A program made the position numbers and the translations under genes. A model generated the notes under the pieces. The model did not search any database. It saw nothing but the letters and a program-made list of their open reading frames with translations, and was not told the origin of the DNA. Of a stretch of 64,000 bases of DNA, positions 1 to 64,000 are shown piece after piece. The stretch comes from an uncultured Mycoplasmatota bacterium (GTDB taxonomy: Bacteria; Bacillota_I; Bacilli_A; RF39; UBA660). Numbering within the stretch: position 1 is the stretch's first letter; each line of letters starts with the position of its first letter. The stretch covers positions 5,164-69,163 of the forward strand of contig URWD01000001.1 in NCBI GenBank assembly GCA_900551525.1. The letters are read 5' to 3'.

Positions 1-258
1 TATATTTCTAGTATAAGTGGGTTTTATGAAAGTACTTTAAGTAATAAGGTCGCTTTAACAGATAAAGCTATAAAAGAATTTGAAAAAGATGTTATAAATG
101 GCAAAAATGTTGATGTTACAACTTATGTAAATAATAAACATGTTGATTATAGTAATAAATTTACAGAAAGTGGTGAAAAGTTTAGTGAAGCTGTAACTAA
201 AATACTTACAGAAGGTTTTAGTGGGGCTTGGGATGCCATAAAAGTACTATTTTTCTAA
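1..258 (+). CDS. 3' fragment of a hypothetical protein (5' end outside window); ...TEGFSGAWDAIKVLFF*
   Basis: Open frame 1 runs from the window edge to TAA at 256-258. No recognisable motif. Confidence 0.4.
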   Translation, partial: YISSISGFYESTLSNKVALTDKAIKEFEKDVINGKNVDVTTYVNNKHVDYSNKFTESGEKFSEAVTKILTEGFSGAWDAIKVLFF

Positions 259-402
259 AAAAACGCAAAAAAAATAAAGAAATTTAAGGCTCATGACAAA
301 TTTCGACATGATGCGCACTTCGAATGTGATAGGATAGAAATCGTTTCTATGAAAGGGGGGCGATTATGCCAGTAGAAACAAAGATTTATATGGCTCACTA
401 AT

Positions 403-1224
403 GATTTGGTATTTAAATATGTTTTTAGTCATGAAGAGATTTTAATGGATTTCTTAAATTCTTATCTTGATTTTGTCGGTTCTGACCTAATAGTTTTAAA
501 TGCTCACATTACACCACAGAAATATGTGCAAAATGACCATATTAAACTTCATGATTGTTATCTTGATATATGTGTAGTTTTATCAAATAGATAAATTATT
601 AATATTGAGATGTATAATAATTTTGGAATGCCAGAATGTAAAAAAAGTCTAACATATGCATCAATGTTATATTCTCATCAGCTTAAGAAAAAAGAACCAT
701 ATGAAAATGCCAAGAAAGTAACAAGTTTAAATATTATGAGAGGTAATTTTAATGAGGAAAATAATAGTTTATTAAATAAGTGTGAATTAACTAATTTAAA
801 AAATCATAAAAAGCTAATTGAAGATGGATTAGAAATGTTGTTACTTAGACTTGACATTTTGGAAAAAGAAGAGTATTCTAAAGATGAATCAAGATGCATA
901 AGGTGGCTAAAATTTATGAATGTAAAAAGTTATGAAGAAGCAGAAGAATTAGCGAAGGGAGATAAGAATTTAATGAGCACAGTAGAAATGGTAAGAGATT
1001 TTGTAAGTGATCCAGAAATCAGAAGTTTGTTTGACAGAGATAAACTAAAAGAAGAGTCAGCAGAGCTACGAGGCAAAGAGGCTGGGATTAAAGAAGGATT
1101 AATTGAAGGCAAAAATCTTGAAATAATTGAAACCGCCAAGAATATGCTAAAGAAAAATTGCGATATTAATCTAATTAGTGAAGTTACTAATTTATCAACT
1201 TCTGATATTAAAAAATTAGTGTAG
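403..1224 (+). pseudogene. Disrupted PD-(D/E)XK nuclease-family putative transposase (Rpn/YhgA-like, TIGR01784-type)
   Basis: The N-terminal NDLVFKYVF motif and the C-terminal GIKEGLIEGKNLEIIETAKNMLKK..ISEVTNLS..IKKL tail are typical of the Rpn/YhgA family. The frame is interrupted by an in-frame TAA at 592-594 between the two listed ORFs (406..594 and 610..1224, same frame). Upstream, the ATG at 366 (MPVETKIYMAH*) sits in a different frame, which suggests an N-terminal frameshift. Confidence 0.55.
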
Positions 1225-1333
1225 TTATAAAGATAGGGAGAAATCTCTATCTTATTTAGTTGTATGAAGAGCTTGACAAGTTTTACAAAAATTAATATAA
1301 TTATTTTTGAAATGTGGCTAAAAGGAGCTCTAT

Positions 1334-1975
1334 ATGAAGAAATTGAAAATTATATATGAAGATAAATATTTAATAATTGTTAATAAATCAGCTGGAGAGT
1401 TTACTATATCTAGAGATAATCATTATGATAATAATTTGTATGATGAAGTAAAGACATATGTTAAAAAACAAAATCCTAAGAATAAAATATTTATAGTACA
1501 TAGACTTGATAAAGATACTAGTGGATTAGTTTTATTTGCTAAAAATGAAAAGGTTAAGTATGATTTACAAAGAAATTGGCAAAATGTTGAAAGAAAATAT
1601 TATGCTGTTGTAAGTGGAAAACTAAATGAAAACAATGGTACTTTGAAAGATTTTCTTTATGAAACAAAAGGTTTAGATGTAGTGGTTACAAACATCAAAA
1701 AAATAGGCAAATTAGCTATTACAAACTTTAATGTTATAGAAAATAATAACAAATATAGTTTACTTGATATAAATATTGAAACTGGTAGAAGAAATCAAAT
1801 CAGAGTACAACTAGCTAATATTGGTCACCCAATCATCGGAGATAAAAAATATGGTAAAGTAAAATATAAAAGAATGATGTTAGAAGCATACTATTTGAAA
1901 TTTGTACATCCAGTTACAAAAAAAGTTTGTTATGCGGAATTACCTTTAAATAATGATTTTGAAAAGTTATTTTAA
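1334..1975 (+). CDS. RluA-family pseudouridine synthase
   Basis: HRLDKDTSGLVLFAKN catalytic Asp motif, GRRNQIRVQLA motif, about 210 aa, typical RluA/RsuA family length. Confidence 0.85.
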   Translation: MKKLKIIYEDKYLIIVNKSAGEFTISRDNHYDNNLYDEVKTYVKKQNPKNKIFIVHRLDKDTSGLVLFAKNEKVKYDLQRNWQNVERKYYAVVSGKLNENNGTLKDFLYETKGLDVVVTNIKKIGKLAITNFNVIENNNKYSLLDINIETGRRNQIRVQLANIGHPIIGDKKYGKVKYKRMMLEAYYLKFVHPVTKKVCYAELPLNNDFEKLF

Positions 1976-1980
1976 AAGGG

Positions 1981-2145
1981 TTGAAATTAATTTTTGATTA
2001 TGCTATAATTTGGTCAATCAGTGAAGATGGAACTTACAACTCTGGAGCTGAATCGTATAATCGCGTTAAGATAATTAAGTTAATTAAAGGATGGTACCGT
2101 CTCAAAGAGACTCCTTTGGGTATCATCTTTTTTGTTTGGAGGAAA
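1981..2145 (+). promoter_or_regulatory. Sigma-A promoter (TTGAAA-17-TATAAT) plus T-box riboswitch leader of tyrS, Tyr specifier UAC
   Basis: TTGAAA 1981-1986 and TATAAT 2004-2009. The specifier-loop context is ggaacTTACAactc, with TAC at 2035-2037 followed by A. The conserved T-box AATTAAAGGATGGTACCG is at about 2083-2100. The overlapping terminator or antiterminator helix gtctcaaagagac..tcctttgggtatcatcTTTTTT follows. Confidence 0.8.
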
Positions 2146-2153
2146 AGAAAAAT

Positions 2154-3383
2154 ATGACAAATTGGGAAGAATTAAAATGGAGAGGTCTTGTTAAAGATGT
2201 GGCTGGTGATGATATTGCTGATAAAATCAATAATGAAAAAGTTACCTTTTACTGGGGAACAGATCCAACTGCAGACTCTTTACACCTAGGACATTATAGC
2301 TCACTTATTACTGCTAAAAGACTTATGAAAATGGGACATAATCCAATACTTTTATGTGGTGGAGCAACTGGTAGAATTGGAGACCCTAGACCAACTGCAG
2401 AAAGAGAAATTATAAGTATTGATACTCTTAATCACAATATTGAATGTATTAGAAAACAAATTGATAAAGTATTTGATGGTAAAGCAAAACTTGTAAATAA
2501 TTATGACTGGTTTAAAGATTATAATTTCTTAGATTTCTTGCGAGATGTTGGAAAGTATATTAATGTTAATTATATGCTTAGTAAAGATATTATTCAAAGA
2601 AGGCTTGATACTGGTATTACATATGCTGAATTTAGTTATATGTTAATTCAAGGCTATGATTTTTTACATATGTTTAATACAATGGGATGTACTATGCAAG
2701 TTGAAGGTTCTGATCAATGGGGAAATATTACTGCTGGTATAGAGTTAATTAGAAAAATGACTGGTAAAGATGCCTATGCTTTTACAATGCCTTTAATTCT
2801 TGATGCAACTGGTAAAAAATTTGGTAAAAGTGAAGGAAATGCATTATGGCTTGATATAAATAAAACATCAAGTTATGAATTGTATCAATACTTAATTAAT
2901 ACTGATGATTCTAAAGTTTATGAATATTTAAAAGTATTTACATTTTTAACACCAGAAGAAATAGATGAAATAATGGTTAAACAAAATGAAAATCCACATT
3001 TAAGAGTAGCACAAAAAGCATTAGCTAAAGAAATAATTACTGATTTACATGGTGAAGAGGAATTTAACAAAGCTTTAAATATTTCTGAATGTTTATTTTC
3101 AGATAGAATTTGGGAATTATCTGCAAATGAAATAATAGATAGTATTAAAGATATACCTAAATTTAATGTGAAAAATGGTGAACTTTTAATAGATGTACTT
3201 GTAAATAATAATGTTGTTTCTAGTAAAAGAGAAGCTAGAGAAATGATAAATGCTGGAGCAATAAGTATAAATGGTAAAAAAGAAATAGATTTGGAAAAAA
3301 ATATTACTAAAAATGATGCTATTGAAGATAAGGTTTTACTTATAAAGAAAGGTAAGAAAAATTATTTTTTAGGACTTATGTAA
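2154..3383 (+). CDS. tyrS: Tyrosine--tRNA ligase
   Basis: Class I HIGH-like motif (DPTADSLHLGHY), KMSKS-like KFGKS, and a C-terminal S4-like domain. The track ORF at 2091 extends into the T-box terminator. ATG 2154 (MTNWEELKW) lies just after the leader. Confidence 0.93.
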   Translation: MTNWEELKWRGLVKDVAGDDIADKINNEKVTFYWGTDPTADSLHLGHYSSLITAKRLMKMGHNPILLCGGATGRIGDPRPTAEREIISIDTLNHNIECIRKQIDKVFDGKAKLVNNYDWFKDYNFLDFLRDVGKYINVNYMLSKDIIQRRLDTGITYAEFSYMLIQGYDFLHMFNTMGCTMQVEGSDQWGNITAGIELIRKMTGKDAYAFTMPLILDATGKKFGKSEGNALWLDINKTSSYELYQYLINTDDSKVYEYLKVFTFLTPEEIDEIMVKQNENPHLRVAQKALAKEIITDLHGEEEFNKALNISECLFSDRIWELSANEIIDSIKDIPKFNVKNGELLIDVLVNNNVVSSKREAREMINAGAISINGKKEIDLEKNITKNDAIEDKVLLIKKGKKNYFLGLM

Positions 3384-3402
3384 AAATAAGTCTTTTTTTT
3401 TT
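3374..3402 (+). terminator. Rho-independent terminator of tyrS (stop codon sits in the loop)
   Basis: gacttat-gtaaaa-ataagtc followed by T9. Confidence 0.7.
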
Positions 3403-3505
3403 ATAATTTTTTTGATAAAATATAAATAGGAAGGTAGGAACAATTATGAAAACTTTAATAAAGCTTTTGTAAATTTTGTTGTTGGTAAAGGACATAAAAA
3501 AAGAA

Positions 3506-3955
3506 TTAAAGTCTTTTAATTCTTGTACTTGCTCCGACGAACCAATCCATAGAAATGTTAAATTCTTTAGCAATTTGATATAAGAATGCTGTTAGGATCA
3601 GAGTATTTCCTTTTTCATAGGCACAAAGGGTAGATGGAGAGGTATTTAGTACTTTAGCTAACTCGCGTTGTTTTAGGTTATTGATATTTCTAATATAGAT
3701 AATTTTTTGACCAATTTCTTCTTTGTTAAGTTTAACATAGTTAAAAAATATATCTTTTTGATTAGAAAGACCTGTTAAATAATCTAAACTAACCTTATAA
3801 TATTTAGCTAAGGTTATTAAATGTTTTAAAGGAATAATCTTTTTACCTTTCTCCCATTCGGCATATGTTTGTTGACGCACTCCGAGAATTGCCCCAACAT
3901 TTTTTTGAGTTAGATTGTTATATTCTCTTAACTCGAATAATCTATCGTTTTCCAT
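3506..3955 (-). CDS. XRE-family transcriptional regulator with two HTH domains
   Basis: Two Cro/C1-type HTH signatures (LTQKNVGAILGVRQQTYAEWEKG and LKQRELAKVLNTSPSTLCAYEKG). Divergent to the small ORF at 4055. Confidence 0.75.
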   Translation of the reverse strand: MENDRLFELREYNNLTQKNVGAILGVRQQTYAEWEKGKKIIPLKHLITLAKYYKVSLDYLTGLSNQKDIFFNYVKLNKEEIGQKIIYIRNINNLKQRELAKVLNTSPSTLCAYEKGNTLILTAFLYQIAKEFNISMDWFVGASTRIKRL

Positions 3956-4054
3956 TTATTCCGCTCACCAGATTAATTTTCCCATTATTTTATTAAATAT
4001 ACAGAAAATTACAGACAAATACGAAATTGTTTGGTATAATTAGAAAGGAAAGAG

Positions 4055-4318
4055 TTGATTGATGTGAAAGAATATATGAAATTAAGTAAAGATTTAGCTA
4101 AAAAACAAGTAGTTGAAAAAATATCATTAGAATTAGTATATGAGTTTTTAATTTTAGATAATGAAGAAATGAATGTTATTAAAGTTGAGGACATTAATCT
4201 TATTGAGGATAATGAATATATGGAACTCGTAGATGAGGCAATTGCTAAATTAAATCAAAAAACAAATTTAGATTTAATTAGAAAAGATGGAAAAATTTAT
4301 TTGGGTAATTGTAATTAG
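4055..4318 (+). CDS. Hypothetical small acidic protein (87 aa, TTG start; ATG 4076 alternative)
   Basis: ORF divergent from the XRE regulator. A -10 TGGTATAAT lies at 4032-4040. No motif. Confidence 0.35.
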   Translation: MIDVKEYMKLSKDLAKKQVVEKISLELVYEFLILDNEEMNVIKVEDINLIEDNEYMELVDEAIAKLNQKTNLDLIRKDGKIYLGNCN

Positions 4319-4363
4319 TAAACATACTTTCTTTACATAATATACTAAAGAAAGGAGTCTTAT

Positions 4364-4579
4364 ATGTATCCAAATTATTATCAAAATCAAAATAGAGGTT
4401 TTGTAGTTCCGTTTTTGCTCGGAGGTTTAGCTGGAGGGGCTGCTGTTGGGTTTACTAGACCAAGGCCAATTTATAATGTAGCACCAAGTAATGGAGGTTA
4501 TTATCCAAATCCTGGTATGCCATACTATAATAGTTCCTATAGTTATTATCAACCTATACCTAGGACATATTATTATTAG
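4364..4579 (+). CDS. Tyr/Pro/Gly/Asn-rich small protein (71 aa), possible spore coat or crust component
   Basis: Strong RBS aaaggag. Composition is YPNYYQN...YYPNPGMPYYNSSYSYYQP..YYY. A sigma-K-like -10 CATAatATA lies about 35 nt upstream. Confidence 0.55.
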   Translation: MYPNYYQNQNRGFVVPFLLGGLAGGAAVGFTRPRPIYNVAPSNGGYYPNPGMPYYNSSYSYYQPIPRTYYY

Positions 4580-4585
4580 CCATAC

Positions 4586-5680
4586 TTAGTATGGTTTTTC
4601 TTTTGAGTTAAAAATGATACCTAAGAAGATAAAATAAATAATGAGTGTTGAACCTCCATAACTTAAAAAGGGAAGAGGTATACCTATAATTGGTAAAAGT
4701 CCTAAGTTCATACCTATGTTTATTATTTGATTAAGAATAAAAATACTTATAAAGCTAGCTAGAAAGTACTTTAAAGTACTTTTTTTCATAGAAATAAATC
4801 TGTTTATTAAATAAATATCTATGATTAAATAACAAAGGAGAATAATAAAACCTGTAATATAGCCAAAGTTTGTAATAGAAAAAGCGAAAACAAAGTCTGT
4901 TGGTGCTTCAGGAATATAGATGCGTGTGCCATTTAAAGTAAGTGATAAGCTACTTGATGAACCTATACCAACTAAAGCATTTTCGAGTTGATAGCTTGAC
5001 ATAGTTTTAAATGTAATAAGTCTTTCAACTCTATAAAAGAAACTAGTACCAATTAAATTAATAAGTAAATCTTTATTAAAGAGGTAAAGAAAAATAAATG
5101 TACCAATAGATAAAGTTATTAGTAATATGGCTAATATATACCAAAATTTATGGATATTACTAAGTACTACTGTAGTAAAAGCCATAACTAAAAAGAAAAT
5201 AATAGCACCTGTATCAGGCTCTAAAAATACAAGTATCGAAGGAATTATAGTCAAAATAAATATTTTTAATATAAATAAAATTTCACTTTTTATGCCAGTA
5301 TTTACAAAACTATTTAAAGTATTACTAAGCATTAAAGCAAGTGATAATTTAGCAAGTTCACTAGGTTGAAATGATAATCCCTTTATAGTAATCCATGCTC
5401 TAGCACCATTTATAACTTTACCAAATATTAAAACATATATAAGAAGTAAAATAGATAAAATATAAAAATATTTAGCATACTTAAATATAAAACTAGTATT
5501 TATTTTTCTAAAAAGTAGAAGAATTATTATACCTAAAGTATACCAAATTATTTGCTTTGTTAAATTGTTATTATAAAGCGTACTTAAATATTTAGCATTA
5601 TACATATCTAAAAAACTAATAATCATTATTATTAGTAAAGGAATAAAAAATAAAAATTTGCTATTTAATACTTTTTTCAT
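4586..5680 (-). CDS. FtsW/RodA/SpoVE-family peptidoglycan glycosyltransferase (SEDS)
   Basis: Polytopic membrane protein with the conserved SEDS C-terminus IPLPFLSYGGSTLI and the WITIKGLSFQPSELAKL motif. Confidence 0.85.
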   Translation of the reverse strand: MKKVLNSKFLFFIPLLIIMIISFLDMYNAKYLSTLYNNNLTKQIIWYTLGIIILLLFRKINTSFIFKYAKYFYILSILLLIYVLIFGKVINGARAWITIKGLSFQPSELAKLSLALMLSNTLNSFVNTGIKSEILFILKIFILTIIPSILVFLEPDTGAIIFFLVMAFTTVVLSNIHKFWYILAILLITLSIGTFIFLYLFNKDLLINLIGTSFFYRVERLITFKTMSSYQLENALVGIGSSSSLSLTLNGTRIYIPEAPTDFVFAFSITNFGYITGFIILLCYLIIDIYLINRFISMKKSTLKYFLASFISIFILNQIINIGMNLGLLPIIGIPLPFLSYGGSTLIIYFIFLGIIFNSKEKPY

Positions 5681-5737
5681 AATTTTAGTATGTGTATTTT
5701 TAGGATATTTATCATAAAATATTGTAGAGGTGTTAAC

Positions 5738-6028
5738 ATGAACAAATTACCTAATGTATTTGCAAGTCCAATTAATAAGAAACTTAATAACTATCAAGAT
5801 ATATATCGAAGTGATAGAGAAGTAAAGTCGTATAATCCAAAGGATATAAATAAAAAAATTAATGAAATATTTGGGTCACTTAATCATGTATATAAAAGTA
5901 AAGTAAGAATTACTATGTCTGATGGTGTAAAAGAAGAAGAAATCGTAGGTAAAACTAATATAAACTTGCTTACTATAGATAATAAACTTATTAAAATAAC
6001 AGATATTTTAGATATAGAAAAAATATAG
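5738..6028 (+). CDS. Hypothetical protein (96 aa)
   Basis: ATG 5738 is preceded by agagg at a good spacing. The track start at 5690 is probably an over-extension. Confidence 0.45.
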   Translation: MNKLPNVFASPINKKLNNYQDIYRSDREVKSYNPKDINKKINEIFGSLNHVYKSKVRITMSDGVKEEEIVGKTNINLLTIDNKLIKITDILDIEKI

Positions 6029-6041
6029 AAAAAAGTATATC

Positions 6042-6359
6042 TTAGAGAATTTCTTCGATATACTTTTTTAATTGTTTAGCATTTTTATCAAATATAATCT
6101 TTAATTGGTTATCTATTTCAACAATACCTTTGGCACCAAGTTTTTGAATGCCTTCTTTATTGGCTAAACTAACATCTTTAAGGATAACTTTAAGCCTTGA
6201 CATATTACATTCAGCATTAATAATGTTATCTTTACCACCTAAATAAGTAATGAGTTTGTTAGCTTCTACTTTGAAATCTCTTTTTGAAAGTTTTACAATA
6301 ACCATTGAAATAATTATTAGAATAATTGCTATTACAATATACTCAATATATGTTTTCAT
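6042..6359 (-). CDS. Membrane-anchored PTS EIIB(Glc-family)-like domain protein
   Basis: N-terminal TM segment followed by LITYLGGKDNIINAECNMSRLKVILKD. This resembles the EIIB motif L..LGGKENI....HCATRLRF.LKD, including the phospho-Cys position. Confidence 0.5.
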   Translation of the reverse strand: MKTYIEYIVIAIILIIISMVIVKLSKRDFKVEANKLITYLGGKDNIINAECNMSRLKVILKDVSLANKEGIQKLGAKGIVEIDNQLKIIFDKNAKQLKKYIEEIL

Positions 6360-6475
6360 TTTTTATCACCATTATCATTTTATCATATTTTATAAAAAAG
6401 TAAAAGTAAAAAGCATACACTTATTTTGATTATTTTCATAAATTATTAGTGAATTAGATGAAAGGGTGAAAGTTT

Positions 6476-6916
6476 ATGAATAGAGAAAGTAAATCATCAG
6501 AAGGCAACTGCATTAATGAAATACTATGTGTCATTTTAGTTCTTCAAGAAAATGCATGTCCAGATAATTGTTTACAAACTTGCGATAGACCAGTACTTGG
6601 TGGAGGAAGCAATTGCCTCGTATGTAACACTAGACCTGTAATGCTTTATACTTGTGGTGGTAATGGTACTCCATGGAGTATGCCAACAACTAAAGACTCT
6701 ACAGCTACATGTACAGGAAGTACTACTACTTGTTCAAATGTTTTCAGAGTAGAAAAAATAGAAGGCAACTGCTGTACATTCCGTGTTTTAGCAGATAATA
6801 CTGATGAAACTAGTGTTTATCCATATGTTGCTACAAATGTTTTCTTTACAATGGATTGCGATTGTCTATGCTGCATAAGATGTTTATCTGATACATATGT
6901 AGATTGTCTTTGCTAA
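6476..6916 (+). CDS. CotY/CotZ-family cysteine-rich spore coat/crust protein
   Basis: 22 Cys in 146 aa. NVFRVEKIEGNCCTFRVL and TNVFFTMDCDCLCCIRCLSD resemble B. subtilis CotY/CotZ (FFRVEKL..CCATL, CFCAIQCL). Confidence 0.7.
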   Translation: MNRESKSSEGNCINEILCVILVLQENACPDNCLQTCDRPVLGGGSNCLVCNTRPVMLYTCGGNGTPWSMPTTKDSTATCTGSTTTCSNVFRVEKIEGNCCTFRVLADNTDETSVYPYVATNVFFTMDCDCLCCIRCLSDTYVDCLC

Positions 6917-6929
6917 TTATTAGGCAAAA

Positions 6930-6958
6930 TAAAAAGCACGTTTTGTGCTTTTTATTTT
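6930..6958. terminator. Bidirectional hairpin terminator between the cotZ-like gene (+) and prsA (-)
   Basis: aaaagcac-gtttt-gtgctttt with T-runs on both sides. Confidence 0.6.
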
Positions 6959-7983
6959 GTAGTTGAACTTGCAATAGATGCTAGTGCATTTTGTATGTAA
7001 TTAGAATATTGTTTCTTAATTTCGTCATCTTGGATTTCCATGCCATATTCTTTTCTATAATGTTGTAAAGCATTAAGTCCAACTGATGAAGAATTATCTT
7101 TGATATATTTGTCTGCAAGTGTTTTAAGAATACTTTCTTTTAGATTTTCTAAAGTGTCTTTTTCATAACTTTTAGTTTTAAGTATTACATGATATCCAAG
7201 TTCTGTTGTAATAACTGATGTACTATATTCACCATCTTTTAATTTTGTAGCAGCATCGATTAATTCATCATAGCTTGAACTTAGTGTGCCATAATTGATT
7301 TTACCTAAAGCACCACCTTTATCCTTAGTGTCATCATCTTTAGAATATTCTTTAGCAAGTTTAGTAAATGTTTCAGTGATGTCTTCTTTATTTTTCTTAG
7401 CTGTATTTAATTTTTCAATTATTTCATTTACAGTTTTTTTAGCAGCTTCTTCAGCAGCTTTCTTTTCATCATCTTTTGCACCATCTTTAACATCAGATGT
7501 TATAAGAATATGACTTACTTCCATATCTCCGATAGATTTGTTTTTGTAATAATCTTCTATTTCTTTGTCAGTTATTTTAGTTTTAGCATATTCTTCGATA
7601 GCATGACTTTGCATGTATGATAAATAGTAATAATCTTGGAATGCTTCGATTGTTTGATAATTTGTTTGACTTTGAATAGCAGCAAGTAATTTATCTTTAC
7701 CATCATATTGTGTAATTAAAGCATTGATTGTTGCTTCAGCATTACTTTTAGCAGTATCAACATAATCTTTAAATTCTTCTTCAAGAATATATGTATCTAT
7801 CATAGTGATTAAAGTATTAAGACCCATACCATCTTTTAATTTAGTATAAAAATCATCAACACTTATCTTTTCACCATTTTTAAAACTAACAATAGCTTCC
7901 TTTCCATTTTCTAATTTTGGCACTTTACCACAGCCACTTGCAAGTAGCATGATTGCACATAATGCAACTAATTTTTTCTTCAT
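6952..7983 (-). CDS. prsA: Foldase lipoprotein PrsA (parvulin-type PPIase)
   Basis: Lipobox LLASGC. The parvulin core is EVSHILI..(about 100 aa)..ELGYHVILK. Length and architecture match PrsA. Confidence 0.8.
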   Translation of the reverse strand: MKKKLVALCAIMLLASGCGKVPKLENGKEAIVSFKNGEKISVDDFYTKLKDGMGLNTLITMIDTYILEEEFKDYVDTAKSNAEATINALITQYDGKDKLLAAIQSQTNYQTIEAFQDYYYLSYMQSHAIEEYAKTKITDKEIEDYYKNKSIGDMEVSHILITSDVKDGAKDDEKKAAEEAAKKTVNEIIEKLNTAKKNKEDITETFTKLAKEYSKDDDTKDKGGALGKINYGTLSSSYDELIDAATKLKDGEYSTSVITTELGYHVILKTKSYEKDTLENLKESILKTLADKYIKDNSSSVGLNALQHYRKEYGMEIQDDEIKKQYSNYIQNALASIASSTTK

Positions 7984-8118
7984 ATTATCTCTCCTTATAA
8001 AGGTATTATAACAATTATTTTTGCATTTTACAACGTTTTTAAGCTTTTTTTGCCCTCACACAATGAAAAATCTACCATAGAATACTAGTGAAAAGACAAA
8101 ATAAAGGAGGAAAGTTTT

Positions 8119-8205
8119 ATGAATCATTGCGGAAATAGCCTTGGTGCTGCTATAATTTTAGTACTATTTATTCTTTTAATCATCATAGTAGGGGCTTTTA
8201 TCTAA
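8119..8205 (+). CDS. YjcZ-family tiny transmembrane sporulation protein (28 aa)
   Basis: MNHCGNSLGAAIILVLFILLIIIVGAFI matches the TIGR01732-type consensus (..FALIVVLFILLIIVG..). Strong RBS aaggagg. Not in the ORF track because it is under 60 aa. Confidence 0.65.
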   Translation: MNHCGNSLGAAIILVLFILLIIIVGAFI

Positions 8206-8234
8206 AGTTTTAAATATATAAAGGGAGGTTAATT

Positions 8235-8357
8235 ATGAGTTGCTGTAAAAAAGATTGCGATTCTACTTCAGGAAATAACTTTACAGCTAGTTATGCATTT
8301 ATAGTTTTAATACTATTTATACTACTTGCTATAATCTGGGGCGGAGCATTCTATTAA
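8235..8357 (+). CDS. YjcZ-family tiny transmembrane protein (40 aa)
   Basis: MSCCKKDCDSTSGNNFTASYAFIVLILFILLAIIWGGAFY. RBS agggagg. A tandem paralogue of the preceding gene. Confidence 0.6.
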   Translation: MSCCKKDCDSTSGNNFTASYAFIVLILFILLAIIWGGAFY

Positions 8358-8361
8358 AAAG

Positions 8362-8390
8362 AGGGAAACCTCTTTTTTTTGAAGTTACTA
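8362..8390 (+). terminator. Rho-independent terminator after the yjcZ pair
   Basis: agagg-gaaac-cctct followed by T8. Confidence 0.75.
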
Positions 8391-8433
8391 AAAAAGTATT
8401 GATATTTATATAAAATTTGGATATAATGTAAAT

Positions 8434-8520
8434 GTAAGGTTATCCGAGAAAGCGGGTAGCGCCTACAAGTTTTTGCTTTGAAGGACACTACACCTAATGG
8501 CTAGTGTCCTTCTTTATACT
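8434..8520 (+). ncRNA. Candidate small RNA (about 85 nt) with its own sigma-A promoter and a 3' hairpin; putative antisense/antitoxin partner of the convergent peptide gene
   Basis: Promoter is TTGATA (8399-8404), a 17-nt spacer, TATAAT (8422-8427). The transcript would run through a GC-rich segment. A perfect 10-bp hairpin gaaggacact/agtgtccttc (8480-8512) follows, then TTTAT. No ORF. Confidence 0.3.
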
Positions 8521-8594
8521 AATTTAATAATAATTAACAGTAACAAAATAATTATTACTAAAAGAGTGTTGTTATCACTAAACTCTTCTTTCAT
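8514..8594 (-). CDS. Candidate 26-aa hydrophobic peptide (MKEEFSDNNTLLVIIILLLLIIIKLV), type I toxin-like
   Basis: Minus-strand ORF with a charged N-terminus and a single TM helix. Partial SD GGTGG lies 7 nt upstream. Minus-strand promoter is TTTACA (8722-8717), a 16-nt spacer, TATAAT (8700-8695). This predicts a roughly 95-nt GC-rich structured 5' UTR. The stop abuts the shared hairpin at 8480-8512. Confidence 0.3.
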   Translation of the reverse strand: MKEEFSDNNTLLVIIILLLLIIIKLV

Positions 8595-8846
8595 ATACTT
8601 ACCACCAGCCCTTTCTCCCCCTTTAGTTTAACCTCGGAAAAGTTCCGAACCGAATAGAAAGTAGGCACTACCACTTTTCGGGTAACAGTATGCTATTATA
8701 CATATAATTTTATATTTGTAAATAGCGATGACAAAACATGTCATAAACCGGCATGCGAATATGTGGCTTTTAAGAAGCTAAAGCTAAATTATATCTTTAT
8801 TTTCATTTTAATTTGTTATATAATCTTGTTAAGAAATGAGGTTAAT

Positions 8847-9743
8847 ATGTTAAAGTTAGAAAATGTTAGAAAAACATATGGAAGTCTAGTTGCTGTAGAT
8901 GATTTATCTTTTACGGTTAAAGATGGCAAAATTTTTGGACTTCTTGGTGAAAATGGGGCAGGTAAAACTACAACATTTAGAATGATAATGGGACTTTTGG
9001 AACCAGACAAAGGAACCATCACCTTAGATGGTAAAAAAATCGATTACAAAGAAACTGATAAAATAGGTTTTGTTACAGAAGAGAGAAGTTTACTTACTAA
9101 ACTTACTGTTTATGAAATGATTGAGTTTTATGGTACTTTGAAAGGCATGAATAAAGAGAAAATAGATAAAAAACTTGATTATTGGTTAGATAGATTTGAA
9201 ATAAAGGATTATAAATTTAAAAAGATAAAAGAACTATCTAAAGGTAATCAACAAAAAATACAATTTATATCAGCAGTTATAAATGAACCTAAACTTCTTA
9301 TATTAGATGAACCATTTACAGGTTTAGACCCAATAAATGTAGGACTTTTAAAAGATGCAGTTAAAGATTTACAAAAAAATGGATGCTCAATTATATTTTC
9401 ATCACATCAAATGGAATATATCGAAGACTTTTGTGAAGAACTTATTATTTTAGTTCATGGTAAAGCAGTTATAAATGGTAATTTAAATGAAATAAAAGAA
9501 AACTATGCTAAAAAGAATATTCAAATAAAAGGTGATAATATTCCTGTTGAAAAACTAGAAAAAATAAATGGAGTAGAAGAGGTCGAAGAAAAAGCAAATG
9601 AGTATGTTGTACATATTAAAGATGCTAGTGTATCAAAAGAAGTATTTGACGTTATTAAAAACTTTAATATAACAAAGTATGTAGTGGCAGATGCTAGTTT
9701 AAATGAGATATTTATCCATTATGTCGGAGGTAAAAATGAATAA
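8847..9743 (+). CDS. ABC transporter ATP-binding protein (ABC-2 exporter type)
   Basis: Walker A GENGAGKTT, signature LSKGNQQK, Walker B LLILDEPFTGLD, H-loop. RBS gagg precedes ATG 8847. The track start at 8763 is an over-extension. Confidence 0.85.
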   Translation: MLKLENVRKTYGSLVAVDDLSFTVKDGKIFGLLGENGAGKTTTFRMIMGLLEPDKGTITLDGKKIDYKETDKIGFVTEERSLLTKLTVYEMIEFYGTLKGMNKEKIDKKLDYWLDRFEIKDYKFKKIKELSKGNQQKIQFISAVINEPKLLILDEPFTGLDPINVGLLKDAVKDLQKNGCSIIFSSHQMEYIEDFCEELIILVHGKAVINGNLNEIKENYAKKNIQIKGDNIPVEKLEKINGVEEVEEKANEYVVHIKDASVSKEVFDVIKNFNITKYVVADASLNEIFIHYVGGKNE

Positions 9744-11013
9744 GAAGTTTTGGTATTTAACAAAGGTTAGTTTAAAAAAGAAAATTGGTTCAAAATGGTT
9801 TATAGCAACTAATATAATTCTTGCTTTAGTTATTATTGCAATTATAAATATTAATTCCATAGTTAAGTTCTTTGGAGGAGATTTTTCTGAAAATTTGACT
9901 ATTTATGCAGTTGATAATGCTGGAGTTTATGATGTGTTTAAAGGCACAATTGAAGCTTTAGATGAAGATAAATTACTTGAAGTAAAACTTGGAGAAAGTT
10001 CTAAAGAAGAACTTATTAAAAATTTGAAAGATAATGAAGTAATAGTGATTCTAAATGAAGACGATAAAGAATATTTAAAAAGTGAAATAATTAGTAATGA
10101 AACTATTGATAATGGATTATATCAAATAATAATTAGTAGTTTAAATAGTTCTAAAAGTACACTAGGTATGATTAAATCAAATATTAGTCCAGAAATTCTT
10201 GCTAATATTTCTAGTCCAGCTACAGTAGAAAGAACAATTCTTAGTGATCAAGGTAGTGCTTCTGAAAATATGAATATTGTTATGAACAGTGTCTTTCCAA
10301 CTTTAATTCTTCCGTTTTTTATGCTTGTTGTGTTTTTAGTCCAAATGGTTGGTGGAGAAATTTGTGAAGAAAAAACTACGAGGAGTATGGAAATAATTAT
10401 TTCTAATGTAAGTCCAAAAATGCATTTATTTTCTAAAGTTTTAGCAAGCAATATATTTGTTATTACTCAAGGTGCTTTATTAATTGTTTTTGCTCTTATA
10501 GGTTTATTAATTAATAAGTATGTAACTGGTACTTCAGCTTTAACTTTAATTAATAGTCTTGTTGGTAATCTAGATTTATCAATATTAAAAGATAAATTGC
10601 TTGTTTTAGTTCCAACAGCTTTAATTCTTATGCTTTTATCATTTTTAGCTTATGCAATACTTTCTGGAGTACTAGCATCTATGACAGTTAATATCGAAGA
10701 CTTTAATCAACTTCAAACACCAGTTATGCTTATTTCAGTTGTAGGTTATTATTTATCTATATCTGCATCATTATTTAATGGTTCAACTTTAATACATGTT
10801 TTATCTTATGTTCCATTCTTATCTGCATTCTTATCACCAACACTTTATATAATTGGTGAGGTTAGTTTGCTTGATATAATAATATCTATTGTAGTAATGA
10901 TATTATTTATCTATATCCTTCTTAAAAAAGGCTTAAAAGTATATAAAAATGGTATTTTAAATTATTCCACTGATAAAGTTTGGGATAGATTTAAAAAATC
11001 AATTAAAAATTGA
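9736..11013 (+). CDS. ABC-2 family transporter permease
   Basis: The N-terminal TM is followed by a large extracytoplasmic loop and then about five C-terminal TMs. Translationally coupled (RBS ggagg, ATG 9736 overlaps the upstream stop). Confidence 0.75.
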   Translation: MNKKFWYLTKVSLKKKIGSKWFIATNIILALVIIAIININSIVKFFGGDFSENLTIYAVDNAGVYDVFKGTIEALDEDKLLEVKLGESSKEELIKNLKDNEVIVILNEDDKEYLKSEIISNETIDNGLYQIIISSLNSSKSTLGMIKSNISPEILANISSPATVERTILSDQGSASENMNIVMNSVFPTLILPFFMLVVFLVQMVGGEICEEKTTRSMEIIISNVSPKMHLFSKVLASNIFVITQGALLIVFALIGLLINKYVTGTSALTLINSLVGNLDLSILKDKLLVLVPTALILMLLSFLAYAILSGVLASMTVNIEDFNQLQTPVMLISVVGYYLSISASLFNGSTLIHVLSYVPFLSAFLSPTLYIIGEVSLLDIIISIVVMILFIYILLKKGLKVYKNGILNYSTDKVWDRFKKSIKN

Positions 11014-11152
11014 CTATTATAGTCTTTTTTTCTTGTTTTTTTCTAAAAAGATGTTAAAATATTTTAAAGCAAATCGGTGATATGTATGTTATGCTTAGGA
11101 AAATTTTGTTAAGTAGAGAGAAAATACATCAAATAGAAGTGGGGTTTATAAA

Positions 11153-12223
11153 ATGAAGGAAAAAAATCAATTAAATGATAATTTATTTATAAAAATGAAT
11201 GAAGAACAAAAAAGGTTGTTATATGAAGGTAAATATTTAAAAGATATTTTAAAACTTAATGAAGAAGAATTTACTTTAATAAAAGATAGAACAAATAAGC
11301 TATTTGTAAATATATTTGGGCCAGATTTATCTTTAAAGGCATCATTTGCAAATACTAGTTATGAAGAAAGATTAATATTTTATATATTTGTTGATAAATA
11401 TGAAGAAAATAAAAATAATCTAAATTGCTATTTTAAAGATTTAACTTTAAGTGAAATAACTAATATACGTAATATATATTTAAAAAAATATTTAATAAAA
11501 TTAGATGTAAATAGTAACAAAAGAAAACTGTTAATTAAATATTTTGGTCCTGATTTAAAAGAAAAATTTAAAGAAAATTTATTTTTTAGTGAAGATATAT
11601 CAGATCTTATAAATATAATTAGTGAGATAGAGGAAGAATACAAAAAATACCTAAATTATTATAAAGAAGTATGGCGTAATAAAACTTTATGTGATTTAGT
11701 TAATTGTCCTAGAGGGAAGCTAGATGGTATTATTAATAAATTAAATAAAAAAGGTTGTGTCTATAAATTGCTTTTAAAAGCATTTGGTAATGATTTAAAT
11801 AATACATGTAATATAGATGCTTTATCTAATAATGAATTAATTGATTTAGAAAGTATATTAATGTGGTTTAGACAAAAATATTATGTTAAGACTGAGTTAA
11901 TACATATTGATATGGATGATATGTATATCAAATTTAAAAATATAGCACGTGCTAAAAAATATTTTTATGATTATTTAGATGAAGCAATTAGTTTAATTCC
12001 TAAGCACATAATAATAATAGAGCGACTTTTAAATGGGATAGTAAATAATAAAATTTATACAATTAATGAGATTGCTAATATGTTTTGTCTTTCTTTAATA
12101 GAAATAAATTATATTTTAGATCAAAGTAATAATTTATTAAGTTTATTATTAAAGTCATATAAAGAGATATATAACATAGATATAGATGTATCTAAAAATA
12201 ATCTTCTGTGTAGAATAAAATAG
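11153..12223 (+). CDS. Hypothetical K/N-rich protein with internal repeats (..IFGPDLSLKASF.. / ..KYFGPDLKEKFKE.. / ..KAFGNDLNNTCN..)
   Basis: ORF with RBS. The repeated F-G-x-D-L module is seen directly. No known domain recognised. Confidence 0.5.
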   Translation: MKEKNQLNDNLFIKMNEEQKRLLYEGKYLKDILKLNEEEFTLIKDRTNKLFVNIFGPDLSLKASFANTSYEERLIFYIFVDKYEENKNNLNCYFKDLTLSEITNIRNIYLKKYLIKLDVNSNKRKLLIKYFGPDLKEKFKENLFFSEDISDLINIISEIEEEYKKYLNYYKEVWRNKTLCDLVNCPRGKLDGIINKLNKKGCVYKLLLKAFGNDLNNTCNIDALSNNELIDLESILMWFRQKYYVKTELIHIDMDDMYIKFKNIARAKKYFYDYLDEAISLIPKHIIIIERLLNGIVNNKIYTINEIANMFCLSLIEINYILDQSNNLLSLLLKSYKEIYNIDIDVSKNNLLCRIK

Positions 12224-12247
12224 AGCTTTTTTCATATGGTTATATAG

Positions 12248-12619
12248 GTGATTAATTTGAAACAAGAAGAATTTAAAAATTTTGTTAGAACTAAACCAGA
12301 ACTTATAAAATTCGTTCAAAATGGGGAAATGACATGGCAAAAATTTTATGAGTTATACGATTTATATGGTACTGATGAAAAAGTGTGGAATAAGTATATT
12401 TTAGATGAAAGAAGTCCAGTTGAAGATAGTATTTCTAAAATAACTAGTATGGTTAAAAATGTTGATGTTGATTCAATTAAAAGCCATATAAATACTGCTC
12501 AGAAAGCTATAGATTTTGTAACTGACTTAACTAAGAAAAATGGTGTAAGTAATCCTGCCCCAAATCTAGCTAAAGGTCCTGTTTCACCTAGACCCCTTAA
12601 TAAATTTTTCGAGGATTAG
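12248..12619 (+). CDS. Hypothetical protein (123 aa, GTG start), possibly YlbD/YlbE-like
   Basis: ORF only. An N-terminal ..PELIKFVQNGEMTWQKF.. motif is shared with the next small ORF. Family assignment is tentative. Confidence 0.4.
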   Translation: MINLKQEEFKNFVRTKPELIKFVQNGEMTWQKFYELYDLYGTDEKVWNKYILDERSPVEDSISKITSMVKNVDVDSIKSHINTAQKAIDFVTDLTKKNGVSNPAPNLAKGPVSPRPLNKFFED

Positions 12620-12841
12620 ATGGAAAAGTTTTTACAAATGTCATTTAGAGAAAATCCTAAAATGTTTGAACTTCTTAAACAAAATTCTTACTATTTTAAA
12701 GGCTTGAATCGAGGAGTAGTTGACTATAAAAAATTTGTTTCTGATATGAAAATAAAATATAAAGAACGTACTTCAGATAAGCTTGAAAGTATTATGGATA
12801 ATATGGAACTTGTTAGTTCTGTATTAAATGTATTAAAATAA
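12620..12841 (+). CDS. Hypothetical small protein (73 aa), YlbE-like?
   Basis: RBS gagga, ATG 12620, which abuts the preceding stop. ENPKMFELLKQNSYYFKGL resembles the YlbE-like small-protein family. Low certainty. Confidence 0.4.
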   Translation: MEKFLQMSFRENPKMFELLKQNSYYFKGLNRGVVDYKKFVSDMKIKYKERTSDKLESIMDNMELVSSVLNVLK

Positions 12842-12937
12842 ATTTCTTGACCATAATTTTAATAGAAATATGTTAAAGTATTATTGACTAATTAGATAAT
12901 TTATAGTATGATTTAATAGTAGAGAGGAGTTCAATAA

Positions 12938-13456
12938 ATGGAAAATATCAAAAATGAACGTGGTTTTACTTTAATTGAATTATTAGCAGTTATTGTTGTT
13001 CTTGCTATTGTATTATTAATGGGAGCGATGGCAGTTATTCCTCGAATGAATGATGCCAGAAAGCAAGTTTTTGCTATTGAAGCTAATACAGCAATTCAAG
13101 CAGCATCAACGGCTTTAATGAATAATGCTTTAAATCCTAGTGCTAATAAACCAACTTATCCAGTAGGTGAAAATGTAGTTTGTATAACAGTTGGAGATTT
13201 AATTTCAAATGGTGATTTTGATGCTGATGCTACTAAATATTCTGGAAGGGTTTTAATTAAAAAACAACCAGGTAATAGTAATGTATATTTATATGTAATT
13301 TCTATGACTAATGGAACTTTAATGGTAAATGGTAAAGGGGTTGAAAGTGGTAATAATAAAGATATTACTGCAAGTGATGTTGAAGATTTTACTACTGGTA
13401 CTACTTGGGCTTGTGGAACAGATCAAAGTGCAAATAATGCTTTGTGGCCAAAATAA
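12938..13456 (+). CDS. Prepilin-type N-terminal cleavage/methylation domain protein (type IV pilin or competence pseudopilin-like)
   Basis: Class III signal ..ERG|FTLIELLAVIVVLAIV.. with Glu at +5, then a globular domain. Sigma-A promoter TTGACT-17-TATGAT lies upstream. A terminator follows at 13462-13495. Confidence 0.75.
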   Translation: MENIKNERGFTLIELLAVIVVLAIVLLMGAMAVIPRMNDARKQVFAIEANTAIQAASTALMNNALNPSANKPTYPVGENVVCITVGDLISNGDFDADATKYSGRVLIKKQPGNSNVYLYVISMTNGTLMVNGKGVESGNNKDITASDVEDFTTGTTWACGTDQSANNALWPK

Positions 13457-13537
13457 TAAAGTTTCTAAAACTTCTTTTTAGAAGTTTTTTCTTTTGTAAT
13501 AAAATTAGTTGTGTTATAATGTTTATGGTGATAGCAT

Positions 13538-14182
13538 ATGAAATTATTTTTAAGATTTGGAAACTATTTAGTGCTTTTTCTTATTTTAATATTAACTGTT
13601 ATTTCTTTTTATAAAACAGGTTTATATGATAAAATATTTAAAAAAAGTAGCACTATAGAAATAATTAAAAGTGATATTGATAAAGATAATGATGGCATAG
13701 ATGATTATAGTGATATATTGGAAGGGGCTAAAAAGTTTATTAAAAGTGAACCAAAGTATAAAAGTAAATATTATAATGGAGGGTATCCTACAGATGAATA
13801 TAGAGTGTGTACTGATTTGATATGGTATGCTTTAGATAATGCCGGTTATGATTTTAAAACTTTAATAGATGAAGATATAAAGACAAATAAAGATGCTTAT
13901 GATAGTGATGTAGGTGATACAAATATAGACTTTAGAAGAGTTAGAAATATAAAAGTATATTTAGATAGAAATGTAAAGTCACTAAGTTTAGATAAAGATT
14001 TTAATCCAGGTGATATAATAGTATATAAAAATCATATTGCTATTGTTAGTGATAAAGTAAATAAAAGGAAAGAAAATTATATTATACATCAACATGCGTT
14101 TTATAATTATGAAGATGATGGTTTATTTAGAGATGAAATAATAGGCCATTATAGATGGGAGATTAAAGATGGAAACAAATAA
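13538..14182 (+). CDS. DUF1287 domain-containing protein
   Basis: TM anchor plus a YRVCTDLIWYALDNAGYDF ... GDIIVY.NHIAIVSD core typical of DUF1287. Confidence 0.65.
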   Translation: MKLFLRFGNYLVLFLILILTVISFYKTGLYDKIFKKSSTIEIIKSDIDKDNDGIDDYSDILEGAKKFIKSEPKYKSKYYNGGYPTDEYRVCTDLIWYALDNAGYDFKTLIDEDIKTNKDAYDSDVGDTNIDFRRVRNIKVYLDRNVKSLSLDKDFNPGDIIVYKNHIAIVSDKVNKRKENYIIHQHAFYNYEDDGLFRDEIIGHYRWEIKDGNK

Positions 14183-14675
14183 AAGAAAAGAAAAATTAGT
14201 AAAAATATTAATTAATAAGGATTTTGAAGTAACTGATGAAGATGAACTTATTGAAATGCTTTTAGATAATCCAACTGCTATTGATTCAGATAAAGAAGAA
14301 GATGAAAGAAGAACTTTTGGGGATAAACTAGCAGATAAAGTTACACAAATTGCAGGTTCATGGGGCTTTATTATTGGTTTTTGTGTCTTTCTAATTTTAT
14401 GGATGATAATAAATACTATTTTAATTGTAAGGTTCGATGAATATCCATTTATATTACTTAATTTAATTCTTTCTTGTATCGCAGCACTTCAAGCACCAGT
14501 TATTATGATGAGTCAAAATAGAGCAGCTAAAAAAGATAGTTTAAGAAGTTTAAATGATTATAAAACAGATTTAAAAAGTGAACTTATTTTAGAAGTTCTT
14601 CATGATCAAATAAAAGATATTCAAATAAGTCAAAAGAAAATATTAAAATTACTTGAAGAAAAAGATGTAAAATAG
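14169..14675 (+). CDS. DUF1003 domain-containing membrane protein
   Basis: FGDKLADKVTQIAGSWGFII..W....DEYPFILLNLILSCIAALQAPVIMMSQNR matches DUF1003 conserved blocks. Confidence 0.75.
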   Translation: METNKRKEKLVKILINKDFEVTDEDELIEMLLDNPTAIDSDKEEDERRTFGDKLADKVTQIAGSWGFIIGFCVFLILWMIINTILIVRFDEYPFILLNLILSCIAALQAPVIMMSQNRAAKKDSLRSLNDYKTDLKSELILEVLHDQIKDIQISQKKILKLLEEKDVK

Positions 14676-14730
14676 ACTATTTAATGAAACATTTTGGTTA
14701 AAACGTGATATAATGTATAAGTGATGTAAA

Positions 14731-15213
14731 ATGAAAATAAAAAAACAAGTGGAATTTAATGACATAATTAGTGATATATTAAAAAATGAAGAAATTATAG
14801 GTTTAAGATATGAATATCACCATGGTATTTCTAGACTTGATCATTCTTTGAGTGTTGCTAAACTAACATTTAATATGTGTAAATTTTTTAAAATAGAAAA
14901 AATTGAAGAAGTTACAAGAGCTGCTTTACTTCATGATTTTTATAAGACTGGTGAAGATTCTAGTTTTAGAGGGCATCCTACTACTGCAGTTAATAATGCT
15001 AAAAGAGTATTTAATGTAAATGATATGCAAGCTGATATTATTTATAATCATATGTTTCCTGCTACACTTAGGTTACCTAAATATAAAGAAACGTGGATTG
15101 TTACAACTGCTGATAAACTTGTAGCTATTAATGAGTGTACAAGATATAAATTACCAATTCAAATAGGTACAGTATTTTTATTCATATTTAATTTTATGAT
15201 GATCCAAAGATAG
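14731..15213 (+). CDS. HD-domain phosphohydrolase
   Basis: H..(HS)..V and LLHDF histidine/aspartate motifs: HHGISRLDHSLSVAKL, AALLHDFYK. Confidence 0.7.
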   Translation: MKIKKQVEFNDIISDILKNEEIIGLRYEYHHGISRLDHSLSVAKLTFNMCKFFKIEKIEEVTRAALLHDFYKTGEDSSFRGHPTTAVNNAKRVFNVNDMQADIIYNHMFPATLRLPKYKETWIVTTADKLVAINECTRYKLPIQIGTVFLFIFNFMMIQR

Positions 15214-15292
15214 ACACCATTTAGGTGTCTTTTAAAATGTGGACTTTTTTAATAAAATTTGGTAAAATATTAATTGAAAAGGAAGTAATATT

Positions 15293-16066
15293 ATGAATAA
15301 TAAAAAATATATAATTATAAGTGTTATAGTGGGGATTGTCTTTTTAGCTATGGGTGTGTTAATAGGTTTAGTTTATTCTAATAGAGATGTTATTTTTAAA
15401 GAAAATAATATATCTAATGAAAATAATATACCTAAAAATGATTTGGAAAATGATAATATAAATGAAATAAAAGAAGAAACTAAAGGGAAAGAAAGATATG
15501 AAGAAGTTCCTAAAAAAAATAATGAAACTATAAAAAATGAAGTAACAAAACCTAGTTTAAGTAATAAAGATAATACTATAATAAATGAAATGGATAATAC
15601 TTTAAATAGTATTAATACAGAAAGTAGTTCATCTAATTTTAGTGATAAAGCTAAAGCGACATTTATATCAATCGTAGATTTTTTATTCTATGATGGTACT
15701 ATAAAAGGTGTTACATTTAATGAACTAACTGATGCTGGTAAACAAAAAGTATTAGAACTTGCAAATAAAATAGATGTGAAACTTGAAGAAAAAGCACCAG
15801 GTTATAAAGATAAAATATCTAGTTCTACAAGTAGTGCTTATAATAAAGCTAGTGAAGTAATTAAAAATGGTGCAAGTAGTTTAAATAATTTTGCTAAAGA
15901 AAAACTTGGGGATGAAAATTATAATTCAATTATTGATGCTAAAAATGAATTAGTTAAGTATAGTAAGAATGCTTTAAATCTTGTAGGTAGTGCAGGTTCT
16001 AAAATATTTTCTAGTACTAAAGATAAATTAAATGATTGGTATCAAAACTTTAAAAATAATAAATAA
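15293..16066 (+). CDS. Hypothetical membrane-anchored N/K/S-rich protein
   Basis: ORF with RBS aaaggaag. N-terminal TM, low-complexity linker. Confidence 0.5.
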   Translation: MNNKKYIIISVIVGIVFLAMGVLIGLVYSNRDVIFKENNISNENNIPKNDLENDNINEIKEETKGKERYEEVPKKNNETIKNEVTKPSLSNKDNTIINEMDNTLNSINTESSSSNFSDKAKATFISIVDFLFYDGTIKGVTFNELTDAGKQKVLELANKIDVKLEEKAPGYKDKISSSTSSAYNKASEVIKNGASSLNNFAKEKLGDENYNSIIDAKNELVKYSKNALNLVGSAGSKIFSSTKDKLNDWYQNFKNNK

Positions 16067-16170
16067 TACTTATAAATTTTATTGTTTAATTTGTAAAAAA
16101 AACTTATATTCTATTTACAAAAATCAAATTATTTGTTATCATTTATTTATGATAAAGGAGTAGTCTAAAC

Positions 16171-17607
16171 ATGGAAAATAGAAAGACAAAAATAATTAGT
16201 GTAGTGGCAGTTGTAGCACTAGCTTTAACAGTAATAACAGCAACATATGCATATTTTAATGCCCAAGTAGGAGATCCAGCAGCAGCGGATGTAAAAATTA
16301 ATGCTAATACAGTGGATACTTTCACATTTGCAAGTGGAAGTGCAATATCTTTTAGTATAAATCAAGATAATTTTGCAAGTGGAGCAGGAAATCAAAGCGG
16401 AAGTACGTATGCTAGTGCTTTGCTTACAGCAAATAATAAGACTAATACTGCAACAGAACATTATTATTTGTATTTGAATATAGAAGATAATACATTTACA
16501 TATTCAATAAATGAAAGTACACCAGAAATAATAATGACAGTAACTGATAGTGGTGGTAATGAAGTAATTGATATAAGTACACTTAATCATGTCATAGTAA
16601 CTGGTGCAAATGGTGATCAAGTATCAGGATATGATATAACTAATAAAAATGGACTTATAACACTATTTAATAATAGAGAAATAACAACAACATCAAGTAA
16701 AGAAGAAAGATGGAATATTAAAGTAACATTTGTTAACTATGATGCAAGTCAAAATGCAAATGCTGGAAAAAGTATGAGTGCAAAGATAATGATACAAAAG
16801 GAAGTAATGCCTTTTCATCAAACATGTAATGATAATACATTAGCATGTCATACAGCAAAATTATACACAGGTACACAAGGACAAAATGGTATTTATTATC
16901 ATGATGCAAGCTTAAAAAATGGAGCAGGAGATAATTCATACAGATTTGCAGGAGCAAGCGATCAAGTAAATAACTATGTATGTTTTGGATCAAACGTAAC
17001 ACCATGCCCAACAGATAATCTATATAGAATAATTGGAGTATTTGGAGATAAAGTAAAACTAATCAAATCAACATCTGTAGGAGATAAAGGATGGAATGGT
17101 ACTGAAGATAATACATGGTCATCATCAAGTTTAAATACATATTTAAATGATGAATTTCTAAATACATTTGATGAAACAATTAAAGGCAAAATAGATACAA
17201 CAACATGGAAGGTTGGAGGATTTAGTAGTAGTGAGCGACCAGCCAAAGCAGTATATCTAAATGAAATTAAATCATCACCAAGTGAAAATAAGAAAATAGG
17301 CTTAATGTATGCAAGTGACTATGGATTTGCGGCGGCACAAAGTGCATGGACAACAAATCTTTATGATTATGAAGGCGAAGCCATCAAAAGTGCAAATTGG
17401 ATGTATATAGGTGCTTCAGAATGGACAATTTCCCGTTTTACGGTCAATTCGATCGGTGCGTTTGAGGTGGGTACAAGTGGCTATGTCGCAGGTCTCGGCA
17501 GCATCGTGACTGATGCGCACGGTGTCCGGCCAGTCTTCAGTCTCACATCTTCCGTGAACTATGCATCGGGAAGTGGTACAACCACTGATCCGATCATAAT
17601 AAACTAG
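16171..17607 (+). CDS. Secreted protein with a TasA/camelysin-type (SipW-cognate-like) signal peptide and N-domain, and a C-terminal C-type-lectin-like domain ending ..AFEVGTSGYVAGLGSIVTDAHGVRPVFSL..
   Basis: The N-terminus KTKIISVVAVVALALTVITATYAYFNAQ resembles the GGTxAxFSD class signal, and TFTFASG matches TasA-like sequence. The C-terminus is paralogous to 59928..61526. The last 180 bp are GC-rich. Confidence 0.7.
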   Translation: MENRKTKIISVVAVVALALTVITATYAYFNAQVGDPAAADVKINANTVDTFTFASGSAISFSINQDNFASGAGNQSGSTYASALLTANNKTNTATEHYYLYLNIEDNTFTYSINESTPEIIMTVTDSGGNEVIDISTLNHVIVTGANGDQVSGYDITNKNGLITLFNNREITTTSSKEERWNIKVTFVNYDASQNANAGKSMSAKIMIQKEVMPFHQTCNDNTLACHTAKLYTGTQGQNGIYYHDASLKNGAGDNSYRFAGASDQVNNYVCFGSNVTPCPTDNLYRIIGVFGDKVKLIKSTSVGDKGWNGTEDNTWSSSSLNTYLNDEFLNTFDETIKGKIDTTTWKVGGFSSSERPAKAVYLNEIKSSPSENKKIGLMYASDYGFAAAQSAWTTNLYDYEGEAIKSANWMYIGASEWTISRFTVNSIGAFEVGTSGYVAGLGSIVTDAHGVRPVFSLTSSVNYASGSGTTTDPIIIN

Positions 17608-17760
17608 GGTCGGACATGCCTGCCTAGCGTGTTCACGTGCTAGGTCAGGCGTGGTGTAAAATAAATGCGAAGTGAAGAAATTGGCGTGGTGGAAGAGCTA
17701 ACTGCCGAGTCTCACGGTTTGTGCGAGGAGAGACAGCGACGCCAAGTTATCAACAATAGT
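17430..17760 (+). other. GC-rich (about 50%) compositional island covering the last 180 bp of the CDS plus 150 bp of 3' flank, with an imperfect GC-rich hairpin at 17617-17649. Candidate DGR variable region, or horizontally acquired or gene-converted segment
   Basis: Abrupt change from about 27% GC. Clustered NNC codons (gtc atc ggc gtc ctc ggc agc atc cac gtc gtc ttc ctc tcc aac acc). Hairpin cctgcctagcgtg..cacgtgctaggtcagg. Confidence 0.5.
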
Positions 17761-17789
17761 TAATAAAATATCTGAAAGGAGATATATTT

Positions 17790-19886
17790 ATGGAAGAAGA
17801 AATATTAGAAGAAATTAATAATAATGCTAATGAAATAGTTGAGATTGATGAAAATGAAGAAATAAGTAATACTCAATATGATATGGAGCAAGTAAATATG
17901 CCTAAAAGTAAAAAGGAAAAGAAACCAAGTAAATGGAGTAAACTTGATAAGAAAAAGAAGATAATTATAATAGTTAGTATTGTAATAGTTTTACTTGTTA
18001 TAGTTGGAGTTATATTATACTTTTTAGTGTTTAAAAAAAATAATACGGTTGATAAACCTAAAGATCCTGTTGTAGTTATTGAAAAAGATAATTATAGATA
18101 TGAAGATGGTAAACTTATATTTATTGATAAAGATAAAAATGAATTAGGTAGTTATAATTGTGAAAATAAAAGTGAAAACTTATGTTATGTAGCAAATTAT
18201 AGTAATGAAGATAGCTTTGATTCATTTAAAAGAGTATATGAAAGTGGTTTACCTATTGATAATAGAACTGATATAATACTTAATAATTATGTATTTGTAT
18301 ATGATAATATGAAAAAAGAAAATGGGAATGTCGTATTATATGATATAAGTAAAGAAAAAGTATTAGATACTTATAACTTAGTTAAAGAAGTTAAAGATAG
18401 TAAAATTATATATAAAAAAGATAATAAATATGGATTAATTGAAATAAGTGATAATGAAGTAAAAGATGTTATTCAAAATTCTTATGAGTATATGGGTTAT
18501 ATTGAAGATACTGATGCTTTAGTAGTTTCTGTTAATAATAATTATTCTTTAGTGGATTTTGAGGGTAAAGAATTATCTAAAAATGTTCCAGGTTCTATTA
18601 AAACATTTGATGGAAGTAGTATTAGTGTTAAAGTTGGAAGTAACTGTTATATCTATGGTTATGATGGAAAACTTAAGGTAGAAGATGGTTATGATTATAT
18701 AAGATTTGTAGATAATTATGCTATTGCAGCCGATGGTAAGAAACTATATGTATATGATAAAGATGGAAGTCCAATGAATATGGATGGTGTTAGAATAAGT
18801 AGTAATAGTTATAATACGAAACTAATATTTAATGATAATTTAAGACAAGTTGGTAAAGAAGAAGCATTTAATGCATCTGTTACTGGAAAAACAATGCGTA
18901 TTGAATATGGTGATGAAGCTGCTAGAATTAATTTAAATGAAGGTGCTTTTAATAAATCTTTAGAATATGTAAGTTATTTTGAAGGAAAATTGTATTTTTA
19001 TAGTGATAGTGAAAAGACTGAACTAATTGGAAGTTATGCTTGTAATTATGCTAATGGTGTTTCTGAAGGTGATGAAGCACTAGGTAACTGTTTTATTGCT
19101 AAAGAAAGTAATATATTTAAAAGCGGAGAAAAAATAGATAATGGATATTTACCAATCTATAATAAACGTTTTGTCTTTATAGCAGATACTAAAGCTCCGA
19201 ATGCAAATGATAATATTATTCTTTGGGATTTAAAAGATAAGAAAAAGATTGCAACATATAAATCAGTTGATGTAGGTTTTCATGATATAACTAATAAAAT
19301 AAATTACATTGATACTGCAGGTACTTTGGTTGTTTCTAAGAGTGCTGAAGATGATGCTTATGGTGTTATAAATATAGCACAAGCTTCTGTAAAAGGAATT
19401 ATTCCATTTAGAATAAAAGATTCTGATGGTAGTGTAAGTGCTAAAAATATATCATTTAAATTAGTTGATGATCATTATGTAATTAAAAGAAGTGATGATA
19501 CATACCATATTTATGATAATAAAGGTAATGAACTTGCTAAAAATGTAAATACTAAATATGAAATTGTTAAGTATAAGAATGGATATTTAATGGTTAAAAA
19601 TAATGATAAATATTTGATATATGATAAAGATGGTAAAATAGTAAGTGATGAATATAAAAATATTATTATGGAAAATAGATTTTATATAACTATTGATAAA
19701 GATAATGTTGTTGGTGTTTTTAAATATGATAGTAAAAATGATTTAACTCGTACTCTTGGAGAAGTAATAAAACTTGATAGTGATGATTATGCTAAAGAGT
19801 TATCATATGTTGTTAAAGATAATATTTTAAAAATAACTTATAGTCATGATGGAAGTACTACAAGTGTAGAAATAAATATTGGGTAG
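17790..19886 (+). CDS. Membrane-anchored WG-repeat (KWG-like beta-propeller repeat) protein, 698 aa
   Basis: Acidic N-terminus, one TM, then many repeats of the (N/D)KYGLI(D/E)..GK.V...Y type (NKYGLIEISDNEV, DKYLIYDKDGKIVSDEYKNI). Confidence 0.55.
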   Translation: MEEEILEEINNNANEIVEIDENEEISNTQYDMEQVNMPKSKKEKKPSKWSKLDKKKKIIIIVSIVIVLLVIVGVILYFLVFKKNNTVDKPKDPVVVIEKDNYRYEDGKLIFIDKDKNELGSYNCENKSENLCYVANYSNEDSFDSFKRVYESGLPIDNRTDIILNNYVFVYDNMKKENGNVVLYDISKEKVLDTYNLVKEVKDSKIIYKKDNKYGLIEISDNEVKDVIQNSYEYMGYIEDTDALVVSVNNNYSLVDFEGKELSKNVPGSIKTFDGSSISVKVGSNCYIYGYDGKLKVEDGYDYIRFVDNYAIAADGKKLYVYDKDGSPMNMDGVRISSNSYNTKLIFNDNLRQVGKEEAFNASVTGKTMRIEYGDEAARINLNEGAFNKSLEYVSYFEGKLYFYSDSEKTELIGSYACNYANGVSEGDEALGNCFIAKESNIFKSGEKIDNGYLPIYNKRFVFIADTKAPNANDNIILWDLKDKKKIATYKSVDVGFHDITNKINYIDTAGTLVVSKSAEDDAYGVINIAQASVKGIIPFRIKDSDGSVSAKNISFKLVDDHYVIKRSDDTYHIYDNKGNELAKNVNTKYEIVKYKNGYLMVKNNDKYLIYDKDGKIVSDEYKNIIMENRFYITIDKDNVVGVFKYDSKNDLTRTLGEVIKLDSDDYAKELSYVVKDNILKITYSHDGSTTSVEINIG

Positions 19887-19891
19887 ATAAT

Positions 19892-20803
19892 ATGAAGGAT
19901 AAAAAGACATTAATAACAATAATTGTGCTTTTGGTAATATTTTTACCTATTGGGCTAGTTGGTACTATTAAACATTTTAGTTTACCTAAACAATTAGATA
20001 ATGGTATAGAAAATCCAGATAAAGAGTTTATACATAATAATAAAGTTTATTTCTATATAGGAGATAAATTAATGAGTACTTATGAATGTAGTACTTGCTC
20101 TATAGCTGATACTGTAATTGATGATAGTAAATATCATACAAATTATTATAAAGGTGATGATTTAGTCTTATCTGGTGTTATAAATAACTTCTTTAGTGTA
20201 TTTAAGAAAGATAATAATTATGTTTTATATAATGTAGTAAGTAAAGGTATTGTTGATCAGTATAAAGAAATTAAAAATTATAATACTGAAGCAACAAGTA
20301 GTTTTTTAATAAATCATAAAAGTAGTGGATGGGGAGTTTTATTCTTTGAAATTGGTAAAGTTGCTATTGCAAGTGAATATGATTATATTTCTTTACCATC
20401 ACATTTAATTAATAAAAAGCTAGATACTTCTAAATTTATTGCTATGAGAAGTAACTTGTGGTATATAATAAAAGATGATGGAACTTCAGTTCATAAAGCT
20501 TTAAGAAGTGAAATAGTAGATTTTAATGATAATTATTATATAACATATGATAATGGATATCATATATATGATTATGAAGATGTAGAATATTTAAGTGCTT
20601 TACCTAAGACTAATGTATATGGTGTTGGAGATTATATATTTATAATTAATGATAAACAATTATTTATTTATAAGAATTTAAATGAAGCTATGGTTAAATT
20701 TATGACTCTTCCAGATTATAAAGATTTATATTTTTCAGTAGAAGAAAAGGGAATTGATATTATAATTGATGGAAATGTTGTAGAAACACTTGAACTTAGT
20801 TAA
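19892..20803 (+). CDS. Membrane-anchored hypothetical protein (303 aa), related in architecture to the preceding gene
   Basis: The N-terminal TM and similar Y/D/K-rich repeats. Confidence 0.55.
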   Translation: MKDKKTLITIIVLLVIFLPIGLVGTIKHFSLPKQLDNGIENPDKEFIHNNKVYFYIGDKLMSTYECSTCSIADTVIDDSKYHTNYYKGDDLVLSGVINNFFSVFKKDNNYVLYNVVSKGIVDQYKEIKNYNTEATSSFLINHKSSGWGVLFFEIGKVAIASEYDYISLPSHLINKKLDTSKFIAMRSNLWYIIKDDGTSVHKALRSEIVDFNDNYYITYDNGYHIYDYEDVEYLSALPKTNVYGVGDYIFIINDKQLFIYKNLNEAMVKFMTLPDYKDLYFSVEEKGIDIIIDGNVVETLELS

Positions 20804-20859
20804 ATTATTTGTTAAAATAAGTTCGTATTTTGATGATTTTTGAGGAGTAATATAATTTA

Positions 20860-21012
20860 TTTTGAAGAGAGTTAGTGGGTGGTGGAAACTAATAAAGATA
20901 TTATATGAAGGTTGCAAAATGAAAAATAATGCAGAGATGCTATAAAATCAATTAAGTTAAATAAAAGGATGGTACCGTCAAGAATTGACTCCTTGGTATC
21001 ATTCTTTTTTTG
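20860..21012 (+). promoter_or_regulatory. T-box riboswitch leader of valS
   Basis: Conserved T-box AAAAGGATGGTACCG (20962-20976) and a terminator ending in T8 (21001-21008). Stem I AG-box gtggaaactaataaag. A possible Val specifier is GUU near 20910. Confidence 0.75.
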
Positions 21013-21032
21013 TATAGAAAGAAGGAAGTAAT

Positions 21033-23552
21033 ATGTTAGAAAAAAAGTATAATCATTTGGAAGTAGAAAATGGTAAATATGAAAAATGGGTTAAGAATGG
21101 TTATTTTGAAGAAAGAGAAGGAGGAAAGCCTTATGCTATTGTTATTCCACCACCTAATGTAACTGGAAAATTACATTTAGGTCATGCTTGGGATACAACT
21201 CTTCAAGATATTATTATTCGTTTTAAGAAAATGCAAGGATTTAATGCTATTTGGATTCCTGGTATGGATCATGCTGGTATTGCAACTCAAGCTAAAGTTG
21301 ATGCTAAGCTTAAAGAAATGGGTATTAAGCCTAGAGAACTTGATAGGGATGAGTGGCTTCGTTATGCTTGGGATTGGAAAAATGAATATGCTGAAAATAT
21401 TCATAAACAATGGGCTAAGTTAGGTCTTTCACTATGTTATTCAAAAGAAAGATTTACTCTAGATGAAGGATTAAATAGAGCTGTTAATCATGTATTTAAA
21501 ACACTTTTTGATGAAGGATTAATATATCGTGGAGAAAGAATTATTAACTGGGATCCTGCTCAAATGACAGCACTTTCTAATGAAGAAGTTATTTATAAAG
21601 AAGTAAAAGGGGCTTTTTATCATATTAAATATTATTTAGAAAATAGTGATGAATATTTAGAAGTTGCCACAACTAGACCTGAAACATTATTTGGGGATAC
21701 AGCAGTTGCAGTTAATCCAGATGATGAAAGATATAAAGACTTAATTGGTAAAAATGTTATTTTGCCAGTAGTTGGAAAGCTTATTCCAATTGTTGGTGAT
21801 GAACATGCTGATCCTGAGTTTGGCACAGGTATTGTTAAGATTACTCCGGCTCACGATCCTAATGACTTTGAAGTTGGTAATAGACATAACTTAGAGAGAA
21901 TTATTTGTATAAATCCTGATGGAACTATGAATGAAAATGCAGGAAAGTTTGCTGGTCTTGATAGATTTGTTGCCCGTGAAAAGTTAGTGGAATATTTAAA
22001 AGAAAATGATTTACTTATAAGTGTTGAAGAAATAATGCATAATGTTGGACATAGTGAGAGAAGTGGAGTAATGGTTGAACCATATCTTTCTAAACAATGG
22101 TTTGTTAAAATGCGTCCTCTTGCTGATAGAGTATTAGAAAATCAAAAGAATAAAGATACTAAAGTAAATTTTGTACCAACTAGATATGAAAAAATTATGA
22201 ATCACTGGATGGAAATAACTTATGACTGGTGTATTTCTCGTCAGCTTTGGTGGGGGCATAGAATTCCTGCTTGGTATAAAGGTGATGAAGTTTACGTTGG
22301 TGAAGTTGCCCCCGATGGTGATGGCTGGGTTCAAGATAGTGATGTTTTAGATACATGGTTCTCAAGTGCTTTATGGCCATTTTCAACACTTGGCTGGCCA
22401 GAAGAAACTGAAGATTTTAAGAAATTTTATCCAAATAACGTATTAGTTACAGGTTATGATATTATCCCATTCTGGGTTAATCGTATGACTTTCCAAGGTC
22501 TTCATTTTACTGGTCAAAGACCATTTAAAGATTGTTTAATTCATGGACTTATTCGTGATAAACAAGGAAGAAAAATGAGTAAATCTTTAGGCAATGGTGT
22601 AGATCCAATGGATGTTATAGATACTTATGGTGCAGATGCCCTTAGATTTTTCTTGACTACATCTAGTGCTGCTGGAACTGATTTAAGATACGATGAAGAA
22701 AAAGTAAAAGCTAGTTGGAATTTTATTAATAAATTATGGAATGCTTCACGTTTTGTTCTTATGAATATTGAAGATTTAAATGGTTTAAGTTTTGATAATT
22801 TAAAAATGGAAGATAAATGGATTTTAACAAGTTTAAATAATACTATTAAAAGTGTAACTAAGAATATGGAACAATACGATTTTAATAACGTTGGAACAGA
22901 AATTTATAGCTTTGTATGGAATGATTTTTGTGATAATTATATTGAGTTTGCTAAGTTTAGTTTGGATGATGTAACGACTAAATCTGTACTTTGTTATGTA
23001 CTTACTTGCATACTTAAAATACTTCATCCATTTATGCCTTATGTTACTGATGAACTTTATAGTAATTTGCCAATGCATGAAGAAAATATAATTTTATCAG
23101 AGTATCCAAAATATAATGATGATGAAGTGTTCGATAAAGAATATGAAGAATTTACAAATATTATTGAATTTATCAAAGTATTTAGAAATGTAAAACTTGA
23201 AAATAAAATTGGTAAAGATTTTGGTATAAAGATAAATAATCATGAAGATTATAGTTTAATAATGAAACTTCTTCGTATAAATTTAGATGAACATAATGAA
23301 ATAAAAGGTACTAAGTATAGTGTTATTTATAAAAATTATAATTTAGATATTTATTATGAAAAAGAAGTTACTGAAGAAGATATGATGCTTTTAAATAAAC
23401 AAATTAGTGAACTTGAAAGCTCAATTGAAAGAAGAAAAAAACTTTTAAGTAATGGAAATTATGTTGCTAAAGCACCAAAAGAACTTGTTGAAAAAGAAAG
23501 ACTTACATTAAAAGCTGAAGAAGAAAAATTAGCAAAATTAAAAAATGAATAA
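21033..23552 (+). CDS. valS: Valine--tRNA ligase
   Basis: [14 protein letters not shown] (HIGH), KMSKSLGN, editing domain, C-terminal coiled coil. 839 aa. Confidence 0.93.
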
Positions 23553-23559
23553 TGTAATT

Positions 23560-23590
23560 GGCTATTAGAGGTGTTCTAATAGTCTTTTTT
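23560..23590 (+). terminator. Rho-independent terminator of valS
   Basis: ctattagag-gtgtt-ctaatag followed by T6. Confidence 0.7.
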
Positions 23591-23787
23591 GTTTGTATTT
23601 TGCACTAAATTAATAAAAAGATTTAAAAAAAGAAAAAAATTGCATGCTTTAGGAAGAAAATGAATGTATATCAAAATAATTGATTATATTTGCTTATTTA
23701 AAAAAGAAATGGAAAAAAAGAAAATATTCTTATTAAAAATTTACAAAATAAAATAAATTTGTTACAATATTGTACGAGGAAAGATAT

Positions 23788-24360
23788 ATGAAAGATGCAA
23801 TATTATATAAAATATTAAGACCTCTAATTACAGGGTTTTATAAATTGTTTTTTACACCAAAATTTATTGGTACTGAAAATATTCCTGCTAGTGGTAGTGT
23901 TGTTTTGGCAGGTAATCATACCAGTAATTTTGATGCACCGCTACTTATAAGTGCTACAAAAAGAAATGTTCATTTCTTGGCTAAAAAAGAGTTATGGGAT
24001 GGCCCCAAAAAAATTATTTTTGCTAATATGGGACTTATTCCAGTAGATAGAAAAAATAAAGATGGAAATGCTTTGATTATGGCAGAAAGATATCTTAAAA
24101 ATGAAAAATTAATTGGAATATTTCCTGAAGGTACAACAGAAAAAACTGGTGAAATGCTTAAGTTTAAAAAAGGTACTGTTAAAATGGCGGTAGATACTGA
24201 TAGCCCAATTGTTCCTTTTGTAATTACTGGCAAATATAAATTATTTTCTAAAGATTTAACGATCAAGTTTTTAGAGCCAATTAAATGTAATGGTGATATA
24301 AAGGAAGAAACAGAGAGACTTATGAATATAATTAAAAAGGAAAGGGAGAATCTAAGATGA
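23788..24360 (+). CDS. 1-acyl-sn-glycerol-3-phosphate acyltransferase (PlsC family)
   Basis: NHTSNFDAPL (HX4D) and FPEGT motifs. RBS gagga precedes ATG 23788. Confidence 0.8.
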   Translation: MKDAILYKILRPLITGFYKLFFTPKFIGTENIPASGSVVLAGNHTSNFDAPLLISATKRNVHFLAKKELWDGPKKIIFANMGLIPVDRKNKDGNALIMAERYLKNEKLIGIFPEGTTEKTGEMLKFKKGTVKMAVDTDSPIVPFVITGKYKLFSKDLTIKFLEPIKCNGDIKEETERLMNIIKKERENLR

Positions 24361-26090
24361 ATTTATTTGCATTTTTAAGAAGAAGAAAACCTATACCTGA
24401 ACCATGGGCTAAATATTATACGAAAGAAGAATTAAATATAAAAATACCTGATATAAGTATGTATGATCAAGTAAAAAAAAGTAGTTATTTGTACCCAAAT
24501 TATATAGCTTATGAATATATGGGGCGGAAATGTAATTATCAAAATTTTATTAAAGAAATAAATGCTTATGCCAAAGTTTTTACGAAAGCTGGAGTTAAGC
24601 ATGGGGATATTGTTACAATAATGCTTCCAAATATGCCAAATGTTTTAGTTAGTTTGTATGCATTAAATAAAATCGGTGCTATTGCTAATATGGTACATCC
24701 TTTATCTAGTGAAGAAGAAATATTATTTAGTCTGACATCTACCAAAAGTAAACATTTAATAATGCTAAATACTTTTTATACAAAGATTGAAAATATTATA
24801 GATAAAACAGATGTAAAAGAAGTTATTTTTGCTAGTGCATCTGATTATATGCCTTTTTTTCTTAAAGTTGGTTACAATTTAAGTCAAATTGGTAAATATA
24901 AAAAACATCCAAAAAGGGATAAATATTTAAGTTGGAAAGGTTTTTATAAAAAATATTATAGTACTGAATATATAAAATTTCCTAAGTTTGGAAAGGATAC
25001 ACCCGCAGTTATAATTCATAGTGGTGGTACTAGTGGAACACCCAAAAATGTTGTTATTCAGAATAGAGCATTTATTCTTGGAGCACTTCAAGAAAAAATA
25101 TCAATGAAAAATTTGCATGCTGGAGATTGTTGTCTTGCTATTATGCCTAATTTTCATGGCTTTGGTTTAAGTGTTTTGATGCATACACCACTTGCACTTG
25201 GCTGTTATACAATTTTAATTCCTCAATTTGATGCTAAAAAGTTTGATATTATGTTTCATAAGAAAAATCCATCATGTGTTTTGGGAGTGCCAACATTATT
25301 TGAAGCTTTAATGAGTAATAATAATGTTAAGAATTTGGATTTATCAAATTTGAAGTATATTGTTTCTGGCGGAGACATTCTACCTAAATCTTTGGAAAAT
25401 AAAATGAATGAATATTTAAAAGAACATAATTCACCAGGAAAAATTACTCAAGGATATGGACTATCTGAGGCTCTGGCAGCTGTTTGTCTTGCTTGTGATG
25501 ATGTAAATAAATCTGGTTCAGTTGGCATACCACTTGCAGGAAATCAAGTTAAGATTATTGATCCAGCAACTAGAGAAACTTTAAAATATGGAAAAGTCGG
25601 GGAAATATGTGTTCATTCAAAAGCTTTTATGCAAGGTTATTTAAATGATGAAAGTGAAACGAATACTGCACTTCAAGTACATAAAGATGGACATGTTTGG
25701 CTTCATACTGGTGATTTAGGTTATATGGATGAAGATGGTTTTGTTTTTTATAAAGGAAGACTTAAAAGAATGATTGTTTCAAGTGGATATAACGTGTATC
25801 CATCACATGTTGAAGAAGTTATTGAATCACATCCTGCAGTGTTGCAATGTACTGTTGTTGGGGTTCCTCATCCTTATAAACAAGAAGTGCCAAAAGCTTT
25901 TATAGTTCTAAAAGAAGGTTATATTGCTATGTTTGTTAAAGATGATATTAAAGCATATTGCAAGAAAAAATTATCTAAGTATATGATACCAGCTGAATTT
26001 GTTTTTAGAAAAAGGCTTCCTAAAACAAAACTTGGTAAAGTAGATTTTAAGAGTTTACAAAAAGATACTCGAGGTGATTACGATGAATAA
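24357..26090 (+). CDS. AMP-dependent synthetase/ligase (long-chain fatty-acid--CoA ligase-like)
   Basis: AMP-binding signature IHSGGTSGTPK, GYGLSE, TGDLGYMDEDGFVFYKGRLKRMI. Confidence 0.85.
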   Translation: MNLFAFLRRRKPIPEPWAKYYTKEELNIKIPDISMYDQVKKSSYLYPNYIAYEYMGRKCNYQNFIKEINAYAKVFTKAGVKHGDIVTIMLPNMPNVLVSLYALNKIGAIANMVHPLSSEEEILFSLTSTKSKHLIMLNTFYTKIENIIDKTDVKEVIFASASDYMPFFLKVGYNLSQIGKYKKHPKRDKYLSWKGFYKKYYSTEYIKFPKFGKDTPAVIIHSGGTSGTPKNVVIQNRAFILGALQEKISMKNLHAGDCCLAIMPNFHGFGLSVLMHTPLALGCYTILIPQFDAKKFDIMFHKKNPSCVLGVPTLFEALMSNNNVKNLDLSNLKYIVSGGDILPKSLENKMNEYLKEHNSPGKITQGYGLSEALAAVCLACDDVNKSGSVGIPLAGNQVKIIDPATRETLKYGKVGEICVHSKAFMQGYLNDESETNTALQVHKDGHVWLHTGDLGYMDEDGFVFYKGRLKRMIVSSGYNVYPSHVEEVIESHPAVLQCTVVGVPHPYKQEVPKAFIVLKEGYIAMFVKDDIKAYCKKKLSKYMIPAEFVFRKRLPKTKLGKVDFKSLQKDTRGDYDE

Positions 26091-26673
26091 AATGCCTATT
26101 TTATATAGAATTGGAAGATTTATACTTGGACCATTTTTTAAATGGTATTATAATCCCACAATAATTGGAAAAGAAAATATACCAAAAGAAGGTGCTATAT
26201 TAATAGTAGGTAATCATAAGCATTTATATGATCAATGTTTATCAATTATTTCTACCAAAAGATTTATTAAATATATGGCAAAAAGGGAATATTTTGATAA
26301 TAGAAAGACAAGATGGTTCTTTAAAGCAGTTGGATGTATTTCTGTAGATCGAAGTGTTCATGATGGTAAAGCAAAAGGAGAAGCAATTGAAACTCTTAAA
26401 AATGGAGGAGCTATTGGTCTTTTTCCTGAAGGCACTAGAAATAAAACTCAAGAGTTTTTACTTCCTTTCAAATTTGGTGCTGTTTCGATGGCCAAAAAAA
26501 CTGATGCTTATTTAGTGCCATTTGGGATTACTGGTGATTACATTTTTAGAAGTAAAAATTTAGTAATTAAATATGGTAAGCCTTTTAAAGTAACGGATAT
26601 GGAACTTGAAGAAGCTAATAATTTGCTATATGAAACAGTAAAAAAATTAATGGAAGATACATTGGAAAAGTAG
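26083..26673 (+). CDS. 1-acylglycerol-3-phosphate O-acyltransferase family protein (second PlsC paralogue)
   Basis: GNHKHLYDQCL (HX4D-like) and FPEGTRNK. RBS gaggtga precedes ATG 26083, which overlaps the upstream stop. Confidence 0.8.
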   Translation: MNKMPILYRIGRFILGPFFKWYYNPTIIGKENIPKEGAILIVGNHKHLYDQCLSIISTKRFIKYMAKREYFDNRKTRWFFKAVGCISVDRSVHDGKAKGEAIETLKNGGAIGLFPEGTRNKTQEFLLPFKFGAVSMAKKTDAYLVPFGITGDYIFRSKNLVIKYGKPFKVTDMELEEANNLLYETVKKLMEDTLEK

Positions 26674-26743
26674 AATATATTCTGCTTTTTTTCTTGTATT
26701 TGAAAGTTTATTATTATATAATTATTTTGAAAGTGAGGTTTTT

Positions 26744-27676
26744 ATGAAAAATATAACAATTTTAGGTGGTGGAGTATTAGGTAGTCAAATTGCATTTCAA
26801 ACATGCTACTGTGGATATAATGTCACAATTTATTTGAGAAGTAAAGAAAGTGTTAAAAGATGTAAGAAAAAACTTGAAGATGTAAAGAAATCTTATATTG
26901 ATGCTATAAATATGATGAAAAAAGATAAAGATATCAATACTTGGTCTTTAGGTATAGCAGATTTTGATAAATTTAATGCTAGTAAATCTTTAAAAATCGT
27001 TGAAGAAGTTCTAAATAAAATCAATTTTGAAATTGATTTAGAAAAATCTGTTTGTGATGCTGATTTAGTAATTGAGTCTATGAGTGAAGATTTTGAAGCT
27101 AAAAAAGAAATTTATCAAAGAATAGCATCACTTCTTCCAGAAAAAACAATACTAGTTACTAATTCATCAACGATGCTTCCAAGTAAACTTGCAAAGTTTA
27201 CGAAAAGAGAGGATAAGTTTTTAGCACTTCATTTTGCTAATTCAATATGGAAAAATAATATTGTTGAAGTAATGATGCATAAAGGTACTAATGAAAAATA
27301 TTTTGAAGAAGTAATAGATTTTGCTAAAAGTATTAGGATGGTACCACTTCCACTTCGAAAAGAAAAATCGGGATATTTACTTAATTCAATGCTAATTCCA
27401 CTTTTGTTTTCTGGTCTTGATTTACTTGTAAATGGCATAAGTGATGTAGAAAGTATTGATACAGCTTGGAAAAGAGGAACTGGATCACCAAAAGGACCAT
27501 TTGAAATACTTGATACAGTTGGACTTAAAACAGCGTATGATATTGTATTAATGTATGTTAAAATTCCTAAATTTCTAGCACCGTATAACTTTAAAGGTAT
27601 GGAAAAGTTACTTAAAAATTATATTGATGAAGGAAAGCTCGGTAAGTCTAGCGGGGAAGGATTTTATAAATATTAA
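26744..27676 (+). CDS. 3-hydroxyacyl-CoA (3-hydroxybutyryl-CoA) dehydrogenase family protein
   Basis: N-terminal Rossmann ILGGGVLGSQIAFQ. A C-terminal 3HCDH-like domain. Confidence 0.75.
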   Translation: MKNITILGGGVLGSQIAFQTCYCGYNVTIYLRSKESVKRCKKKLEDVKKSYIDAINMMKKDKDINTWSLGIADFDKFNASKSLKIVEEVLNKINFEIDLEKSVCDADLVIESMSEDFEAKKEIYQRIASLLPEKTILVTNSSTMLPSKLAKFTKREDKFLALHFANSIWKNNIVEVMMHKGTNEKYFEEVIDFAKSIRMVPLPLRKEKSGYLLNSMLIPLLFSGLDLLVNGISDVESIDTAWKRGTGSPKGPFEILDTVGLKTAYDIVLMYVKIPKFLAPYNFKGMEKLLKNYIDEGKLGKSSGEGFYKY

Positions 27677-28185
27677 TGTATATATGGTTTTATGAAACCC
27701 CATCTGGTTTTGATAATATGGTTATGACATCAGACGGAAAATACTTAACAGCTTTAGTATTTCAAAATTCTAATGATATAGAAAAAATAGAAAAAAATGC
27801 AAAAGAAGAATGTTTAGATATCTTTAAAGAAACAAGTAATTGGTTAGATTTATATTTTGAAGGCAAAATACCTGATTTTATACCTTCATATAAATTAGAA
27901 AATTTGAGTAGATTTACTTTAGAAGTAATAGAGTATATAAAGAAAATTCCATATGGCAAAGTAATAAGTTATGGTGATATAGCAAAATGTATTGCTAAAA
28001 AGAAAAATATAAAAAGAATGTCTGCTCAAGCTGTTGGCGGTGCAGTGGGTAGAAATCCAATTTGCATTATAATTCCTTGTCATAGGGTTATGGGTGCAAA
28101 TAATAAAATTACTGGTTATGGTGGTGGCATAAACAATAAAATTAAATTACTAGAAAAGGAAGGTTATTATGAATACAAGAAATAG
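27676..28185 (+). CDS. ogt: Methylated-DNA--protein-cysteine methyltransferase
   Basis: Active-site IPCHRV plus a helix-turn-helix. The start overlaps the upstream stop (TAATG). Confidence 0.85.
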   Translation: MYIWFYETPSGFDNMVMTSDGKYLTALVFQNSNDIEKIEKNAKEECLDIFKETSNWLDLYFEGKIPDFIPSYKLENLSRFTLEVIEYIKKIPYGKVISYGDIAKCIAKKKNIKRMSAQAVGGAVGRNPICIIIPCHRVMGANNKITGYGGGINNKIKLLEKEGYYEYKK

Positions 28186-28768
28186 AATAATAATGATAAT
28201 ACTATCTGCAGTGATGGCAATAGTTGCAGTTATTGGAGTACGTTTAAAAAATAATGAAAATGAAATAAGTGAAGATGTGCTAAGTGGTAAAACTTTAGTT
28301 GTTTATTTTTCAGCTCAAAATCATACTAAAAATTTAGCAGAGAGAATAGCAAAAAAACTTGATGCCGATATGTTTGAAATAGTGCCCCAAGAAAAATATA
28401 CAGATGAAGACTTAGATTATAATGATAAAAATTCAAGGGTTTCTAAAGAGCATGATGATGAAGCAAAAAGACATATTTTACTTGAAAAAGTGGTTCCAGA
28501 TAACTTTGATAGTTATGAAAATGTTATTATAGCTTATCCAATTTGGTGGGGAATAGCGGCCTATCCAGTATCAAGTTTTGTAATGGGTAATACTTTTGAT
28601 AATAAAAATATTTATCCTGTATGTACTTCAGCATCTAGTGGTTTAGGTGATAGTGCTAAAAATTTAAAATCTATATCAAGCGGAGGAACATGGCATGAAG
28701 GATATCGTTTTTCTGAGAATGCCACAAGTAGTGATATAGATATTTGGCTAAAAACAATTAGTAAATGA
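28169..28768 (+). CDS. Membrane-anchored flavodoxin-like protein
   Basis: N-terminal TM, then KTLVVYFSAQNHTKNLAERIA..IIAYPIWWG, a flavodoxin_4-like signature. Confidence 0.6.
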   Translation: MNTRNRIIMIILSAVMAIVAVIGVRLKNNENEISEDVLSGKTLVVYFSAQNHTKNLAERIAKKLDADMFEIVPQEKYTDEDLDYNDKNSRVSKEHDDEAKRHILLEKVVPDNFDSYENVIIAYPIWWGIAAYPVSSFVMGNTFDNKNIYPVCTSASSGLGDSAKNLKSISSGGTWHEGYRFSENATSSDIDIWLKTISK

Positions 28769-28833
28769 AAAACTAATTGTTTTTTTGAAACTTTTTTAGA
28801 AAATTATGACACTTTATATGCGAGGTGATAAAA

Positions 28834-29322
28834 ATGACTAGTCAAAAAGCCTTAGAAAAGTTTGATGAAGTTTATAATGAAAGTTATAGGGATATTTCTA
28901 GATATGTAGTAGTAAGTAGTAATAATATTGGCGATGTTCAAGATATACTTCAAAATATTTATCTTGAAGTATATAAAAATATTGGTAAAGTTAAAGATAA
29001 AAACTATGTATTTGGGATAGCAAAAAATGTTATGAAAAAATATTATAGGTTTAAATTTATGAAAAAAAGCGATGAAGTACTTTATGATAATATTAGCGAT
29101 AACATTAATTTGGAAAAAAGTGTAATGGAAAAGTTTGATACAGAATTAGTTTGGAATTATTTAAAAAAGAAAGGCGGAAATGTATCTAAAATAATGTATC
29201 TTTATTATTATGAAGATTTTACTATCAAACAAATAGCTGATACTTTAAATTTAACTGAGTCAAATGTTAAAAATTATATTTATAGAACTTTAAAAGAGTT
29301 AAGGAGGATAAGTAATGACTAA
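28834..29322 (+). CDS. Sigma-70 family (ECF-like) RNA polymerase sigma factor
   Basis: The region-2-like N-terminus and region-4 HTH FTIKQIADTLNLTESNVKNYIYRTLKELR. RBS gaggtga precedes ATG 28834. Confidence 0.75.
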   Translation: MTSQKALEKFDEVYNESYRDISRYVVVSSNNIGDVQDILQNIYLEVYKNIGKVKDKNYVFGIAKNVMKKYYRFKFMKKSDEVLYDNISDNINLEKSVMEKFDTELVWNYLKKKGGNVSKIMYLYYYEDFTIKQIADTLNLTESNVKNYIYRTLKELRRISND

Positions 29323-30010
29323 AAAAGTTTTAAAAGATATTTTTGATGAAAAAATAAATAAAGAAGATGTTTATAGGTATGTAACAAATAAGAAAAAAAA
29401 TAATTATTATGGTGTGCTTAAATATTCAGTTTTAATTATTATATGCATTGGAATAGTGTTATTTAAATTTAAAACCAATGTTTTTAAAGAAAATAATACT
29501 TATGATGATAATATTTATATTAATGAAGTAAAGACATTTGGAAATAATGATATTGATGTAACAATAATGAATATTAATGAGTCTACGAATATTTATTTTA
29601 GTGATGATTTAGAAGAGGCTTATCCATTTTTAAAAAGAAGTAAAAGTCTTTATGAAAATGACGATGAAATATTAAAAAATTATGAAACTGATATTTATTT
29701 TGTTATTACTGAAAATGAGGATGAAAATCCATTTAGTAAAATTCATAATCTTATTTATGCTTATAAAAATAAGGATGAAAAAGGAAAAATTACAGTATCT
29801 TTTGATAAAGATAAAAAACCACTTCGTGATTATTTCTTTGAAACTAAAAGTAGTAAACAATCAAGTATTAAAAATAAGAAAGTAACTATTTATAAATATG
29901 AAAATACATATTTTACTGAGTTTCATGATAATGGTATATATTATGATATTGAAAGTACTAATGTAAGTTTTGAAGATTTTAAATATATTTTAGATATAGT
30001 AATTGAATAA
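29315..30010 (+). CDS. Putative anti-sigma factor or membrane protein (single TM), coupled to the sigma factor
   Basis: Overlaps the sigma gene stop. One TM at about aa 25-47 and an extracytoplasmic C-terminal domain. Assignment is by context only. Confidence 0.45.
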   Translation: MTKKVLKDIFDEKINKEDVYRYVTNKKKNNYYGVLKYSVLIIICIGIVLFKFKTNVFKENNTYDDNIYINEVKTFGNNDIDVTIMNINESTNIYFSDDLEEAYPFLKRSKSLYENDDEILKNYETDIYFVITENEDENPFSKIHNLIYAYKNKDEKGKITVSFDKDKKPLRDYFFETKSSKQSSIKNKKVTIYKYENTYFTEFHDNGIYYDIESTNVSFEDFKYILDIVIE

Positions 30011-30082
30011 TTTACAAATTTCACATAATTACCATAGAAAAATACTTAAAAATGTTATATAATATTCTTGTGTGGTGATAAT

Positions 30083-31048
30083 ATGTTCCAAAGTGAATTA
30101 AATTATAAAGAATATTTAAATAAACTAAAGAAAAATGAACTTATAAATATAATAAATGATTATAATAAATTATGTGATATATACGGTTATAAAAAAATAG
30201 AAGATACAAAAAGTAAAAAAGATGTACTTATAGATTTAATTGATAATGTTAAAGAAAATTATGCTAAAGGAATAATAATGTCTTTAGATAAAAGGGATTA
30301 TTTAGCATTAAAAGAAATGGTTAAAAAAAGCTCTATGGAAAGTTTAAATAATAATAGATCTTTAATAAACTTTTTAAAAAGCAAGTATATTTTATTATTA
30401 AATGATACTTTAGAAATACCAAAGAATATAAAATTAAATGAAATACTTAAAGATAAAGTAGTTCAAAAACATATTGGTTATTGGACTAATGTTTATGATT
30501 TTGTAGATGGCATTATTATTGCTTATGGAGTAGTAGATATTTCTTACTTTAATGAATTAATTAATGATGTAAAAGAAAAAGATAATATATTTAAAATGAT
30601 TAATTTTTATTATAAAAAAGATTATGTTGTAACAGAAGATAGACTTATAAGTAATAAACTTAGCAATAAGAAAAGAATTGACAAATATTTTAAAGACAAA
30701 AATTATAAAAAGTTTACAACCAAAGAATATATTGCTTTAGGTAGAAGTTTGTATCATCATAATATTAAATCTTATAAGAAATTTATTAAAATGCTTAAAA
30801 ATTATTATGTATTTAAGAAAAATGATATAGAGTTTGTAGATGTTAATATTGTCATTCCTTATTTATATAATAAAATAAATGAAGAAGATATAGCTAAAAA
30901 TACTTTAGAAGAAACAGTTGTCAGATTATTTGAATTTAAAGGAGATAAACTTAAGGAAAAGATGCTTACTGAAATAATTAAAATAAGAAATGAATTTCCT
31001 TTATGGGAACTTCGTGGATTTAGTAAAGCAGAAGGGAACGAGAAATGA
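30083..31048 (+). CDS. Hypothetical K/N-rich protein
   Basis: ORF. ggtga precedes ATG 30083. No motif. Confidence 0.45.
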   Translation: MFQSELNYKEYLNKLKKNELINIINDYNKLCDIYGYKKIEDTKSKKDVLIDLIDNVKENYAKGIIMSLDKRDYLALKEMVKKSSMESLNNNRSLINFLKSKYILLLNDTLEIPKNIKLNEILKDKVVQKHIGYWTNVYDFVDGIIIAYGVVDISYFNELINDVKEKDNIFKMINFYYKKDYVVTEDRLISNKLSNKKRIDKYFKDKNYKKFTTKEYIALGRSLYHHNIKSYKKFIKMLKNYYVFKKNDIEFVDVNIVIPYLYNKINEEDIAKNTLEETVVRLFEFKGDKLKEKMLTEIIKIRNEFPLWELRGFSKAEGNEK

Positions 31049-31410
31049 AAAAGAATGGATATACAGTAATTGAATTAGTTGTGGTTTTAGCAGTATTTAG
31101 TGTAGGTTATTTTGCTGCTACATGGATTATTTCCGGTAAAGTTAATGTTAATTTTGAAGAAGAACTATATGAAGAAAAAATATCTGCAATTGAAAAACAA
31201 GCAAGCATTTATGCTATGACTGATGAAAGTTTATTTGAAAAAGATAAGGTTGCTTATCTAACTGTTGGTGATTTAGTTGAAAAAAATGCTATTATATCTA
31301 ATGAAAATGGAAAAGTTAATGATCCTAGAAATGAAGAAAAAGATTTAAATGATATTAAAATTAAATTAACTAAAGATAATGATAAAGTGACTGCGGTTGT
31401 GTTAAATTAA
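31045..31410 (+). CDS. Prepilin-type N-terminal domain protein (pseudopilin-like)
   Basis: KKNG|YTVIELVVVLAVFSVG class-III-like signal with Glu at +5. LTVGDL is shared with the pilin-like protein at 12938. Confidence 0.55.
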   Translation: MKKNGYTVIELVVVLAVFSVGYFAATWIISGKVNVNFEEELYEEKISAIEKQASIYAMTDESLFEKDKVAYLTVGDLVEKNAIISNENGKVNDPRNEEKDLNDIKIKLTKDNDKVTAVVLN

Positions 31411-31504
31411 TTAGAAGTGTAAAATTTGTGTCAAATTTTGTCGATTTGCTTGATTAATATTAATAATGTGAGTATCATATTAATGAAAAGGGAGAGTGAA
31501 TGTT

Positions 31505-31714
31505 ATGTTATATCCATCAATAGATAAACTATTAAACATCGTAGATTCTAAGTACAAATTAGTTCATGTAGCTTCAAAAAGAAGTAAGCAAATGCTTGAA
31601 AATAATCACTATCAAATGAAGGAAGCTGATTATAAAAATAAGAAACCTTTAGGTAGAGCACTTGAAGAAGTTGAAGCTGGATTAATAAAAATTGTAGAAG
31701 ATGTGCAAAAATAG
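31505..31714 (+). CDS. rpoZ: DNA-directed RNA polymerase subunit omega
   Basis: MLYPSIDKLLNIVDSKYKLVHVASKRSKQM matches the RpoZ N-terminus. RBS gggagag lies 10 nt upstream of ATG 31505. Confidence 0.85.
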   Translation: MLYPSIDKLLNIVDSKYKLVHVASKRSKQMLENNHYQMKEADYKNKKPLGRALEEVEAGLIKIVEDVQK

Positions 31715-31756
31715 CTTGATTATTTTATCGATATATGATAAAATAATTTTGTTCCT

Positions 31757-31833
31757 GGGGAATTAGCTCAGTTGGCTAGAGCACCACGCTTGCACCGTGG
31801 GGGTCGCGGGTTCGAGTCCCACATTCTCCACCA
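31757..31833 (+). tRNA. tRNA-Ala (anticodon UGC)
   Basis: Cloverleaf with a 7-bp acceptor stem that includes the G3:U70 Ala identity pair, anticodon loop cTTGCAc, T-loop GGTTCGAGTCC, and an encoded CCA. Confidence 0.9.
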
Positions 31834-31844
31834 GAAGAAAATTA

Positions 31845-31869
31845 AACCTCGTTTTTACGAGGTTTTTGT
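31845..31869 (+). terminator. Terminator after tRNA-Ala
   Basis: aacctcg-ttttta-cgaggtt followed by TTT. Confidence 0.7.
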
Positions 31870-31927
31870 ATGTAAAAAATAATGACTTTTAGCTATTTTT
31901 CTGGTAAAATAATAACAGGTGTTGGAA

Positions 31928-33721
31928 ATGAAAAACGAAAATATTAGAAATTTTTCAATTATTGCTCATATAGATCATGGTAAGAGTACTTTAGCAGATA
32001 GACTTTTGGAACTTACTGGTGCAGTTTCTAAAAGAGAAATGAAAGAGCAAATTCTTGATAATATGGATTTGGAAAGAGAAAGAGGTATAACAATTAAGCT
32101 TAATGCTGTGAAGTTAAATTATCATTATAAAAATGAAGATTATGTTATAAACTTAATTGATACTCCAGGTCATGTTGACTTTTCTTATGAAGTTTCAAGA
32201 AGTTTAGCAGCTTGTGAAGGCGCTATTTTAGTTGTTGATGCTGCTCAAGGTATTGAAGCTCAAACACTAGCTAATTTATACCTTGCTATGGAACAAGATT
32301 TAACTATTATTCCTGTTATAAATAAAATAGATTTACCAAATGCTGATATTCCAAGAGTAAAAAAAGAACTTGTGGAAGTTTTAGGTTTTAACGAAGAAGA
32401 TATTATTTTGTGTAGTGCTAAAACAGGTGAAGGTGTTGAAGAAATACTTCATGCTGTTGTTGAAAAGGTGCCTGGACCTAATATTGATATAAATAAACCT
32501 ACGCGAGCTTTAATATTTGACTCATATTTTGATCCTTATCGTGGGGTTGTTTTACTAGTTAAACTTGTTGATGGAAAAATAAATGTTGGTGATACCATAA
32601 AAATGATGGCTAGTAAAAGTACTTTTGAAGTTGTAGAACTTGGAGTTCATACACCAAAAGAGGAAAAATATAATGAACTTAAAAGTGGTGAAGTTGGATA
32701 TATAGCAGCATCAATTAAAGATATAAGTACAGTATCTGTTGGTGATACAATTACAGTTGTGGGCCGTGAAGCAAATGAAGCAATCAAAGGCTACAAGAAG
32801 ATGAAGCCAATGGTATTTTCAGGCATATTTCCAACTGAACCAAACAGATACGAAGAATTAAAAGAAGCACTTATTAAACTCAAATTAAATGATGCGGCAT
32901 TAACGTTTGAACCTGAAACAAGTGAAGCTTTAGGTTTTGGTTTTAGAATTGGTTTTTTAGGATTACTTCATATGGATGTAATAATAACTCGTATTGAGAG
33001 AGAATTTAATATTGGTATTATTGCTACTAGTCCAAGTGTTGTTTATGAGGTTACCCTTACTGATGGAAGTAAAGTAGATGTTGATGCTCCATCAAAAATG
33101 CCAGAAAAAACAAAAATTAGTTATATTGAAGAACCTTATATTTATACAAATATAATTGCTCCATCTGAATATATTGGGGCAATTATGGAACTTTGTCAAA
33201 ATAAGCGTGGTATATATAAGTCAGTTGATTATATTGATGCAACAAGAATTGATGTTCACTATGAAATACCGCTATCAGAAATCGTTTATGATTTTTATGA
33301 TAGATTAAAAAGCACAACAAAGGGATATGCTTCATTTGATTATGAATTATGTGGATATAAAGAAAGTAGTTTAGTTAAAATGGATATTTTGCTTAATGGT
33401 GAAATTGTAGATGCCTTAAGTGTAATTATTCATAAAGATTTTGCTTACTCTAAGGGAAGAGCAATTGTTAAGAAGTTACGTGAACTTATTCCAAGACAAA
33501 TGTTTCAAATACCAATTCAAGCAAGTATTGGTTCTAAAGTTATTGCTAGAGAAAATATTAGTGCTTTAAAAAAGAATGTTTTAGCTAAATGTTATGGCGG
33601 AGACGTTTCTCGAAAAAGAAAACTACTTGAAAAGCAAAAGGAAGGAAAGAAAAGAATGAAGATGGTTGGTACTGTTGAAGTTCCTCAAGAAGCATTCTTA
33701 GCAGTTTTAGGTGATGAATAA
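31928..33721 (+). CDS. lepA: Translation elongation factor 4
   Basis: G-domain [23 protein letters not shown], then the LepA-specific C-terminal domain. About 598 aa. Confidence 0.93.
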
Positions 33722-34209
33722 TGAGTGAAGAAGAAAAGAAAATGTTTTTATTAAAGCAAGCTGATATGTATTTAAGTGGTATGTCATATAGACAAATTGC
33801 TAAAGTTGTTGGTCAATCTTATGTTACAGTTCGTGATAATCTTACAGTAAAAATTAGATATATTGCTCCAAATAAATACATGGAAGTTATGGAAAAAATT
33901 GAAGAAAATAAAGAAAAGTCAATTGAGGATGCATCAGTTAGAGAACGTGTTTTAGAAGCTTATAGACTTTTGACAACAGAAAATAAAACTGTTATAGAAA
34001 TTGCTGATATTTTGGGCACTACTGAGTTTACAATTTATAGAGATTTAACTAATAGATTAAATGAACTTAATAATATAGTTCCGGAAATTGTTACAGAAGA
34101 AATGTTAAGAAAAGTAGGAATATTATTTAAAGAACATAGTCATCATGGATATTTTGACTTTGAAAGTTTATTTGATGAACAAGCAAATGCTGAACAAAGA
34201 GGGCTATAA
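33721..34209 (+). CDS. Hypothetical DNA-binding protein with two sigma-region-4/HTH-like segments
   Basis: SYRQIAKVVGQSYVTVRDNL and TVIEIADILGTTEFTIYRDL HTH-like segments. Inserted between lepA and hemW. Confidence 0.45.
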   Translation: MSEEEKKMFLLKQADMYLSGMSYRQIAKVVGQSYVTVRDNLTVKIRYIAPNKYMEVMEKIEENKEKSIEDASVRERVLEAYRLLTTENKTVIEIADILGTTEFTIYRDLTNRLNELNNIVPEIVTEEMLRKVGILFKEHSHHGYFDFESLFDEQANAEQRGL

Positions 34210-35288
34210 TGGCATCTTCAGTTTATATTCATATTCCATTTTGTAAGAAAATATGTTCTTATTGTGATTTTTGTAAATTTATTTATAATGAGAAATGGGT
34301 TTATGCTTATTTAAAAACTTTGAAAGCTGAAATTAAAGATAGATATATGGGGGATGAAATAAAAACTATATATATTGGTGGAGGAACTCCAAGTAGTCTT
34401 GCTTTTCATGAAATTAAAAGTTTACTTGAGATGACTAAAGTTTTTAATATAAGAAATTTATTAGAATTTACTTTTGAATGTAATCTTGAAGATATTAATG
34501 AACAACTTTTATTACTTTTAAAAAGCTATGGTGTAAATAGACTTAGTATAGGCATTGAATCATTTGATGAGAATAAACTTAAATTTATGGAAAGAAAAGC
34601 AGATTTTAAAGATGCTGAAGCAAAAATTAAATTATGTAGAAAGCTCGGGTTTAATAATATTAATTTGGATTTAATGTATGCAATACCTGGTGAAACTCTA
34701 AAAGCGTTAAAAAAAGATTTAAATATGTTTTTAAAACTAGAGCCTGAACATATAAGTACGTATAGTTTAATTTTAGAAGAACACACTAAAGCTTATGTTA
34801 ATAAAATTACTGTTATGGAAGAAGAACTTGATTATGAAATGTATAAATATATTGAAAATAAATTAAGTGGGTCTCATCACTATGAAGTTAGTAATTTTGC
34901 TAAAAAAGGTTTTGAAAGTATTCATAACTTAGTATATTGGAATAATGAAGAATATTACGGATTTGGGTTGGGAGCTTCTGGTTATTTAGATAAAATAAGA
35001 TATACGAATACGAAGACTCTAAAAAATTATTTACTCGGAAATTACGTCGAAGACAGAGAAATTATTGGTGAAAAAGAAAATATGGATTATGAAATAATGC
35101 TAGGTTTAAGAAAAATAGATGGAATAAATTTAACAGATTTTAAAAATAAGTTTGGTAAAAAACTTGAAGAAGTTTATAATGTGAAACCACTATTAAAAAG
35201 TAAAGAATTAATAAAGAAAAAAGATTATATTTTTATTAATCCAATTTATATTTATGTAATGAATGAAATACTTTTGAAAATAATTTGA
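34209..35288 (+). CDS. hemW: Radical SAM heme chaperone HemW (HemN-like, oxygen-independent coproporphyrinogen oxidase family)
   Basis: CxxxCxxC radical-SAM cluster motif in IHIPFCKKICSYCDFC. Conserved lepA-hemW synteny. Confidence 0.85.
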   Translation: MASSVYIHIPFCKKICSYCDFCKFIYNEKWVYAYLKTLKAEIKDRYMGDEIKTIYIGGGTPSSLAFHEIKSLLEMTKVFNIRNLLEFTFECNLEDINEQLLLLLKSYGVNRLSIGIESFDENKLKFMERKADFKDAEAKIKLCRKLGFNNINLDLMYAIPGETLKALKKDLNMFLKLEPEHISTYSLILEEHTKAYVNKITVMEEELDYEMYKYIENKLSGSHHYEVSNFAKKGFESIHNLVYWNNEEYYGFGLGASGYLDKIRYTNTKTLKNYLLGNYVEDREIIGEKENMDYEIMLGLRKIDGINLTDFKNKFGKKLEEVYNVKPLLKSKELIKKKDYIFINPIYIYVMNEILLKII

Positions 35289-35294
35289 TATTTT

Positions 35295-35720
35295 TTGAGC
35301 ACACTATCTATGGGAAGTGATAGTGTGCTTTTAGATTTGAAAATATTAAATGGAAATATGTTTTTAAAGTTTGATAAGTATGTAAATAATTATACAGTTA
35401 ATGTCGCAAGTGATGTAGATACATTAGAAATAGAATATAAAATTAGGGATACTGATGAAATTAAAATTGTAAATAATGAGATTTTAAATTATGGACTTAA
35501 TTATGTCTTTTTGGAAGTAACAAGTGAAGAAGAAAAAAATGTTTATACCTTAGAGGTTTATAAAGAAAAGATAGAAAATGTTATGAAATATGAAGATGTT
35601 TTAGTAGCTAAAAGTGATAAAGAAGCAAATGAGAATATGCCTTATATAATATCATTTGTATGCTTGGTAGTAATTTTGTTTTTCTTTGTTGTCATATTTC
35701 ATCGAAAAAAGTCGAAATAG
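35295..35720 (+). CDS. Hypothetical protein with a C-terminal TM anchor (start uncertain: TTG 35295 / ATG 35310)
   Basis: ORF. The start region lies inside a perfect 11-bp inverted repeat (35298-35331). Confidence 0.4.
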   Translation: MSTLSMGSDSVLLDLKILNGNMFLKFDKYVNNYTVNVASDVDTLEIEYKIRDTDEIKIVNNEILNYGLNYVFLEVTSEEEKNVYTLEVYKEKIENVMKYEDVLVAKSDKEANENMPYIISFVCLVVILFFFVVIFHRKKSK

Positions 35721-35792
35721 AATAAACTTTACATTTGTTTACATAATGTATATATTTAAAAAATAAAAATATTTTTATAATTATTATTAGAT

Positions 35793-35828
35793 ATTTCTGT
35801 GCAAATTTTAGCCACAGAAATTTTTTTG
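35793..35828 (+). terminator. Hairpin terminator (9-bp stem) upstream of the bacteriocin transporter gene
   Basis: atttctgtg-caaattttagc-cacagaaat followed by T7. Confidence 0.6.
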
Positions 35829-35901
35829 CAAAAAAGTTTAAAAAATAAGGGGGAAAAATTGGTCCATTTAGGAAATATATAAAGTGAAGGGAGAAATTAG
35901 A

Positions 35902-37938
35902 ATGAAGATTGTTAGACAACAAGATGAAAAAGATTGTGGAGTTTGCTCTTTATTATCTATAATTAGATATTATAAAGGTAATGTTCCTCTTGAACAATTA
36001 AGGTTAGATGCTAGAACTAGTAATGAGGGGACTACTGCTCTTAATTTAGTTCTTGCAAGTCAAAAATATGGATTTGATGCTGTTGGAATGAAAGTAGAAA
36101 ATTTAAATGATATTAAAAGATTACCTGCCATTGCTCATTTGAATTTGAAAAAAGGATATAGTCATTATGTAGTTATTGAGAAAGTCACTAAAGACAAAAT
36201 TATATTAATGGATCCGGCGAAAGGTAAGGTGGTAAAGTTTCTTTGGGAGTTTCAAAAAGAATGGAGTGGTGTGGTTTTAATTTTTTATCCTAAGCAAAAA
36301 ATAATGGTTTTAAAAAATGATGTAACATTATTTACAATATTTAAAAAAGTTTTTATTTCTGAAAAGAACTTGATTAAAATTATTGTTTTAGTTAGTTTTC
36401 TTTTAACAATTTTTACAATAGCTTTAGGTTATTACTTTCAAATGTTTAATTCTCTCTATTTAAATAAGTATCCAATAAACTATTTGAAAGTATTGGTTCT
36501 TGTTTTTGCAATATTTACTTGCTTTAAGCTTTTTCTTACTTATTATCGTAGTTATTTAGAAAATCATTTAAATAAAAATATTGATTGTTTGATTACATCT
36601 GATTTTCTAAAACATTTATTTAATCTCCCTTTAAATGTTATTACTTCTAGAAAATCTGGAGAAATACTTTCAAGAGTAAATGAACTTACAAGTATTAAAG
36701 GTTTAATTACGGAGATCTTTATTACTTATACTTTAGATTTTTTAATAGTAGTAATAACAACATTTCTATTAATAAGAATAAGTAGTAAATTATTTTTAAT
36801 ACTTTTTCTAACAACTATTTTTTACTTATTTGTAGGAATTATAACTAAAAAAAGTATTTTTGAAAAAGCATATCAGAATATATCAATTGAATCAGAATTT
36901 AATAATACTGTTTTAGAAAATATCAAAATGATTAATAGTATTAAAAATTTGGATGCTGTTGATGGCACTTTAAATAAGATAGAAAGAAAATTAACTCACT
37001 ATTTATATGACACTTATAAAGTTAATACTATTTTAAATAAAATAAATATATTTAAAGTATCTTGCTATGAAATAGGCTTTTTTCTCATAAATACTTTTGG
37101 GTTTTACTTTGTTTATAAAGGTATTATCAATATGATTGATTTGATTACTTTTAATGCTTTACTTAATCTTTATTTTGAACCATTAAAAAATATTGTGGAT
37201 TCCATACCTAAATATAGTTTTATGAAGGCTAGTATTACTAAAATTAATGACTTTTTAGGTGTTCGTGCGGAAATATTAGGTGAAAAAACTTCAACTGATG
37301 GTTATGATATATCAATAAATAATTTAAATTATTCTTATAATAAATATCAAAATGTTTTAAAAAGTGTAAACTTAAATATTAAAGAAGGCGAGTTTGTTCT
37401 TTTACAAGGCGCATCTGGTTCAGGTAAATCAACCTTATGTAGTATTTTAAATAAATATATAACGGATTATACCGGGGATATATTATTTGGAAAAATGAAT
37501 TATAAAGATTTGAGTATAAAAACTATTCGAGAAAATATTGTATACGTTGGTCAAAATGAAAATATATTTACTGGTTCTATTAAAGAAAATATTACTTTTG
37601 GTAATAAAGTATCTGATTTAAACTTTGATAAAATTTGCAAAATTTGTAAAGTTGATGATGTTGCAAATAAAAAAACTTTTAGATATGAAAGTTTAATTGG
37701 AAGTGATGAAGGTAATATTTCGGGAGGAGAAAAACAAAGAATTATTTTAGCTAGAGCTGTGCTAAAAGATTTTAATGTTTTGATTCTTGATGAGGCTTTA
37801 AGTGAAGTTGATATAAAGTTAGAATTGGAAATTTTGAAGAATATTCGAGATAATTACAAAGATAAAACAATAATTTATATTTCACATAAAAAATATCCAA
37901 ATGTATTTGATAAGGTTATTAGTATGGAGGCTGTATGA
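35902..37938 (+). CDS. Peptidase C39-domain bacteriocin-processing ABC transporter (ATP-binding/permease)
   Basis: N-terminal C39 Cys protease (QQDEKDCGVCSLLSII). Six-TM ABC exporter domain. Walker A GASGSGKST, signature ISGGEKQRI, Walker B ILDEALS. RBS gggag precedes ATG 35902. Confidence 0.9.
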   Translation: MKIVRQQDEKDCGVCSLLSIIRYYKGNVPLEQLRLDARTSNEGTTALNLVLASQKYGFDAVGMKVENLNDIKRLPAIAHLNLKKGYSHYVVIEKVTKDKIILMDPAKGKVVKFLWEFQKEWSGVVLIFYPKQKIMVLKNDVTLFTIFKKVFISEKNLIKIIVLVSFLLTIFTIALGYYFQMFNSLYLNKYPINYLKVLVLVFAIFTCFKLFLTYYRSYLENHLNKNIDCLITSDFLKHLFNLPLNVITSRKSGEILSRVNELTSIKGLITEIFITYTLDFLIVVITTFLLIRISSKLFLILFLTTIFYLFVGIITKKSIFEKAYQNISIESEFNNTVLENIKMINSIKNLDAVDGTLNKIERKLTHYLYDTYKVNTILNKINIFKVSCYEIGFFLINTFGFYFVYKGIINMIDLITFNALLNLYFEPLKNIVDSIPKYSFMKASITKINDFLGVRAEILGEKTSTDGYDISINNLNYSYNKYQNVLKSVNLNIKEGEFVLLQGASGSGKSTLCSILNKYITDYTGDILFGKMNYKDLSIKTIRENIVYVGQNENIFTGSIKENITFGNKVSDLNFDKICKICKVDDVANKKTFRYESLIGSDEGNISGGEKQRIILARAVLKDFNVLILDEALSEVDIKLELEILKNIRDNYKDKTIIYISHKKYPNVFDKVISMEAV

Positions 37939-38336
37939 ACTATTTAGATTTAATTAATATAAAATATTCATGTAAGAAAGGATTATTTGTTTTAATTGTA
38001 ATTTTTATGACTCTTTTAGTATATGTTTTAAATTTAAACATGTATGAAAGTTTTAATACCTATGGTTATGTACAAGATGAATTATTAAATATTAAAATAT
38101 CTATACAAACCCCTGATATGTTAACTAATCTAAAGTATATAAAAATAGGAAGTAATAATTATAAAGTGGAAATTAAAGAGATAAGTGATATGTTACTTGA
38201 TGAAGAAAATTTTATTAATTATCAAATAGTTAAAATGAAAATAGATGAAAGATTAAATAATAACCAAGTATTTGAAATATGTATTTTTTATAATGAAGAA
38301 AAAGTATATAAAAAAATTTTAAAATTGTTATTTTAG
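37935..38336 (+). CDS. Hypothetical membrane-anchored protein (133 aa), possible bacteriocin accessory or immunity protein
   Basis: Translationally coupled to the transporter. N-terminal TM. Role assigned by context only. Confidence 0.45.
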   Translation: MNYLDLINIKYSCKKGLFVLIVIFMTLLVYVLNLNMYESFNTYGYVQDELLNIKISIQTPDMLTNLKYIKIGSNNYKVEIKEISDMLLDEENFINYQIVKMKIDERLNNNQVFEICIFYNEEKVYKKILKLLF

Positions 38337-38345
38337 GAGGTAAAT

Positions 38346-38480
38346 ATGGAGATTTTAAGTAATGAAAAAATGAATAGTATTAATGGTGGAGGAAGGTCAA
38401 TTTGGTTTATAATTGGCGGTATTGGAACCTTTTTATTAGGGTTCTTAAACGGATTTGTAAATCCTAAAAAATGTAACTAA
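38346..38480 (+). CDS. Double-glycine-leader bacteriocin precursor peptide (44 aa): leader MEILSNEKMNSINGG | mature GRSIWFIIGGIGTFLLGFLNGFVNPKKCN
   Basis: RBS aggagg 5 nt upstream. The leader fits LS..E(K)..I.GG. The mature peptide is small, cationic and hydrophobic, with GxxxG (GFLNG). Not in the ORF track because it is under 60 aa. Confidence 0.65.
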   Translation: MEILSNEKMNSINGGGRSIWFIIGGIGTFLLGFLNGFVNPKKCN

Positions 38481-38491
38481 GGAGGAAAATT

Positions 38492-38653
38492 ATGATATTA
38501 AAAAATGAAGAGTTAGCTGTTATTGATGGTGGAGGATTCACTGCAACGTTTTTCAATTCTATTGCTAGACTTGGTAAAACAATATATGATATTGGTTATG
38601 AAGTGGGTTCATCTGTTAGAAGATTGCTTGGAAGAACTTTATGTAAAATTTAA
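38492..38653 (+). CDS. Double-glycine-leader bacteriocin precursor peptide (53 aa): leader MILKNEELAVIDGG | mature GFTATFFNSIARLGKTIYDIGYEVGSSVRRLLGRTLCKI
   Basis: RBS aaggagg. The leader fits L..EEL..I.GG. GxxxG (GYEVG) suggests the second peptide of a two-peptide (class IIb-like) bacteriocin. It overrides the overlapping track ORF 38523..38720. Confidence 0.65.
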   Translation: MILKNEELAVIDGGGFTATFFNSIARLGKTIYDIGYEVGSSVRRLLGRTLCKI

Positions 38654-38852
38654 AAAGGCTTATGCCTTTTTGGTACAGATTGGTATTTGTCTTTGGATGA
38701 AGATAGAAAATATAACTTGATTAAATAAGAAAAAAGTAATATTTGTGGTAAATACTAGCATAACTTTGCGAAAATAGTGCAAAATTTGAAGAAAAATGTT
38801 GATAATGCTTAAACCTGATGTTATAATATTTATTGTAACAAGAAGGGAGGGA

Positions 38853-39044
38853 ATGAATTTGACAAAGGTAGTTGTGCAAAATGGTAATGTTGATTTAGCA
38901 TTAAAAAAGTTTAAAGCAAAAGTTGCAAGAAGTGGAGTCCCTTCTGAAATAAAGAAAAGAAAACATTATGAAAAACCAGGCGTTAGAAGAAGAAATGAAA
39001 TAAAAGAAGGAATTAAAAACTCTCATAAAAGAAATCGAGGCTAA
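38853..39044 (+). CDS. rpsU: 30S ribosomal protein S21
   Basis: TKVVVQNGNVDLALKKFKAKVARSG...KHYEKPGVRRR matches S21. The start may be ATG 38853 or TTG 38859. The track start at 38796 is over-extended. Confidence 0.8.
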   Translation: MNLTKVVVQNGNVDLALKKFKAKVARSGVPSEIKKRKHYEKPGVRRRNEIKEGIKNSHKRNRG

Positions 39045-39046
39045 TT

Positions 39047-39493
39047 ATGTACGAAAAAATTAATGAAGATTTAAAAAATGCAATGAAAAGCAAAGATACT
39101 TTTAAATTATCTGTGCTTAGAATGCTTAAAAGTGCTTTACAATTAGAACAAATATCTAAAAAACATGAGCTAGATGATAATGAAATAGCTGCTGTTTTAA
39201 AAAAACAAGTTAAAGTAAGAAAAGATTCTTTGGAAGAATATAAGAAATATAATAAAGAAGATGAAGTTGAAAAACTAGAAAAAGAAATATCTGTATTATC
39301 TGTTTATTTACCTGAAGAATTAAGTGAAGAAGAAATAGAAAAAATAGTTTTATCAGCTATAGATGAAATTAAACCTACAAGTATGAAGGACATGGGACTT
39401 GTAATGAAAAAAGTTGGTGAGCTTCTAGTAGGTAAAAATGCTGATATGTCATTAGTTAGTAAACTTGTTAAAGAAAAAATAATGTCAAATTAA
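39047..39493 (+). CDS. yqeY: GatB/YqeY domain protein
   Basis: A YqeY-like sequence throughout. Conserved rpsU-yqeY pairing. Confidence 0.8.
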   Translation: MYEKINEDLKNAMKSKDTFKLSVLRMLKSALQLEQISKKHELDDNEIAAVLKKQVKVRKDSLEEYKKYNKEDEVEKLEKEISVLSVYLPEELSEEEIEKIVLSAIDEIKPTSMKDMGLVMKKVGELLVGKNADMSLVSKLVKEKIMSN

Positions 39494-39535
39494 AAATAAT
39501 CATACGGGTTAAAATCGTATGATTATTTTTTTATT
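39493..39535. terminator. Bidirectional terminator between yqeY (+) and the ger operon (-)
   Basis: aataatcatacg-ggttaaaat-cgtatgattatt with flanking A/T runs. Confidence 0.65.
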
Positions 39536-40541
39536 ATTTATTTGATAGTTTCTTTATACTAAACAATAAAATAAATATTATTATAAAACCACCGCATACA
39601 TAAGGAAAAACATTGTATAAAATCATGGCATTATAAAAATTGTTAGAAAAATAAGTATTTACTAAATAAAGAATTCCAAAAGACATTAAAAATGGCACTA
39701 TATTGTTTTTTATATTTAATGTTTCTTTTATTTTAAGAATAAATATACTTAAAGAAATAAATAAATCAAAGAACCAATTGATACATATAAAGTTTTCTAT
39801 ATTTTCAATAAATTTAAAGAACCTAATTCTCCTTAGTATTGTATATTCAGGGTAACTATATACATTTATCATTTCTCCCAGAATTAGACTAATTGTGAAT
39901 GCTACCATAATTAAAGTACATGAAGAAAGTAAATAATATTTTAAACTAGATTTAAATTCTAGTTTTTCATTTATCAAGGTAAATATTGGACTTGTTGATA
40001 TTACGGCATATATTAGTGATGCTTTAAATATTGAGGTTGTTTTAACAGCTAAAATAGGAAATAAATTGTCATAATGAAATTCATTAGTTAAAAGAAGTGT
40101 TTTTAAAACAATTATAAATAGACTAAAAAATATTAAAACAAATGCTACATTATAAATACCTTTTATTTTTTTTGACGCAAGGAATGATGCCAAAATTAAA
40201 AATGGTAAACAGGATATAAGTGATGGAGTAAATGTTAGAAAATACGAATATAAGAATCCAGATAGAATAACAAATAAAATAAGTAAATTAAATAAAATAT
40301 AAATTAAGAATATAAGTTTTATAATAATATTTAAAAATGTATTTTTCTTGATATATTCTTTGAATGGAACATCTGAAGAAACTTTATTTATTAAGAAAAG
40401 TATTATAATTCCAATTAAGGTTCCTAGAATAAATGCTATACAGGTATCTGTGTTACTCAGCTCACAAATTCTAGCAAAACCACCACCTAGAAATAGAAAG
40501 TGAGCTAAAAAGTAAATGAATAAATTAGTATTTTTTTTCAT
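39534..40541 (-). CDS. Spore germination protein, GerAB/GerKB-type (amino-acid permease-like integral membrane subunit)
   Basis: A polytopic membrane protein of about 10 TM segments. Last gene of a gerA-type tricistronic operon. Confidence 0.75.
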   Translation of the reverse strand: MKKNTNLFIYFLAHFLFLGGGFARICELSNTDTCIAFILGTLIGIIILFLINKVSSDVPFKEYIKKNTFLNIIIKLIFLIYILFNLLILFVILSGFLYSYFLTFTPSLISCLPFLILASFLASKKIKGIYNVAFVLIFFSLFIIVLKTLLLTNEFHYDNLFPILAVKTTSIFKASLIYAVISTSPIFTLINEKLEFKSSLKYYLLSSCTLIMVAFTISLILGEMINVYSYPEYTILRRIRFFKFIENIENFICINWFFDLFISLSIFILKIKETLNIKNNIVPFLMSFGILYLVNTYFSNNFYNAMILYNVFPYVCGGFIIIFILLFSIKKLSNK

Positions 40542-41614
40542 GATGCTTTTTCCACCTCGTATATTAGTCCTTTTTTGTTTATATAAAAATTAATATTAGA
40601 TTTTATGTCTAGTTTTTGCCAATATTCTTTATCTTTTTTTCTTGTTTTTTTATAATATTTTTCTGTGATTCCTAAAATATCGCTGCCACTTTCTTGTATA
40701 GTTTTTATAAATTCTTGTAATTGTTCATTTAATAATTCACTAAAGTTATTATCTAATTTTTCTAAATTGTCTTTATTTCTAATATTAAAATTGGGATCAT
40801 TATCAAGTATTCTTCCCATTAAATTACCTTTAATATTTATAACTCCATTTTCTATAGAACTATCTAGTTTTCCATTATTTATAGCAACTGTAAAATCTAA
40901 ATTGTCATACTTTATTGTAAAAGTGGGTCTATCAAATTCATTTCTTAAAAGATTATATAGTTTTACATAATCATTATTTAATGTTTCTTTGTAATCATAG
41001 TCTTTAAATATTATCATGCCATTTATTATAAATTCTGTTTCTTTTAAATCTATATTAGAAAAACAAGTGTCTATTCCAAATGTTGTTACTTCTTCAACTA
41101 TTTCATCAAATTTTTTTAGTACATTTGTATTTGAAGAATAACTTACATTTTCTAGTAAACTTGTTATGGCATTACTTGCAACAGGATTTTCATCTGTAGT
41201 ATTATTAAGTAGCATATCTGGTTTTGTATTCATCGAAGATATAACATAGAAATTTTCCCTGAAATAGGTATTTCTTAAGAATAGGTCTATAATATTATCA
41301 AATTTGTTTTGAACTATGGTATCACTTAATACCATAAGTTTTATATGATTAAAAAGGGGTTGTTTAGCTAGTTTATCTGCAGCACTTTCAATGGCACTTG
41401 TTAAGGTATCACCTGAGCCAACTTTAGTGTAGGAAGTTATTTTTGATGAGTCTTTATCTATCTGATCATTTAAAAGCTCTAAAGTTATAATATATTTATC
41501 ATTATCATAATCTACGCCGATAGCACTTATAATAGCTAAATTGTTTATTTCTTTGTAATCATAACAACTGGTGCAAGTAAAAAGTAAAATAATTAAAATT
41601 AGTATTTTTTTCAT
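40538..41614 (-). CDS. Spore germination lipoprotein, Ger(x)C family
   Basis: Lipobox LFTCTSC plus conserved GerAC-family blocks (ISAIGVD, KLMVLSD). Confidence 0.8.
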   Translation of the reverse strand: MKKILILIILLFTCTSCYDYKEINNLAIISAIGVDYDNDKYIITLELLNDQIDKDSSKITSYTKVGSGDTLTSAIESAADKLAKQPLFNHIKLMVLSDTIVQNKFDNIIDLFLRNTYFRENFYVISSMNTKPDMLLNNTTDENPVASNAITSLLENVSYSSNTNVLKKFDEIVEEVTTFGIDTCFSNIDLKETEFIINGMIIFKDYDYKETLNNDYVKLYNLLRNEFDRPTFTIKYDNLDFTVAINNGKLDSSIENGVINIKGNLMGRILDNDPNFNIRNKDNLEKLDNNFSELLNEQLQEFIKTIQESGSDILGITEKYYKKTRKKDKEYWQKLDIKSNINFYINKKGLIYEVEKAS

Positions 41615-43035
41615 AAGTCCTCCGTTTGCTTAATAATATTTGTATGAGTAAATAAGGTACTTCTTCTTGTATCTTTCTTTAAAGATTTTTTTAGAACTGA
41701 ATTATTAAAATATTCTTTATTATATGGAGATATTGGCGCAAAATATGGTTTATTAAATGATTTTGAGGTTGTCGTATATATTAGAAAATAAAATAGTCCT
41801 AAAGTTATTCCGTATAAACCAAATAATCCTGATAATAAGATAAAAATGGCTCGAAAATATCTTAAAGCGTTATTTATTTCAAACGTGGTAAATGTTAGAC
41901 TTGAAATAAATGTTACGGCAATAACAATAATGGTAATCGGGGAGGCAATGCCTGCTGAAACTGATGCTTCACCTAAAACTATAGCTCCAAGTATGGATAT
42001 AGCTGAACCATAACTTGATGGAAATCTTAAGTCACTTTCTTTTAAAATTTCACAAACAAAGAGCATAATTAAAGTTTCAATAATAGTAGGAAATGGTACA
42101 CCACCACGCTCGATCGCAAAATTTAATAACAAATTAGTAGGTATTGTTTCTTGATTATAATTCATAACTGCGATATATATTGATGGAGCCATCATTGATA
42201 TTAAAAAAGCACTAATACGAAGTATTTTAATAAAATTAATATTTTTACCTTTGTTATAATTATCTGTTCCTGGATTAATAAAATCTATGAAAAAAGCTGG
42301 AATTATTAAAACAAATGGAGTTGTATCTACCACAATAGCTATTTTACCTTCTAAAAGAGAGGTTGCAACAATATCAGGTCTTTCTGTTTGCATGTAAGTT
42401 GGGTATACACTTTTATTTTCATCTTCAAGTAAAAATCCAATAGATGAAGAGTCAACAATTCCATCAATATCAATAGTGTCAATTTTTTCTAAAATATTAT
42501 CTACTAGTTTTTTATCGGCTATATCTTCAAAATAAAGAACACTTATATTAGTTAGGGTTTTTCTACCAATTGTTCTATTTTCAGTTTTTAAGGTACTGGA
42601 TTTAATTCTTCTTTTAATAAGTCCAATATTTATTTGAATATTTTCTGTAAATGCATCTTTTGGCCCATTAATAGATGATTCAACTTGGCTATCTGATACA
42701 GCTCTATTAATATCAGCTCTTGTTTCAATTGCTAGTATTTTATTATCTATTATTACTAAACTAAAGCCATTTGTTAGGTAAAATTCACATTTATCTGTAT
42801 TTTTAATTTCTAAAGTATTCGGAGCAGCAATAAATGAAGCTATATTACCTTTCGTAATATTGTCTTTTTTTAAAATTAAATTTTTTAAGATATAATCGTT
42901 TACTTTATTACTACTTGAAACAGTTTCTAAATATGCAATATAGATTTTTTTAAATATATTGATAGTAATACTTTTAATTACTAAGTCAGGACTTTTATTA
43001 AATTCGTTTTGAAGTCTATTTATAATCTTATTCAC
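41611..43035 (-). CDS. Spore germination protein, GerA (GerAA/GerKA) family
   Basis: GerA-family soluble N-domain plus C-terminal TMs (DIVATSLLEGKIAIVVDTTPFVLIIPA). Confidence 0.85.
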   Translation of the reverse strand: MNKIINRLQNEFNKSPDLVIKSITINIFKKIYIAYLETVSSSNKVNDYILKNLILKKDNITKGNIASFIAAPNTLEIKNTDKCEFYLTNGFSLVIIDNKILAIETRADINRAVSDSQVESSINGPKDAFTENIQINIGLIKRRIKSSTLKTENRTIGRKTLTNISVLYFEDIADKKLVDNILEKIDTIDIDGIVDSSSIGFLLEDENKSVYPTYMQTERPDIVATSLLEGKIAIVVDTTPFVLIIPAFFIDFINPGTDNYNKGKNINFIKILRISAFLISMMAPSIYIAVMNYNQETIPTNLLLNFAIERGGVPFPTIIETLIMLFVCEILKESDLRFPSSYGSAISILGAIVLGEASVSAGIASPITIIVIAVTFISSLTFTTFEINNALRYFRAIFILLSGLFGLYGITLGLFYFLIYTTTSKSFNKPYFAPISPYNKEYFNNSVLKKSLKKDTRRSTLFTHTNIIKQTEDL

Positions 43036-43101
43036 CTAAATCACCATTTATAATATTTACCAAATAGTGGTATTTATGCTAAAATGTTGTTAGTGATGTT
43101 T

Positions 43102-44295
43102 ATGAAAGTTGAAATTTTAAGATTTGATGATTTTGGAAGAGGCATTTGCTATGTAGATGATAAAGTTACTTTTGTACCATTTAGTATCCCCAGAGATGTT
43201 TTAGAAATTGAAATAACCAAAGAAAAGAAAAACTATAATGAAGGTAAAATAGTTAAAATAATAAAACCTTCAAAAAATAGGGTAGTTCCACCGTGCCCAT
43301 ATTTTGGTGGATGTGGAGGATGCAGTTATCAAATGCTTCGTTATGATGAAAATCTTTTAGAAAAACAAAATAATGTAATAAATTATTTTAAAAAGAATGG
43401 TCTTTTGATAAATCCAAGTATAATAAAAAATGATAGACCTTATAATTATAGAAATAAAATTACCTTAAAAATAGTAAATAGAAAAATAGGTTATTTTAAA
43501 AATAATAGTCATGAAATCGTAGAAATTAATAAGTGCCTTCTTGCAGAAAATAAAATAAATGAAGTAATTAAGTTAATACCTAGTTTAAATATTATAAATG
43601 GTGAAGTTATTATAAGAAGTAGTTATAAAGATGAAGTTCTTATAATAATTAGTACAAATGATAATGTAGAGATATCCAAAATTAAAGATATAAAAAATTT
43701 AAAAGGGATTATTTTAAATAATAAAACTATTTATAAAGATAACTATTTTATCGAAGAAGTAAATGATATTAAATATAATGTGGCTTATGATGCTTTTTTT
43801 CAAGTAAATAGATTAGTATGTGCTAAAATGTTTAAATTAGCTCAAGATTTTGTAAATGAAGGTGATATTGTTTTAGATTTGTATTCAGGAGTTGGAACAT
43901 TGAGTCTCAGTGCTGCTAGGAAAGCTAAAGAAGTTGTAGGAGTTGAAATAAATAAAAATGCTGTAGATAATGCAAATTCAAATGCTAAACTTAATAATTT
44001 AACTAATGCTTTATTTATTTATAGTGATGCAGGAGATATTAAAAATTTAGATATAAACTTTAATAAATTAATTGTTGATCCCCCAAGAGCTGGTTTAAGC
44101 GAAGATACTATTAATTTTATAAATAAGCGATTACCAGAAGAAATAATGTATATTTCATGTGATTATCATACGCAAGTAAGAGATTTGAAATTACTTGATG
44201 ATTATGAAATAATAGATTCATATGTTTGTGATTTATTTTCTTATACTTATCATGTTGAAAGTATTGTTAGTTTAAAATTTAAAAGTATTAGATAA
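43102..44295 (+). CDS. rlmD: 23S rRNA (uracil-C5)-methyltransferase RlmD/RumA family (TRAM + 4Fe-4S + SAM MTase)
   Basis: TRAM domain, Cys cluster CPYFGGCGGCSYQ, SAM motif LDLYSGVGTLSL, catalytic IVDPPRAG. The start is ambiguous (43084, 43096 or 43102). Confidence 0.75.
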   Translation: MKVEILRFDDFGRGICYVDDKVTFVPFSIPRDVLEIEITKEKKNYNEGKIVKIIKPSKNRVVPPCPYFGGCGGCSYQMLRYDENLLEKQNNVINYFKKNGLLINPSIIKNDRPYNYRNKITLKIVNRKIGYFKNNSHEIVEINKCLLAENKINEVIKLIPSLNIINGEVIIRSSYKDEVLIIISTNDNVEISKIKDIKNLKGIILNNKTIYKDNYFIEEVNDIKYNVAYDAFFQVNRLVCAKMFKLAQDFVNEGDIVLDLYSGVGTLSLSAARKAKEVVGVEINKNAVDNANSNAKLNNLTNALFIYSDAGDIKNLDINFNKLIVDPPRAGLSEDTINFINKRLPEEIMYISCDYHTQVRDLKLLDDYEIIDSYVCDLFSYTYHVESIVSLKFKSIR

Positions 44296-44631
44296 TTGTT
44301 AAAAGGCAATACTCCGATTCTTTTAATAGAAAAAAACATATATATTAAAAAAATATAATAAATTCTATTAAACATGAATATCATGTATCAAAAGCAACTA
44401 AGCTTATAACTAAAAAAGAGAAAATTGATATATTACGTTAATTTTAAATGCTTATTTTGAAAAAAATAAGTGTTTTTTTATGAAAAAATTAATTTTTTTG
44501 AGGAGTTCGACAAAAAGCAACAAATATCGCATTTTAAATGTGCTTTAATATACATTCGAAGGAGGTACATTATGCCAAAATAAATATTTAATAGAAGAAT
44601 ATAATGGGGAAATAAGAAAGATGAGGTTATT

Positions 44632-45381
44632 ATGAAAGAAAAAAGGTTTGGAAGTAATTGTATATATCCAAGTATTTTTAAAGATTACTTTTTAGAGGCA
44701 ATTAATGAAAGCGGATATAAAAACAAAGTAGTATATAAAGATTTAGATAACTTAGCAATAAATCTTTATAATATTAAAATAAATATGTATTCTGTTAATA
44801 TATTCTTAAGTACTATATTTAAACATTATAAAAAAGCAAAATTTAATGTTTTACAAGTAAAAAAGGTATATCATACAAAAGATTATCAGTTATATAATGC
44901 TAAAATAGCTATAAATTATAAGGGCTCAAAGTGGCTTATGGATTTAGATGTTGGTAATGCTTTGAAAAAATTTCCTGATGGAATAGAAGAAGTATTAATA
45001 CTTAAAACTCTAAAGAAAAGGATTATTATAAAGTCATATACTAAAGAGGAAAAACTTGCAGATTTATTTTATAAAATTACTAATAATTTAAATGTTAATG
45101 CTATTGATTTATATAATTTATATTTACTTTATTATGATGATATTAATGTTCATAATTTAGGTCTAGCTTTAGAAAACTTGTATAATAGTATTTCTAGTGA
45201 AACTGATTTTGATACTATTAATAAGAAAATAATTAAATTAAGTTTTAGTAAAAAGGTAAAAAGTAAATGGTTACTATTTAAAAATATAAATGAAAGTATA
45301 AATATTGAGTATGAAGATATAATATGTTCTCTTTATTTAATACTTCTTAAATTAAAAGAAAGAAAAATAAAAAAGCCTTAA
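44632..45381 (+). CDS. Hypothetical protein (249 aa)
   Basis: ORF with RBS. No motif. Confidence 0.5.
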   Translation: MKEKRFGSNCIYPSIFKDYFLEAINESGYKNKVVYKDLDNLAINLYNIKINMYSVNIFLSTIFKHYKKAKFNVLQVKKVYHTKDYQLYNAKIAINYKGSKWLMDLDVGNALKKFPDGIEEVLILKTLKKRIIIKSYTKEEKLADLFYKITNNLNVNAIDLYNLYLLYYDDINVHNLGLALENLYNSISSETDFDTINKKIIKLSFSKKVKSKWLLFKNINESINIEYEDIICSLYLILLKLKERKIKKP

Positions 45382-45761
45382 AGGCTTACAATAAAGGGAA
45401 TTATAAAAGATATAATCATTACAATAAAATATAATTTATAAAGATATGTTTGCCATGGAGATATAGTATTGTTGGGATTATTTTTTGATACATACATGTT
45501 TAGTTCATCATTTATTTTAGGTTTCCATAGTAGGTTATATTTTAATCTGTCGCTAGTACCATATTCTTCGTTATCAACTTTATACGCATAATGATAGTCA
45601 TAAATATTTTTTTGATATGTTGTTCTATTTATAACATCAGTAACTTGACACTTTATTAAATCCATTTGTTTTATTCTAGTATGAATCATGATCCATTTGT
45701 AAAAACAAATGCCAGAAATTGAAAAGAAAATTATGAAAATTAATGCTATATCTTTAGCCAT
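45378..45761 (-). CDS. Hypothetical membrane protein with TMs at both termini (DUF3592-like topology)
   Basis: ORF. Hydrophobic N- and C-terminal segments. Confidence 0.45.
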   Translation of the reverse strand: MAKDIALIFIIFFSISGICFYKWIMIHTRIKQMDLIKCQVTDVINRTTYQKNIYDYHYAYKVDNEEYGTSDRLKYNLLWKPKINDELNMYVSKNNPNNTISPWQTYLYKLYFIVMIISFIIPFIVSL

Positions 45762-45776
45762 GTTTTATCACCTTAA

Positions 45777-47280
<1,504 letters not shown>

Positions 47281-47286
47281 AGTGTT

Positions 47287-47640
47287 TTATTCACTCTTTT
47301 TATTTATGCCAAGAGATCCACCTAGAGTACTTGCTAATATTAAAACTAAATAGTAAATAAATGTGCTTAAACTAAATATATTTTTAGATGTAAATAAACT
47401 TATAATAATTAATACAAGTAAAAATAAACCACCAACTTTAAGTCCAGCTAGATAACCTTTATTACTTGCTTTCTTACCATTTTTAAGACCAAATATAAAG
47501 AATAAACTAATATTAAATATAAATATTAAAAGGTTAGTTATTGTGGAATTAACACCAATTAAATTAAGTAAACTAGTAATAAAAACTAAAGTTATTAAAA
47601 ATAATGTATAATATCCTAGATATTTTAATAAATTTTTCAA
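47287..47640 (-). CDS. Hypothetical integral membrane protein (4 TM, 117 aa)
   Basis: ORF. Hydrophobic throughout. Confidence 0.5.
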   Translation of the reverse strand: MKNLLKYLGYYTLFLITLVFITSLLNLIGVNSTITNLLIFIFNISLFFIFGLKNGKKASNKGYLAGLKVGGLFLLVLIIISLFTSKNIFSLSTFIYYLVLILASTLGGSLGINKKSE

Positions 47641-47709
47641 AATATAATCACCTAATAAATACTATGTTTAAAAACCTTTCATTATTACCATAATATTATT
47701 GGTGATATT

Positions 47710-48357
47710 ATGCAAATATTTACAGTATTATTTAGAACTATTTTCTTTTATTTTTTTGTTCTTATTGCTTATCGTATTATGGGCAAAAGAGAAATAGGGC
47801 AACTTGGAGTAATAGATTTAATTGTGTCTATACTAATCGCAGAACTAGTAGCTATTAGCATTGAAGAATTTAAACAACCTATGGCTTATACCGTTATACC
47901 TATTACTTGTTTAGTTATTCTTGAAGTTTTATTTGCATTTATTTCTATTAAATCAAGAAAGTTTAGAACCATATTTGATGGCAAACCATCTCTCATTATA
48001 GTAAATGGTAAAATAAATTATAAAGAAATGGTAAAACAAAGATACTCTTTAGATGATCTACTTGTTTCTTTAAGACAAAAAGAAATCAGAGATATAGATA
48101 TGGTCGAATATGCGTTTTTAGAACCAAATGGAGAGTTGTCAGTATTTAAATATAACTTTTTTAAACTTAAAAGTCCTTATCCACAGGCTTTAATACTTGA
48201 TGGACAGCTTCAAACTAAAGTCCTTAAATATATTAAAAAAACACCAGAATGGGTAGAAGAAGAACTATCAAAAAATAATTTATTTATAAAAGATATTTTT
48301 TATGCCTTTTATAAAAATAATAAAATATTTATTATTAAGAAAACAGATGTAAATTAA
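47710..48357 (+). CDS. DUF421 (YetF/YdfS-like) membrane protein
   Basis: N-terminal TM region with RIMGKREIGQL..IDLIVSILIAE, and the C-terminal DUF421 domain. Confidence 0.75.
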   Translation: MQIFTVLFRTIFFYFFVLIAYRIMGKREIGQLGVIDLIVSILIAELVAISIEEFKQPMAYTVIPITCLVILEVLFAFISIKSRKFRTIFDGKPSLIIVNGKINYKEMVKQRYSLDDLLVSLRQKEIRDIDMVEYAFLEPNGELSVFKYNFFKLKSPYPQALILDGQLQTKVLKYIKKTPEWVEEELSKNNLFIKDIFYAFYKNNKIFIIKKTDVN

Positions 48358-48477
48358 TAATAGCACATAAAAATAAAATGACCATAAAATATAGTACATT
48401 ATATAATGTTTAGATAGAATTAAGAAAGAGCTCTTTCTTTTTCTTTTTAAAAATGATATACTTAAGTAGTGATTAAT

Positions 48478-49410
48478 ATGAATTATTTAATAAGTGCTGA
48501 AAGTTATAGAATCATAGATGATGAAATTAAGAAAATGGTTAAAGGTAATAACTATATTCTTTTTAATGCAAATAGGTGTACAATTAAAGAAATAATTGAG
48601 GAAGCTTCTTATTTTAGTTTAGATGATAGTAAAAAATGGATTGTTGTATCAAATGCTGATTTTTTTGGTACTGGTAAAATAAGTGAAAGTGATAATGAAC
48701 TTTTGAGTAAATATTTAGAAAATTCAAATGAAACTACTAATATTATTTTTACGACATTAAATGGAATTGATTTAAGAAAAAAGATTGTAAAAAGTATAAA
48801 AAACAAAGGTTCTATAATTAATATTCCCAAGATGGATAAAAGAAATATTAATAGTACTTTAACAAGTTATTTGAAAAACTATGATTATAGCATTGATTAT
48901 AAAACACTTAATTATATAATGGATAATTCTTATAATAATTTAGATATAATGTTTAATGAACTTGATAAAATTATGATATATTATGGTTTTCCATGTACAA
49001 TCAAATATAATGATGTATTAAATATAGTAGGGGAAGAAAAAACAAATAATAATTTTGCTTTTGTAAATGCTGTAATTGAAAAAAATTTAAAATTATCTTT
49101 GAAAATACTTAAATCATTAAAAATATATAAAGTAGAACCAACTGTTTTGGTTTCACTTTTAGCTAGAGAATATCGTCTTATGTATTATGTTAAAAATTTA
49201 TATAATAAAATGAGTATGAGTGATATTATGAGTTATCTTTCTCTAGCAGATTGGCAAATAAATAAATTCTATACAAATTCTAGTAAATTTTCTAACAAAG
49301 AACTACTCGGAAATTTAGTTAAATTATGTGATATAGATTTAAATATTAAAAAGGGTGTATATGATAAGGATATAAGCTTGTATGGCTTCTTAATGGATGC
49401 TTGTAGTTAG
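48478..49410 (+). CDS. holA: DNA polymerase III subunit delta
   Basis: Blocks align with HolA/YqeN: YLISAESY..IDDEI, KWIVVSNADFF, LSKYLENSNETTNIIF, VSLLAREYRLMYYVK. Confidence 0.75.
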   Translation: MNYLISAESYRIIDDEIKKMVKGNNYILFNANRCTIKEIIEEASYFSLDDSKKWIVVSNADFFGTGKISESDNELLSKYLENSNETTNIIFTTLNGIDLRKKIVKSIKNKGSIINIPKMDKRNINSTLTSYLKNYDYSIDYKTLNYIMDNSYNNLDIMFNELDKIMIYYGFPCTIKYNDVLNIVGEEKTNNNFAFVNAVIEKNLKLSLKILKSLKIYKVEPTVLVSLLAREYRLMYYVKNLYNKMSMSDIMSYLSLADWQINKFYTNSSKFSNKELLGNLVKLCDIDLNIKKGVYDKDISLYGFLMDACS

Positions 49411-49426
49411 AAAAAGGAACTGATTT

Positions 49427-50218
49427 TCAGTTTCTTTTTCTTAATAATAATTTAGCAGTATTTTCTTTTTGACTTGCTAAGTCTTTGTAATTATCTTCAT
49501 CAATTGGAAAACCAATATAAAGATTTTCATCTAATGTATTATTTGTTGTGGCAGCATTTATTTTATACATTAATTCTTCTTCAGTATCTACATTTCTTCC
49601 TTCATTTGCTAAATGTAAATTATATTTATTTAAATATTTGAATACTGGACATCTGAGTATGCCTTTTTCGTAACTATATCCTTGTAAAAGTGCTGAAACA
49701 ATTTCATAATTTATATAATTTTCAAGTGTTTCTTTATCTTTTATTGAAAGCCAATTTGCTAAATTGCTTATTTGATTTACAGCATCAATTCTAGCCATTC
49801 TGCTACATAAGTCTATGGCAGTTGTTTTAAAATGCTCATGTAAATAAATAAGATAAGATGTAACATCATTGTGCTTTTTTGCTTTTTGACATATTTCATT
49901 ACATACTTCTAGTATATAAGTTAAAACTTTTAAATTGTATATGTTTATAGTATCACTTTTATTAAAAAAGTTTTCTACAACTCTTTTTGTATCCATGCCA
50001 CTTTTAATATATAATGTTTTGCTGTTTTCATCAAACATAGGTATTTCAAATAAAATGGCATTTTCACCAATGACGATATCATCAACTTCTCTTTGACATC
50101 TTCTTTTTTCAAGAATAATCTTAACAGCGGTTTTAATAAAATTTTCATCTGCTAATAATCCTTTTTTTTCATATTCTTTTAGTAATTTTAATAATTCATA
50201 ATTTAATAATATTTCCAT
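49427..50218 (-). CDS. Hypothetical protein (263 aa)
   Basis: ORF only. Confidence 0.5.
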   Translation of the reverse strand: MEILLNYELLKLLKEYEKKGLLADENFIKTAVKIILEKRRCQREVDDIVIGENAILFEIPMFDENSKTLYIKSGMDTKRVVENFFNKSDTINIYNLKVLTYILEVCNEICQKAKKHNDVTSYLIYLHEHFKTTAIDLCSRMARIDAVNQISNLANWLSIKDKETLENYINYEIVSALLQGYSYEKGILRCPVFKYLNKYNLHLANEGRNVDTEEELMYKINAATTNNTLDENLYIGFPIDEDNYKDLASQKENTAKLLLRKRN

Positions 50219-50338
50219 CCTTCACACTTCCTAGATTTGATTATATCACTTCTTAGAAAATCAGTAAATAAAAATACATAAAACTACTTAAATAAATTAT
50301 AAATACGTGTTATAATCTACTTATAAGGAGATGCCAAG

Positions 50339-53176
50339 ATGTACATACCACTTAAAGTAACAACTGATTATACATTATTAAAAAGTTTAATTAAAGTTCC
50401 AAATTTAATTAGTTTTTTAAGTGAAAAGAATATTGATGTATGTGGAATATGTGATGAAAATTTATATGGCGTTCTTGAGTTTTATTATGCTTGTAAGAAA
50501 AATAATATAAAACCAATTGTAGGTTTAGATGTAATAATAGATGATTTAAATATATATTTGTATGCTATGAATTTTGATGGTTATAAAAATTTACTTAAGA
50601 TTCATACTTTAAAAGAAAAAAATGAACTTATATTAGATGATTTAAGTGTATATAAAGATAGTATTTTGTGTATAGTGCCTTTTAAAAGTAAAGAGTTATT
50701 TGATAAATTAAAGTTTTTTAATAACCTTTATATAAGTTACAATAACTCTTTAGAAAGATTAAATGCTTTAACAATAACAAGTAATGTATTATATATAAAT
50801 GATTTAAAAGCTTTAAAGAAAGATGATGTTTTATTTTTTGCATATCTTGATAAATTAAGAAAAGAAGAAGTAGGGATGTATGAACAAAATTATTATTTTG
50901 TGCCTGAAATAGATTTGGGTAAGATAGATGAAGTAGTTAGTTTATTAAATTTGGAATTAAAGTTTAATAAAAAGTATATTCCTAAATATAAGGATGATAT
51001 TGACTCTTCTTCATTTTTACATGATTTATGTTTTAAAGGTCTAACTAAAAGATTAAATGGTAAAGTACCTGATATATATTTAAAAAGATTAAATTATGAA
51101 CTAAAAATAATTAATGAAATGGGATTTGTAGATTATTTTTTAATTGTTTATGATTATGTTTTATATGCTAAAAGGCATGATATTTTAGTGGGACCAGGTC
51201 GGGGATCTGCGGCTGGGTCTTTGGTTAGTTATTCTATTGGTATAACTGAAATTGATCCTTTGAAGTATAATTTATTGTTTGAAAGATTTTTAAATCCCGA
51301 AAGAGTTACAATGCCTGATATCGATGTGGATTTTGATGCTTTAAAAAGAGAAGAAATAATTGAGTATGTCAGAAATAGATATGGTGATAAAAATGTAGCT
51401 TTAGGTCTTACTTTTACAACTTTAAAAAGTAAGTTAGTTCTTAGAGAAATTGGTAAATTATTAAAAATTAATGATACACTTCTTGATAATTTTATTAAAT
51501 GTATAAATGGTAATATTTGTTTAAAAGATAATTTAACAAATGAAAATATTAAAAAGTATTTAAATAATTATAATGAACTTAAGAAGCTTTATAATATATC
51601 AATGCATTTAGAAGGTTTAAAGAAAAATACTTCAACTCATGCTGCAGGTGTAGTAATATCAAGCATTAATTTAGATGAAATAATACCTATTCATTATGAA
51701 AATAATACTTTAATTACTGGTGTAACAATGGATTATCTAGAAAGCATTGGACTCTTAAAAATGGACTTTTTAGCTCTTAAAAATTTAACTACCATAAAAA
51801 ATATATTAGATGAAGTAGGCAAAGAAGCTTTAAAAAATATCGATTTAAATGATAAAGCAGTACTAAATTTATTTTGCACTGGAAAAACTGAAGGAATATT
51901 TCAATTTGAAACAAGTCTTATGAGAAATTTAATTAGAAAACTAAAACCTAGTTCTTTTAATGACTTAGTAGCATCACTTGCTTTAGGAAGACCTGGTGCT
52001 TTAGAAGAAGCTGATGAATATATTGCCAGAAAAAATGGTAAGAAAGAAATTACATATATTCATAAAGATTTAGAACCAATATTAAAAGATACTTATGGAA
52101 TAATTTTATATCAAGAACAGATTATTGCTATTCTAGGTAAAATTGGTGGTTATTCTCTTGCAGAAGCTGACATAATAAGAAGAGCTATTTCTAAGAAAAA
52201 AGAAAGTGTTATTAATGCAGAAAAAGAAAAATTTATAAATGGTGCAATAGGTAAAGGCTATGATAGAAGTGTTGCAACTTTAATTTATGATTTGATAGTT
52301 AAATTTGCAAGTTATGGTTTTAATAAAGCTCATTCAGTTGCTTATGCTCGTATAAGTTATGATATGGCATATTTAAAAGTAAAATATCCAGAATACTTTA
52401 TTATAGAAATGATTAATAATAAAGATAATGAAAAGTTTGCTAAATTAGTTTTGTTTTTAAAAAATAAAGGTATAAAACTTGAAAAACCAGATGTGAATTT
52501 AAGTCATAATAAGTTTTATATAAGTGGAAAAGAGTTAATAATGCCACTTTGGCAAATTAAAGGTATTCCAGAAAACTTGAGTGAGAAAATAATAGAAAAT
52601 AGAAAAGATGGATACACTGATTTTTTTGACTTTGTTTGTAAGAATAAGAAAATCCTTAATGAAAATATTTTAAATACTTTAATTAATGCAGAAGCTCTTA
52701 GAAGTTTTAATTTAAATGAAAGAACTTTAGTGGAAAATATTGCCGTAGCCCTTAATTTTGCAGAAATAGATGATGAACTAATTAAGAAACCTGTTATAAT
52801 TGAATTAGATGATTATAGTGATGAAGTAAAAAGAAATAATGAACTAGAAAGCTTTGGCTATTTTATAACAAATCATCCTGCAAGTAAGTATCAAAATGTG
52901 ATGAAACTTGAAATGCTAGAAAAATATTTATTTAAAAATATTAAGTGTGTTGTTTTAGTAAATAGGATAAGTAATATTAAAACTAAGAAAAATGAAAATA
53001 TGGCATTTATTAGTGCCAGTGATGAAACAGGAACATGTGATTTTACTATTTTTCCTAAGAATATGAATTTAATAAATGATTTAAAAATAGGGGATTTAGT
53101 AGAGATTAATGGAAATGTTTCAAAAAGATTTGACAAAGTAAGTATAATCGTTAATAATATAAAGAAGGTGGTTTAA
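50339..53176 (+). CDS. dnaE: DNA polymerase III alpha subunit, DnaE type (short form, 945 aa)
   Basis: The N-terminal PHP domain, polymerase core with PDIDVDF and FNKAHSVAYA, then an OB-fold. It lacks a long C-terminal extension. Confidence 0.85.
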   Translation: MYIPLKVTTDYTLLKSLIKVPNLISFLSEKNIDVCGICDENLYGVLEFYYACKKNNIKPIVGLDVIIDDLNIYLYAMNFDGYKNLLKIHTLKEKNELILDDLSVYKDSILCIVPFKSKELFDKLKFFNNLYISYNNSLERLNALTITSNVLYINDLKALKKDDVLFFAYLDKLRKEEVGMYEQNYYFVPEIDLGKIDEVVSLLNLELKFNKKYIPKYKDDIDSSSFLHDLCFKGLTKRLNGKVPDIYLKRLNYELKIINEMGFVDYFLIVYDYVLYAKRHDILVGPGRGSAAGSLVSYSIGITEIDPLKYNLLFERFLNPERVTMPDIDVDFDALKREEIIEYVRNRYGDKNVALGLTFTTLKSKLVLREIGKLLKINDTLLDNFIKCINGNICLKDNLTNENIKKYLNNYNELKKLYNISMHLEGLKKNTSTHAAGVVISSINLDEIIPIHYENNTLITGVTMDYLESIGLLKMDFLALKNLTTIKNILDEVGKEALKNIDLNDKAVLNLFCTGKTEGIFQFETSLMRNLIRKLKPSSFNDLVASLALGRPGALEEADEYIARKNGKKEITYIHKDLEPILKDTYGIILYQEQIIAILGKIGGYSLAEADIIRRAISKKKESVINAEKEKFINGAIGKGYDRSVATLIYDLIVKFASYGFNKAHSVAYARISYDMAYLKVKYPEYFIIEMINNKDNEKFAKLVLFLKNKGIKLEKPDVNLSHNKFYISGKELIMPLWQIKGIPENLSEKIIENRKDGYTDFFDFVCKNKKILNENILNTLINAEALRSFNLNERTLVENIAVALNFAEIDDELIKKPVIIELDDYSDEVKRNNELESFGYFITNHPASKYQNVMKLEMLEKYLFKNIKCVVLVNRISNIKTKKNENMAFISASDETGTCDFTIFPKNMNLINDLKIGDLVEINGNVSKRFDKVSIIVNNIKKVV

Positions 53177-53177
53177 A

Positions 53178-56100
53178 ATGAATGAAGAACTAAATAGATT
53201 TTTTAAAAGTATTTCTTTTGTTGATGAATTATTTAATGAAGCAAGTTTAGATAGAGTAGTTTTAAAGAAAAATGAAAATAAATTTTATGTATATATTAAA
53301 AATACAAATGTCTTACCAATAAATAATATAAATAGATTGTTTTTAAGTGCTTTAAGTGGTATTAATGGTGAGAAACCTTGTGAAATTATTATGAATTATG
53401 ATAATGTTACACATGAAGATATAGTAAGTTATATAGATTATTTAATTGATGATATTATTTTAAAAAGACCATCTTTAATAAGTGTAAAAAAAAGTAATAT
53501 TGAAGTAGTAAATGATACAATTTATTTCCATGTTTTAAATGATTTTGAGAAAAGTGATTTAATCCATGAAGGAACAGATTTATTAAATAATTTAAAAAGA
53601 TATGGTCTTGGAGATTATAAACTTGAAGTAATTATTAGTGAAGATGAAAGAAAGAATCTTCAAGAAGAAATAGAACTTGAAAAACAAAGTGTAGTATCTA
53701 AAAAAGAAGAAAGCCCAGTTATACTTGGTGTACATAAAGATGGAGAAGTTACTAAATTAAATAATATTCTTGGTGAAATGAAAAATATCATAATTGAAGT
53801 TTATATTTTTGCTAAAGAAGTAGCAGAAAGACAAGGAAAAAAAGGACCAATCTTTATTATGAATTTGAAAGTATCAGATAAAACTGATAGTTATCCGATG
53901 AAAATTGTAAGATTTAATGAAGAAGAATTTGGTATTTTAAATAAAAAACTTAATGTTGGTTCATGGTATAGAATTCATGGACATATGGAAATGGATGAAT
54001 ATTTACATCAAATGGTAATTAATGCTCGAAATATTGAGATTATTCCATCAAAAGATTTAACTGTTAAAGATGAAGAAGAAGAAAAGAGAGTTGAACTTCA
54101 TGCACATACAATGATGAGTATGATGGATGGAGTAGTTCCAACTGCAACACTTGCTAAATTTGCTATGAAACTAGGCCATAAAGCTGTTGCTGTAACTGAT
54201 CATAATTCACTTCAGGCTTATCCAGATATTTATAATGCTTTGGCTAAAGTTAATAAGGGAAAAGAAGATAAAGATAAGTTTAAAGCATTATATGGAGCAG
54301 AACTTAATATTGTTGATGTTGAATCAAATATTGTTTTTAAAAATAAAGAATATTCATTATTTGATCAAGAATATGTTGTATATGATACTGAAACTACTGG
54401 GCTTAATAGTGGTATTGATCAAATGATAGAAATCGGGGCAGTTAAAGTTAAAAATAATGAGATAATTGATAGATTTGATGAACTTATTGCGTGTCCTACA
54501 CCTCTTCCAAAGATTATAACAGAACTAACTAATATTACTGATGAAATGTTAGTAGGTAAAGATAGTGAAGAAAATGTAACAAGAAGATTCTTAGAGTTCT
54601 GTGGAGATAGGCCATTAGTTGCTCATAATGCTCAATTTGATATTTCCTTTGTTACAAGTGCATGTAAAAAATATAATTTAGGTGAGTTTAATAATACTGT
54701 TGTAGATACAATGGGACTTGCAAGAAATATGTATCCTGATTGGAGAAATCATAAGCTTTCAACACTTGTTAAAAACTTAGAAGTTGAATGGGATGAAGAT
54801 AAACACCATAGAGCTGATTATGACTGTGAAGGAACAAGTAAATGTTTTTATAAAATGTTATATGAATTAAAAAGTCAAAATATTAAAACTACTTTAGATT
54901 TAGAAACTTTAGCAGACCAAGAAAATGCTATTAAATTTGCAAGACCTTTCCATTTAACTGTAATTGCTAAAAATCCAGTGGGTCTTAAAAATTTATTTAA
55001 AATTATTTCACTTGCTAATACTAAATATTTATATAAAGGAAAAGATGCTAAATTACCTAGAACCGATTTAATTAATTTGCGAGATGGCTTAATTGTTGGG
55101 AGTGGTTGTGTTAATGGTGAAGTCTTTGATAAAGGTTATGGCATGAGTGATGACGACTTAAAAGATTTAATGAATTTTTATGATTATATTGAGGTTCAAC
55201 CAGCATCCGCTTGTTCACATTTAATTGGTGAAGATAAAAAATTTCATAATACTCTTGAATATAATGGTTATATTACAAGACTTGTAAAACTTGCTAAATC
55301 GATGGGAAAACTTGTTTGTGCAACTGGTGATGTTCATAATTTAAGGCCTGAAGATTTAATATATCGTAAAGTTATTGTTCATCAAAAAACAAATGGTAAA
55401 ATACATCCTCTTAATAGACCTGATATAGAGCTACCTAATATGTTCTTTATGACAACTAGAGAAATGCTGGATGCGTTTTCCTTCTTAGGTGATGATTTAG
55501 CTAAAGAAATAGTTGTAACAAATACTAACAAAATAGCTGATATGGTAGAACACTTGCAAATAATTAGAGATAAATTATATACTCCGGTTTTGGAAAATAG
55601 TGCCGAAGTAACTAAAGAAATGGTTTATAATAAAGCTCATGAAATATATGGTGATCCACTTCCGAAAAATATTGAAGAAAGGCTTGAAGCAGAACTTGCT
55701 GGTATCATTGGTGGGGGATATGACGTTATTTATCTTATCGCGGAAAAACTAGTTAAAAAATCAAACGAAGATGGTTACTTTGTAGGTTCCCGTGGTTCTG
55801 TTGGTTCAAGTTTAGTTGCCACGATGATGGGAATAACAGAAGTTAATGGTCTTCCTCCACATTATGTTTGTCCAAAATGCAAAAAATCTTATTTTGAAGA
55901 TGAAAATGGAGAAAGTCTAGCTAGTCTTTATCCATCTGGCTATGATATGCCTGATAGAACTTGTGAATGTGGAAGCAAACTCAAAAAAGAAGGTCAAGAT
56001 ATGCCATTTGCAACATTCCTTGGATTTAAAGCGGAAAAGGTACCAGATATCGACCTTAACTTCTCTGGTGATAATCAAGCTGATGCTCATAACCATGTAA

Positions 56101-57488
56101 AGGTACTATTCGGTGAAGATCATGCTTATCGTGCAGGAACTATTTCAACTGTTGCGGAAAAAACTGCTTTTGGTTATGTAAAAGCATATTGTGAAGATAA
56201 GGGAATTATTCTAAATAATACAGAAATAGAACGTATTTCTATTGGATGTACTGGTGTTAAAAGAACAACTGGACAACATCCTGGTGGTATTATTGTTATT
56301 CCTCAATATATGGACGTATTTGATTTTACTCCATATCAATATCCAGCTGATGAACCAGATAGTACTTGGTACACAACTCACTTTGATTTCCATGCTATTC
56401 ATGATAATGTTTTAAAACTAGATATTCTTGGACACGATGATCCAACAATGCTAAGATATTTAGGAGATACAACAGGTATAAATATTAAAGAAGAAATACC
56501 ATTTGATGATAAGAATATAATTAGTTTATTTACATCTCCGAAAGCTTTAGGTGTTACGGAAGAACAAATTTTATGTAAAACAGGAACTTTAGGTATTCCT
56601 GAATTTGGTACAAACTTTGCTATAAACATGCTTCTTGAAATTAAACCTACACATTTTGCAGACTTAGTTAAGATCGCCGGTTTATCTCACGGGACTAATG
56701 TATGGCAAGGAAACGTTCGTGATTTAATTGTAAATAACGTAGCTTCATTTAATGAAGTTGTTGGTTGTCGTGATGATATAATGGTTAGTTTAATAAACTA
56801 TGGTCTAGATCCATCTAGAGCCTTCAAAATATCTGAGTTTGTTCGTAAGGGAAAAGCTAAAAAAGAACCAGATACTTGGCTTGAACATGTAGCATACATG
56901 AGAGAGTTTAGTGTTCCTGAGTGGTTTATTGAGTGTTGTAGAAAGATAGAATACATGTTTCCAAAGGCTCATGCATGTGCTTATGTTATGATGGCATATC
57001 GTGTTGCATGGTTTAAAGTCTATTATCCTCTTTATTATTATTCAGCATTCTTTAGTATAAGAAGAAGTGATTTTGATGTAAATGCTATGCTTAAAGGCTA
57101 CGATGGTATTAAAAGAAGACTTATTGAAATTAAAGAAAAAGGCTTTGGAGCATCCGCTAAAGAATCTGCAGTAGGTGATACTCTAGCAGTTGCACTTGAA
57201 ATGTTAGCTCGTGGTTTTACCTTTAAAAATATTGATATAACTAAGTCACTTGCTAAAACATTTTATATTGATGAAGAAAATAAATGCTTATATTTACCAT
57301 TTATGGCTGTTGATGGTCTTGGTGAAAATGTTGCAAATAAAATTGTGGAAGAAAGAAATAAGAAACCATTCTACTGTGTTGAAGATTTTCAAATGCGTGG
57401 AAAGGTGAATCAAACAACAGTTAATGCTCTTCGTGAACTTGGTGTTTTTGAAGGAATGCCTGAATCTGCTCAACTTAGTTTATTTTAA
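53178..57488 (+). CDS. polC: DNA polymerase III PolC-type (Gram-positive replicative polymerase)
   Basis: 1436 aa. DnaQ-like exonuclease (YVVYDTETTGL, HNAQFDISF, HRADYD). PHP domain with Zn finger CPKC..CECG. Pol III alpha core. Confidence 0.95.
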   Translation: MNEELNRFFKSISFVDELFNEASLDRVVLKKNENKFYVYIKNTNVLPINNINRLFLSALSGINGEKPCEIIMNYDNVTHEDIVSYIDYLIDDIILKRPSLISVKKSNIEVVNDTIYFHVLNDFEKSDLIHEGTDLLNNLKRYGLGDYKLEVIISEDERKNLQEEIELEKQSVVSKKEESPVILGVHKDGEVTKLNNILGEMKNIIIEVYIFAKEVAERQGKKGPIFIMNLKVSDKTDSYPMKIVRFNEEEFGILNKKLNVGSWYRIHGHMEMDEYLHQMVINARNIEIIPSKDLTVKDEEEEKRVELHAHTMMSMMDGVVPTATLAKFAMKLGHKAVAVTDHNSLQAYPDIYNALAKVNKGKEDKDKFKALYGAELNIVDVESNIVFKNKEYSLFDQEYVVYDTETTGLNSGIDQMIEIGAVKVKNNEIIDRFDELIACPTPLPKIITELTNITDEMLVGKDSEENVTRRFLEFCGDRPLVAHNAQFDISFVTSACKKYNLGEFNNTVVDTMGLARNMYPDWRNHKLSTLVKNLEVEWDEDKHHRADYDCEGTSKCFYKMLYELKSQNIKTTLDLETLADQENAIKFARPFHLTVIAKNPVGLKNLFKIISLANTKYLYKGKDAKLPRTDLINLRDGLIVGSGCVNGEVFDKGYGMSDDDLKDLMNFYDYIEVQPASACSHLIGEDKKFHNTLEYNGYITRLVKLAKSMGKLVCATGDVHNLRPEDLIYRKVIVHQKTNGKIHPLNRPDIELPNMFFMTTREMLDAFSFLGDDLAKEIVVTNTNKIADMVEHLQIIRDKLYTPVLENSAEVTKEMVYNKAHEIYGDPLPKNIEERLEAELAGIIGGGYDVIYLIAEKLVKKSNEDGYFVGSRGSVGSSLVATMMGITEVNGLPPHYVCPKCKKSYFEDENGESLASLYPSGYDMPDRTCECGSKLKKEGQDMPFATFLGFKAEKVPDIDLNFSGDNQADAHNHVKVLFGEDHAYRAGTISTVAEKTAFGYVKAYCEDKGIILNNTEIERISIGCTGVKRTTGQHPGGIIVIPQYMDVFDFTPYQYPADEPDSTWYTTHFDFHAIHDNVLKLDILGHDDPTMLRYLGDTTGINIKEEIPFDDKNIISLFTSPKALGVTEEQILCKTGTLGIPEFGTNFAINMLLEIKPTHFADLVKIAGLSHGTNVWQGNVRDLIVNNVASFNEVVGCRDDIMVSLINYGLDPSRAFKISEFVRKGKAKKEPDTWLEHVAYMREFSVPEWFIECCRKIEYMFPKAHACAYVMMAYRVAWFKVYYPLYYYSAFFSIRRSDFDVNAMLKGYDGIKRRLIEIKEKGFGASAKESAVGDTLAVALEMLARGFTFKNIDITKSLAKTFYIDEENKCLYLPFMAVDGLGENVANKIVEERNKKPFYCVEDFQMRGKVNQTTVNALRELGVFEGMPESAQLSLF

Positions 57489-57530
57489 AAAAAACAAACT
57501 AGTCTTTGATGACTGGCTTGTTTTTTATTT
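57489..57530. terminator. Bidirectional terminator between polC (+) and tmcAL (-)
   Basis: aacaaactagtc-tttgat-gactggcttgtt followed by T6. Confidence 0.6.
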
Positions 57531-58593
57531 CAAATTCATAAGTATTGGTATTATTAATTAAATCATAAATTAAACTAGCTTTTAATTCATAATCATAAAC
57601 TTTAGTGTTTTTGTAATTGGTTATGCAATTTATTTTTTGTAAGTAATTTCTACCTATGTTATCAAAACCTATTATTCTAAGATAGTTATTATCTATATAC
57701 TTATCTCTTTTTTTAAGCCCAATTAATATATGAATAAACATTCTATTTAATTTGTTATATGTATATCTTTTAGTTTTAACTTTTTCTATAAATTCATCTA
57801 TATTATTAGAAATAATTATATTCTTTTTAAGTCTATATTCTATTCCTTCATCTACATCTAAATAATTATTTAAATTATCATCAGTTATAATCTTACTTTT
57901 TAATAAATTAAAATACATATCTTTATTAATTTTAATTAAATCATCTATTACTTCATTAGGTAAATATTTGCTTATATTTTCATTTAATTTTAGTTTATTT
58001 CTAATATTTGAGGCACTTATTATTTCTTCGTTACTATGTAAATCATGATAATCATTTGTTCTTTTGATGCATTCTTGCTTTATATTAAATTTATTTTCTT
58101 TTATTGCTTTTATATAAGAAATACCAAGTAGATCATTTGGTTTATATTCAAAATCAATTTTTGTTGCTTTAGCAAGTGCAGTAGGATAATTAATACCTTC
58201 ATCTAAATATGCTTTTACTAGTTTTCCAAATTCAGGTTCTAATTGTGTGTCAGCAAGTTTTTCTAAAAGAAGAATATCTGCACATTCACTACCAAATATA
58301 ATTTTATTTACATTTAATTTATTAAGTAATTTAATGCTCATATTTGCAAATGTATCCGCGGATTGTGTTCCATATATAAATGGTAGTTCTAAAACTATAT
58401 TAACTCCGTAGTTTAAAGCTATTTTTGCTTTATTTTCTTTTGTTAAGAGAGATATTTCTCCGCGTTCTAAAAAATATCCATTTAATACTAATATTAATAT
58501 TGAATCAGGATACATTTCTTTTATTTTATTTATGTGATAAATATGACCATTATGAAAAGGATTATATTCTGCGATTATACCTATTATTTCCAC
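57499..58593 (-). CDS. tmcAL: tRNA(Met) cytidine acetate ligase (YlbM/UPF0348 nucleotidyltransferase family)
   Basis: N-terminal IIAEYNPFHNGHIYHI (HxGH-like), and length and architecture matching the YlbM family. Confidence 0.75.
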   Translation of the reverse strand: MEIIGIIAEYNPFHNGHIYHINKIKEMYPDSILILVLNGYFLERGEISLLTKENKAKIALNYGVNIVLELPFIYGTQSADTFANMSIKLLNKLNVNKIIFGSECADILLLEKLADTQLEPEFGKLVKAYLDEGINYPTALAKATKIDFEYKPNDLLGISYIKAIKENKFNIKQECIKRTNDYHDLHSNEEIISASNIRNKLKLNENISKYLPNEVIDDLIKINKDMYFNLLKSKIITDDNLNNYLDVDEGIEYRLKKNIIISNNIDEFIEKVKTKRYTYNKLNRMFIHILIGLKKRDKYIDNNYLRIIGFDNIGRNYLQKINCITNYKNTKVYDYELKASLIYDLINNTNTYEFEIKNKPVIKD

Positions 58594-58772
58594 TATTTAA
58601 ACACCTCTTGTTTCATATAATATCAAAACTTTAATGCTTTTTCAATAATATATTATTTTTAATATTTAAATGTTATATACTTAATGTGTATTAATTAACT
58701 TGCCAAGTGTTAATACCATAAATCTTTAGTCGACAATTTATATTTTTGAGGCAAGCATAATATATCTATTCG

Positions 58773-58802
58773 GGCATTTCCTACGGGAATGCTCTTTTTT
58801 TA
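58773..58802 (+). terminator. Orphan hairpin with T-run: gcatttcc-tacg-ggaatgc followed by T9
   Basis: Seen in sequence. There is no upstream plus-strand CDS, so it may end a short untranslated transcript or act as an attenuator for the ORF6N region. Confidence 0.35.
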
Positions 58803-58819
58803 AAAATAGAAAAATTTGC

Positions 58820-58836
58820 GGTCCCAATTTGGGACC
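58820..58836. repeat. Palindrome ggtccc-aattt-gggacc (copy 1)
   Basis: Perfect 6-bp arms. A second extended copy lies at 58902-58926. Confidence 0.7.
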
Positions 58837-58877
58837 ACAAAAAGACAAAAAATAATTTTGAAAAGGAGGATGAAATA

Positions 58878-58940
58878 ATGAAAAATAATGATGCGAACGT
58901 TCTAAGGTCCCAAATTGGGACCTTAGAATTAAAAAAATAA
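58878..58940 (+). CDS. Possible 20-aa leader/regulatory peptide MKNNDANVLRSQIGTLELKK
   Basis: Strong RBS aaaggagga. The ORF contains the second ggtccc-aaatt-gggacc palindrome. Lies immediately upstream of the ORF6N gene. Confidence 0.25.
   Translation: MKNNDANVLRSQIGTLELKK
58902..58926. repeat. Palindrome ctaaggtccc-aaatt-gggaccttag (copy 2, 10-bp arms)
   Basis: A perfect inverted repeat sharing the ggtccc..gggacc core with copy 1. Confidence 0.7.
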
Positions 58941-58951
58941 AGGAGGTAAAA

Positions 58952-59803
58952 ATGAATAATTTAATAGTTAATAATAATGAAAGAATAGAAAGCTTGATCT
59001 ATAACATAAGAGATAAACAAGTAATGTTAGATAGTGATTTAGCTAGACTTTATGGGGTAGAAACCAAAAGAATAAATGAAGCAGTTAAAAATAATGTTGA
59101 AAAATTTCCAGAAAGGTTTTCTTGGATTTTAAATGATCTTGATGCTTTAAACTTGAGGTCGAAAATTTCGACCTCAAGTCATGGAGGAAGAAGATATAAC
59201 CCACGAGTATTTACTGAACAAGGTGTTGCTATGCTTGCAACAATACTAAAATCCCAAACAGCAACAAAAGTAAGTATTGCAATAATGGATGCTTTTGTTC
59301 TTATGAGAAGATATATTTCCACAAATCTAGTTGAACAAAAATACATAAATAATCAAGTTCTTAAAAATACGGAAGATATAAAAATACTAAAAGAAACTTT
59401 TGATGAATTTAAACCTAAAATTAATTCATTATTTTATGAAGGACAAATTTACGATGCATATTCTCTTTTATTAGAAATTTTAAATAAATCTAAAGATAGC
59501 ATAATTATCATTGATAATTATGCAGGTAAAGAACTTTTAGATATTCTTAAAAATATAAATAAGAATATTATAATTGTTTCAAAAAATATAGATGAGATAA
59601 CTAAAATTAAATATTTAAAACAATATAATAATATAACGTTTATTAATGATGATACATTTCATGATAGGTTTATTATAATAGATAAAGAAATATTATATAC
59701 TTCTGGTGCATCTTTTAAAGATTTAGGTAAAAAATGCTTTTGTATAAGTAAAATAGAAGATAAAGAAATATTAAATAATATACTTGCAAAAATAAAAATA
59801 TAA
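58952..59803 (+). CDS. ORF6N (KilA-N-related) domain DNA-binding protein, phage antirepressor-like
   Basis: IRDKQVMLDSDLARLYGVETKRINEAVKNNVEKFPERF...SSHGGRRYNPRVFTEQGVAMLATILKS matches the ORF6N domain consensus. Confidence 0.8.
   Translation: MNNLIVNNNERIESLIYNIRDKQVMLDSDLARLYGVETKRINEAVKNNVEKFPERFSWILNDLDALNLRSKISTSSHGGRRYNPRVFTEQGVAMLATILKSQTATKVSIAIMDAFVLMRRYISTNLVEQKYINNQVLKNTEDIKILKETFDEFKPKINSLFYEGQIYDAYSLLLEILNKSKDSIIIIDNYAGKELLDILKNINKNIIIVSKNIDEITKIKYLKQYNNITFINDDTFHDRFIIIDKEILYTSGASFKDLGKKCFCISKIEDKEILNNILAKIKI
59152..59178. repeat. 27-bp palindrome cttgaggtcgaaa-a-tttcgacctcaag inside the ORF6N CDS (encodes LRSKISTS)
   Basis: Perfect 13-bp arms. A near-identical copy lies just after the stop (59805-59831). 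Confidence 0.7.
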
Positions 59804-59804
59804 A

Positions 59805-59831
59805 CTTGAGGTCGAAATTTTCGACCTCAAG
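59805..59831. repeat. 27-bp palindrome cttgaggtcgaaa-t-tttcgacctcaag, 2 nt after the ORF6N stop (probable terminator hairpin)
   Basis: Identical arms to the internal copy. Confidence 0.7.
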
Positions 59832-59927
59832 TTACATTTTCTAAACATAAAATTATAAAATTTATTACTTTAATATTTTCTTTTTATAAAATTTATGATA
59901 AACTATTAATAGTAGGGTGATTGACTT

Positions 59928-61526
59928 ATGAAGAAATTTATAAAAAAAATTAAAAGTAATAAATTTTTATATATATTAAGTGTTTTAATTGTGGGAGTAT
60001 TTTTTATACTTATTGCAAGAGTTACTTATGCTTTTTTAGCACCAATTATTAATAATGCTCAGACTAATATAGTTATAAAAGGTAATACTGTAGATGAATT
60101 TAAATTAAAGGTGGGAAATCCTCTTAAGTTAGATGCAACACCAACTACTTTAAAAGAAAATGGTACTAATTATACTACAAGTACTACAGCTACTGCTTCT
60201 TTAAAAGCTAATAGTACTAAAAATACTGCTACTTATAATTATTATTTGTATTTTCAAATAGAAAATAATACATTTACATATACGAGTGGAACCACACCAG
60301 AAATAATACTTACTATAACTAATCCAAATGGTGAAGAAGTTACATCAATTAATGGCCTTACTTATGGGACTTTTAATGGTGTATCAGGGTTTGACGTAAC
60401 AACTCAAAATGGCTTATTTAGTATTGCCAATAACTATCAAATAACATCTAATTCAAGTACAACAGCAACAACCCAAGAATGGACAATAACATTAACTTAT
60501 CTAAATCAAAGTTATGATCAATCAGCAAACTTTGGCAAGAGTATGGAGGTAAATGTACTGTTACAAAAAGAAGAAATTTCATTGCCCTTTCATGAAAGTT
60601 GTAATGGTGATACATTAGCATGCCATGTAGCAAAACTATATACAGGAACTCAAGGAGAAAATAATATTTATTATCATGATGGAAAACTAGAAAATGGTAT
60701 CGATGATAAATCGTATAGATATGCCGGAGCAAGTGAAAGTGTAAATAATTATGTATGTTTTGGAAGTAGTGAAACAACATGTCCAACAGAAAATTTATAC
60801 AGAATAATTGGTGTATTTAATGGTGAAACAAAGTTGATTAAGTCAACAGCTGCAACTAGTACATTACTAGGAACAGATGGAGATTATTATTTGTTAGGAA
60901 CAGATGGAGATTATGAGTTGGATACGATTTACTATTACTGGAATAAGCATGCAACAACAAACAATGGGAAAAACACTTGGAGTTATAGCTTATTAAATAA
61001 AGTGAACTTAAACACAAATTTCATAACAAATATCGGAGATGAGTGGGCAAAAAAAATAGCAATGACAACATGGAAAGTTGGAGGAAATACACGTGCAAAT
61101 ATAGCTGAAGTAGTTCCAGCTATAACGTATCAAAATGAAATCGTAAATCCAGTAACAACAAATACTATGGATAACACAACAGAATATACGGCGAAAATTG
61201 GCTTAATGTATGTGTCTGACTATGGGTTTGCAGCAAGTCCGAGTGCATGGACAAGTACAATGGATTACTATAATGAGCCCTCAATAACGTCAGTGAATTG
61301 GATGCTGATAGAGAAATATGAATGGACAATTACACGTGAATCTAGTGAAACTTACTATGCCTTTTTAGCTGGAATAACTGATGGCTTAAATGGTGTTTTC
61401 GGTTACATGGTGAATAGCTTAGACTCATACTATAGTTTGATTGTTCGCCCAGTCTTCTATCTTGAATCATCAGTAACCTATGTCTCAGGTACTGGTACTT
61501 CAAGTGATCCAATAAGAATCAATTAA
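59928..61526 (+). CDS. Secreted protein, paralogue of 16171..17607 (TasA/SipW-signal-like N-terminus, C-type-lectin-like C-terminus ending ..IVRPVFYLESSVTYVSGTGTSSDPIRIN)
   Basis: Signal/TM KFLYILSVLIVGVFFILIARVTYAFLAP. Blocks conserved with 16171: HESCNGDTLACHVAKLYTGTQGENNIYYHD, NLYRIIGVF, GLMYVSDYGFAA. Composition is uniformly AT-rich (no GC patch). Confidence 0.7.
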   Translation: MKKFIKKIKSNKFLYILSVLIVGVFFILIARVTYAFLAPIINNAQTNIVIKGNTVDEFKLKVGNPLKLDATPTTLKENGTNYTTSTTATASLKANSTKNTATYNYYLYFQIENNTFTYTSGTTPEIILTITNPNGEEVTSINGLTYGTFNGVSGFDVTTQNGLFSIANNYQITSNSSTTATTQEWTITLTYLNQSYDQSANFGKSMEVNVLLQKEEISLPFHESCNGDTLACHVAKLYTGTQGENNIYYHDGKLENGIDDKSYRYAGASESVNNYVCFGSSETTCPTENLYRIIGVFNGETKLIKSTAATSTLLGTDGDYYLLGTDGDYELDTIYYYWNKHATTNNGKNTWSYSLLNKVNLNTNFITNIGDEWAKKIAMTTWKVGGNTRANIAEVVPAITYQNEIVNPVTTNTMDNTTEYTAKIGLMYVSDYGFAASPSAWTSTMDYYNEPSITSVNWMLIEKYEWTITRESSETYYAFLAGITDGLNGVFGYMVNSLDSYYSLIVRPVFYLESSVTYVSGTGTSSDPIRIN

Positions 61527-61545
61527 CAGAAAGGAATTGATATAA

Positions 61546-62484
61546 ATGAAAATATTATGTATAGGTCATTCAAGTTGGGATATAACTGTTCCAGTTGATG
61601 AATACCCAATTGAAAATACTAAATATAGATATAATGAAAAATATTCATCTGGTGGTGGTCCTGCATCTAATGCTGCATATCTACTTGGTAAATGGGGCAT
61701 AGATACAGTTATTGCAAGCACTATAGGTTCTGATGACTTTGGAACAAACATTAAAAAAGAGTTTCAAGATATCCACGTAAATACAGATTATATAGAAACT
61801 AGTTATGATAAAGATACATCTTTATCATTTATCCTTATAAATAAAAAAAATGGCTCTAGAACTGTATTTAATGTTGCAACAGAACATCCTGCATTAAAAA
61901 AACTAAGTTATGATTTTACTCCAGATATTATTTTTACTGATGGACATGATTATGGTGCTAGTCAAAATGCAATTAGTAAATATCAAAATGCAATTAGTAT
62001 AATTGATGCTGGTAGAGTAACACCAGAACTACTTGAATTATGTAAATATATTAAATATATAGTATGCAGTAAAGGTTTTGCTGAAACAGTTACTGGTATG
62101 AAATTTGATTATAGTAATCCAAGTATATTAGTTGCTATATATAATAAATTACAAGATAAATACCCAAATAGTAATATTGTAATTACTTTAGAAGAAAAAG
62201 GGTGTTTATATCAAGTGGGTAATGAAATAAAAATAATGCCAGGTCTTAAAGTAAATGCAGTAGATACTACTGGTGCTGGAGATATATTTCATGGAGCATT
62301 TACTTATGGTATAGCAAATAATTTCGATATGGAAAAAACTATAACACTTGCAAATATTGCAGCAGGTTTATCTGTTACTAAAATTGGATCAAGATTATCA
62401 ATTCCAACTTTATCAGAAGTACTTGATTATTATGCAAAAAAAACTGGTATGGTAAATAATAATGATAACAAGCAAAACTCCTAG
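61546..62484 (+). CDS. PfkB-family carbohydrate kinase (ribokinase-like)
   Basis: N-terminal GG motif (SSGGGPASNAA) and the C-terminal DTTGAGD anion-hole motif. Confidence 0.85.
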   Translation: MKILCIGHSSWDITVPVDEYPIENTKYRYNEKYSSGGGPASNAAYLLGKWGIDTVIASTIGSDDFGTNIKKEFQDIHVNTDYIETSYDKDTSLSFILINKKNGSRTVFNVATEHPALKKLSYDFTPDIIFTDGHDYGASQNAISKYQNAISIIDAGRVTPELLELCKYIKYIVCSKGFAETVTGMKFDYSNPSILVAIYNKLQDKYPNSNIVITLEEKGCLYQVGNEIKIMPGLKVNAVDTTGAGDIFHGAFTYGIANNFDMEKTITLANIAAGLSVTKIGSRLSIPTLSEVLDYYAKKTGMVNNNDNKQNS

Positions 62485-62716
62485 ACTTGATTTACATGGA
62501 GAGATCGTTCCCATGGTAGAAGTACTTGTAAATGAATTTATTAGGGATAATAAGGCTATGAATAATGATACGATTATCATTATTCATGGGAAAAGTACTA
62601 ATATACTTACGGAAGAAGTACATAATGTTTTAAGAAAGCATAAAGATGTAATAAGATATTATAAAAATAATTGGAATTTGGGAGAAACTATTGTAGAAAT
62701 AAATACTAAAAAATAA
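62462..62716 (+). CDS. Small Smr (MutS2 C-terminal-like) domain protein, 84 aa
   Basis: RLDLHG...(E)..V..F......IIIIHGKSTNILTEEVHNVL matches Smr-domain blocks (LDLHG / HGKG). Confidence 0.65.
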   Translation: MITSKTPRLDLHGEIVPMVEVLVNEFIRDNKAMNNDTIIIIHGKSTNILTEEVHNVLRKHKDVIRYYKNNWNLGETIVEINTKK

Positions 62717-62749
62717 ATAAATTAGCAATAAAATAAAACAATAAAATGC

Positions 62750-62948
62750 TTGACATAGTTGCTTTTGCTGGTATATAATATAAATGTACTTGAAAGAGTA
62801 TAACATGAAAATGTTAATCGCCTACCGGTGGTGCGAGCAATAAGTTATCCGGTGTGAGTATGTTAATCGCTTACTGGTGGCGCGAGCAATAAGTTATCCA
62901 GTATGAAAATGTAAAACTTAATAGAAAACTATTGAGTTTTTTTATTTG
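62750..62948 (+). ncRNA. Structured-RNA cassette A: sigma-A promoter (TTGACA 62750-62755 / TATAAT), conserved leader, 2.3 tandem 49-nt hairpin-pseudoknot repeats (units at 62813 and 62862), weak terminator 62925-62948
   Basis: Unit 1 has stem tcgc/gcga, loop cTACCGGtggt pairing with downstream CCGGTG. Unit 2 has loop tTACTGGtggc pairing with CCAGTA. No ORF. Confidence 0.55.
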
Positions 62949-62993
62949 AAATTATAAAATTTATAATAGCAATAAAACAAAGCAGCGATTTGC

Positions 62994-63180
62994 TTGACAT
63001 AGTAGCTATTCCAGCGTATAATATAAATGTACTTGAAAAAGTATAACAGAAAGTGTTTCTCGCTCTCGGATGGTGCGAGTAATAAATTATTCCGAGCGAT
63101 AATGTTTCTCACTAACGGGTGGTGTGAGTAATAAATAATCCCGTTGTTTGCTCAATCTAAACATGTTGAGCTTTTTATTT
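62994..63180 (+). ncRNA. Structured-RNA cassette B (paralogue of A): TTGACA 62994-62999, 17-nt spacer, TATAAT 63017-63022, same leader, two 49-nt units (63055, 63104), strong terminator 63150-63180
   Basis: Unit 1 has stem ctcgc/gcgag, loop tCTCGGAtggt pairing with TCCGAG. Unit 2 has stem ctcac/gtgag, loop tAACGGGtggt pairing with CCCGTT. Terminator gctcaa-tctaaacatg-ttgagc followed by T5. Confidence 0.55.
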
Positions 63181-63248
63181 TGTATTTTTAACAAATAAAT
63201 GTTTGCTTTTGCTATAAGAGTATGGTATTATATTAGTAGGTGGTTATA

Positions 63249-64000
63249 ATGGTTTATTTAAAAGAATTTAGTTTAGTTAGTGAAAATACTGAAAATATAA
63301 TTTTAAGTGAAGAAAAAAGAACATATTTTCATAATCAATATCCATTTAGAATATTTCCAAAAAAAGAATTTAAAGATATTAAATTTAGTGATGTAACTAT
63401 ACTTTATGGTGGTAATGGCTCTGGTAAATCAACAATTTTAAATATAATTGCTAATAAACTTAATTGTGATGGATCATTTGGGGTACATGGAGAAATGATG
63501 ATGAAGTATTTGGAACATTGCAGATTTGAAACATCTATGGAATATTTTGAAGAAGCTAAGATAATAAGAAGCGATGATGTATTTGATTATATATCTAATG
63601 TAAGAAGAATAAATAACCGAGGATTTAGTCAAAGAGAAATGTTATTTAGAGAATACTTTGATAATAAAGATAAAACAATTGATGATATGAATGACTATCA
63701 AAATTTGAAAAATTCAATTGATGCTAAAAGAAAAAGTGCATCAAATTATGTTAGAAATAGAGTACTTGATAAAGATGTAAAAGAGCAATCTAATGGAGAG
63801 GCAGCCCTTATGTATTTTGTATCTGAAATAAAAGAAAATAGCTTATATTTACTTGATGAACCTGAAAATAGTATGTCTGCCGCGATGCAACTTAAACTCA
63901 CTAAATTTTTAGAAGAATCTGCAAGATTCTTTAATTGTCAATTTATTATTGCTACTCACTCACCATTTTTACTTGGTATGAACGGTGCCATAATATATGA
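63249..64000 (+). CDS. AAA_21/AAA_15-type (ABC-like) ATPase, 3' truncated by window edge
   Basis: RBS aggtgg. Walker A GGNGSGKST. The C-terminal block LYLLDEPENSMSAAMQLKL..F....QFIIATHSPFLL (D-loop/H-loop of SMC/ABC-like AAA_21) is as found in OLD/Gabija/PARIS/RloC-type defence ATPases. The frame is open to the end of the window. Confidence 0.75.
   Translation, partial: MVYLKEFSLVSENTENIILSEEKRTYFHNQYPFRIFPKKEFKDIKFSDVTILYGGNGSGKSTILNIIANKLNCDGSFGVHGEMMMKYLEHCRFETSMEYFEEAKIIRSDDVFDYISNVRRINNRGFSQREMLFREYFDNKDKTIDDMNDYQNLKNSIDAKRKSASNYVRNRVLDKDVKEQSNGEAALMYFVSEIKENSLYLLDEPENSMSAAMQLKLTKFLEESARFFNCQFIIATHSPFLLGMNGAIIY

Follow-up and report, generated by a model that had tools for sequence, protein, structure and literature searches.

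A candidate type I toxin-antitoxin-like family with a common 5' stem-loop in uncultured human-gut Bacilli

We describe a cassette of about 380 bp, without annotation, in the genome of an uncultured gut bacterium. In all likelihood it represents a family of type I toxin-antitoxin-like modules that has not been described before. The window in which it lies, that is, the whole stretch of DNA that was analyzed, is 64 kb long; the predicted elements of the cassette are collected in Table 1. That the cassette works like a self-contained type I toxin-antitoxin module is, in our estimate, somewhat better than an even bet, and the following mechanism is proposed. A sigma-A-type promoter on the minus strand would give rise to an mRNA of ~210 nt or longer, which would open with a protective 5' stem-loop, lock its own Shine-Dalgarno (SD) sequence in a long-range stem, and encode a peptide of 23-26 aa that is acidic at the N-terminus, contains one hydrophobic helix and ends in K-L-[VIM]. 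On the plus strand, a convergent promoter would produce an RNA of ~87 nt whose terminator hairpin and tail are exact complements of the mRNA 3' end (the stop codon and the hairpin; more with read-through). Pairing of the 3' ends could then lead to mRNA degradation or blocked expression, by which the membrane-active peptide would be kept off. The uncultured human-gut Bacilli concerned are known from metagenome bins alone, and no such system has been annotated there; this would be a new candidate type I family.

Table 1. Predicted features of the cassette (positions in the 64-kb window)
Feature	Position	Strand	Basis or remark
sRNA promoter TTGATA-17-TATAAT	8399..8427	+	11/12 consensus; 1 of 10 such sites in window
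Predicted sRNA, ~87 nt	8434..8520	+	5' stem-loop, U-rich linker, terminator hairpin; putative ends
sRNA 5' stem-loop, left arm of inverted repeat (GTTATCCGAGAAAGCGGGTAGCGCCTAC)	8439..8466	+	repeat analysis
Hairpin common to both transcripts	8480..8512	.	11-bp perfect stem, 11-nt loop
26-codon ORF encoding MKEEFSDNNTLLVIIILLLLIIIKLV, candidate toxin	8514..8594	-	intact in 24/24 distinct module copies
Predicted SD-sequestering stem, 3' strand	8596..8611	-	MFE folds of types A, B, C and pairing probabilities
Shine-Dalgarno GGTGG, 7 nt upstream of ATG	8602..8606	-	read from sequence
Purine run GGGGGAGAAAGGG in 5' UTR	8609..8621	-	conserved in all types
Predicted SD-sequestering stem, 5' (anti-SD) strand CUACUUUCUAUUCGGUUC	8647..8663	-	MFE folds
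Peptide mRNA 5' stem-loop, right arm of inverted repeat (GTTACCCGAAAAGTGGTAGTGCCTAC)	8661..8686	-	repeat analysis
Peptide mRNA promoter TTTACA-16-TATAAT	8695..8722	-	11/12 consensus; putative start near 8688
Conserved outer flank with palindrome ATGACAAAACATGTCAT (8728-8744)	8723..8769	.	near-invariant between types A and B

In all, 24 distinct copies of the ~380-bp module were found, which fall into three diverged types, A, B and C, and belong to a narrow clade of uncultured human-gut Bacilli. The module occupies two chromosomal sites, with type C at the second locus, and one or two module loci are seen per contig set. The L020 locus carries a tandem pair of the diverged types A and B. All ten of the ten sampled strains of the window's species possess the module, and it is missing from the syntenic yjcZ-ABC site in sister species. 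The peptide gene and the sRNA always move as one unit: they were duplicated together in L020, relocated together in type C and lost together in L014. In this last case, the 'empty' site reflects a deletion that also took most of the Fic gene, not a clean excision. By sequence comparison, the module is accessory and duplicated. Further copies were found neither in the 64-kb window nor in ~300 kb of fetched loci, and a tblastn search for a type C locus in the window was likewise negative. The pattern search of contigs allowed a gap of 4-6 nt and thus addressed the peptide-side arm only, with type C outside its reach. In the window the cassette is located directly upstream of an ABC-2 exporter operon, as originally described, and its neighbors include spore-coat genes and two tiny hydrophobic peptide genes. 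The original assignment of the latter two to the YjcZ family needs correction: the 28-aa upstream peptide scores 19.2 bits against the TIGR01732 cutoff of 21.35, and the 40-aa peptide matches nothing. In some genomes the yjcZ-ABC site also contains a Fic/Doc-family gene and an IS605 TnpB (TnpB in L011 and L019), and this hotspot may be a small defence or addiction island. The idea of a TnpB omega-RNA was considered and dropped, as the L011 region downstream of tnpB has no similarity to the island.

The strongest evidence concerns the peptide. The 26-codon ORF for a hydrophobic peptide was confirmed on the minus strand, with its stop codon 1 nt from the hairpin, and the start codon, the SD sequence and this hairpin-adjacent stop are kept in all module copies. 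The ORF varies in length between 23 and 26 codons across the types, and every indel is in frame. Among 11 distinct ORF sequences of the three types, the 32 variable sites are distributed over codon positions as 14/0/18 (P = 2e-8). The absence of variable sites from the second codon position, together with the in-frame indels, indicates that the peptide is translated and held hydrophobic. Judging by this pattern of substitutions, strong purifying selection acts on the ORF to preserve a hydrophobic peptide, and the peptide is clearly translated. It has an acidic N-terminus, a single hydrophobic helix free of Pro, Gly, Cys and Trp, and a K-L-[VIM] end. The unusually clean coding signal is provided by the three diverged paralogous types; the gene callers behind all fetched contigs overlooked the 26-codon gene, and no Pfam or NCBIfam model would have named it. 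The peptide matches no family, toxin families included, in Pfam, NCBIfam or PADLOC. The gene offers a useful example of validation of a small-protein gene by metagenomes alone.

Toxicity is a putative property of this candidate, and the most serious alternative is that the peptide is a non-toxic small membrane protein, for example of sporulation or the envelope, like the YjcZ-like neighbors, which is tuned by a cis-antisense RNA and a self-sequestered SD. We regard this explanation as unlikely, while giving it real weight. Selection on the peptide is clear and toxicity is a candidate property; the cassette adjoins the two tiny hydrophobic peptide genes and the spore-coat genes, and it was not found in the plasmid and phage collections searched. 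Moreover, the module is chromosomal and present in every sampled strain of the species, so that an ordinary chromosomal small-protein gene would suit this distribution too. On the other hand, absence from the syntenic site in sister species, duplication with strong divergence of the core, occurrence at an unrelated locus, and a hotspot shared with a Fic/Doc-family gene and TnpB all speak against a non-toxic small protein. Type I toxins typically combine a convergent sRNA, a sequestered SD and a protective 5' hairpin, and over-production of peptides with such a composition is toxic in most cases.

The type I reading further predicts two convergent transcription units. All sequence elements named in the original prediction were found at their positions, including both promoters, each of which agrees with the consensus in 11 of 12 positions. 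There are ten sites with at least 11 matches on both strands of the 64-kb window, and the peptide promoter is the sole such site on the minus strand. Because these sites are so sparse in the window, convergence of two of them within 324 bp is unlikely to have arisen by chance (~1e-3, as estimated from site density). In types A and B, the -35 box, spacer and -10 box of the sRNA promoter are almost invariant, with one spacer base changed in L011. In type C, which resides at the other genomic site, the hexamers and their spacing are identical, and the spacer and flank sequences differ; here the peptide promoter is swapped for TTGCAA-16-TATAAT at an unchanged position. The outer flank is near-invariant in both L020 copies and missing from type C.

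Description of the segment as a GC-rich island proved overstated, since its GC content as a whole is 0.318 versus 0.261 in the window, which places it only in the top 12% of 324-nt windows. More precisely, two GC-richer blocks, the sRNA (0.437) and the 5' UTR of the peptide gene (0.448, top 1% of 96-nt windows), flank the very AT-rich ORF (0.185) between them. As stated originally, no ORF of 60 aa or more is present, the longest one overlapping the island being of 44 aa. Two plus-strand ORFs were rejected as genes. The 44-aa ORF at 8497-8631 starts in the hairpin loop, which differs in type A, and the codon pattern suits the minus frame only; the 17-codon ORF from 8728 lacks a Shine-Dalgarno sequence, and in L020 a stop codon breaks it in copy A.

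From its promoter, 5' hairpin and terminator, an RNA of ~87 nt is predicted that would overlap the 3' end of the peptide mRNA in cis, and all three elements (the promoter and both hairpins) are conserved across the module types. The sRNA folds with -32.2 kcal/mol (z = -4.5). In an alignment of 17 distinct sequences, 98.4% of the cells in its two helices are paired, compared with 24-47% in slid controls (42-47% in five of the six shifts); covariation is modest, with double changes at 2 of 22 pairs. The hairpin in which the two units meet is perfect, as originally claimed, but its stem consists of 11 rather than 10 bp, with arms at 8480-8490 and 8502-8512. Across the types, the stem retains its core GACACTA/TAGTGTC and the loops differ. 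The claim that this hairpin forms the 3' end of both RNAs is supported for the plus strand, where the tail UUUAUAC gives it the look of a terminator, but not for the minus strand, where CAAAGCAAAAAC contains no U-tract. Thus, in the window the shared hairpin looks like a terminator for the plus strand only, not a bidirectional one, judging from its tails. A U-tract on the peptide strand (AUUUUC) was observed in type C only, and not in types A and B. A consensus terminator scan of both strands reported none, under a rule that allows loops of at most 8 nt, compared with 11 nt in this hairpin.

The predicted peptide mRNA extends from ~8688 to at least 8480 (~210 nt), and the fold of a 221-nt minus-strand transcript has a z score of -3.65. 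With the ends of both transcripts placed in this putative way, the minimal overlap of the sRNA and the mRNA would be ~40 nt and may be as short as the hairpin; the predicted 3' end of the sRNA (~8516-8520) extends into the ORF over its stop codon and no more than two sense codons. Antisense repression by the sRNA would presumably act at the 3' end. Pairing of the sRNA with the translation-initiation region or the 5' UTR of the peptide gene was no better than that of shuffled sRNA (z from +0.6 to +0.9).

Both predicted RNAs start with the same 28-nt stem-loop, which forms an inverted repeat in the DNA and is not a complementary sequence. The promoter and 5' module are homologous between the sRNA and the peptide gene, and the two arms change in concert. 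In the sRNA, variants of the stem-loop are wobble-compatible, and a G-C pair is replaced by A-U in type C; in the peptide mRNA, the stem-loop starts a few nucleotides from the putative transcription start, is identical in types A and B, and has lost one base in type C. Imperfect inverted repeats of ~70 bp, which span the promoter spacer ATATAAAATT and the 28-nt module, bound types A and B. If transcription of the peptide mRNA continues through the sRNA gene, the resulting 3' tail would form a helix of 24-26 bp with the 5' stem-loop of the same mRNA, in each of the three types. The common stem-loop provides a concrete and testable regulatory feature. It is the most distinctive feature of the cassette and had been missed in the original prediction. 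A weak Rfam match of this module to algC RNA (15.5 bits, E 6.8) was taken as chance.

The 5' UTR of the peptide mRNA was originally described as ~95 nt long and highly structured. The length is correct (~94 nt), and the reported GGGGGAG-type run is present as part of the purine run listed in Table 1, but the UTR taken alone shows no unusual stability compared with shuffled sequence (z ~0 in each of types A, B and C), so that 'highly structured' is overstated. Nevertheless, the Shine-Dalgarno sequence of the peptide is predicted to be sequestered in every type: its pairing probability is 0.90-0.99 in all 14 UTR variants from the three types, compared with a mean of 0.56 for control Shine-Dalgarnos of 33 genes, 18% of which reach 0.9. 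In type A, the same architecture of the SD stem is predicted to be built from other sequence, with UCAUUUUGGUU pairing with GACUAAGGUGA. Since RNAalifold on the MAFFT alignment of the 5' UTR, which was partly misaligned, gave a poor result, folds for each type and pairing probabilities were used instead.

In silico, every prediction of the original type I toxin-antitoxin reading that sequence can address holds (selection on the ORF, the promoters, the hairpins, SD sequestration, duplication), and the reading is partly supported; the shared hairpin of the window is no bidirectional terminator. The reading is weakened by several circumstances. The peptide strand of types A and B has no U-tract behind the shared hairpin, and the mRNA 3' end, with the extent of overlap that follows from it, is putative. 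In addition, the minimal overlap of ~40 nt, the lack of complementarity to the start region, the modest covariation, and a 5' UTR that is thermodynamically ordinary count against it, as do the absence of a toxin-family match for the peptide, the narrow clade with one or two loci per contig set, and the lack of the module from the plasmid and phage collections. Specifically, a blastn search with the module found no match among 72,556 plasmids and 50,697 phage records, and the single match in a pattern scan of IMG/VR lies inside a GC-rich phage gene and was attributed to chance.

The type I antitoxin families of Rfam include RatA, SR4-type and par RNA II models. Neither the covariance models of these antitoxins, which number 13 families (PMC8594479), nor other Rfam models matched at the gathering score in the window or in the type A, B and C loci. 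Type I modules of Gram-positive bacteria are characterized by a toxin mRNA of 150-400 nt, a peptide of 20-60 aa, usually hydrophobic, and an antisense RNA on the 3' side (PMC8594479; PMC7472228). With an ORF of 23-26 aa and a predicted mRNA of ~210 nt, the cassette is within this range of sizes. The closest parallels are found in the par system with Fst and RNA II. There, too, the promoters converge, the ORF of a short toxin mRNA lies immediately ahead of a hairpin that a short antisense RNA has in common with it, the SD is sequestered by an intramolecular stem, and a helix forms at the extreme 5' end (PMC7472228), the last two being predicted in silico for the cassette. In par, complementarity between the RNA II 5' end and the start region of fst is due to the direct repeats DRa and DRb (PMC7472228), whereas the repeats of the cassette are inverted, its 5' ends are alike, and no start-region pairing was found. 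It also differs from par in that U-tracts on both sides of the hairpin are seen in type C only, and in the absence of an Rfam antitoxin match; the peptide differs from Fst in being polar at the N-terminus and in having no PxxxG(C) motif, no conserved tryptophan and no charged tail at the C-terminus. Because both RNAs start alike and not as complements, the tests of membership in the par/Fst, bsrG and txpA families were negative.

The comparison with bsrG/SR4 and txpA/RatA of Bacillus drawn in the original prediction holds as an analogy of layout, but no homology of peptide or RNA was found. In bsrG/SR4, bsrE/SR5 and txpA/RatA, the SD of the toxin is structured, as is predicted for the cassette, the antisense overlap is long, and the toxins are 38-59 aa long, so that the peptide of the cassette is shorter. 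Features in common with these three B. subtilis systems are the Gram-positive host, a small hydrophobic peptide, and an antisense RNA located 3' of the toxin mRNA (PMC8594479). Antisense RNAs of the TxpA/BsrG type extend over the 3' part of their toxin ORF (PMC8594479). Unless there is read-through of the mRNA, the predicted sRNA of the cassette, in contrast, covers only two sense codons, the last ones, and the stop. The possible 5'-3' pairing of the read-through mRNA, as deduced from the inverted repeat only, resembles hok/Sok. The full-length hok mRNA of plasmid R1 is kept inert by a 5'-3' fold-back. Unlike the cassette, which has no leader ORF and an antisense RNA at the 3' end, the hok/Sok system is Gram-negative, includes the leader ORF mok, and places its antisense RNA 5'. 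Among very short type I toxins, the E. coli peptides ShoB (26 aa) and Ibs (18-19 aa) have a short polar N-terminus and a hydrophobic stretch to the C-terminus. The peptide is similar to them in size and general shape, and differs in its unrelated sequence, host and antisense arrangement.

A bolder version of the type I reading, which we consider doubtful, is that the cassette follows a regulatory logic not described for Gram-positive bacteria. The common 5' stem-loop would have arisen by inverted duplication of the promoter and leader and would be kept in concert. In types A and B, the mRNA, lacking a terminator, would read through the sRNA gene and close by the 5'-3' helix into a hok-like lock. 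The sRNA, which equals the 5'-end sequence of the toxin mRNA, may compete for the 3' tail, or one protein or RNase may recognize both RNAs. The divergent cores and hairpin loops could give the tandem A and B pairs their own specificity. Type I systems are numerous, and one more family is therefore of moderate interest unless this fold-back or mimicry mechanism is real.

It is improbable that the cassette represents two unrelated genes, a trans-acting or 3'-UTR-derived sRNA and an independent peptide gene, that have a terminator hairpin in common to save space and no antisense function. Such an arrangement would agree with an overlap perhaps no longer than the hairpin and with the absence of extra complementarity to the translation-initiation region. 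It would also agree with the loci in which the module follows a Fic or AlaX-like gene: this upstream gene ends 5-10 nt before the -35 box of the sRNA and has no terminator of its own, and the sRNA region thus doubles as its 3' UTR. However, the two genes travel together in duplication, relocation and deletion, and their homologous promoters and 5' modules have arms that change in concert.

Even less probable, to the point of being far-fetched, is a decayed mobile element (MITE-like, or a palindrome derived from IS200/IS605) with terminal repeats that mimic promoters and hairpins by accident. The inverted repeats that bound types A and B, the variability of the site and the IS605 TnpB would suit such an element, but the ORF inside the cassette follows a strict coding pattern, the flanks show no target-site duplication, and the copy number is confined to one or two loci per contig set, with no other copy in the window or the fetched loci. 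The right-end region of the L011 TnpB is unrelated in sequence, and the deletion into Fic at the L014 site is not what a clean excision would leave.

Finally, a riboswitch or leader of the downstream ABC-2 exporter, for which its location in the window, immediately before the ABC operon, is the sole support, is effectively refuted, because the structured UTR lies on the strand opposite to the ABC genes and because neither copy A of L020 nor any type C copy adjoins these genes; an Rfam check for such an element, which could have overturned the toxin-antitoxin reading, gave no family match even at E <= 10 (nothing relevant over 7900-9000), and species that lack the island still have an ABC operon with a promoter and Shine-Dalgarno sequence of its own.

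The gap between the 40-aa hydrophobic-peptide gene and the ABC ATPase gene, where the longest ORF has 44 aa, holds a module of about 380 bp in which a minus-strand peptide gene converges with a plus-strand gene for a predicted small RNA (sRNA). The promoter scan returned both promoters that the original prediction had placed here; since only ten sites on both strands of the 64-kb window match the consensus at 11 or more of 12 positions, two of them facing each other 324 bp apart are unlikely to be a matter of chance. Of the ten best sigma-70-type matches in the whole window, the peptide promoter (8722) alone lies on the minus strand; the other nine are plus-strand sites. The perfect hairpin and the ORF stopping beside it are likewise present, although the stem has 11 bp, not 10. 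The claimed GC richness holds for the predicted sRNA (GC 0.437) and the 5' untranslated region (0.448, top 1% of 96-nt windows), but hardly for the island as a whole (0.318 versus 0.261 in the window, only in the top 12% of equal-size windows), and the ORF has 0.185. The observation is confirmed; to the extent that sequence can tell, the analysis also backs the interpretation, that of a putative toxin under proposed antisense control.

Coordinates of features in the window and in related loci (L-handles, each in its own numbering)
Feature	Locus	Position	Strand	Remark
28-aa hydrophobic-peptide gene	window	8119-8205	+	good ribosome-binding site
40-aa hydrophobic-peptide gene	window	8235-8357	+	in tandem with the 28-aa gene; good ribosome-binding site
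sRNA promoter	window	8399-8427	+	TTGATA-17-TATAAT; 11/12
Promoter-spacer repeat ATATAAAATT	window	8408-8417; 8715-8706		
sRNA 5' stem-loop	window	8439-8466	+	GTTATCCGAGAAAGCGGGTAGCGCCTAC
Hairpin between promoters	window	8480-8490, 8502-8512		arms; 11-bp stem, 11-nt loop (8491-8501)
26-codon ORF	window	8594-8514	-	product MKEEFSDNNTLLVIIILLLLIIIKLV; stop codon 1 nt from hairpin
Shine-Dalgarno GGTGG	window		-	7 nt upstream of ORF
Peptide mRNA 5' stem-loop	window	8686-8661	-	GTTACCCGAAAAGTGGTAGTGCCTAC
Peptide promoter	window	8722-8695	-	TTTACA-16-TATAAT; 11/12
Palindrome	window	8728-8744		ATGACAAAACATGTCAT
ABC ATPase gene	window	start 8847	+	right neighbour of island
Fic/Doc-family gene (211-217 aa)	L001; L011; L045	2889-3542; 3000-3653; 2052-2687		
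Fic/Doc pseudogene	L020	~2557-3167		
118-aa ORF	L045	2689-3045		
TnpB, IS605 family, 380 aa	L011	1672-2960		also in L019
Second TnpB, broken	L011	6423-7564		
AlaX-like gene, 582 aa	L023	4278-6026		adjoins type C
Variable site	window; L001; L011; L014	8358-8846; 2824-4000; 1469-4111; 3958-4111		
Variable site	L020; L045; L047	2010-3610; 1987-3111; 3050-3114		

Both predicted transcripts start with the same stem-loop, which the original prediction had overlooked. Its core GGTAGYGCCTAC occurs twice in the window, both times here (0.05 expected), and the likeness reaches the promoter spacers, which share ATATAAAATT. At either edge the cassette therefore has one arm of an imperfect inverted repeat (about 70 bp), and each arm contains an inward-facing promoter and a 5' hairpin. 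The inversion makes the 5' ends of the two RNAs similar to each other, not complementary.

The host organism is known from metagenome bins only; the island is present, 98% identical, in ten human-gut contigs that encode an ABC ATPase identical to the window's. The module was also found elsewhere, as related genomes carry three diverged versions, types A, B (the window copy), and C. In an outward walk over ABC-2 permease homologues, with inspection of the site between the yjcZ-like and ABC genes in each species, the L011 locus (permease 85% identical) contained an IS605 TnpB gene, a Fic gene and a diverged island of type A. At 74-78% permease identity the site was empty with a 65-nt gap (L047-L049), was reduced to a remnant from the 5' part of Fic (L014-L017), or held Fic with a translationally coupled 118-aa ORF (L045). 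In L020 the order is type A module, Fic pseudogene, type B module. A pattern scan of metagenomes added further A and B copies and type C, which is located elsewhere in the chromosome, flanked by a Nudix gene and an AlaX-like gene; in a scan of one genome for each species, only three representatives, L020 among them, have the peptide-side arm. No module copy was found in plasmid and phage collections or by a pattern scan of IMG/VR (a single chance match), and an nhmmer profile yielded no additional copy in the window or the fetched loci. All this marks the module as a discrete accessory unit, which a narrow clade has duplicated, moved and lost.

The ORF is kept in all 24 distinct module sequences, as are a Shine-Dalgarno sequence (GGTGG or AAGGTGA) and the stop codon beside the hairpin. 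The products are MNEENKNETLLVIILLLIVVILKLI in type A, MKEEF[SG][DN]NNTLLVII[IL]LLLLIIIKLV in type B and MNE(E)NKN[TA]LLLIII[VL]LI[VI]VMLKL[MI] in type C, with length differences of whole codons. Alignment of the 11 distinct nucleotide versions of the ORF gave 81 sites, of which 32 vary, distributed over codon positions 1, 2, and 3 as 14, 0, and 18; the probability of zero changes at the second position is 2e-8 (3e-8 on ungapped columns). Second positions are fixed, as T in the helix and A in the polar head, and first and third ones are free. To judge from the alignment, this pattern is characteristic of a peptide that is translated and has to stay hydrophobic; constraint on RNA structure cannot explain it, since it would not yield a three-base periodicity. 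Type C has exchanged the peptide promoter for TTGCAA-16-TATAAT, another good match at the same position, which argues that transcription of this strand is maintained.

On the sRNA side, all types retain the -35 and -10 hexamers at a distance of 17 nt, even type C, where the genomic context, spacer and flanks differ. Two helices, one of 12 pairs at the 5' end and a terminator helix of 10, persist in 17 distinct sRNA sequences, with 98.4% of cells paired versus 24-47% for slid partners (42-47% in five of six shifts). Changes on both sides affect two pairs only, most variation being wobble-compatible transitions, so that the structure is conserved yet covariation is modest. The stem core GACACUA/UAGUGUC persists across types with different hairpin loops, and the predicted fold is more stable than shuffled sequence (z -4.5). 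The highly structured 5' untranslated region that had been proposed for the peptide mRNA was not borne out, its stability equalling that of shuffled sequence (z ~0). The predicted folds of the three types agree on a 5' stem-loop followed by a long-range stem, in which the segment right after the 5' module pairs with the Shine-Dalgarno region around a small hairpin involving the conserved GGGGGAG run (UCAUUUUGGUU with GACUAAGGUGA in type A; CUAU/CGGUUC with GGGCUG/GUGG in type B). The predicted pairing probability of the Shine-Dalgarno sequence is 0.90-0.99 in 14 of 14 variants of the untranslated region, against a mean of 0.56 for 33 other genes of the window, 18% of which reach 0.9.

The one assured complementarity of the two predicted RNAs is their overlap in cis, at minimum the hairpin and stop-codon region of about 40 nt. 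On the peptide strand the hairpin is followed by AUUUUC in type C and by no U-tract in types A and B (in the window, by CAAAGCAAAAAC), so the mRNA may read through the sRNA gene. The overlap would then be the entire sRNA and, because the repeat is inverted, in each of the three types 24-26 bp could form between the 3' tail of the mRNA and the 5' stem-loop of the same molecule; we consider this fold-back only a possibility. The sRNA has no complementarity to the peptide start region beyond shuffled controls, leaving a second contact at the translation-initiation region, as in par, unsupported. In each type, the surroundings of the stop codon resemble those of the start codon (minus strand, 8507-8520 and 8582-8600; GUAUAUGAAAGAAG and GUAUAAAGAAGG in type B, UUAUGAACGAAGA and AUAUGAGCAAAGA in type A), so that the sRNA tail could pair weakly with the start region. 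The shared hairpin loop (also in L011 and L020) reads UUAGG on the peptide strand in A and B, a putative YUNR-like U-turn motif; in par, motifs of this type initiate the kissing of RNAs.

Published type I systems comprise mRNAs of 150-400 nt for peptides of 20-60 aa, with the antisense RNA of Gram-positive systems on the 3' side (PMC8594479), a description that the module, as predicted, fits in size and layout. The closest layout is that of par/Fst-RNA II, with convergent promoters, a shared terminator, a Shine-Dalgarno-hiding 5' stem-loop and a helix right at the 5' terminus (PMC7472228); the module lacks two defining par features, the direct repeats giving 5' complementarity and the Fst peptide motif. 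The proposed resemblance to bsrG/SR4 and txpA/RatA extends to general layout only: Rfam antitoxin models gave no match, nor did any Pfam, NCBIfam or PADLOC model match the peptide. Since the par features fail and no models match, the module is filed as a new family of a known kind, under no named family. This candidate family, new and cleanly supported, comes from an uncultured gut lineage and is unusual in its shared 5' stem-loop and possible fold-back.

We lean, if only slightly, towards a type I-like mechanism. That the peptide is a regulated small membrane protein devoid of toxicity is a less probable alternative, favored by the presence of the module in every sampled strain of the species and by its chromosomal location. 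Two unrelated genes sharing a terminator are unlikely, given that neither moves without the other and that changes in one arm of the pair are matched in the other arm (both CCCG in A/B, both CCCA in C). A decayed mobile element is unlikely, since the ORF has a coding signal, copies are few and no target duplications were found. A leader of the ABC operon is excluded by strand, by the lack of any Rfam match to a known riboswitch or leader, and by module copies away from ABC genes.

The site after the 40-aa yjcZ-like gene is a variable hotspot across the clade: empty, Fic with coupled ORF, Fic remnant, Fic with module, TnpB with Fic and module, two modules flanking a Fic pseudogene, or module alone. 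The YjcZ label of the neighbors is overstated, tracing to one sub-threshold match of the 28-aa peptide (TIGR01732, 19.2 bits, cutoff 21.35); the 40-aa gene is called in all related contigs and belongs to no family. In L001, one of the ten contigs with the identical ATPase, a 217-aa Fic/Doc-family gene lies between the yjcZ-like terminator and the sRNA promoter. The Fic/Doc proteins match PF02661 (E 8e-8) and the PADLOC candidate defence family PDC-S04 (E 1.9e-11), with QMFLDGNKR at the position of the canonical Fic motif, HxFxxGNGR. The Fic/Doc gene, which lacks a terminator of its own, stops 5-10 nt short of the sRNA -35 element, so its mRNA would end in sRNA sequence. The 118-aa ORF of L045, a locus of one sister species, is of no known family; it starts 1 nt after the Fic stop codon, where the window's clade has the module, and may encode a Fic partner, e.g. 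an antitoxin or immunity protein. The intact L011 TnpB gene lies between the yjcZ-like gene and Fic, and a structured GC-rich region downstream of it may be an omega-RNA or the right end; the island has no similarity to this region or to either L011 TnpB.

Conservation between types A and B is mosaic, even inside one genome (L020): the outer 70-110 nt or so on each side (8389-8460 and 8655-8770) are almost identical, and the core (8470-8650; sRNA 3' half, ORF and inner untranslated region) is far more diverged, at an estimated ~60% identity. Such a pattern points to flanks that undergo gene conversion or are strongly constrained, and to a core that diversifies. The palindrome just upstream of the peptide promoter -35 element may be an operator; the flank that holds it (8723-8769) is near-invariant between A and B and in both L020 copies, and is absent from type C. 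The AlaX-like gene adjoining type C shows only ~80% identity between contigs (L023 compared with L030, L038 and L039) whose Nudix genes across the module are 98-100% identical, which suggests recombination at or near the module.

Follow-up and report, generated by a model that had tools for sequence, protein, structure and literature searches.

A candidate class IIb-like two-peptide operon with a small membrane partner in uncultured gut Bacilli

The window analysed here is a stretch of 64,000 nucleotides from an uncultured Mycoplasmatota bacterium (contig URWD01000001.1), and at 35902-38653 on its + strand lie four genes, encoding a C39 ABC exporter, a 133-aa membrane protein and two small precursors, pepA and pepB. 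A preliminary description of this DNA had posited an exporter, a small membrane ORF and two precursors with double-glycine leaders, and every one of these ORFs is present where it had been placed. The operon is flanked on both sides by hairpin terminators. The 5′ hairpin (35793..35827, + strand; a 9-bp stem and then a T7 run, -9.4 kcal/mol, z = -2.4) probably ends transcription of the upstream 136/141-aa gene and marks where the module starts; alternatively, it could be an attenuator, if a promoter-like site at 35728-35756 is used. It is kept with a compensatory change in locus L011, and in L014 and L016 a different hairpin plus T-run replaces it. Directly before the exporter stands a nucleotide block (35868..35901, + strand) that contains the ribosome-binding site, GAAGGGAG. 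An alignment of 9 loci with exporter identities of 63-92% shows the first ~30 nt of this block (35868-~35897) to be identical across relatives, some of which differ in the final bases ahead of the ATG; outside the block, the intergenic sequence is variable. At the other end, an intrinsic-terminator-like hairpin, AAAAAGGC-UUAU-GCCUUUUU (38650..38673, + strand), overlaps the pepB stop codon and marks the 3′ boundary of the operon; its stability (-10.5 kcal/mol, z = -3.3) was equalled in 0 of 200 shuffles, and in relatives, as seen in alternative-frame translations, the stem is kept and the loop varies. The gene that follows, rpsU, has a strong promoter-like site of its own at 38799-38827 (11/12 matches, TG-extended). 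A 65-aa ORF at 38523-38720 had been suspected of being spurious, and since stop codons interrupt its frame in 6 of 7 relatives, the suspicion was justified.

The first gene (35902..37938, + strand; 678 aa from the ATG) is assigned by its Pfam domains as a peptidase-containing ABC transporter (PCAT), with an N-terminal C39 cysteine peptidase, a six-helix transmembrane domain and a nucleotide-binding domain in that order; the matches to Peptidase_C39 (1.3e-35), ABC_membrane (3.5e-23) and ABC_tran (7.6e-25) are all above gathering thresholds. The closest solved structures are PCAT1 of Clostridium thermocellum (4ry2, E = 1.8e-87) and ComA of Streptococcus (8hf4, E = 2.9e-82), with which the exporter has domain order, triad and ABC motifs in common. 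Its C39 triad is intact, with Cys (DCG), His (HYVV) and Asp (MDP) aligned to the identical residues of PCAT1. The curated TIGR01193 cut-off is not reached (384.2 bits vs 523.85), and as far as sequence can place it, the exporter is a divergent branch of the PCAT superfamily. We infer that it cleaves double-glycine leaders and that pepA and pepB are its exported cargo. Where it departs from ComA/LcnD-type systems is in its partner, a 133-aa single-pass protein instead of a ~450-aa protein of the ComB/LcnD type; Enterococcus exporters ~32% identical to the window's carry the long accessory.

Both small ORFs had been credited with strong ribosome-binding sites, and this is what we find. The pepA precursor (38346..38480, + strand; 44 aa, MEILSNEKMNSINGG followed by GRSIWFIIGGIGTFLLGFLNGFVNPKKCN) has AGGAGG 5 nt upstream, and the pepB precursor (38492..38653, + strand; 53 aa, MILKNEELAVIDGG followed by GFTATFFNSIARLGKTIYDIGYEVGSSVRRLLGRTLCKI) has it 6 nt upstream. 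The two genes lie on the same strand with a gap of 11 nt, between the two hairpin terminators. Their leaders, of 15 residues in pepA (38346-38390) and 14 in pepB (38492-38533), against a class IIb range of 15-30, end in GG (-2/-1), carry E at -8 or -9 and are hydrophobic at positions -4/-7/-12. When 575 start-ORF candidates of 30-90 aa, from all six frames of the 64-kb window, were scanned for this pattern (GG; hydrophobic at -4/-7/-12), only pepA and pepB matched, which bears out the double-glycine leaders claimed for both; the match to the leader model TIGR01847 is weak (E = 0.033). It might be argued that reading frames this short arise by chance and have no product, small ORFs being common in a 26% GC genome, but that notion has next to no probability and is already refuted by the conservation and selection data. 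Homologues of pepB fall into 257 clusters at E<=0.01, dN/dS against relatives is 0.11-0.33 for pepA and 0.03-0.38 for pepB, and the strong ribosome-binding sites and the exclusive leader matches point the same way. Within the species, pepB shows up to 13 nucleotide differences with the mature peptide unchanged. Both pepA and pepB are real genes. The locus had also been called unannotated, which holds for an ORF track with a 60-aa minimum but not for public gene calls, where both are already listed as "hypothetical protein," pepA on 569 contigs and an identical pepB on 805.

The mature peptides were described as cationic and hydrophobic with GxxxG motifs, and the description stands if amphipathic is added for pepB. 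Mature pepA (38391-38477) has 29 aa, a net charge of +3 and a transmembrane-like character, with a conserved Trp, a [G/S]xxxG motif and a Pro; its only Cys is the last residue but one. When 16 homologues are aligned, G24, G36 and P40 never vary, and the [G/S]xxxG motif is conserved. Mature pepB (38534-38650) has 39 aa and a net charge of +4 and is amphipathic (hydrophobic moment 0.65), with GxxxG (GYEVG) and a GSS(I/V)RR motif; its only Cys comes exactly 12 residues after the motif. Its G35 and G39 are invariant in 61 sequences, and across the family GxxxG[STYA] is present in 116 of 119 and the motif-to-Cys spacing is 12 in 98 of 99. AlphaFold2 predicts a single pepB helix over residues 18-47, with a core pLDDT of 91-94.

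This is the format of the class IIb bacteriocins such as lactococcin G, enterocin 1071 and plantaricin EF/JK, in which adjacent double-glycine precursors share an operon with a C39 ABC exporter; the window's mature peptides, at 29 and 39 aa, are likewise cationic and helical with (small)xxxG motifs. A Trp close to the N-terminus and a positively charged C-terminus are traits of lactococcin G-type peptides that those of the window share. Antimicrobial activity in this class depends on both peptides at roughly equal amounts. Family models extend the likeness to the relatives of pepA, of which 10/16 match TIGR03949 (lactobin A/cerein 7B) and 7/16 match NF038034 (lactococcin G-beta), in both cases at E<=0.01, and one, the L017 homologue, passes the TIGR03949 cut-off (30.3 vs 21.5 bits). 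The window's own pepA and pepB are below every curated bacteriocin cut-off, with E = 0.05-0.1 against TIGR03949, NF038034 and NF038035, and the matches of pepB to curated class IIb models appear weak and leader-driven. Unlike the known class IIb peptides, pepB forms a family of its own with no named homologue, none of its 257 clusters bearing an informative name. The module differs further in that it has no conserved immunity gene, that each peptide has one register-fixed C-terminal Cys, and that the locus is syntenic and kept lineage-wide rather than patchy. The label "class IIb-like" in the preliminary description is partly supported, by the architecture, the cationic GxxxG peptides and the TIGR03949 matches of pepA relatives. 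No locus-specific modification enzyme was found nearby. Judging from the sequence, the operon probably makes and exports a class IIb-like two-peptide system of a new family, consisting of unmodified, cationic, helical, membrane-active peptides; we hold this somewhat more firmly than its opposite.

The two peptides travel together. In all 25 loci that carry pepA/pepB, across exporter identities of 33-92%, A is followed by an adjacent B, directly downstream of the exporter and, where present, of the accessory. HMMs of the 133-aa protein, pepA and pepB gave zero matches in 95 unrelated ABC loci (680 kb, 13,961 ORFs). Enterococcus and other loci that have no 133-aa protein gave only leader-level matches (E 1.9e-5 to 5e-3), and most of these carry a long HlyD/LcnD-type accessory. 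The C-terminal cysteines are just as concordant. In the sequences inspected, the pepA Cys comes exactly 7 residues after the motif; cysteines are found in both peptides or in neither, with no discordant locus, and in the one clade that has none, those of pepA and pepB were lost together. Such paired, register-fixed cysteines suggest an interchain disulfide, which may make of the pair a covalent heterodimer. Our literature search did not turn up a class IIb pair linked by an interchain disulfide. We know of no class IIb pair with such a covalent link, and if the cysteines are indeed joined, this would be the first such two-peptide bacteriocin known to us. A third double-glycine peptide occurs in some loci (L047, L053 and L055), and thus the exporter can serve additional cargo; from this one might suppose that pepA and pepB are independent one-peptide (class IId-type) bacteriocins with nothing but the exporter in common. 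Against this stand the strict fixed-order co-occurrence (25/25), the (small)xxxG motif in both and the concordant cysteines, and we regard independence as very improbable.

The gene between exporter and peptides (37935..38336, + strand) encodes a 133-aa bitopic membrane protein whose start overlaps the exporter stop by 4 nt (ATGA), and the two are translationally coupled. The protein begins with a conserved cytoplasmic stretch (MNYLDLINIKY), followed by one transmembrane helix, a beta-rich extracytoplasmic domain of ~95 aa and a C-terminal amphipathic helix (AlphaFold2 model, pLDDT 80.7). It is present in 24 of the 25 loci carrying pepA/pepB; the one locus that does not have it, L058, keeps the exporter and both peptides. 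A search at E<=1e-3 gives 196 clusters for its family, of which almost all are full-length members of 121-164 aa and a few are shorter partial matches. Pfam has no match for it, nor for any of 87 family members, and on sequence it belongs to a new, undescribed family of ~130-150 aa. In position and topology it resembles the LcnD/ComB/HlyD accessories: it directly follows the exporter, starts in the cytoplasm and crosses the membrane with a single helix, and its extracytoplasmic beta-rich domain weakly matches the beta-barrels of Spr0693 and MacA (E 0.09-0.4). A fold search gave no match at E<=1e-3, these membrane-fusion-protein barrels being the weak ones. It differs from those accessories in having 133 aa vs ~450 aa, with neither coiled-coil hairpin nor lipoyl domain, and a canonical LcnD/ComB/HlyD identity was rejected by hhalign against an Enterococcus LcnD-like alignment (probability 1.2%). 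The nearest named family is NF045999 (MAG1140_fam), which the window protein matches weakly, end to end (E = 0.018, 15.2 bits, below the 35-bit cut-off), and which 13/87 family members match, at best with E = 1.3e-6. In Mycoplasma, NF045998 (Mbov_0121, a peptidase-domain ABC transporter) and NF045999 (MAG1140, 126 aa) would together make up the same combination of a C39 exporter and a ~130-aa protein; the window's exporter scores 310.4 bits against NF045998, below the 500-bit cut-off. Since all scores against the two models are below cut-offs, these are remote relatives and not members. Mbov_0121 is merely listed in the literature found. The link of the new family to these uncharacterised mycoplasma proteins gives a handle on their function.

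We infer that the 133-aa protein is a minimal export accessory, an immunity factor, or both. In the immunity case it would be lodged in the membrane of the producer and would bind the mature peptides, or block them, on the outer side, and the exporter would need no partner, like PCAT1; such a role is compatible with a class IIb-like system. Apart from the exporter it is the sole partner conserved with the peptides (24/25 loci), it has no HlyD/LcnD homology, and its extracytoplasmic beta domain could bind peptides; moreover, L058 has the exporter and the peptide pair but not this protein, so that export may be possible in its absence. Other features speak for a part of the export machine. Its start overlaps the exporter stop both here and in distant loci, an arrangement typical of genes for parts of a single machine, and the invariant cytoplasmic N-terminal motif suggests contact with the transporter. 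The remote kinship to MAG1140 tells in the same direction, the family's only tie to a peptidase ABC transporter here being the exporter's NF045998 score. Known class II immunity proteins, moreover, are four-helix bundles or multi-pass membrane proteins. On balance a dedicated immunity role is possible but rather unlikely. If the protein does serve export, a new family of ~130-150 aa partners leader-cleaving ABC exporters and replaces the long HlyD-type accessory.

The preliminary description had remarked that no dedicated immunity gene follows pepB, rpsU being next, and this is confirmed. Among the loci compared, the pair has no immunity gene that is conserved with it; the small membrane proteins nearby change from clade to clade, and the window lacks a small transmembrane gene that other clades have downstream. 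The upstream protein of 136/141 aa (35295..35720, + strand) had been put forward as a candidate. It has a weak cadherin-like beta-sandwich (PF12733, E = 1e-4, below cut-off) and a C-terminal transmembrane anchor, with no signal peptide. Homologues are confined to the clade of the window (L009-L016, 49-90% identity), and the distant pepA/pepB loci have none; because the protein is so restricted, unlike the far more widely conserved peptide pair, it is a poor candidate for dedicated immunity and its link to the module is doubtful. Within about 4 kb the neighbours are lepA, an HTH (SpoIIID-like) gene, hemW, the 141-aa gene, rpsU, yqeY and the gerA operon. Kinase and receiver domains are missing from all of these, and a ComC/BlpC-type peptide-pheromone quorum-sensing locus, which would have a histidine kinase and a response regulator next to it, was rejected.

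Under the class IIb-like reading, pepA and pepB would be translated with their double-glycine leaders of 15 and 14 residues, the C39 domain would cut after GG, and the transporter would export the 29-aa and 39-aa peptides. The 133-aa protein, co-inherited with the peptides, would act at the outer face of the membrane as a minimal release accessory and may also protect the producer. Outside the cell, the peptides would pack helix to helix through their conserved (small)xxxG motifs, with the cationic C-termini on the same side, where the register-fixed cysteines could form the interchain disulfide, and the pair would permeabilise the membranes of target cells. If active, it would be a widespread unmodified two-peptide antimicrobial from abundant uncultured human-gut Bacilli; hundreds of contigs from metagenomes carry exactly these peptides, which current family models fail to detect.

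The distribution of the module gives the picture a different cast. It lies upstream of rpsU-yqeY in 18/25 loci, including lineages whose accessory identity is only 21-27%, whereas the upstream flank changes between loci (hemW; spoIIIAH-gerE-gerM; an AI-2E transporter with an XRE regulator). Deeply diverged lineages keep the module by vertical descent, and it is not a typical variable bacteriocin island. This conservation leaves room for a non-antagonistic role, and mature peptides this highly conserved are more in keeping with a core role in physiology than with a weapon that varies between strains. On such a reading, bacteriocin-type machinery would export a conserved pair that is self-directed or otherwise not aimed at competitors; it might be a signal, a factor tied to development or sporulation, or a component of the membrane or of an ion channel that inserts again from the outside. 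Several observations agree with it: the deep rpsU-yqeY synteny despite the changing upstream flank, the strong purifying selection, with GSSIRR, NP.KC and the Cys register nearly invariant in 119 representatives, a pepB identical on so many contigs, a pair without a conserved immunity gene, and spore-forming hosts of 26% GC in which the flanks are often sporulation genes. These flanks, however, may simply be ordinary Firmicutes synteny (rpsU-yqeY-yqfC-yqfD); the module has no consistent link to a receptor, kinase or regulator; all existing sequence similarity leads to class IIb bacteriocins; and cationic, amphipathic or transmembrane-like GxxxG peptides are the hallmark of pore-forming two-peptide bacteriocins. 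We consider a non-antagonistic role fairly unlikely. More speculative, and unlikely, is that a disulfide-linked heterodimer, handled by a minimal machine of exporter and 133-aa protein, makes up a vertical, rpsU-anchored core locus throughout a large lineage of small-genome Mollicutes-related gut Bacilli whose primary role is in producer physiology, for example as a developmental or sporulation-linked membrane-active factor, and not in strain-level warfare. Were the pair a core self-directed factor, bacteriocin export machinery would have been recruited to serve housekeeping or development. These spore-forming hosts, with small, AT-rich genomes, are phylogenetic neighbours of the Mollicutes, and their MAGs are labelled Tenericutes, Erysipelotrichaceae or "Mycoplasma sp. 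CAG:776."

The module is a compact same-strand gene set between hemW (34209-35288) and rpsU, in a window of 26% GC. It opens with a 678-aa ABC exporter (35902-37938), whose TGA overlaps the ATG of a 133-aa ORF (37935-38336) as ATGA; the two precursor genes follow, pepA (38346-38480, 44 aa) and pepB (38492-38653, 53 aa), each preceded at 5-6 nt by an AGGAGG ribosome-binding site. Ahead of the exporter stands a hairpin with a T-run behind it (35793-35827, -9.4 kcal/mol), another hairpin runs over the stop codon of pepB (38650-38673, -10.5 kcal/mol, z = -3.3), and rpsU has a strong promoter-like site of its own (38799-38827). Given the compactness, the flanking hairpins and the separate rpsU site, the four genes look like one operon. 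A promoter scan of the AT-rich window found sigma-70-like sites in no excess over shuffled expectation and so assigned none to the operon. Rfam matched neither a riboswitch nor a leader RNA here, its sole match in the 64 kb being a tRNA gene (31757-31830) just upstream of lepA. About 30 nt from 35868, in the block 35868-35901 just before the exporter ATG, are invariant in 9 loci with exporter identities of 63-92%, the remaining spacer being variable, and a direct repeat TTTACA-N4-TTTACA (35728-35745; TTGACA in some relatives) is kept further upstream; either could serve as a promoter or other regulatory site. The stretch ahead of hemW is undergoing remodelling, judging from a SpoIIID-like HTH protein (33721-34209) that has 162 aa in the species of the window and 340-347 aa in sister species, which also carry one or two extra paralogous genes of about 190-210 aa between it and hemW (L011 2706-4309; L014 2167-4372; L015 2116-4308).

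The two small ORFs can be accepted as genes. Among 575 small-ORF candidates drawn from all six frames across 64 kb, pepA and pepB alone fit the double-glycine-leader pattern, and against relatives with exporter identities of 63-92% their dN/dS values are 0.11-0.33 and 0.03-0.38, respectively. Within the species, at most 13 of the 162 pepB nucleotides differ, and all three amino-acid changes fall in the leader. We regard an origin as chance ORFs as exceedingly improbable. The preliminary description had also judged an overlapping 65-aa ORF probably spurious, correctly in our view, as stops interrupt that other-frame ORF in 6 of 7 relatives. Its term "unannotated" needs qualifying: the two ORFs are confirmed, but public gene calls already list both as "hypothetical protein", on 569 (pepA) and 805 (pepB) contigs, mostly from human-gut metagenomes. 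One such record, P0329, from a 122-kb contig of an NCBI metagenome-assembled genome, is a frameshifted or mis-assembled pepB, its 76-aa product joining pepB residues 1-49 to an alternative-frame tail (…FYVKFKKAYAFLVQIGICLWMKIENIN); two further records of that contig, P0070 and P0107, are truncated calls of the accessory and of pepB. When the window is compared with L001, L004, L006 and L007 of its own species, the peptide genes (38346-38653) diverge by 4-8% in nucleotides versus 0.4-1.8% for the adjoining exporter, and mature pepB is unchanged despite this higher divergence, possibly the outcome of recombination or of old haplotypes at the operon 3′ end.

The exporter contains Peptidase_C39, ABC_membrane and ABC_tran domains by Pfam, and its nearest solved structures are PCAT1 (4ry2, E = 1.8e-87) and ComA (8hf4, E = 2.9e-82). 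Its DCG cysteine, HYVV histidine and MDP aspartate, which we take to be the catalytic triad, are identical to the residues at the aligned PCAT1 positions. From the domains, the two structural matches and this alignment, it is predicted to be an active-type peptidase-containing ABC transporter. Its score lies below the cut-off of the curated PCAT model TIGR01193, and it also matches the mycoplasma model NF045998 (310 bits).

The module was compared across 25 loci (the window, L009-L019 and L047-L059) gathered by genome scan, by exact-protein look-ups for distant homologues of the accessory and of pepB, and by HMM scans; the host genomes are metagenome-assembled and carry the labels uncultured Bacilli, Erysipelotrichaceae or Tenericutes. 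A pepA-like gene is followed by an adjacent pepB-like gene in all 25, and in 24 the pair comes directly after the exporter and small membrane protein, with identities to the window as low as 33% for the exporter and 21-27% for the accessory. That pepA and pepB encode two independent bacteriocins with a shared exporter is on this record improbable. The one locus besides these 24 is L058 (2264-5757), where exporter, pepA and pepB occur with no small accessory gene, and two paralogous, soluble-looking proteins of 150-159 aa lie between pepB and rpsU. At L020-L031, exporter loci from Enterococcus and elsewhere that mostly carry long accessories of the HlyD/LcnD type, neither the pepB nor the accessory model matched; three of these loci (L021, L023 and L030) gave leader-level pepA matches only, at E 1.9e-5 to 5e-3. 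None of 95 unrelated ABC loci matched the module models; the 80 unrelated ABC loci drawn by a metagenome scan with an exporter alignment, which used generic ABC motifs only, entered solely in this negative control. Downstream, rpsU-yqeY follows within 0.1-2.4 kb in 18 of the 25 loci. On the upstream side, the window's clade has hemW, other clades have spoIIIAH-gerE-gerM, and one further clade has an AI-2E transporter together with a divergently transcribed double-HTH regulator. The shared downstream genes, despite the differing upstream flank, indicate that the module has been inherited vertically over a long time at a fixed site. The 3′ edge is polymorphic for a PDDEXK_2 (Rpn/transposase-like nuclease) gene of 285-295 aa, which some strains and sister species carry in the pepB-rpsU interval (about 6887-7744 in L001 and L004-L007; L009 8890-9777; L010 8896-9771) and which is absent from the window (38654-38795).

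The peptides themselves bear out the earlier observation that both are cationic and carry GxxxG motifs. Mature pepA (GRSIWFIIGGIGTFLLGFLNGFVNPKKCN; 29 aa) has a charge of +3 and a 19-residue Kyte-Doolittle hydropathy of 1.76; in 16 diverse homologues the invariant residues are a Gly, a Pro and the second glycine of a [G/S]xxxG motif. Mature pepB (GFTATFFNSIARLGKTIYDIGYEVGSSVRRLLGRTLCKI; 39 aa) has a charge of +4 and a hydrophobic moment of 0.65, and is predicted to form a single helix over precursor residues 18-47 (core pLDDT 91-94). Its GxxxG is invariant in 61 sequences, with GxxxG[STYA] in 116 of 119 representatives. The pepB family comprises 257 clusters at E<=0.01, among which the most informative name is "unknown [Mycoplasma sp. 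CAG:776]". A C-terminal Cys is present in both peptides in every lineage examined save the L047/L053 clade ("Mycoplasma sp. CAG:776" type), whose peptides are both without it, and no locus examined has it in only one. The registers are fixed as well: 7 residues past the motif in the pepA sequences inspected, and exactly 12 past it in 98 of 99 Cys-bearing pepB sequences. Co-loss and fixed register suggest that the two cysteines may work together, though a single co-loss event gives the co-occurrence small statistical weight; the simplest reading would be parallel-packed helices joined by an interchain disulfide close to their cationic C-termini. Paired cysteines are a new feature relative to class IIb.

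We think it probable that the module is, as a whole, a class IIb-like two-peptide system. The C39 exporter would cleave the leaders and export both peptides, the small bitopic protein would assist export or guard the producer, and the exported peptides would pair helix-to-helix and then permeabilise membranes. The class IIb architecture first proposed stands for most structural features of such loci but not for the immunity gene, and the window's own peptides score below the cut-offs of the curated class IIb families. Among pepA homologues, 10 of 16 match TIGR03949 (class IIb, lactobin A/cerein 7B), one of them passing its cut-off, and 7 of 16 match NF038034 (lactococcin G-beta); pepB matches to bacteriocin models are weak and apparently leader-driven. 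The main rival, a conserved exported pair that is self-directed or non-antagonistic, draws on synteny resembling that of a core locus, on how strongly the mature peptides are constrained and on the lack of an immunity gene; we consider it possible but doubtful. A pheromone locus was rejected, since no kinase or regulator is present. Literature searches gave no description of the peptide or accessory family, and nothing on Erysipelotrichia or mycoplasma double-glycine peptides or about the motifs GSSIRR, RPLKCN and NPKKCN; the main text of the IIBacFinder gut-bacteriocin paper mentions none of these.

As had been noted at the outset, no dedicated immunity gene follows pepB in the window. Of the two substitutes then put forward, the 141-aa upstream protein is unlikely, its homologues being restricted to the window's clade. 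This 136/141-aa protein (35295-35720) has a weak, below-threshold cadherin-like beta-sandwich, no signal peptide, and a C-terminal transmembrane helix followed by HRKKSK, a topology unusual for a domain that is normally extracellular. The other, the 133-aa protein, is the sole universally linked candidate and may be an export accessory or an immunity factor. It matches no Pfam family alone, nor any consistently among 87 relatives. An exhaustive HMMER search with a limit of E<=1e-3 gave 196 clusters, almost all of them full-length members of 121-164 aa and a few of them shorter, partial matches. Thirteen of the 87 match the mycoplasma MAG1140 model NF045999 (best E = 1.3e-6), to which the window's protein aligns end to end at E = 0.018; literature searches found nothing on the function of Mbov_0121 or MAG1140. 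AlphaFold2 (pLDDT 80.7) predicts a helix at either end, the N-terminal one taking in the transmembrane segment, with a beta-rich domain of about 95 aa between them, and the best-conserved parts are the N-terminal MNYLDLINIKY and C-terminal IFYNEEKVYKK. Foldseek gave no match at E<=1e-3, its weak matches including the HerA barrel and two membrane-fusion proteins, Spr0693 and MacA, in their beta-barrel domains. Profile-profile comparison with the LcnD-like accessories (about 460 aa) of Enterococcus exporter loci was negative. The accessory is a different, undescribed type of protein with a remote link to mycoplasma MAG1140.

Other clades have a transmembrane protein of 56-69 aa ("MNKKGFA..YMVYSLFLIF...") directly after pepB (L047 5402-5611; L053 4442-4651; L054 4461-4631; L055 4450-4644), or other small membrane proteins, of which the window has no homologue. 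The 56-69-aa protein could plausibly act in immunity or as a partner; its N-terminus shares homology with the beginning of a Cys-rich protein of 268-281 aa that follows pepB in L018 (2969-3814) and L051 (5296-6102). One clade also encodes a third double-glycine-leader peptide before pepA (L047 4926-5057; L053 3919-4059; L055 3929-4054) and, upstream of the exporter, a divergently transcribed protein of 149-158 aa with two HTH_3 domains (L047 1847-2296; L053 850-1299; L054 843-1295; L055 815-1291; all on the minus strand); the sole loci with both peptides Cys-free belong to this clade.

Follow-up and report, generated by a model that had tools for sequence, protein, structure and literature searches.

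The question raised by this locus is whether two structured RNA cassettes, lying between a small Smr-domain gene and an ABC-type ATPase gene, form one functional module with these neighbors and, if not, what the RNAs are. The window, i.e., the whole stretch of 64,000 nucleotides that was analyzed, ends with the following genes, all on the plus strand: a pfkB-family kinase gene, the Smr ORF, RNA cassette 1, RNA cassette 2, and the ATPase ORF, which is cut by the window edge. The first-pass annotation had described the Smr-domain protein, the RNA cassettes, and the ATPase within 62462-64000, and all of them are indeed found there (the Smr ORF at 62462-62716, the RNA cassettes at 62750-63181, and the ATPase from 63249 onwards); it had proposed that they belong to a defense system with its effector beyond position 64000. 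The best overall explanation is a different one, and we consider it likely: the cassettes are orphan CptI-family type III antitoxin RNA genes, a remnant of toxin loss at a strain-variable hotspot.

Each of the two cassettes (62750-62944 and 62994-63181) extends from a constitutive promoter to a terminator. Cassette 1 starts with a sigma-70 promoter that agrees with the consensus at 12/12 positions (62750..62779; TTGACA, 18-nt spacer, TATAAT), continues with a 5' leader hairpin detected by RNA folding (62786..62801; GUACUU-GAAA-GAGUAU), and ends with an intrinsic terminator (62916..62944; ACUUAAUAG-AAAA-CUAUUGAGU followed by U7). The terminator hairpin is AT-rich and was seen by RNA folding, the terminator scan having called only that of cassette 2. 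The latter cassette has the same arrangement, including a sigma-70 promoter with 12/12 consensus positions (62994..63022; TTGACA, 17-nt spacer, TATAAT), a leader hairpin found by RNA folding (63029..63044), and an intrinsic terminator (63150..63181; GCUCAAU...GUUGAGC followed by a U-run). The leader hairpin is common to both cassettes (repeat family D3, 97% identical), and the 44-nt leader folds at -4 kcal/mol or below in 66 of the 90 promoter-bearing arrays of other genomes. The terminator of cassette 2 is identical in the sister species (27/27 nt), and the last unit of the cassette (unit 2b) together with the terminator shows two differences in 108 nt (~98% conserved), as compared with 22% divergence at four-fold sites of the ATPase gene. 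Since other intergenic regions are equally conserved between the sister species (95-99%), we make no claim of selection on unit 2b or the terminator.

Each cassette is formed by two tandem 49-nt units, and each unit folds as an H-type pseudoknot. The unit profile has exactly four matches in the 64 kb, at 62810, 62859, 63052, and 63101 (E = 7e-15 to 2e-11), corresponding to the CptI-type units 1a (62810..62858, E = 1.8e-11), 1b (62859..62907, E = 1.3e-12), 2a (63052..63100, E = 7.3e-15), and 2b (63101..63149, E = 1.8e-12). A degenerate 15-mer derived from the unit also has four matches, all within the cassettes, whereas chance would give 0.55 in the entire window. Stem S1 of unit 1a is formed by 62817-62821 and 62833-62837 (4/5 pairs), and stem S2 by 62824-62828 (ACCGG) and 62849-62853 (CCGGT; 5/5 pairs); in unit 1b, S2 reads ACUGG/CCAGU and differs from that of unit 1a by a compensatory change. 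Unit 2a (S1 CUCGC/GCGAG, S2 CUCGGA/UCCGAG) has 10/10 pairs and no mismatches at conserved columns. All 10 pairs are likewise formed in unit 2b, where S1 is CUCAC/GUGAG, compensatory relative to unit 2a, and S2 is ACGGG/CCCGU.

The same structure holds across many genomes. In an alignment of 85 distinct units, selected beforehand for S2 complementarity of 4 nt or more, 93.4% of cells are paired, and the unfiltered profile census gave similar pairing. Double compensatory changes occur at all five S2 pairs (125 cells vs. 37 in shuffles); the observed score was reached by none of 500 shuffles, and slid controls pair in only 30-56% of cases. Rfam covariance models at the gathering score matched no family in the whole window except one tRNA. 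At E <= 10, the sole match within 62600-63300 was a chance-level sRNA (18 bits vs. a cut-off of 48).

The protein that accompanies these RNAs is encoded in other strains of the same species. In the strain contigs L016 and L018-L025, cassette 1 is directly followed by a 269-aa ORF that starts ~60 nt past the terminator, and the N-terminal 150 aa of its product match CptN (PDB 4rmo_A, E = 5.7e-19). This identification comes from a PDB sequence search alone, Pfam and PADLOC searches of the allelic toxin having yielded no match. The same units precede further CptN homologs (L026-L032 and L044), and in L060 and L079 the same site is occupied by a different array with a ~160-aa CptN, a promoterless copy of cassette 1, and then cassette 2. 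A tblastn search with the allelic 269-aa toxin found no CptN, either in the window or among L001-L015 and L017; therefore, the window holds the RNA component only. CptN may be encoded elsewhere in the same genome, beyond the ~73 kb covered. Two RNA subtypes are modestly related to the toxin clades (67-68% toxin identity within a subtype and 58% between subtypes) and unrelated to toxin length. When viral contigs were scanned for orphan arrays carried by phages, a single true match emerged, a complete cptIN locus on a contig bearing conjugation genes (L044); the 15 other matches were dismissed as chance matches. Judging from sequence, the true protein partner of the RNAs is the CptN endoribonuclease, and the two cassettes are almost certainly CptI-type arrays without a local toxin. 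The first-pass annotation had rightly described the RNAs as structured, independently transcribed, and linked to abortive infection, as they belong to a toxin-antitoxin family; the Smr protein and the ATPase, which it had taken for their partners, have to give way to CptN.

The stand-alone Smr-domain protein (62462..62716, 84 aa; Pfam Smr E = 2.8e-12, 47 bits, cut-off 25.7) matches the C-terminal region of MutS2 (E = 3.5e-11), and an identical protein sequence was found in 291 blocks of a public assembly collection. The preceding pfkB-family sugar kinase gene (61546..62484; Pfam PfkB E = 1.5e-37), for which ribokinase is the top NCBIfam match, under the cut-off of that model, is included here as context only. 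Because the end of the kinase gene overlaps the Smr start (by 23 nt), the two are probably co-translated. The Smr gene, located upstream of the RNA arrays, is resident on the chromosome and co-transcribed with the kinase gene, and it is retained unchanged in strains with and without the CptN toxin.

At the other side of the arrays, 250 of the 285 codons of the ATPase gene fall inside the window (63249..64000). Its continuation is provided by the metagenome scaffold L003, which is 100% identical to positions 52462-64000 over 11,539 nt. The ATPase gene stops there 35 codons past the window edge and is followed, after a 312-nt gap, by ireB, and then by ruvX, an 88-aa ORF, yceG/mltG, an O-methyltransferase gene, two U32 peptidase genes, greA, tig, and mnmA. 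Thus, the effector predicted beyond position 64000 is missing from the scaffold, which contains no nuclease gene in this region. Two observations had been named in advance as evidence against a defense role, ordinary genes downstream and an ATPase from a housekeeping family: the downstream genes are ordinary, but the ATPase matches no housekeeping family.

The complete ATPase has no extra domain and belongs to a family of ~280-310-aa solo proteins. It matches the Pfam families AAA_21 (E = 2.5e-15), AAA_15 (E = 2.5e-13), and ABC_tran, and contains, as described in the first-pass annotation, the N-terminal GGNGSGKST (Walker A) and the LLDEPE...ATHSP block (Walker B and H-loop), along with the signature SNGE. 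A putative promoter (63203..63231; TTGCTT, 17-nt spacer, and the extended -10 element TGgTATTAT) and a ribosome-binding site (63238-63243, AGGTGG), both on the plus strand, were read from the sequence; the TGnTATTAT element is kept in all aligned strains, and the gene is probably transcribed from this promoter of its own. No nuclease partner (TOPRIM, HNH, or DUF4435) adjoins the ATPase or is fused to it, and no recurrent neighbor was found across 80 loci of its relatives (38-95% identical), where 93 of ~140 neighbor proteins are singletons. CptI units were found upstream of the ATPase at 1 of 84 loci of its relatives, the one with 95% identity, and only within the genus of the window. An ortholog with 69% identity retains the synteny with ireB; it is preceded, at 63 nt, by a NUDIX gene and lacks the RNA. 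In strain L008 the ATPase gene is split, with the rest of the locus unchanged.

Matches of the ATPase to defense families are mostly partial or weak. PADLOC reported PtuA, AriA, and AbiLi models, the best match being PtuA over residues 87-257 (E = 3e-19); one short AriA model is matched over almost its entire length (ATPase residues 42-243 vs. 23-237 of 253, E = 2.8e-15). All NCBIfam matches are far under their cut-offs (PtuA, 29 bits vs. 500), a PDB sequence search returned only generic ABC motifs (P-loop or signature stretches), and an AlphaFold2 model from a shallow alignment was too poor for a fold search (mean pLDDT 54). The Smr protein and the ATPase are neighbors of the RNAs and not components of a system with them.

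Arrays lacking a toxin are frequent. In genomes chosen to represent species of uncultured gut Bacilli, a CptN gene lies no more than 500 nt downstream of 78 arrays and is missing from this position for 42 others, so that orphans constitute about one-third of the classifiable arrays (42/120). Near-consensus promoters are retained by 16/42 orphan arrays vs. 61/76 toxin-linked ones, single-unit arrays account for 15/42 and 10/78, and well-paired units for 81 and 91%, respectively. Within the species of the window, toxin-bearing strains have canonical units, and six toxin-less haplotypes demonstrate unit loss and/or one to three changes at otherwise conserved columns. Both arrays of the window have kept 12/12 promoters and all four units intact. 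Moreover, cassette 2 is an intact orphan in the window and in at least three species-level representatives (L060, L063, and L079), which hints at maintenance. Perfect promoters and intact units are unlike a long-dead relic and imply either a recent loss of the toxin or continued selection. The arrays of the window are most likely toxin-loss relics that are still transcribed, and, on balance, we favor the view that they have no maintained function.

A mechanism can be proposed by analogy with the solved complex of E. rectale CptIN. In toxin-bearing strains, read-through of the terminator would express the downstream CptN endoribonuclease, which would cut the precursor RNA at the conserved A-rich junctions (..RAAAUGUU..), and each freed pseudoknot would bind and silence one CptN molecule. 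If transcription ceased, the RNA, being labile, would be degraded, and the CptN thereby released would halt growth. The arrays of the window would produce unprocessed RNAs of ~150-160 nt. The site between the two resident genes, Smr and ATPase, would represent a type III toxin-antitoxin hotspot with strain-variable content. Loss of the toxin first makes sense, since a cell survives losing the toxin first and does not survive losing the antitoxin first.

Several other readings of the locus were weighed. The orphan arrays could have been kept as trans-acting antitoxins, providing immunity or anti-addiction against CptN from plasmids, conjugative elements, phages, or elsewhere in the genome, in which case the cell could resist post-segregational killing or lose CptN-bearing elements safely. 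Such a role would account for the perfect promoters and four paired units that persist in the window despite the absence of the toxin, and for the intact state of orphan cassette 2 across the genus. The two cassettes are of different RNA subtypes, each following its own toxin clade, and together they would cover two specificities; the complete cptIN of the same subfamily on the conjugation-gene-bearing contig implies that incoming toxins exist, and phage pseudo-ToxI arrays that suppress ToxN provide a precedent (PMC5086642). Nonetheless, we consider this unlikely, given that orphans are degraded on average across species (promoter loss, unit loss, more mispairs), that arrays are mutated or shortened in several strains of the window's own species, that the conservation of unit 2b and the terminator does not rise above that of other intergenic regions, and that a high specificity for the toxin has been reported for CptI antitoxins (PMC5086642). 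The general proposition that toxin-less CptI arrays are a maintained chromosomal RNA immunity against CptN on mobile elements seems to us quite unlikely; were it true, differences between repeats, with their compensatory variation, could widen or adjust specificity, and cptIN modules would arrive one after another at the Smr-ATPase site, a hotspot in which their antitoxins would accumulate. A functional link between the small Smr protein and CptIN, e.g., through ribosomes stalled on CptN-cut mRNAs or through antitoxin degradation, is improbable. Most CptIN loci, including L026, L030, L044, and the published systems, have no Smr gene, which is nearby in only 4/112 array-bearing genome loci, and the protein is the same whether or not a strain has the toxin. 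On the other hand, Smr adjoins arrays in two gene orders: pfkB-Smr-array in the window's genus, and, in another species, a Smr gene starting 18 nt after cptN (L029 and L108), with Smr also lying ~220 nt past an orphan unit in the related locus L136. By a rough estimate (genome of ~1.5-2 Mb), chance adjacency within 1.5 kb would give ~0.2 cases per ~110 arrays, although L108 and L136 may represent the same ancestral locus.

The adjacency of cassette 2, its terminator, and the ATPase start, which is constant in the window's genus, might suggest that the cassette is a cis-regulatory leader (riboswitch or attenuator) of the ATPase gene, or that the ATPase has replaced the toxin as the RNA-regulated or RNA-bound protein; the stretch from the terminator to the ATPase promoter is invariant, and the promoter-RNA-terminator-gene architecture is the same as with the toxin. 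This is very improbable, as 78 arrays of the same RNA in other genomes are followed by CptN genes, the 69%-identical ortholog has no such RNA, only the 95%-identical one of 84 loci with ATPase relatives has CptI units, the gene probably has its own promoter with a conserved extended -10 element, and Rfam contains no matching riboswitch. An initial idea of a tandem riboswitch or attenuator for the ATPase was rejected on two of these grounds, the occurrence of the RNA ahead of CptN in other genomes and its absence from relatives of the ATPase. Scarcely credible is the original proposal of a single RNA-guided or RNA-regulated defense module of the Gabija, PARIS, Septu, or OLD kind, uniting Smr, the RNA arrays, and the AAA_21 ATPase with an effector beyond the edge. 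Its basis consists of the AAA_21 and AAA_15 domain matches, the partial PADLOC matches to PtuA and AriA (E down to 3e-19), and an ORF6N protein 3.4 kb upstream that matches the candidate defense family PDC-S05 (E = 2.4e-90). It is contradicted by the presence of ireB, ruvX, mltG, greA, and tig downstream, with no TOPRIM, HNH, or DUF4435 gene, by the non-recurrent neighbors of the ATPase relatives, by the different partner of the RNAs, CptN, and by the split ATPase gene in the otherwise unchanged L008 locus.

The analysis replaces a speculative RNA-guided defense island with a concrete identification, CptI-type type III antitoxin arrays. Such arrays are abundant in poorly studied uncultured gut Bacilli, their repeats are often non-identical, and about a third of them have no toxin. 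Published surveys needed a toxin gene to call a locus, so orphan arrays were invisible to them; and since CptI is not in Rfam, these arrays are a warning for annotation pipelines. If some of the orphans are maintained, they would constitute an RNA counterpart of antitoxins with an anti-addiction role; otherwise, they illustrate the order in which toxin-antitoxin systems are expected to decay, with the toxin lost first.

The cptIN family was reportedly defined by Blower et al. in 2012. As in E. rectale CptIN (PDB 4RMO), the locus comprises a promoter, tandem RNA repeats, an intrinsic terminator, and then, in the allelic strains, a CptN-homologous gene. The RNA is likewise similar to E. rectale CptI: in both, the H-type pseudoknot has stems S1 and S2 of 5 bp each, a very short L1, and a long loop rich in A (PMC4627078). 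Unit starts are similarly A-rich in E. rectale CptI and here (..AAGUUU / ..AAUGUU), and there are about two repeats per array, as in CptIN systems. Published cptI arrays contain 1.9-3.4 copies of 40-48 nt repeats between a promoter and a Rho-independent terminator (PMC3401426), and the 49-nt unit of the window is 1 nt above this range. Unlike in CptIN, no toxin gene follows the terminator in the window. The repeats described here are often non-identical, with compensatory changes in S2 (and S1) within one array, whereas published cptI repeats are described as near-identical (PMC12283969). The allelic toxin is 269 aa long, with a ~120-aa C-terminal extension, as compared with 45-213 aa for published CptN, and the hosts are uncultured gut Bacilli (records titled Tenericutes or Mycoplasma sp. 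CAG:472) instead of Lachnospiraceae.

The ATPase shares an ABC-type ATPase core with PtuA (Septu, retrons), AriA (PARIS), GajA (Gabija), and OLD; it differs from them in having only 285 aa, no fused or adjacent nuclease, and no conserved family partner, and, unlike defense ATPases, it has retained synteny with housekeeping genes in two genera. The RNA logic resembles, by analogy, that of ToxIN and AbiQ, where tandem repeats are processed into a pseudoknot RNA antitoxin that inhibits an endoribonuclease toxin, and a leaky terminator lies between antitoxin and toxin; the toxin family and RNA fold are different, ToxI being 36 nt long, triplex-rich, and part of a heterohexamer. Phage defense has been shown for ToxIN, AbiQ, and TenpIN. 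The CptIN systems that have been tested did not make E. coli resistant to phages (PMC3401426). As antitoxin-only loci, the arrays of the window are comparable to phage pseudo-ToxI and to orphan type II antitoxins such as chromosomal ccdA, which can neutralize a toxin encoded elsewhere. Pseudo-ToxI, however, is carried by phages and was selected for as an escape from ToxN, and type II orphan antitoxins are proteins, whereas the orphans described here are RNAs that, on average, look decayed.

The end of the window (62462-64000, + strand) carries an Smr-domain ORF, two promoter-unit-terminator cassettes, and an AAA_21-matching ORF, so the description of these elements in the first-pass annotation was accurate. 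The Smr ORF (84 aa, 62462-62716, +; Pfam Smr, E = 2.8e-12) overlaps the stop codon of a pfkB-family kinase gene (61546-62484, +), and the ATPase ORF, which matches AAA_21, AAA_15, and ABC_tran, starts at 63249 (+) and exits the window. The 532-nt non-coding stretch between them on the same strand consists of two similar cassettes with two units of approximately 49 nt apiece (1a and 1b, 2a and 2b). Both promoters (62750-62779 and 62994-63022, +) agree with the sigma-70 consensus at 12/12 positions, both leaders (97% identical to each other) fold as a small 5' hairpin, and each cassette ends in a terminator (hairpin plus U-run; 62916-62944 and 63150-63181, +). The unit profile has exactly four copies in 64 kb (E = 7e-15 to 2e-11), and no Rfam family matches the cassette RNAs.

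Comparison of the four units revealed a 5-bp first stem (S1), CUCGC/GCGAG, or CUCAC/GUGAG in unit 2b, whose loop pairs with a downstream segment to give a second helix (S2) with the arms ACCGG/CCGGU (1a), ACUGG/CCAGU (1b), CUCGGA/UCCGAG (2a), and ACGGG/CCCGU (2b). The two helices combine into an H-type pseudoknot whose A-rich loop is 11 nt long. CptI, the RNA antitoxin of the type III toxin-antitoxin system CptIN, has been described as an H-type pseudoknot in which the first loop (L1) is a single base and an A-rich loop is long (PMC4627078). The Eubacterium rectale CptI repeat, taken from a primer in that study, AAGUUUACCAC-UG-ACCGA-UAU-GUGGU-AUAUAAAUG-GUCGG, is laid out like unit 2b, AUGUUUCUCAC-UA-ACGGG-UGGU-GUGAG-UAAUAAAUAAU-CCCGU. 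Across 85 distinct units, all selected beforehand for S2 complementarity of 4 nt or more, pairs were formed in 93.4% of cells, and double changes occurred at all five S2 pairs (125 cells vs. 37 ± 5 in shuffles). As a control, displacing the partner 1-3 columns lowered pairing to 30-56%, and an unfiltered profile census gave the same pairing picture.

The key clue to this identity was strain variation, since it exposed an ORF resembling the endoribonuclease toxin CptN after cassette 1. The Smr-ATPase spacer varies between 242 and 532 nt across strains, with one or two cassettes and one or two units in each. On the comparison contig L016, a 269-aa ORF lies between the two cassettes, and its N-terminal 150 residues match E. 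rectale CptN (PDB 4rmo_A, E = 5.7e-19). The 269-aa allelic toxin P0121 was present in 77 collection blocks, and the order in every place read was Smr, cassette 1, cptN, cassette 2, ATPase, ireB; tblastn of the allelic toxin against the window gave no match. Some CptN toxins of the lineage (267-269 aa; L016 5300-5715, L030 2950-3304) carry a C-terminal extension of approximately 120 aa, for which no match was found in Pfam, PADLOC, or PDB.

The Smr-ATPase locus is a hotspot, in which antitoxin arrays appear to build up while toxin modules get swapped. In two species representatives of the window's genus (L060 2170-3380 and L079 1-1150, reverse strand), Smr is followed by a different array, whose two units are identical, and a CptN of approximately 160 aa, then by a promoterless copy of cassette 1 without its own toxin, cassette 2, and the ATPase. 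Cassette 1 belongs to the RNA subtype UUAAUCGC...GAGCAAUAA and cassette 2 to UUUCUCGC...GAGUAAUAA; toxin identity is 67-68% within one subtype vs. 58% across subtypes, in line with published co-variation of RNA and toxin in CptIN.

In other gut bacteria, CptN homologues (60-69% identity) are preceded by arrays of the same units, two to four per array, and the S2 arms frequently differ between units of one array, always in a compensatory manner. A four-unit array (L026 2230-2440) has four different second stems (CCCGGA, CUCGGG, UCCGAG, and UCUAGG), each matched by its own 3' arm. Repeat divergence of this kind might keep neighbouring units from mispairing. In 185,579 species-representative genomes, a pattern scan found at least 120 loci; the matches listed come almost exclusively from gut MAGs titled uncultured Bacilli, Tenericutes, Mycoplasma sp. 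CAG:472, or Erysipelotrichaceae, and among them the window shares 91-94% nucleotide identity with L060 and L079 and about 90% with the contig L063. An IMG/VR contig (L044 4500-5240) holds a complete cptIN of the subfamily, with two units and a 159-aa CptN; large membrane and ATPase ORFs resembling conjugation genes adjoin it, hence this module is carried on mobile DNA.

Among the matches listed, CptN lies within 500 nt downstream of 78 arrays, 42 arrays are orphans (no CptN, although 700 nt or more of sequence is available downstream), and 16 are interrupted by contig ends. Orphans are followed by mixed genes (thyA-like, transposase-like, Smr, ATPase, and others). Within the same matches, single-unit arrays make up 15/42 orphans vs. 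10/78 toxin-linked arrays, near-consensus promoters are found for 16/42 vs. 61/76, and well-paired units (9 or 10 of 10 pairs formed) constitute 81 vs. 91%; just 6 of the 42 orphans show no damage at all, and three of these six are cassette 2 from the genus of the window. Within the species, the units are canonical in strains with the toxin. Six haplotypes without it show unit loss, 1-3 changes at columns conserved elsewhere, or both, and the window haplotype combines toxin absence with fully intact units. This pattern fits loss of the toxin and slow decay of the antitoxin afterwards, a process that would still be at an early stage in the window. Over 108 nt, unit 2b plus its terminator shows 2 differences vs. 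22% divergence at ATPase four-fold sites; because conservation is just as high in the other intergenic regions of this genome pair, no specific signal of selection was found on this segment, and we claim none. Between the scaffold L003 and the sister species L015, intergenic identity is 95-99% excluding indels, against 22% divergence at the four-fold degenerate sites of the ATPase; these AT-rich genomes (window G+C 26%) have unusually conserved non-coding DNA.

Lookup of the exact Smr protein in public assemblies led to human-gut metagenome scaffolds including L003, which is identical to window positions 52462-64000 (100% across 11,539 nt) and extends beyond the edge. There the ATPase is complete at 285 aa and is followed, after a 312-nt gap, by ireB, ruvX, an 88-aa ORF, yceG/mltG, an O-methyltransferase gene, two U32 peptidase genes, greA, tig, a 191-aa ORF, and mnmA; dnaE, polC, and a HIGH_NTase1 gene lie upstream of the region. 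The effector predicted past position 64000 is not there, no nuclease partner being found among the genes beyond the ATPase on L003, and the proposed defence-island boundary is not borne out: with core genes on both sides, it was rejected, and the site is a small variable spot within a core-gene region.

The ATPase gave only sub-threshold NCBIfam matches (ABC-F proteins, transporter ATPases, PtuA), mostly partial PADLOC matches (PtuA, AriA, AbiLi), and PDB matches confined to P-loop or signature stretches; its structure model (pLDDT 54) was too poor for use. Exhaustive search returned a family mostly of full-length relatives of 280-310 aa (194 clusters at E ≤ 1e-30). No recurrent neighbours were found at 80 metagenome loci of relatives (38-95% identity): flanking genes comprised 93 singletons and a few clusters, all from near-identical contigs, with a minority near enough for an operon and no obvious nucleases. 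A 69%-identical orthologue keeps the ireB-ruvX-mltG synteny but lacks the RNA, its upstream neighbour being a NUDIX gene at a distance of 63 nt. Among ATPase relatives, those with CptI units upstream are confined to the genus of the window. The ATPase is a solitary gene bordering the toxin-antitoxin hotspot by happenstance. In one strain it is split into 220-aa and 75-aa ORFs (L008 10548-11398), which suggests that it is dispensable.

The Smr protein is kept identical whether or not a strain has the toxin. In another gut Bacilli species an 88-aa Smr gene begins 18 nt past cptN (L029 2501-3252, L108), and in a related genome (L136 191-722) an Smr gene lies approximately 220 nt beyond a toxin-less, degenerate single CptI unit. 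Smr is near CptI arrays at only 4/112 loci among the matches listed; its occurrence beside them in two different gene orders, above chance expectation, is a lead and not a finding.

Upstream in the window, a 283-aa ORF6N-domain protein (58952-59803, +; 221-289 aa across strains, absent in the contig L005) aligns over almost its full length with PDC-S05, a candidate defence family of PADLOC (E = 2.4e-90). The protein encoded at 59928-61526 (+), 532 aa long and membrane-anchored at its N terminus, has no Pfam match in its window version; its strain variants (491-537 aa) include some matching DUF6273, and a 43%-identical paralogue is encoded at 16177-17604 (+).

The studied feature is a new toxin-less CptIN member in a little-studied lineage, and no new kind of system. 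The 2012 survey described cptIN repeats of 40-48 nt in 1.9-3.4 copies with toxins of 45-213 aa, called a locus only with a toxin gene, and noted some truncated toxins with full repeat sets still present (PMC3401426). The word "orphan" is absent from that survey, from the 2016 review (PMC5086642), and from the 2025 tenpIN survey (PMC12283969). The latter describes cptI repeats as near-identical, whereas many arrays here consist of non-identical repeats with compensatory changes.
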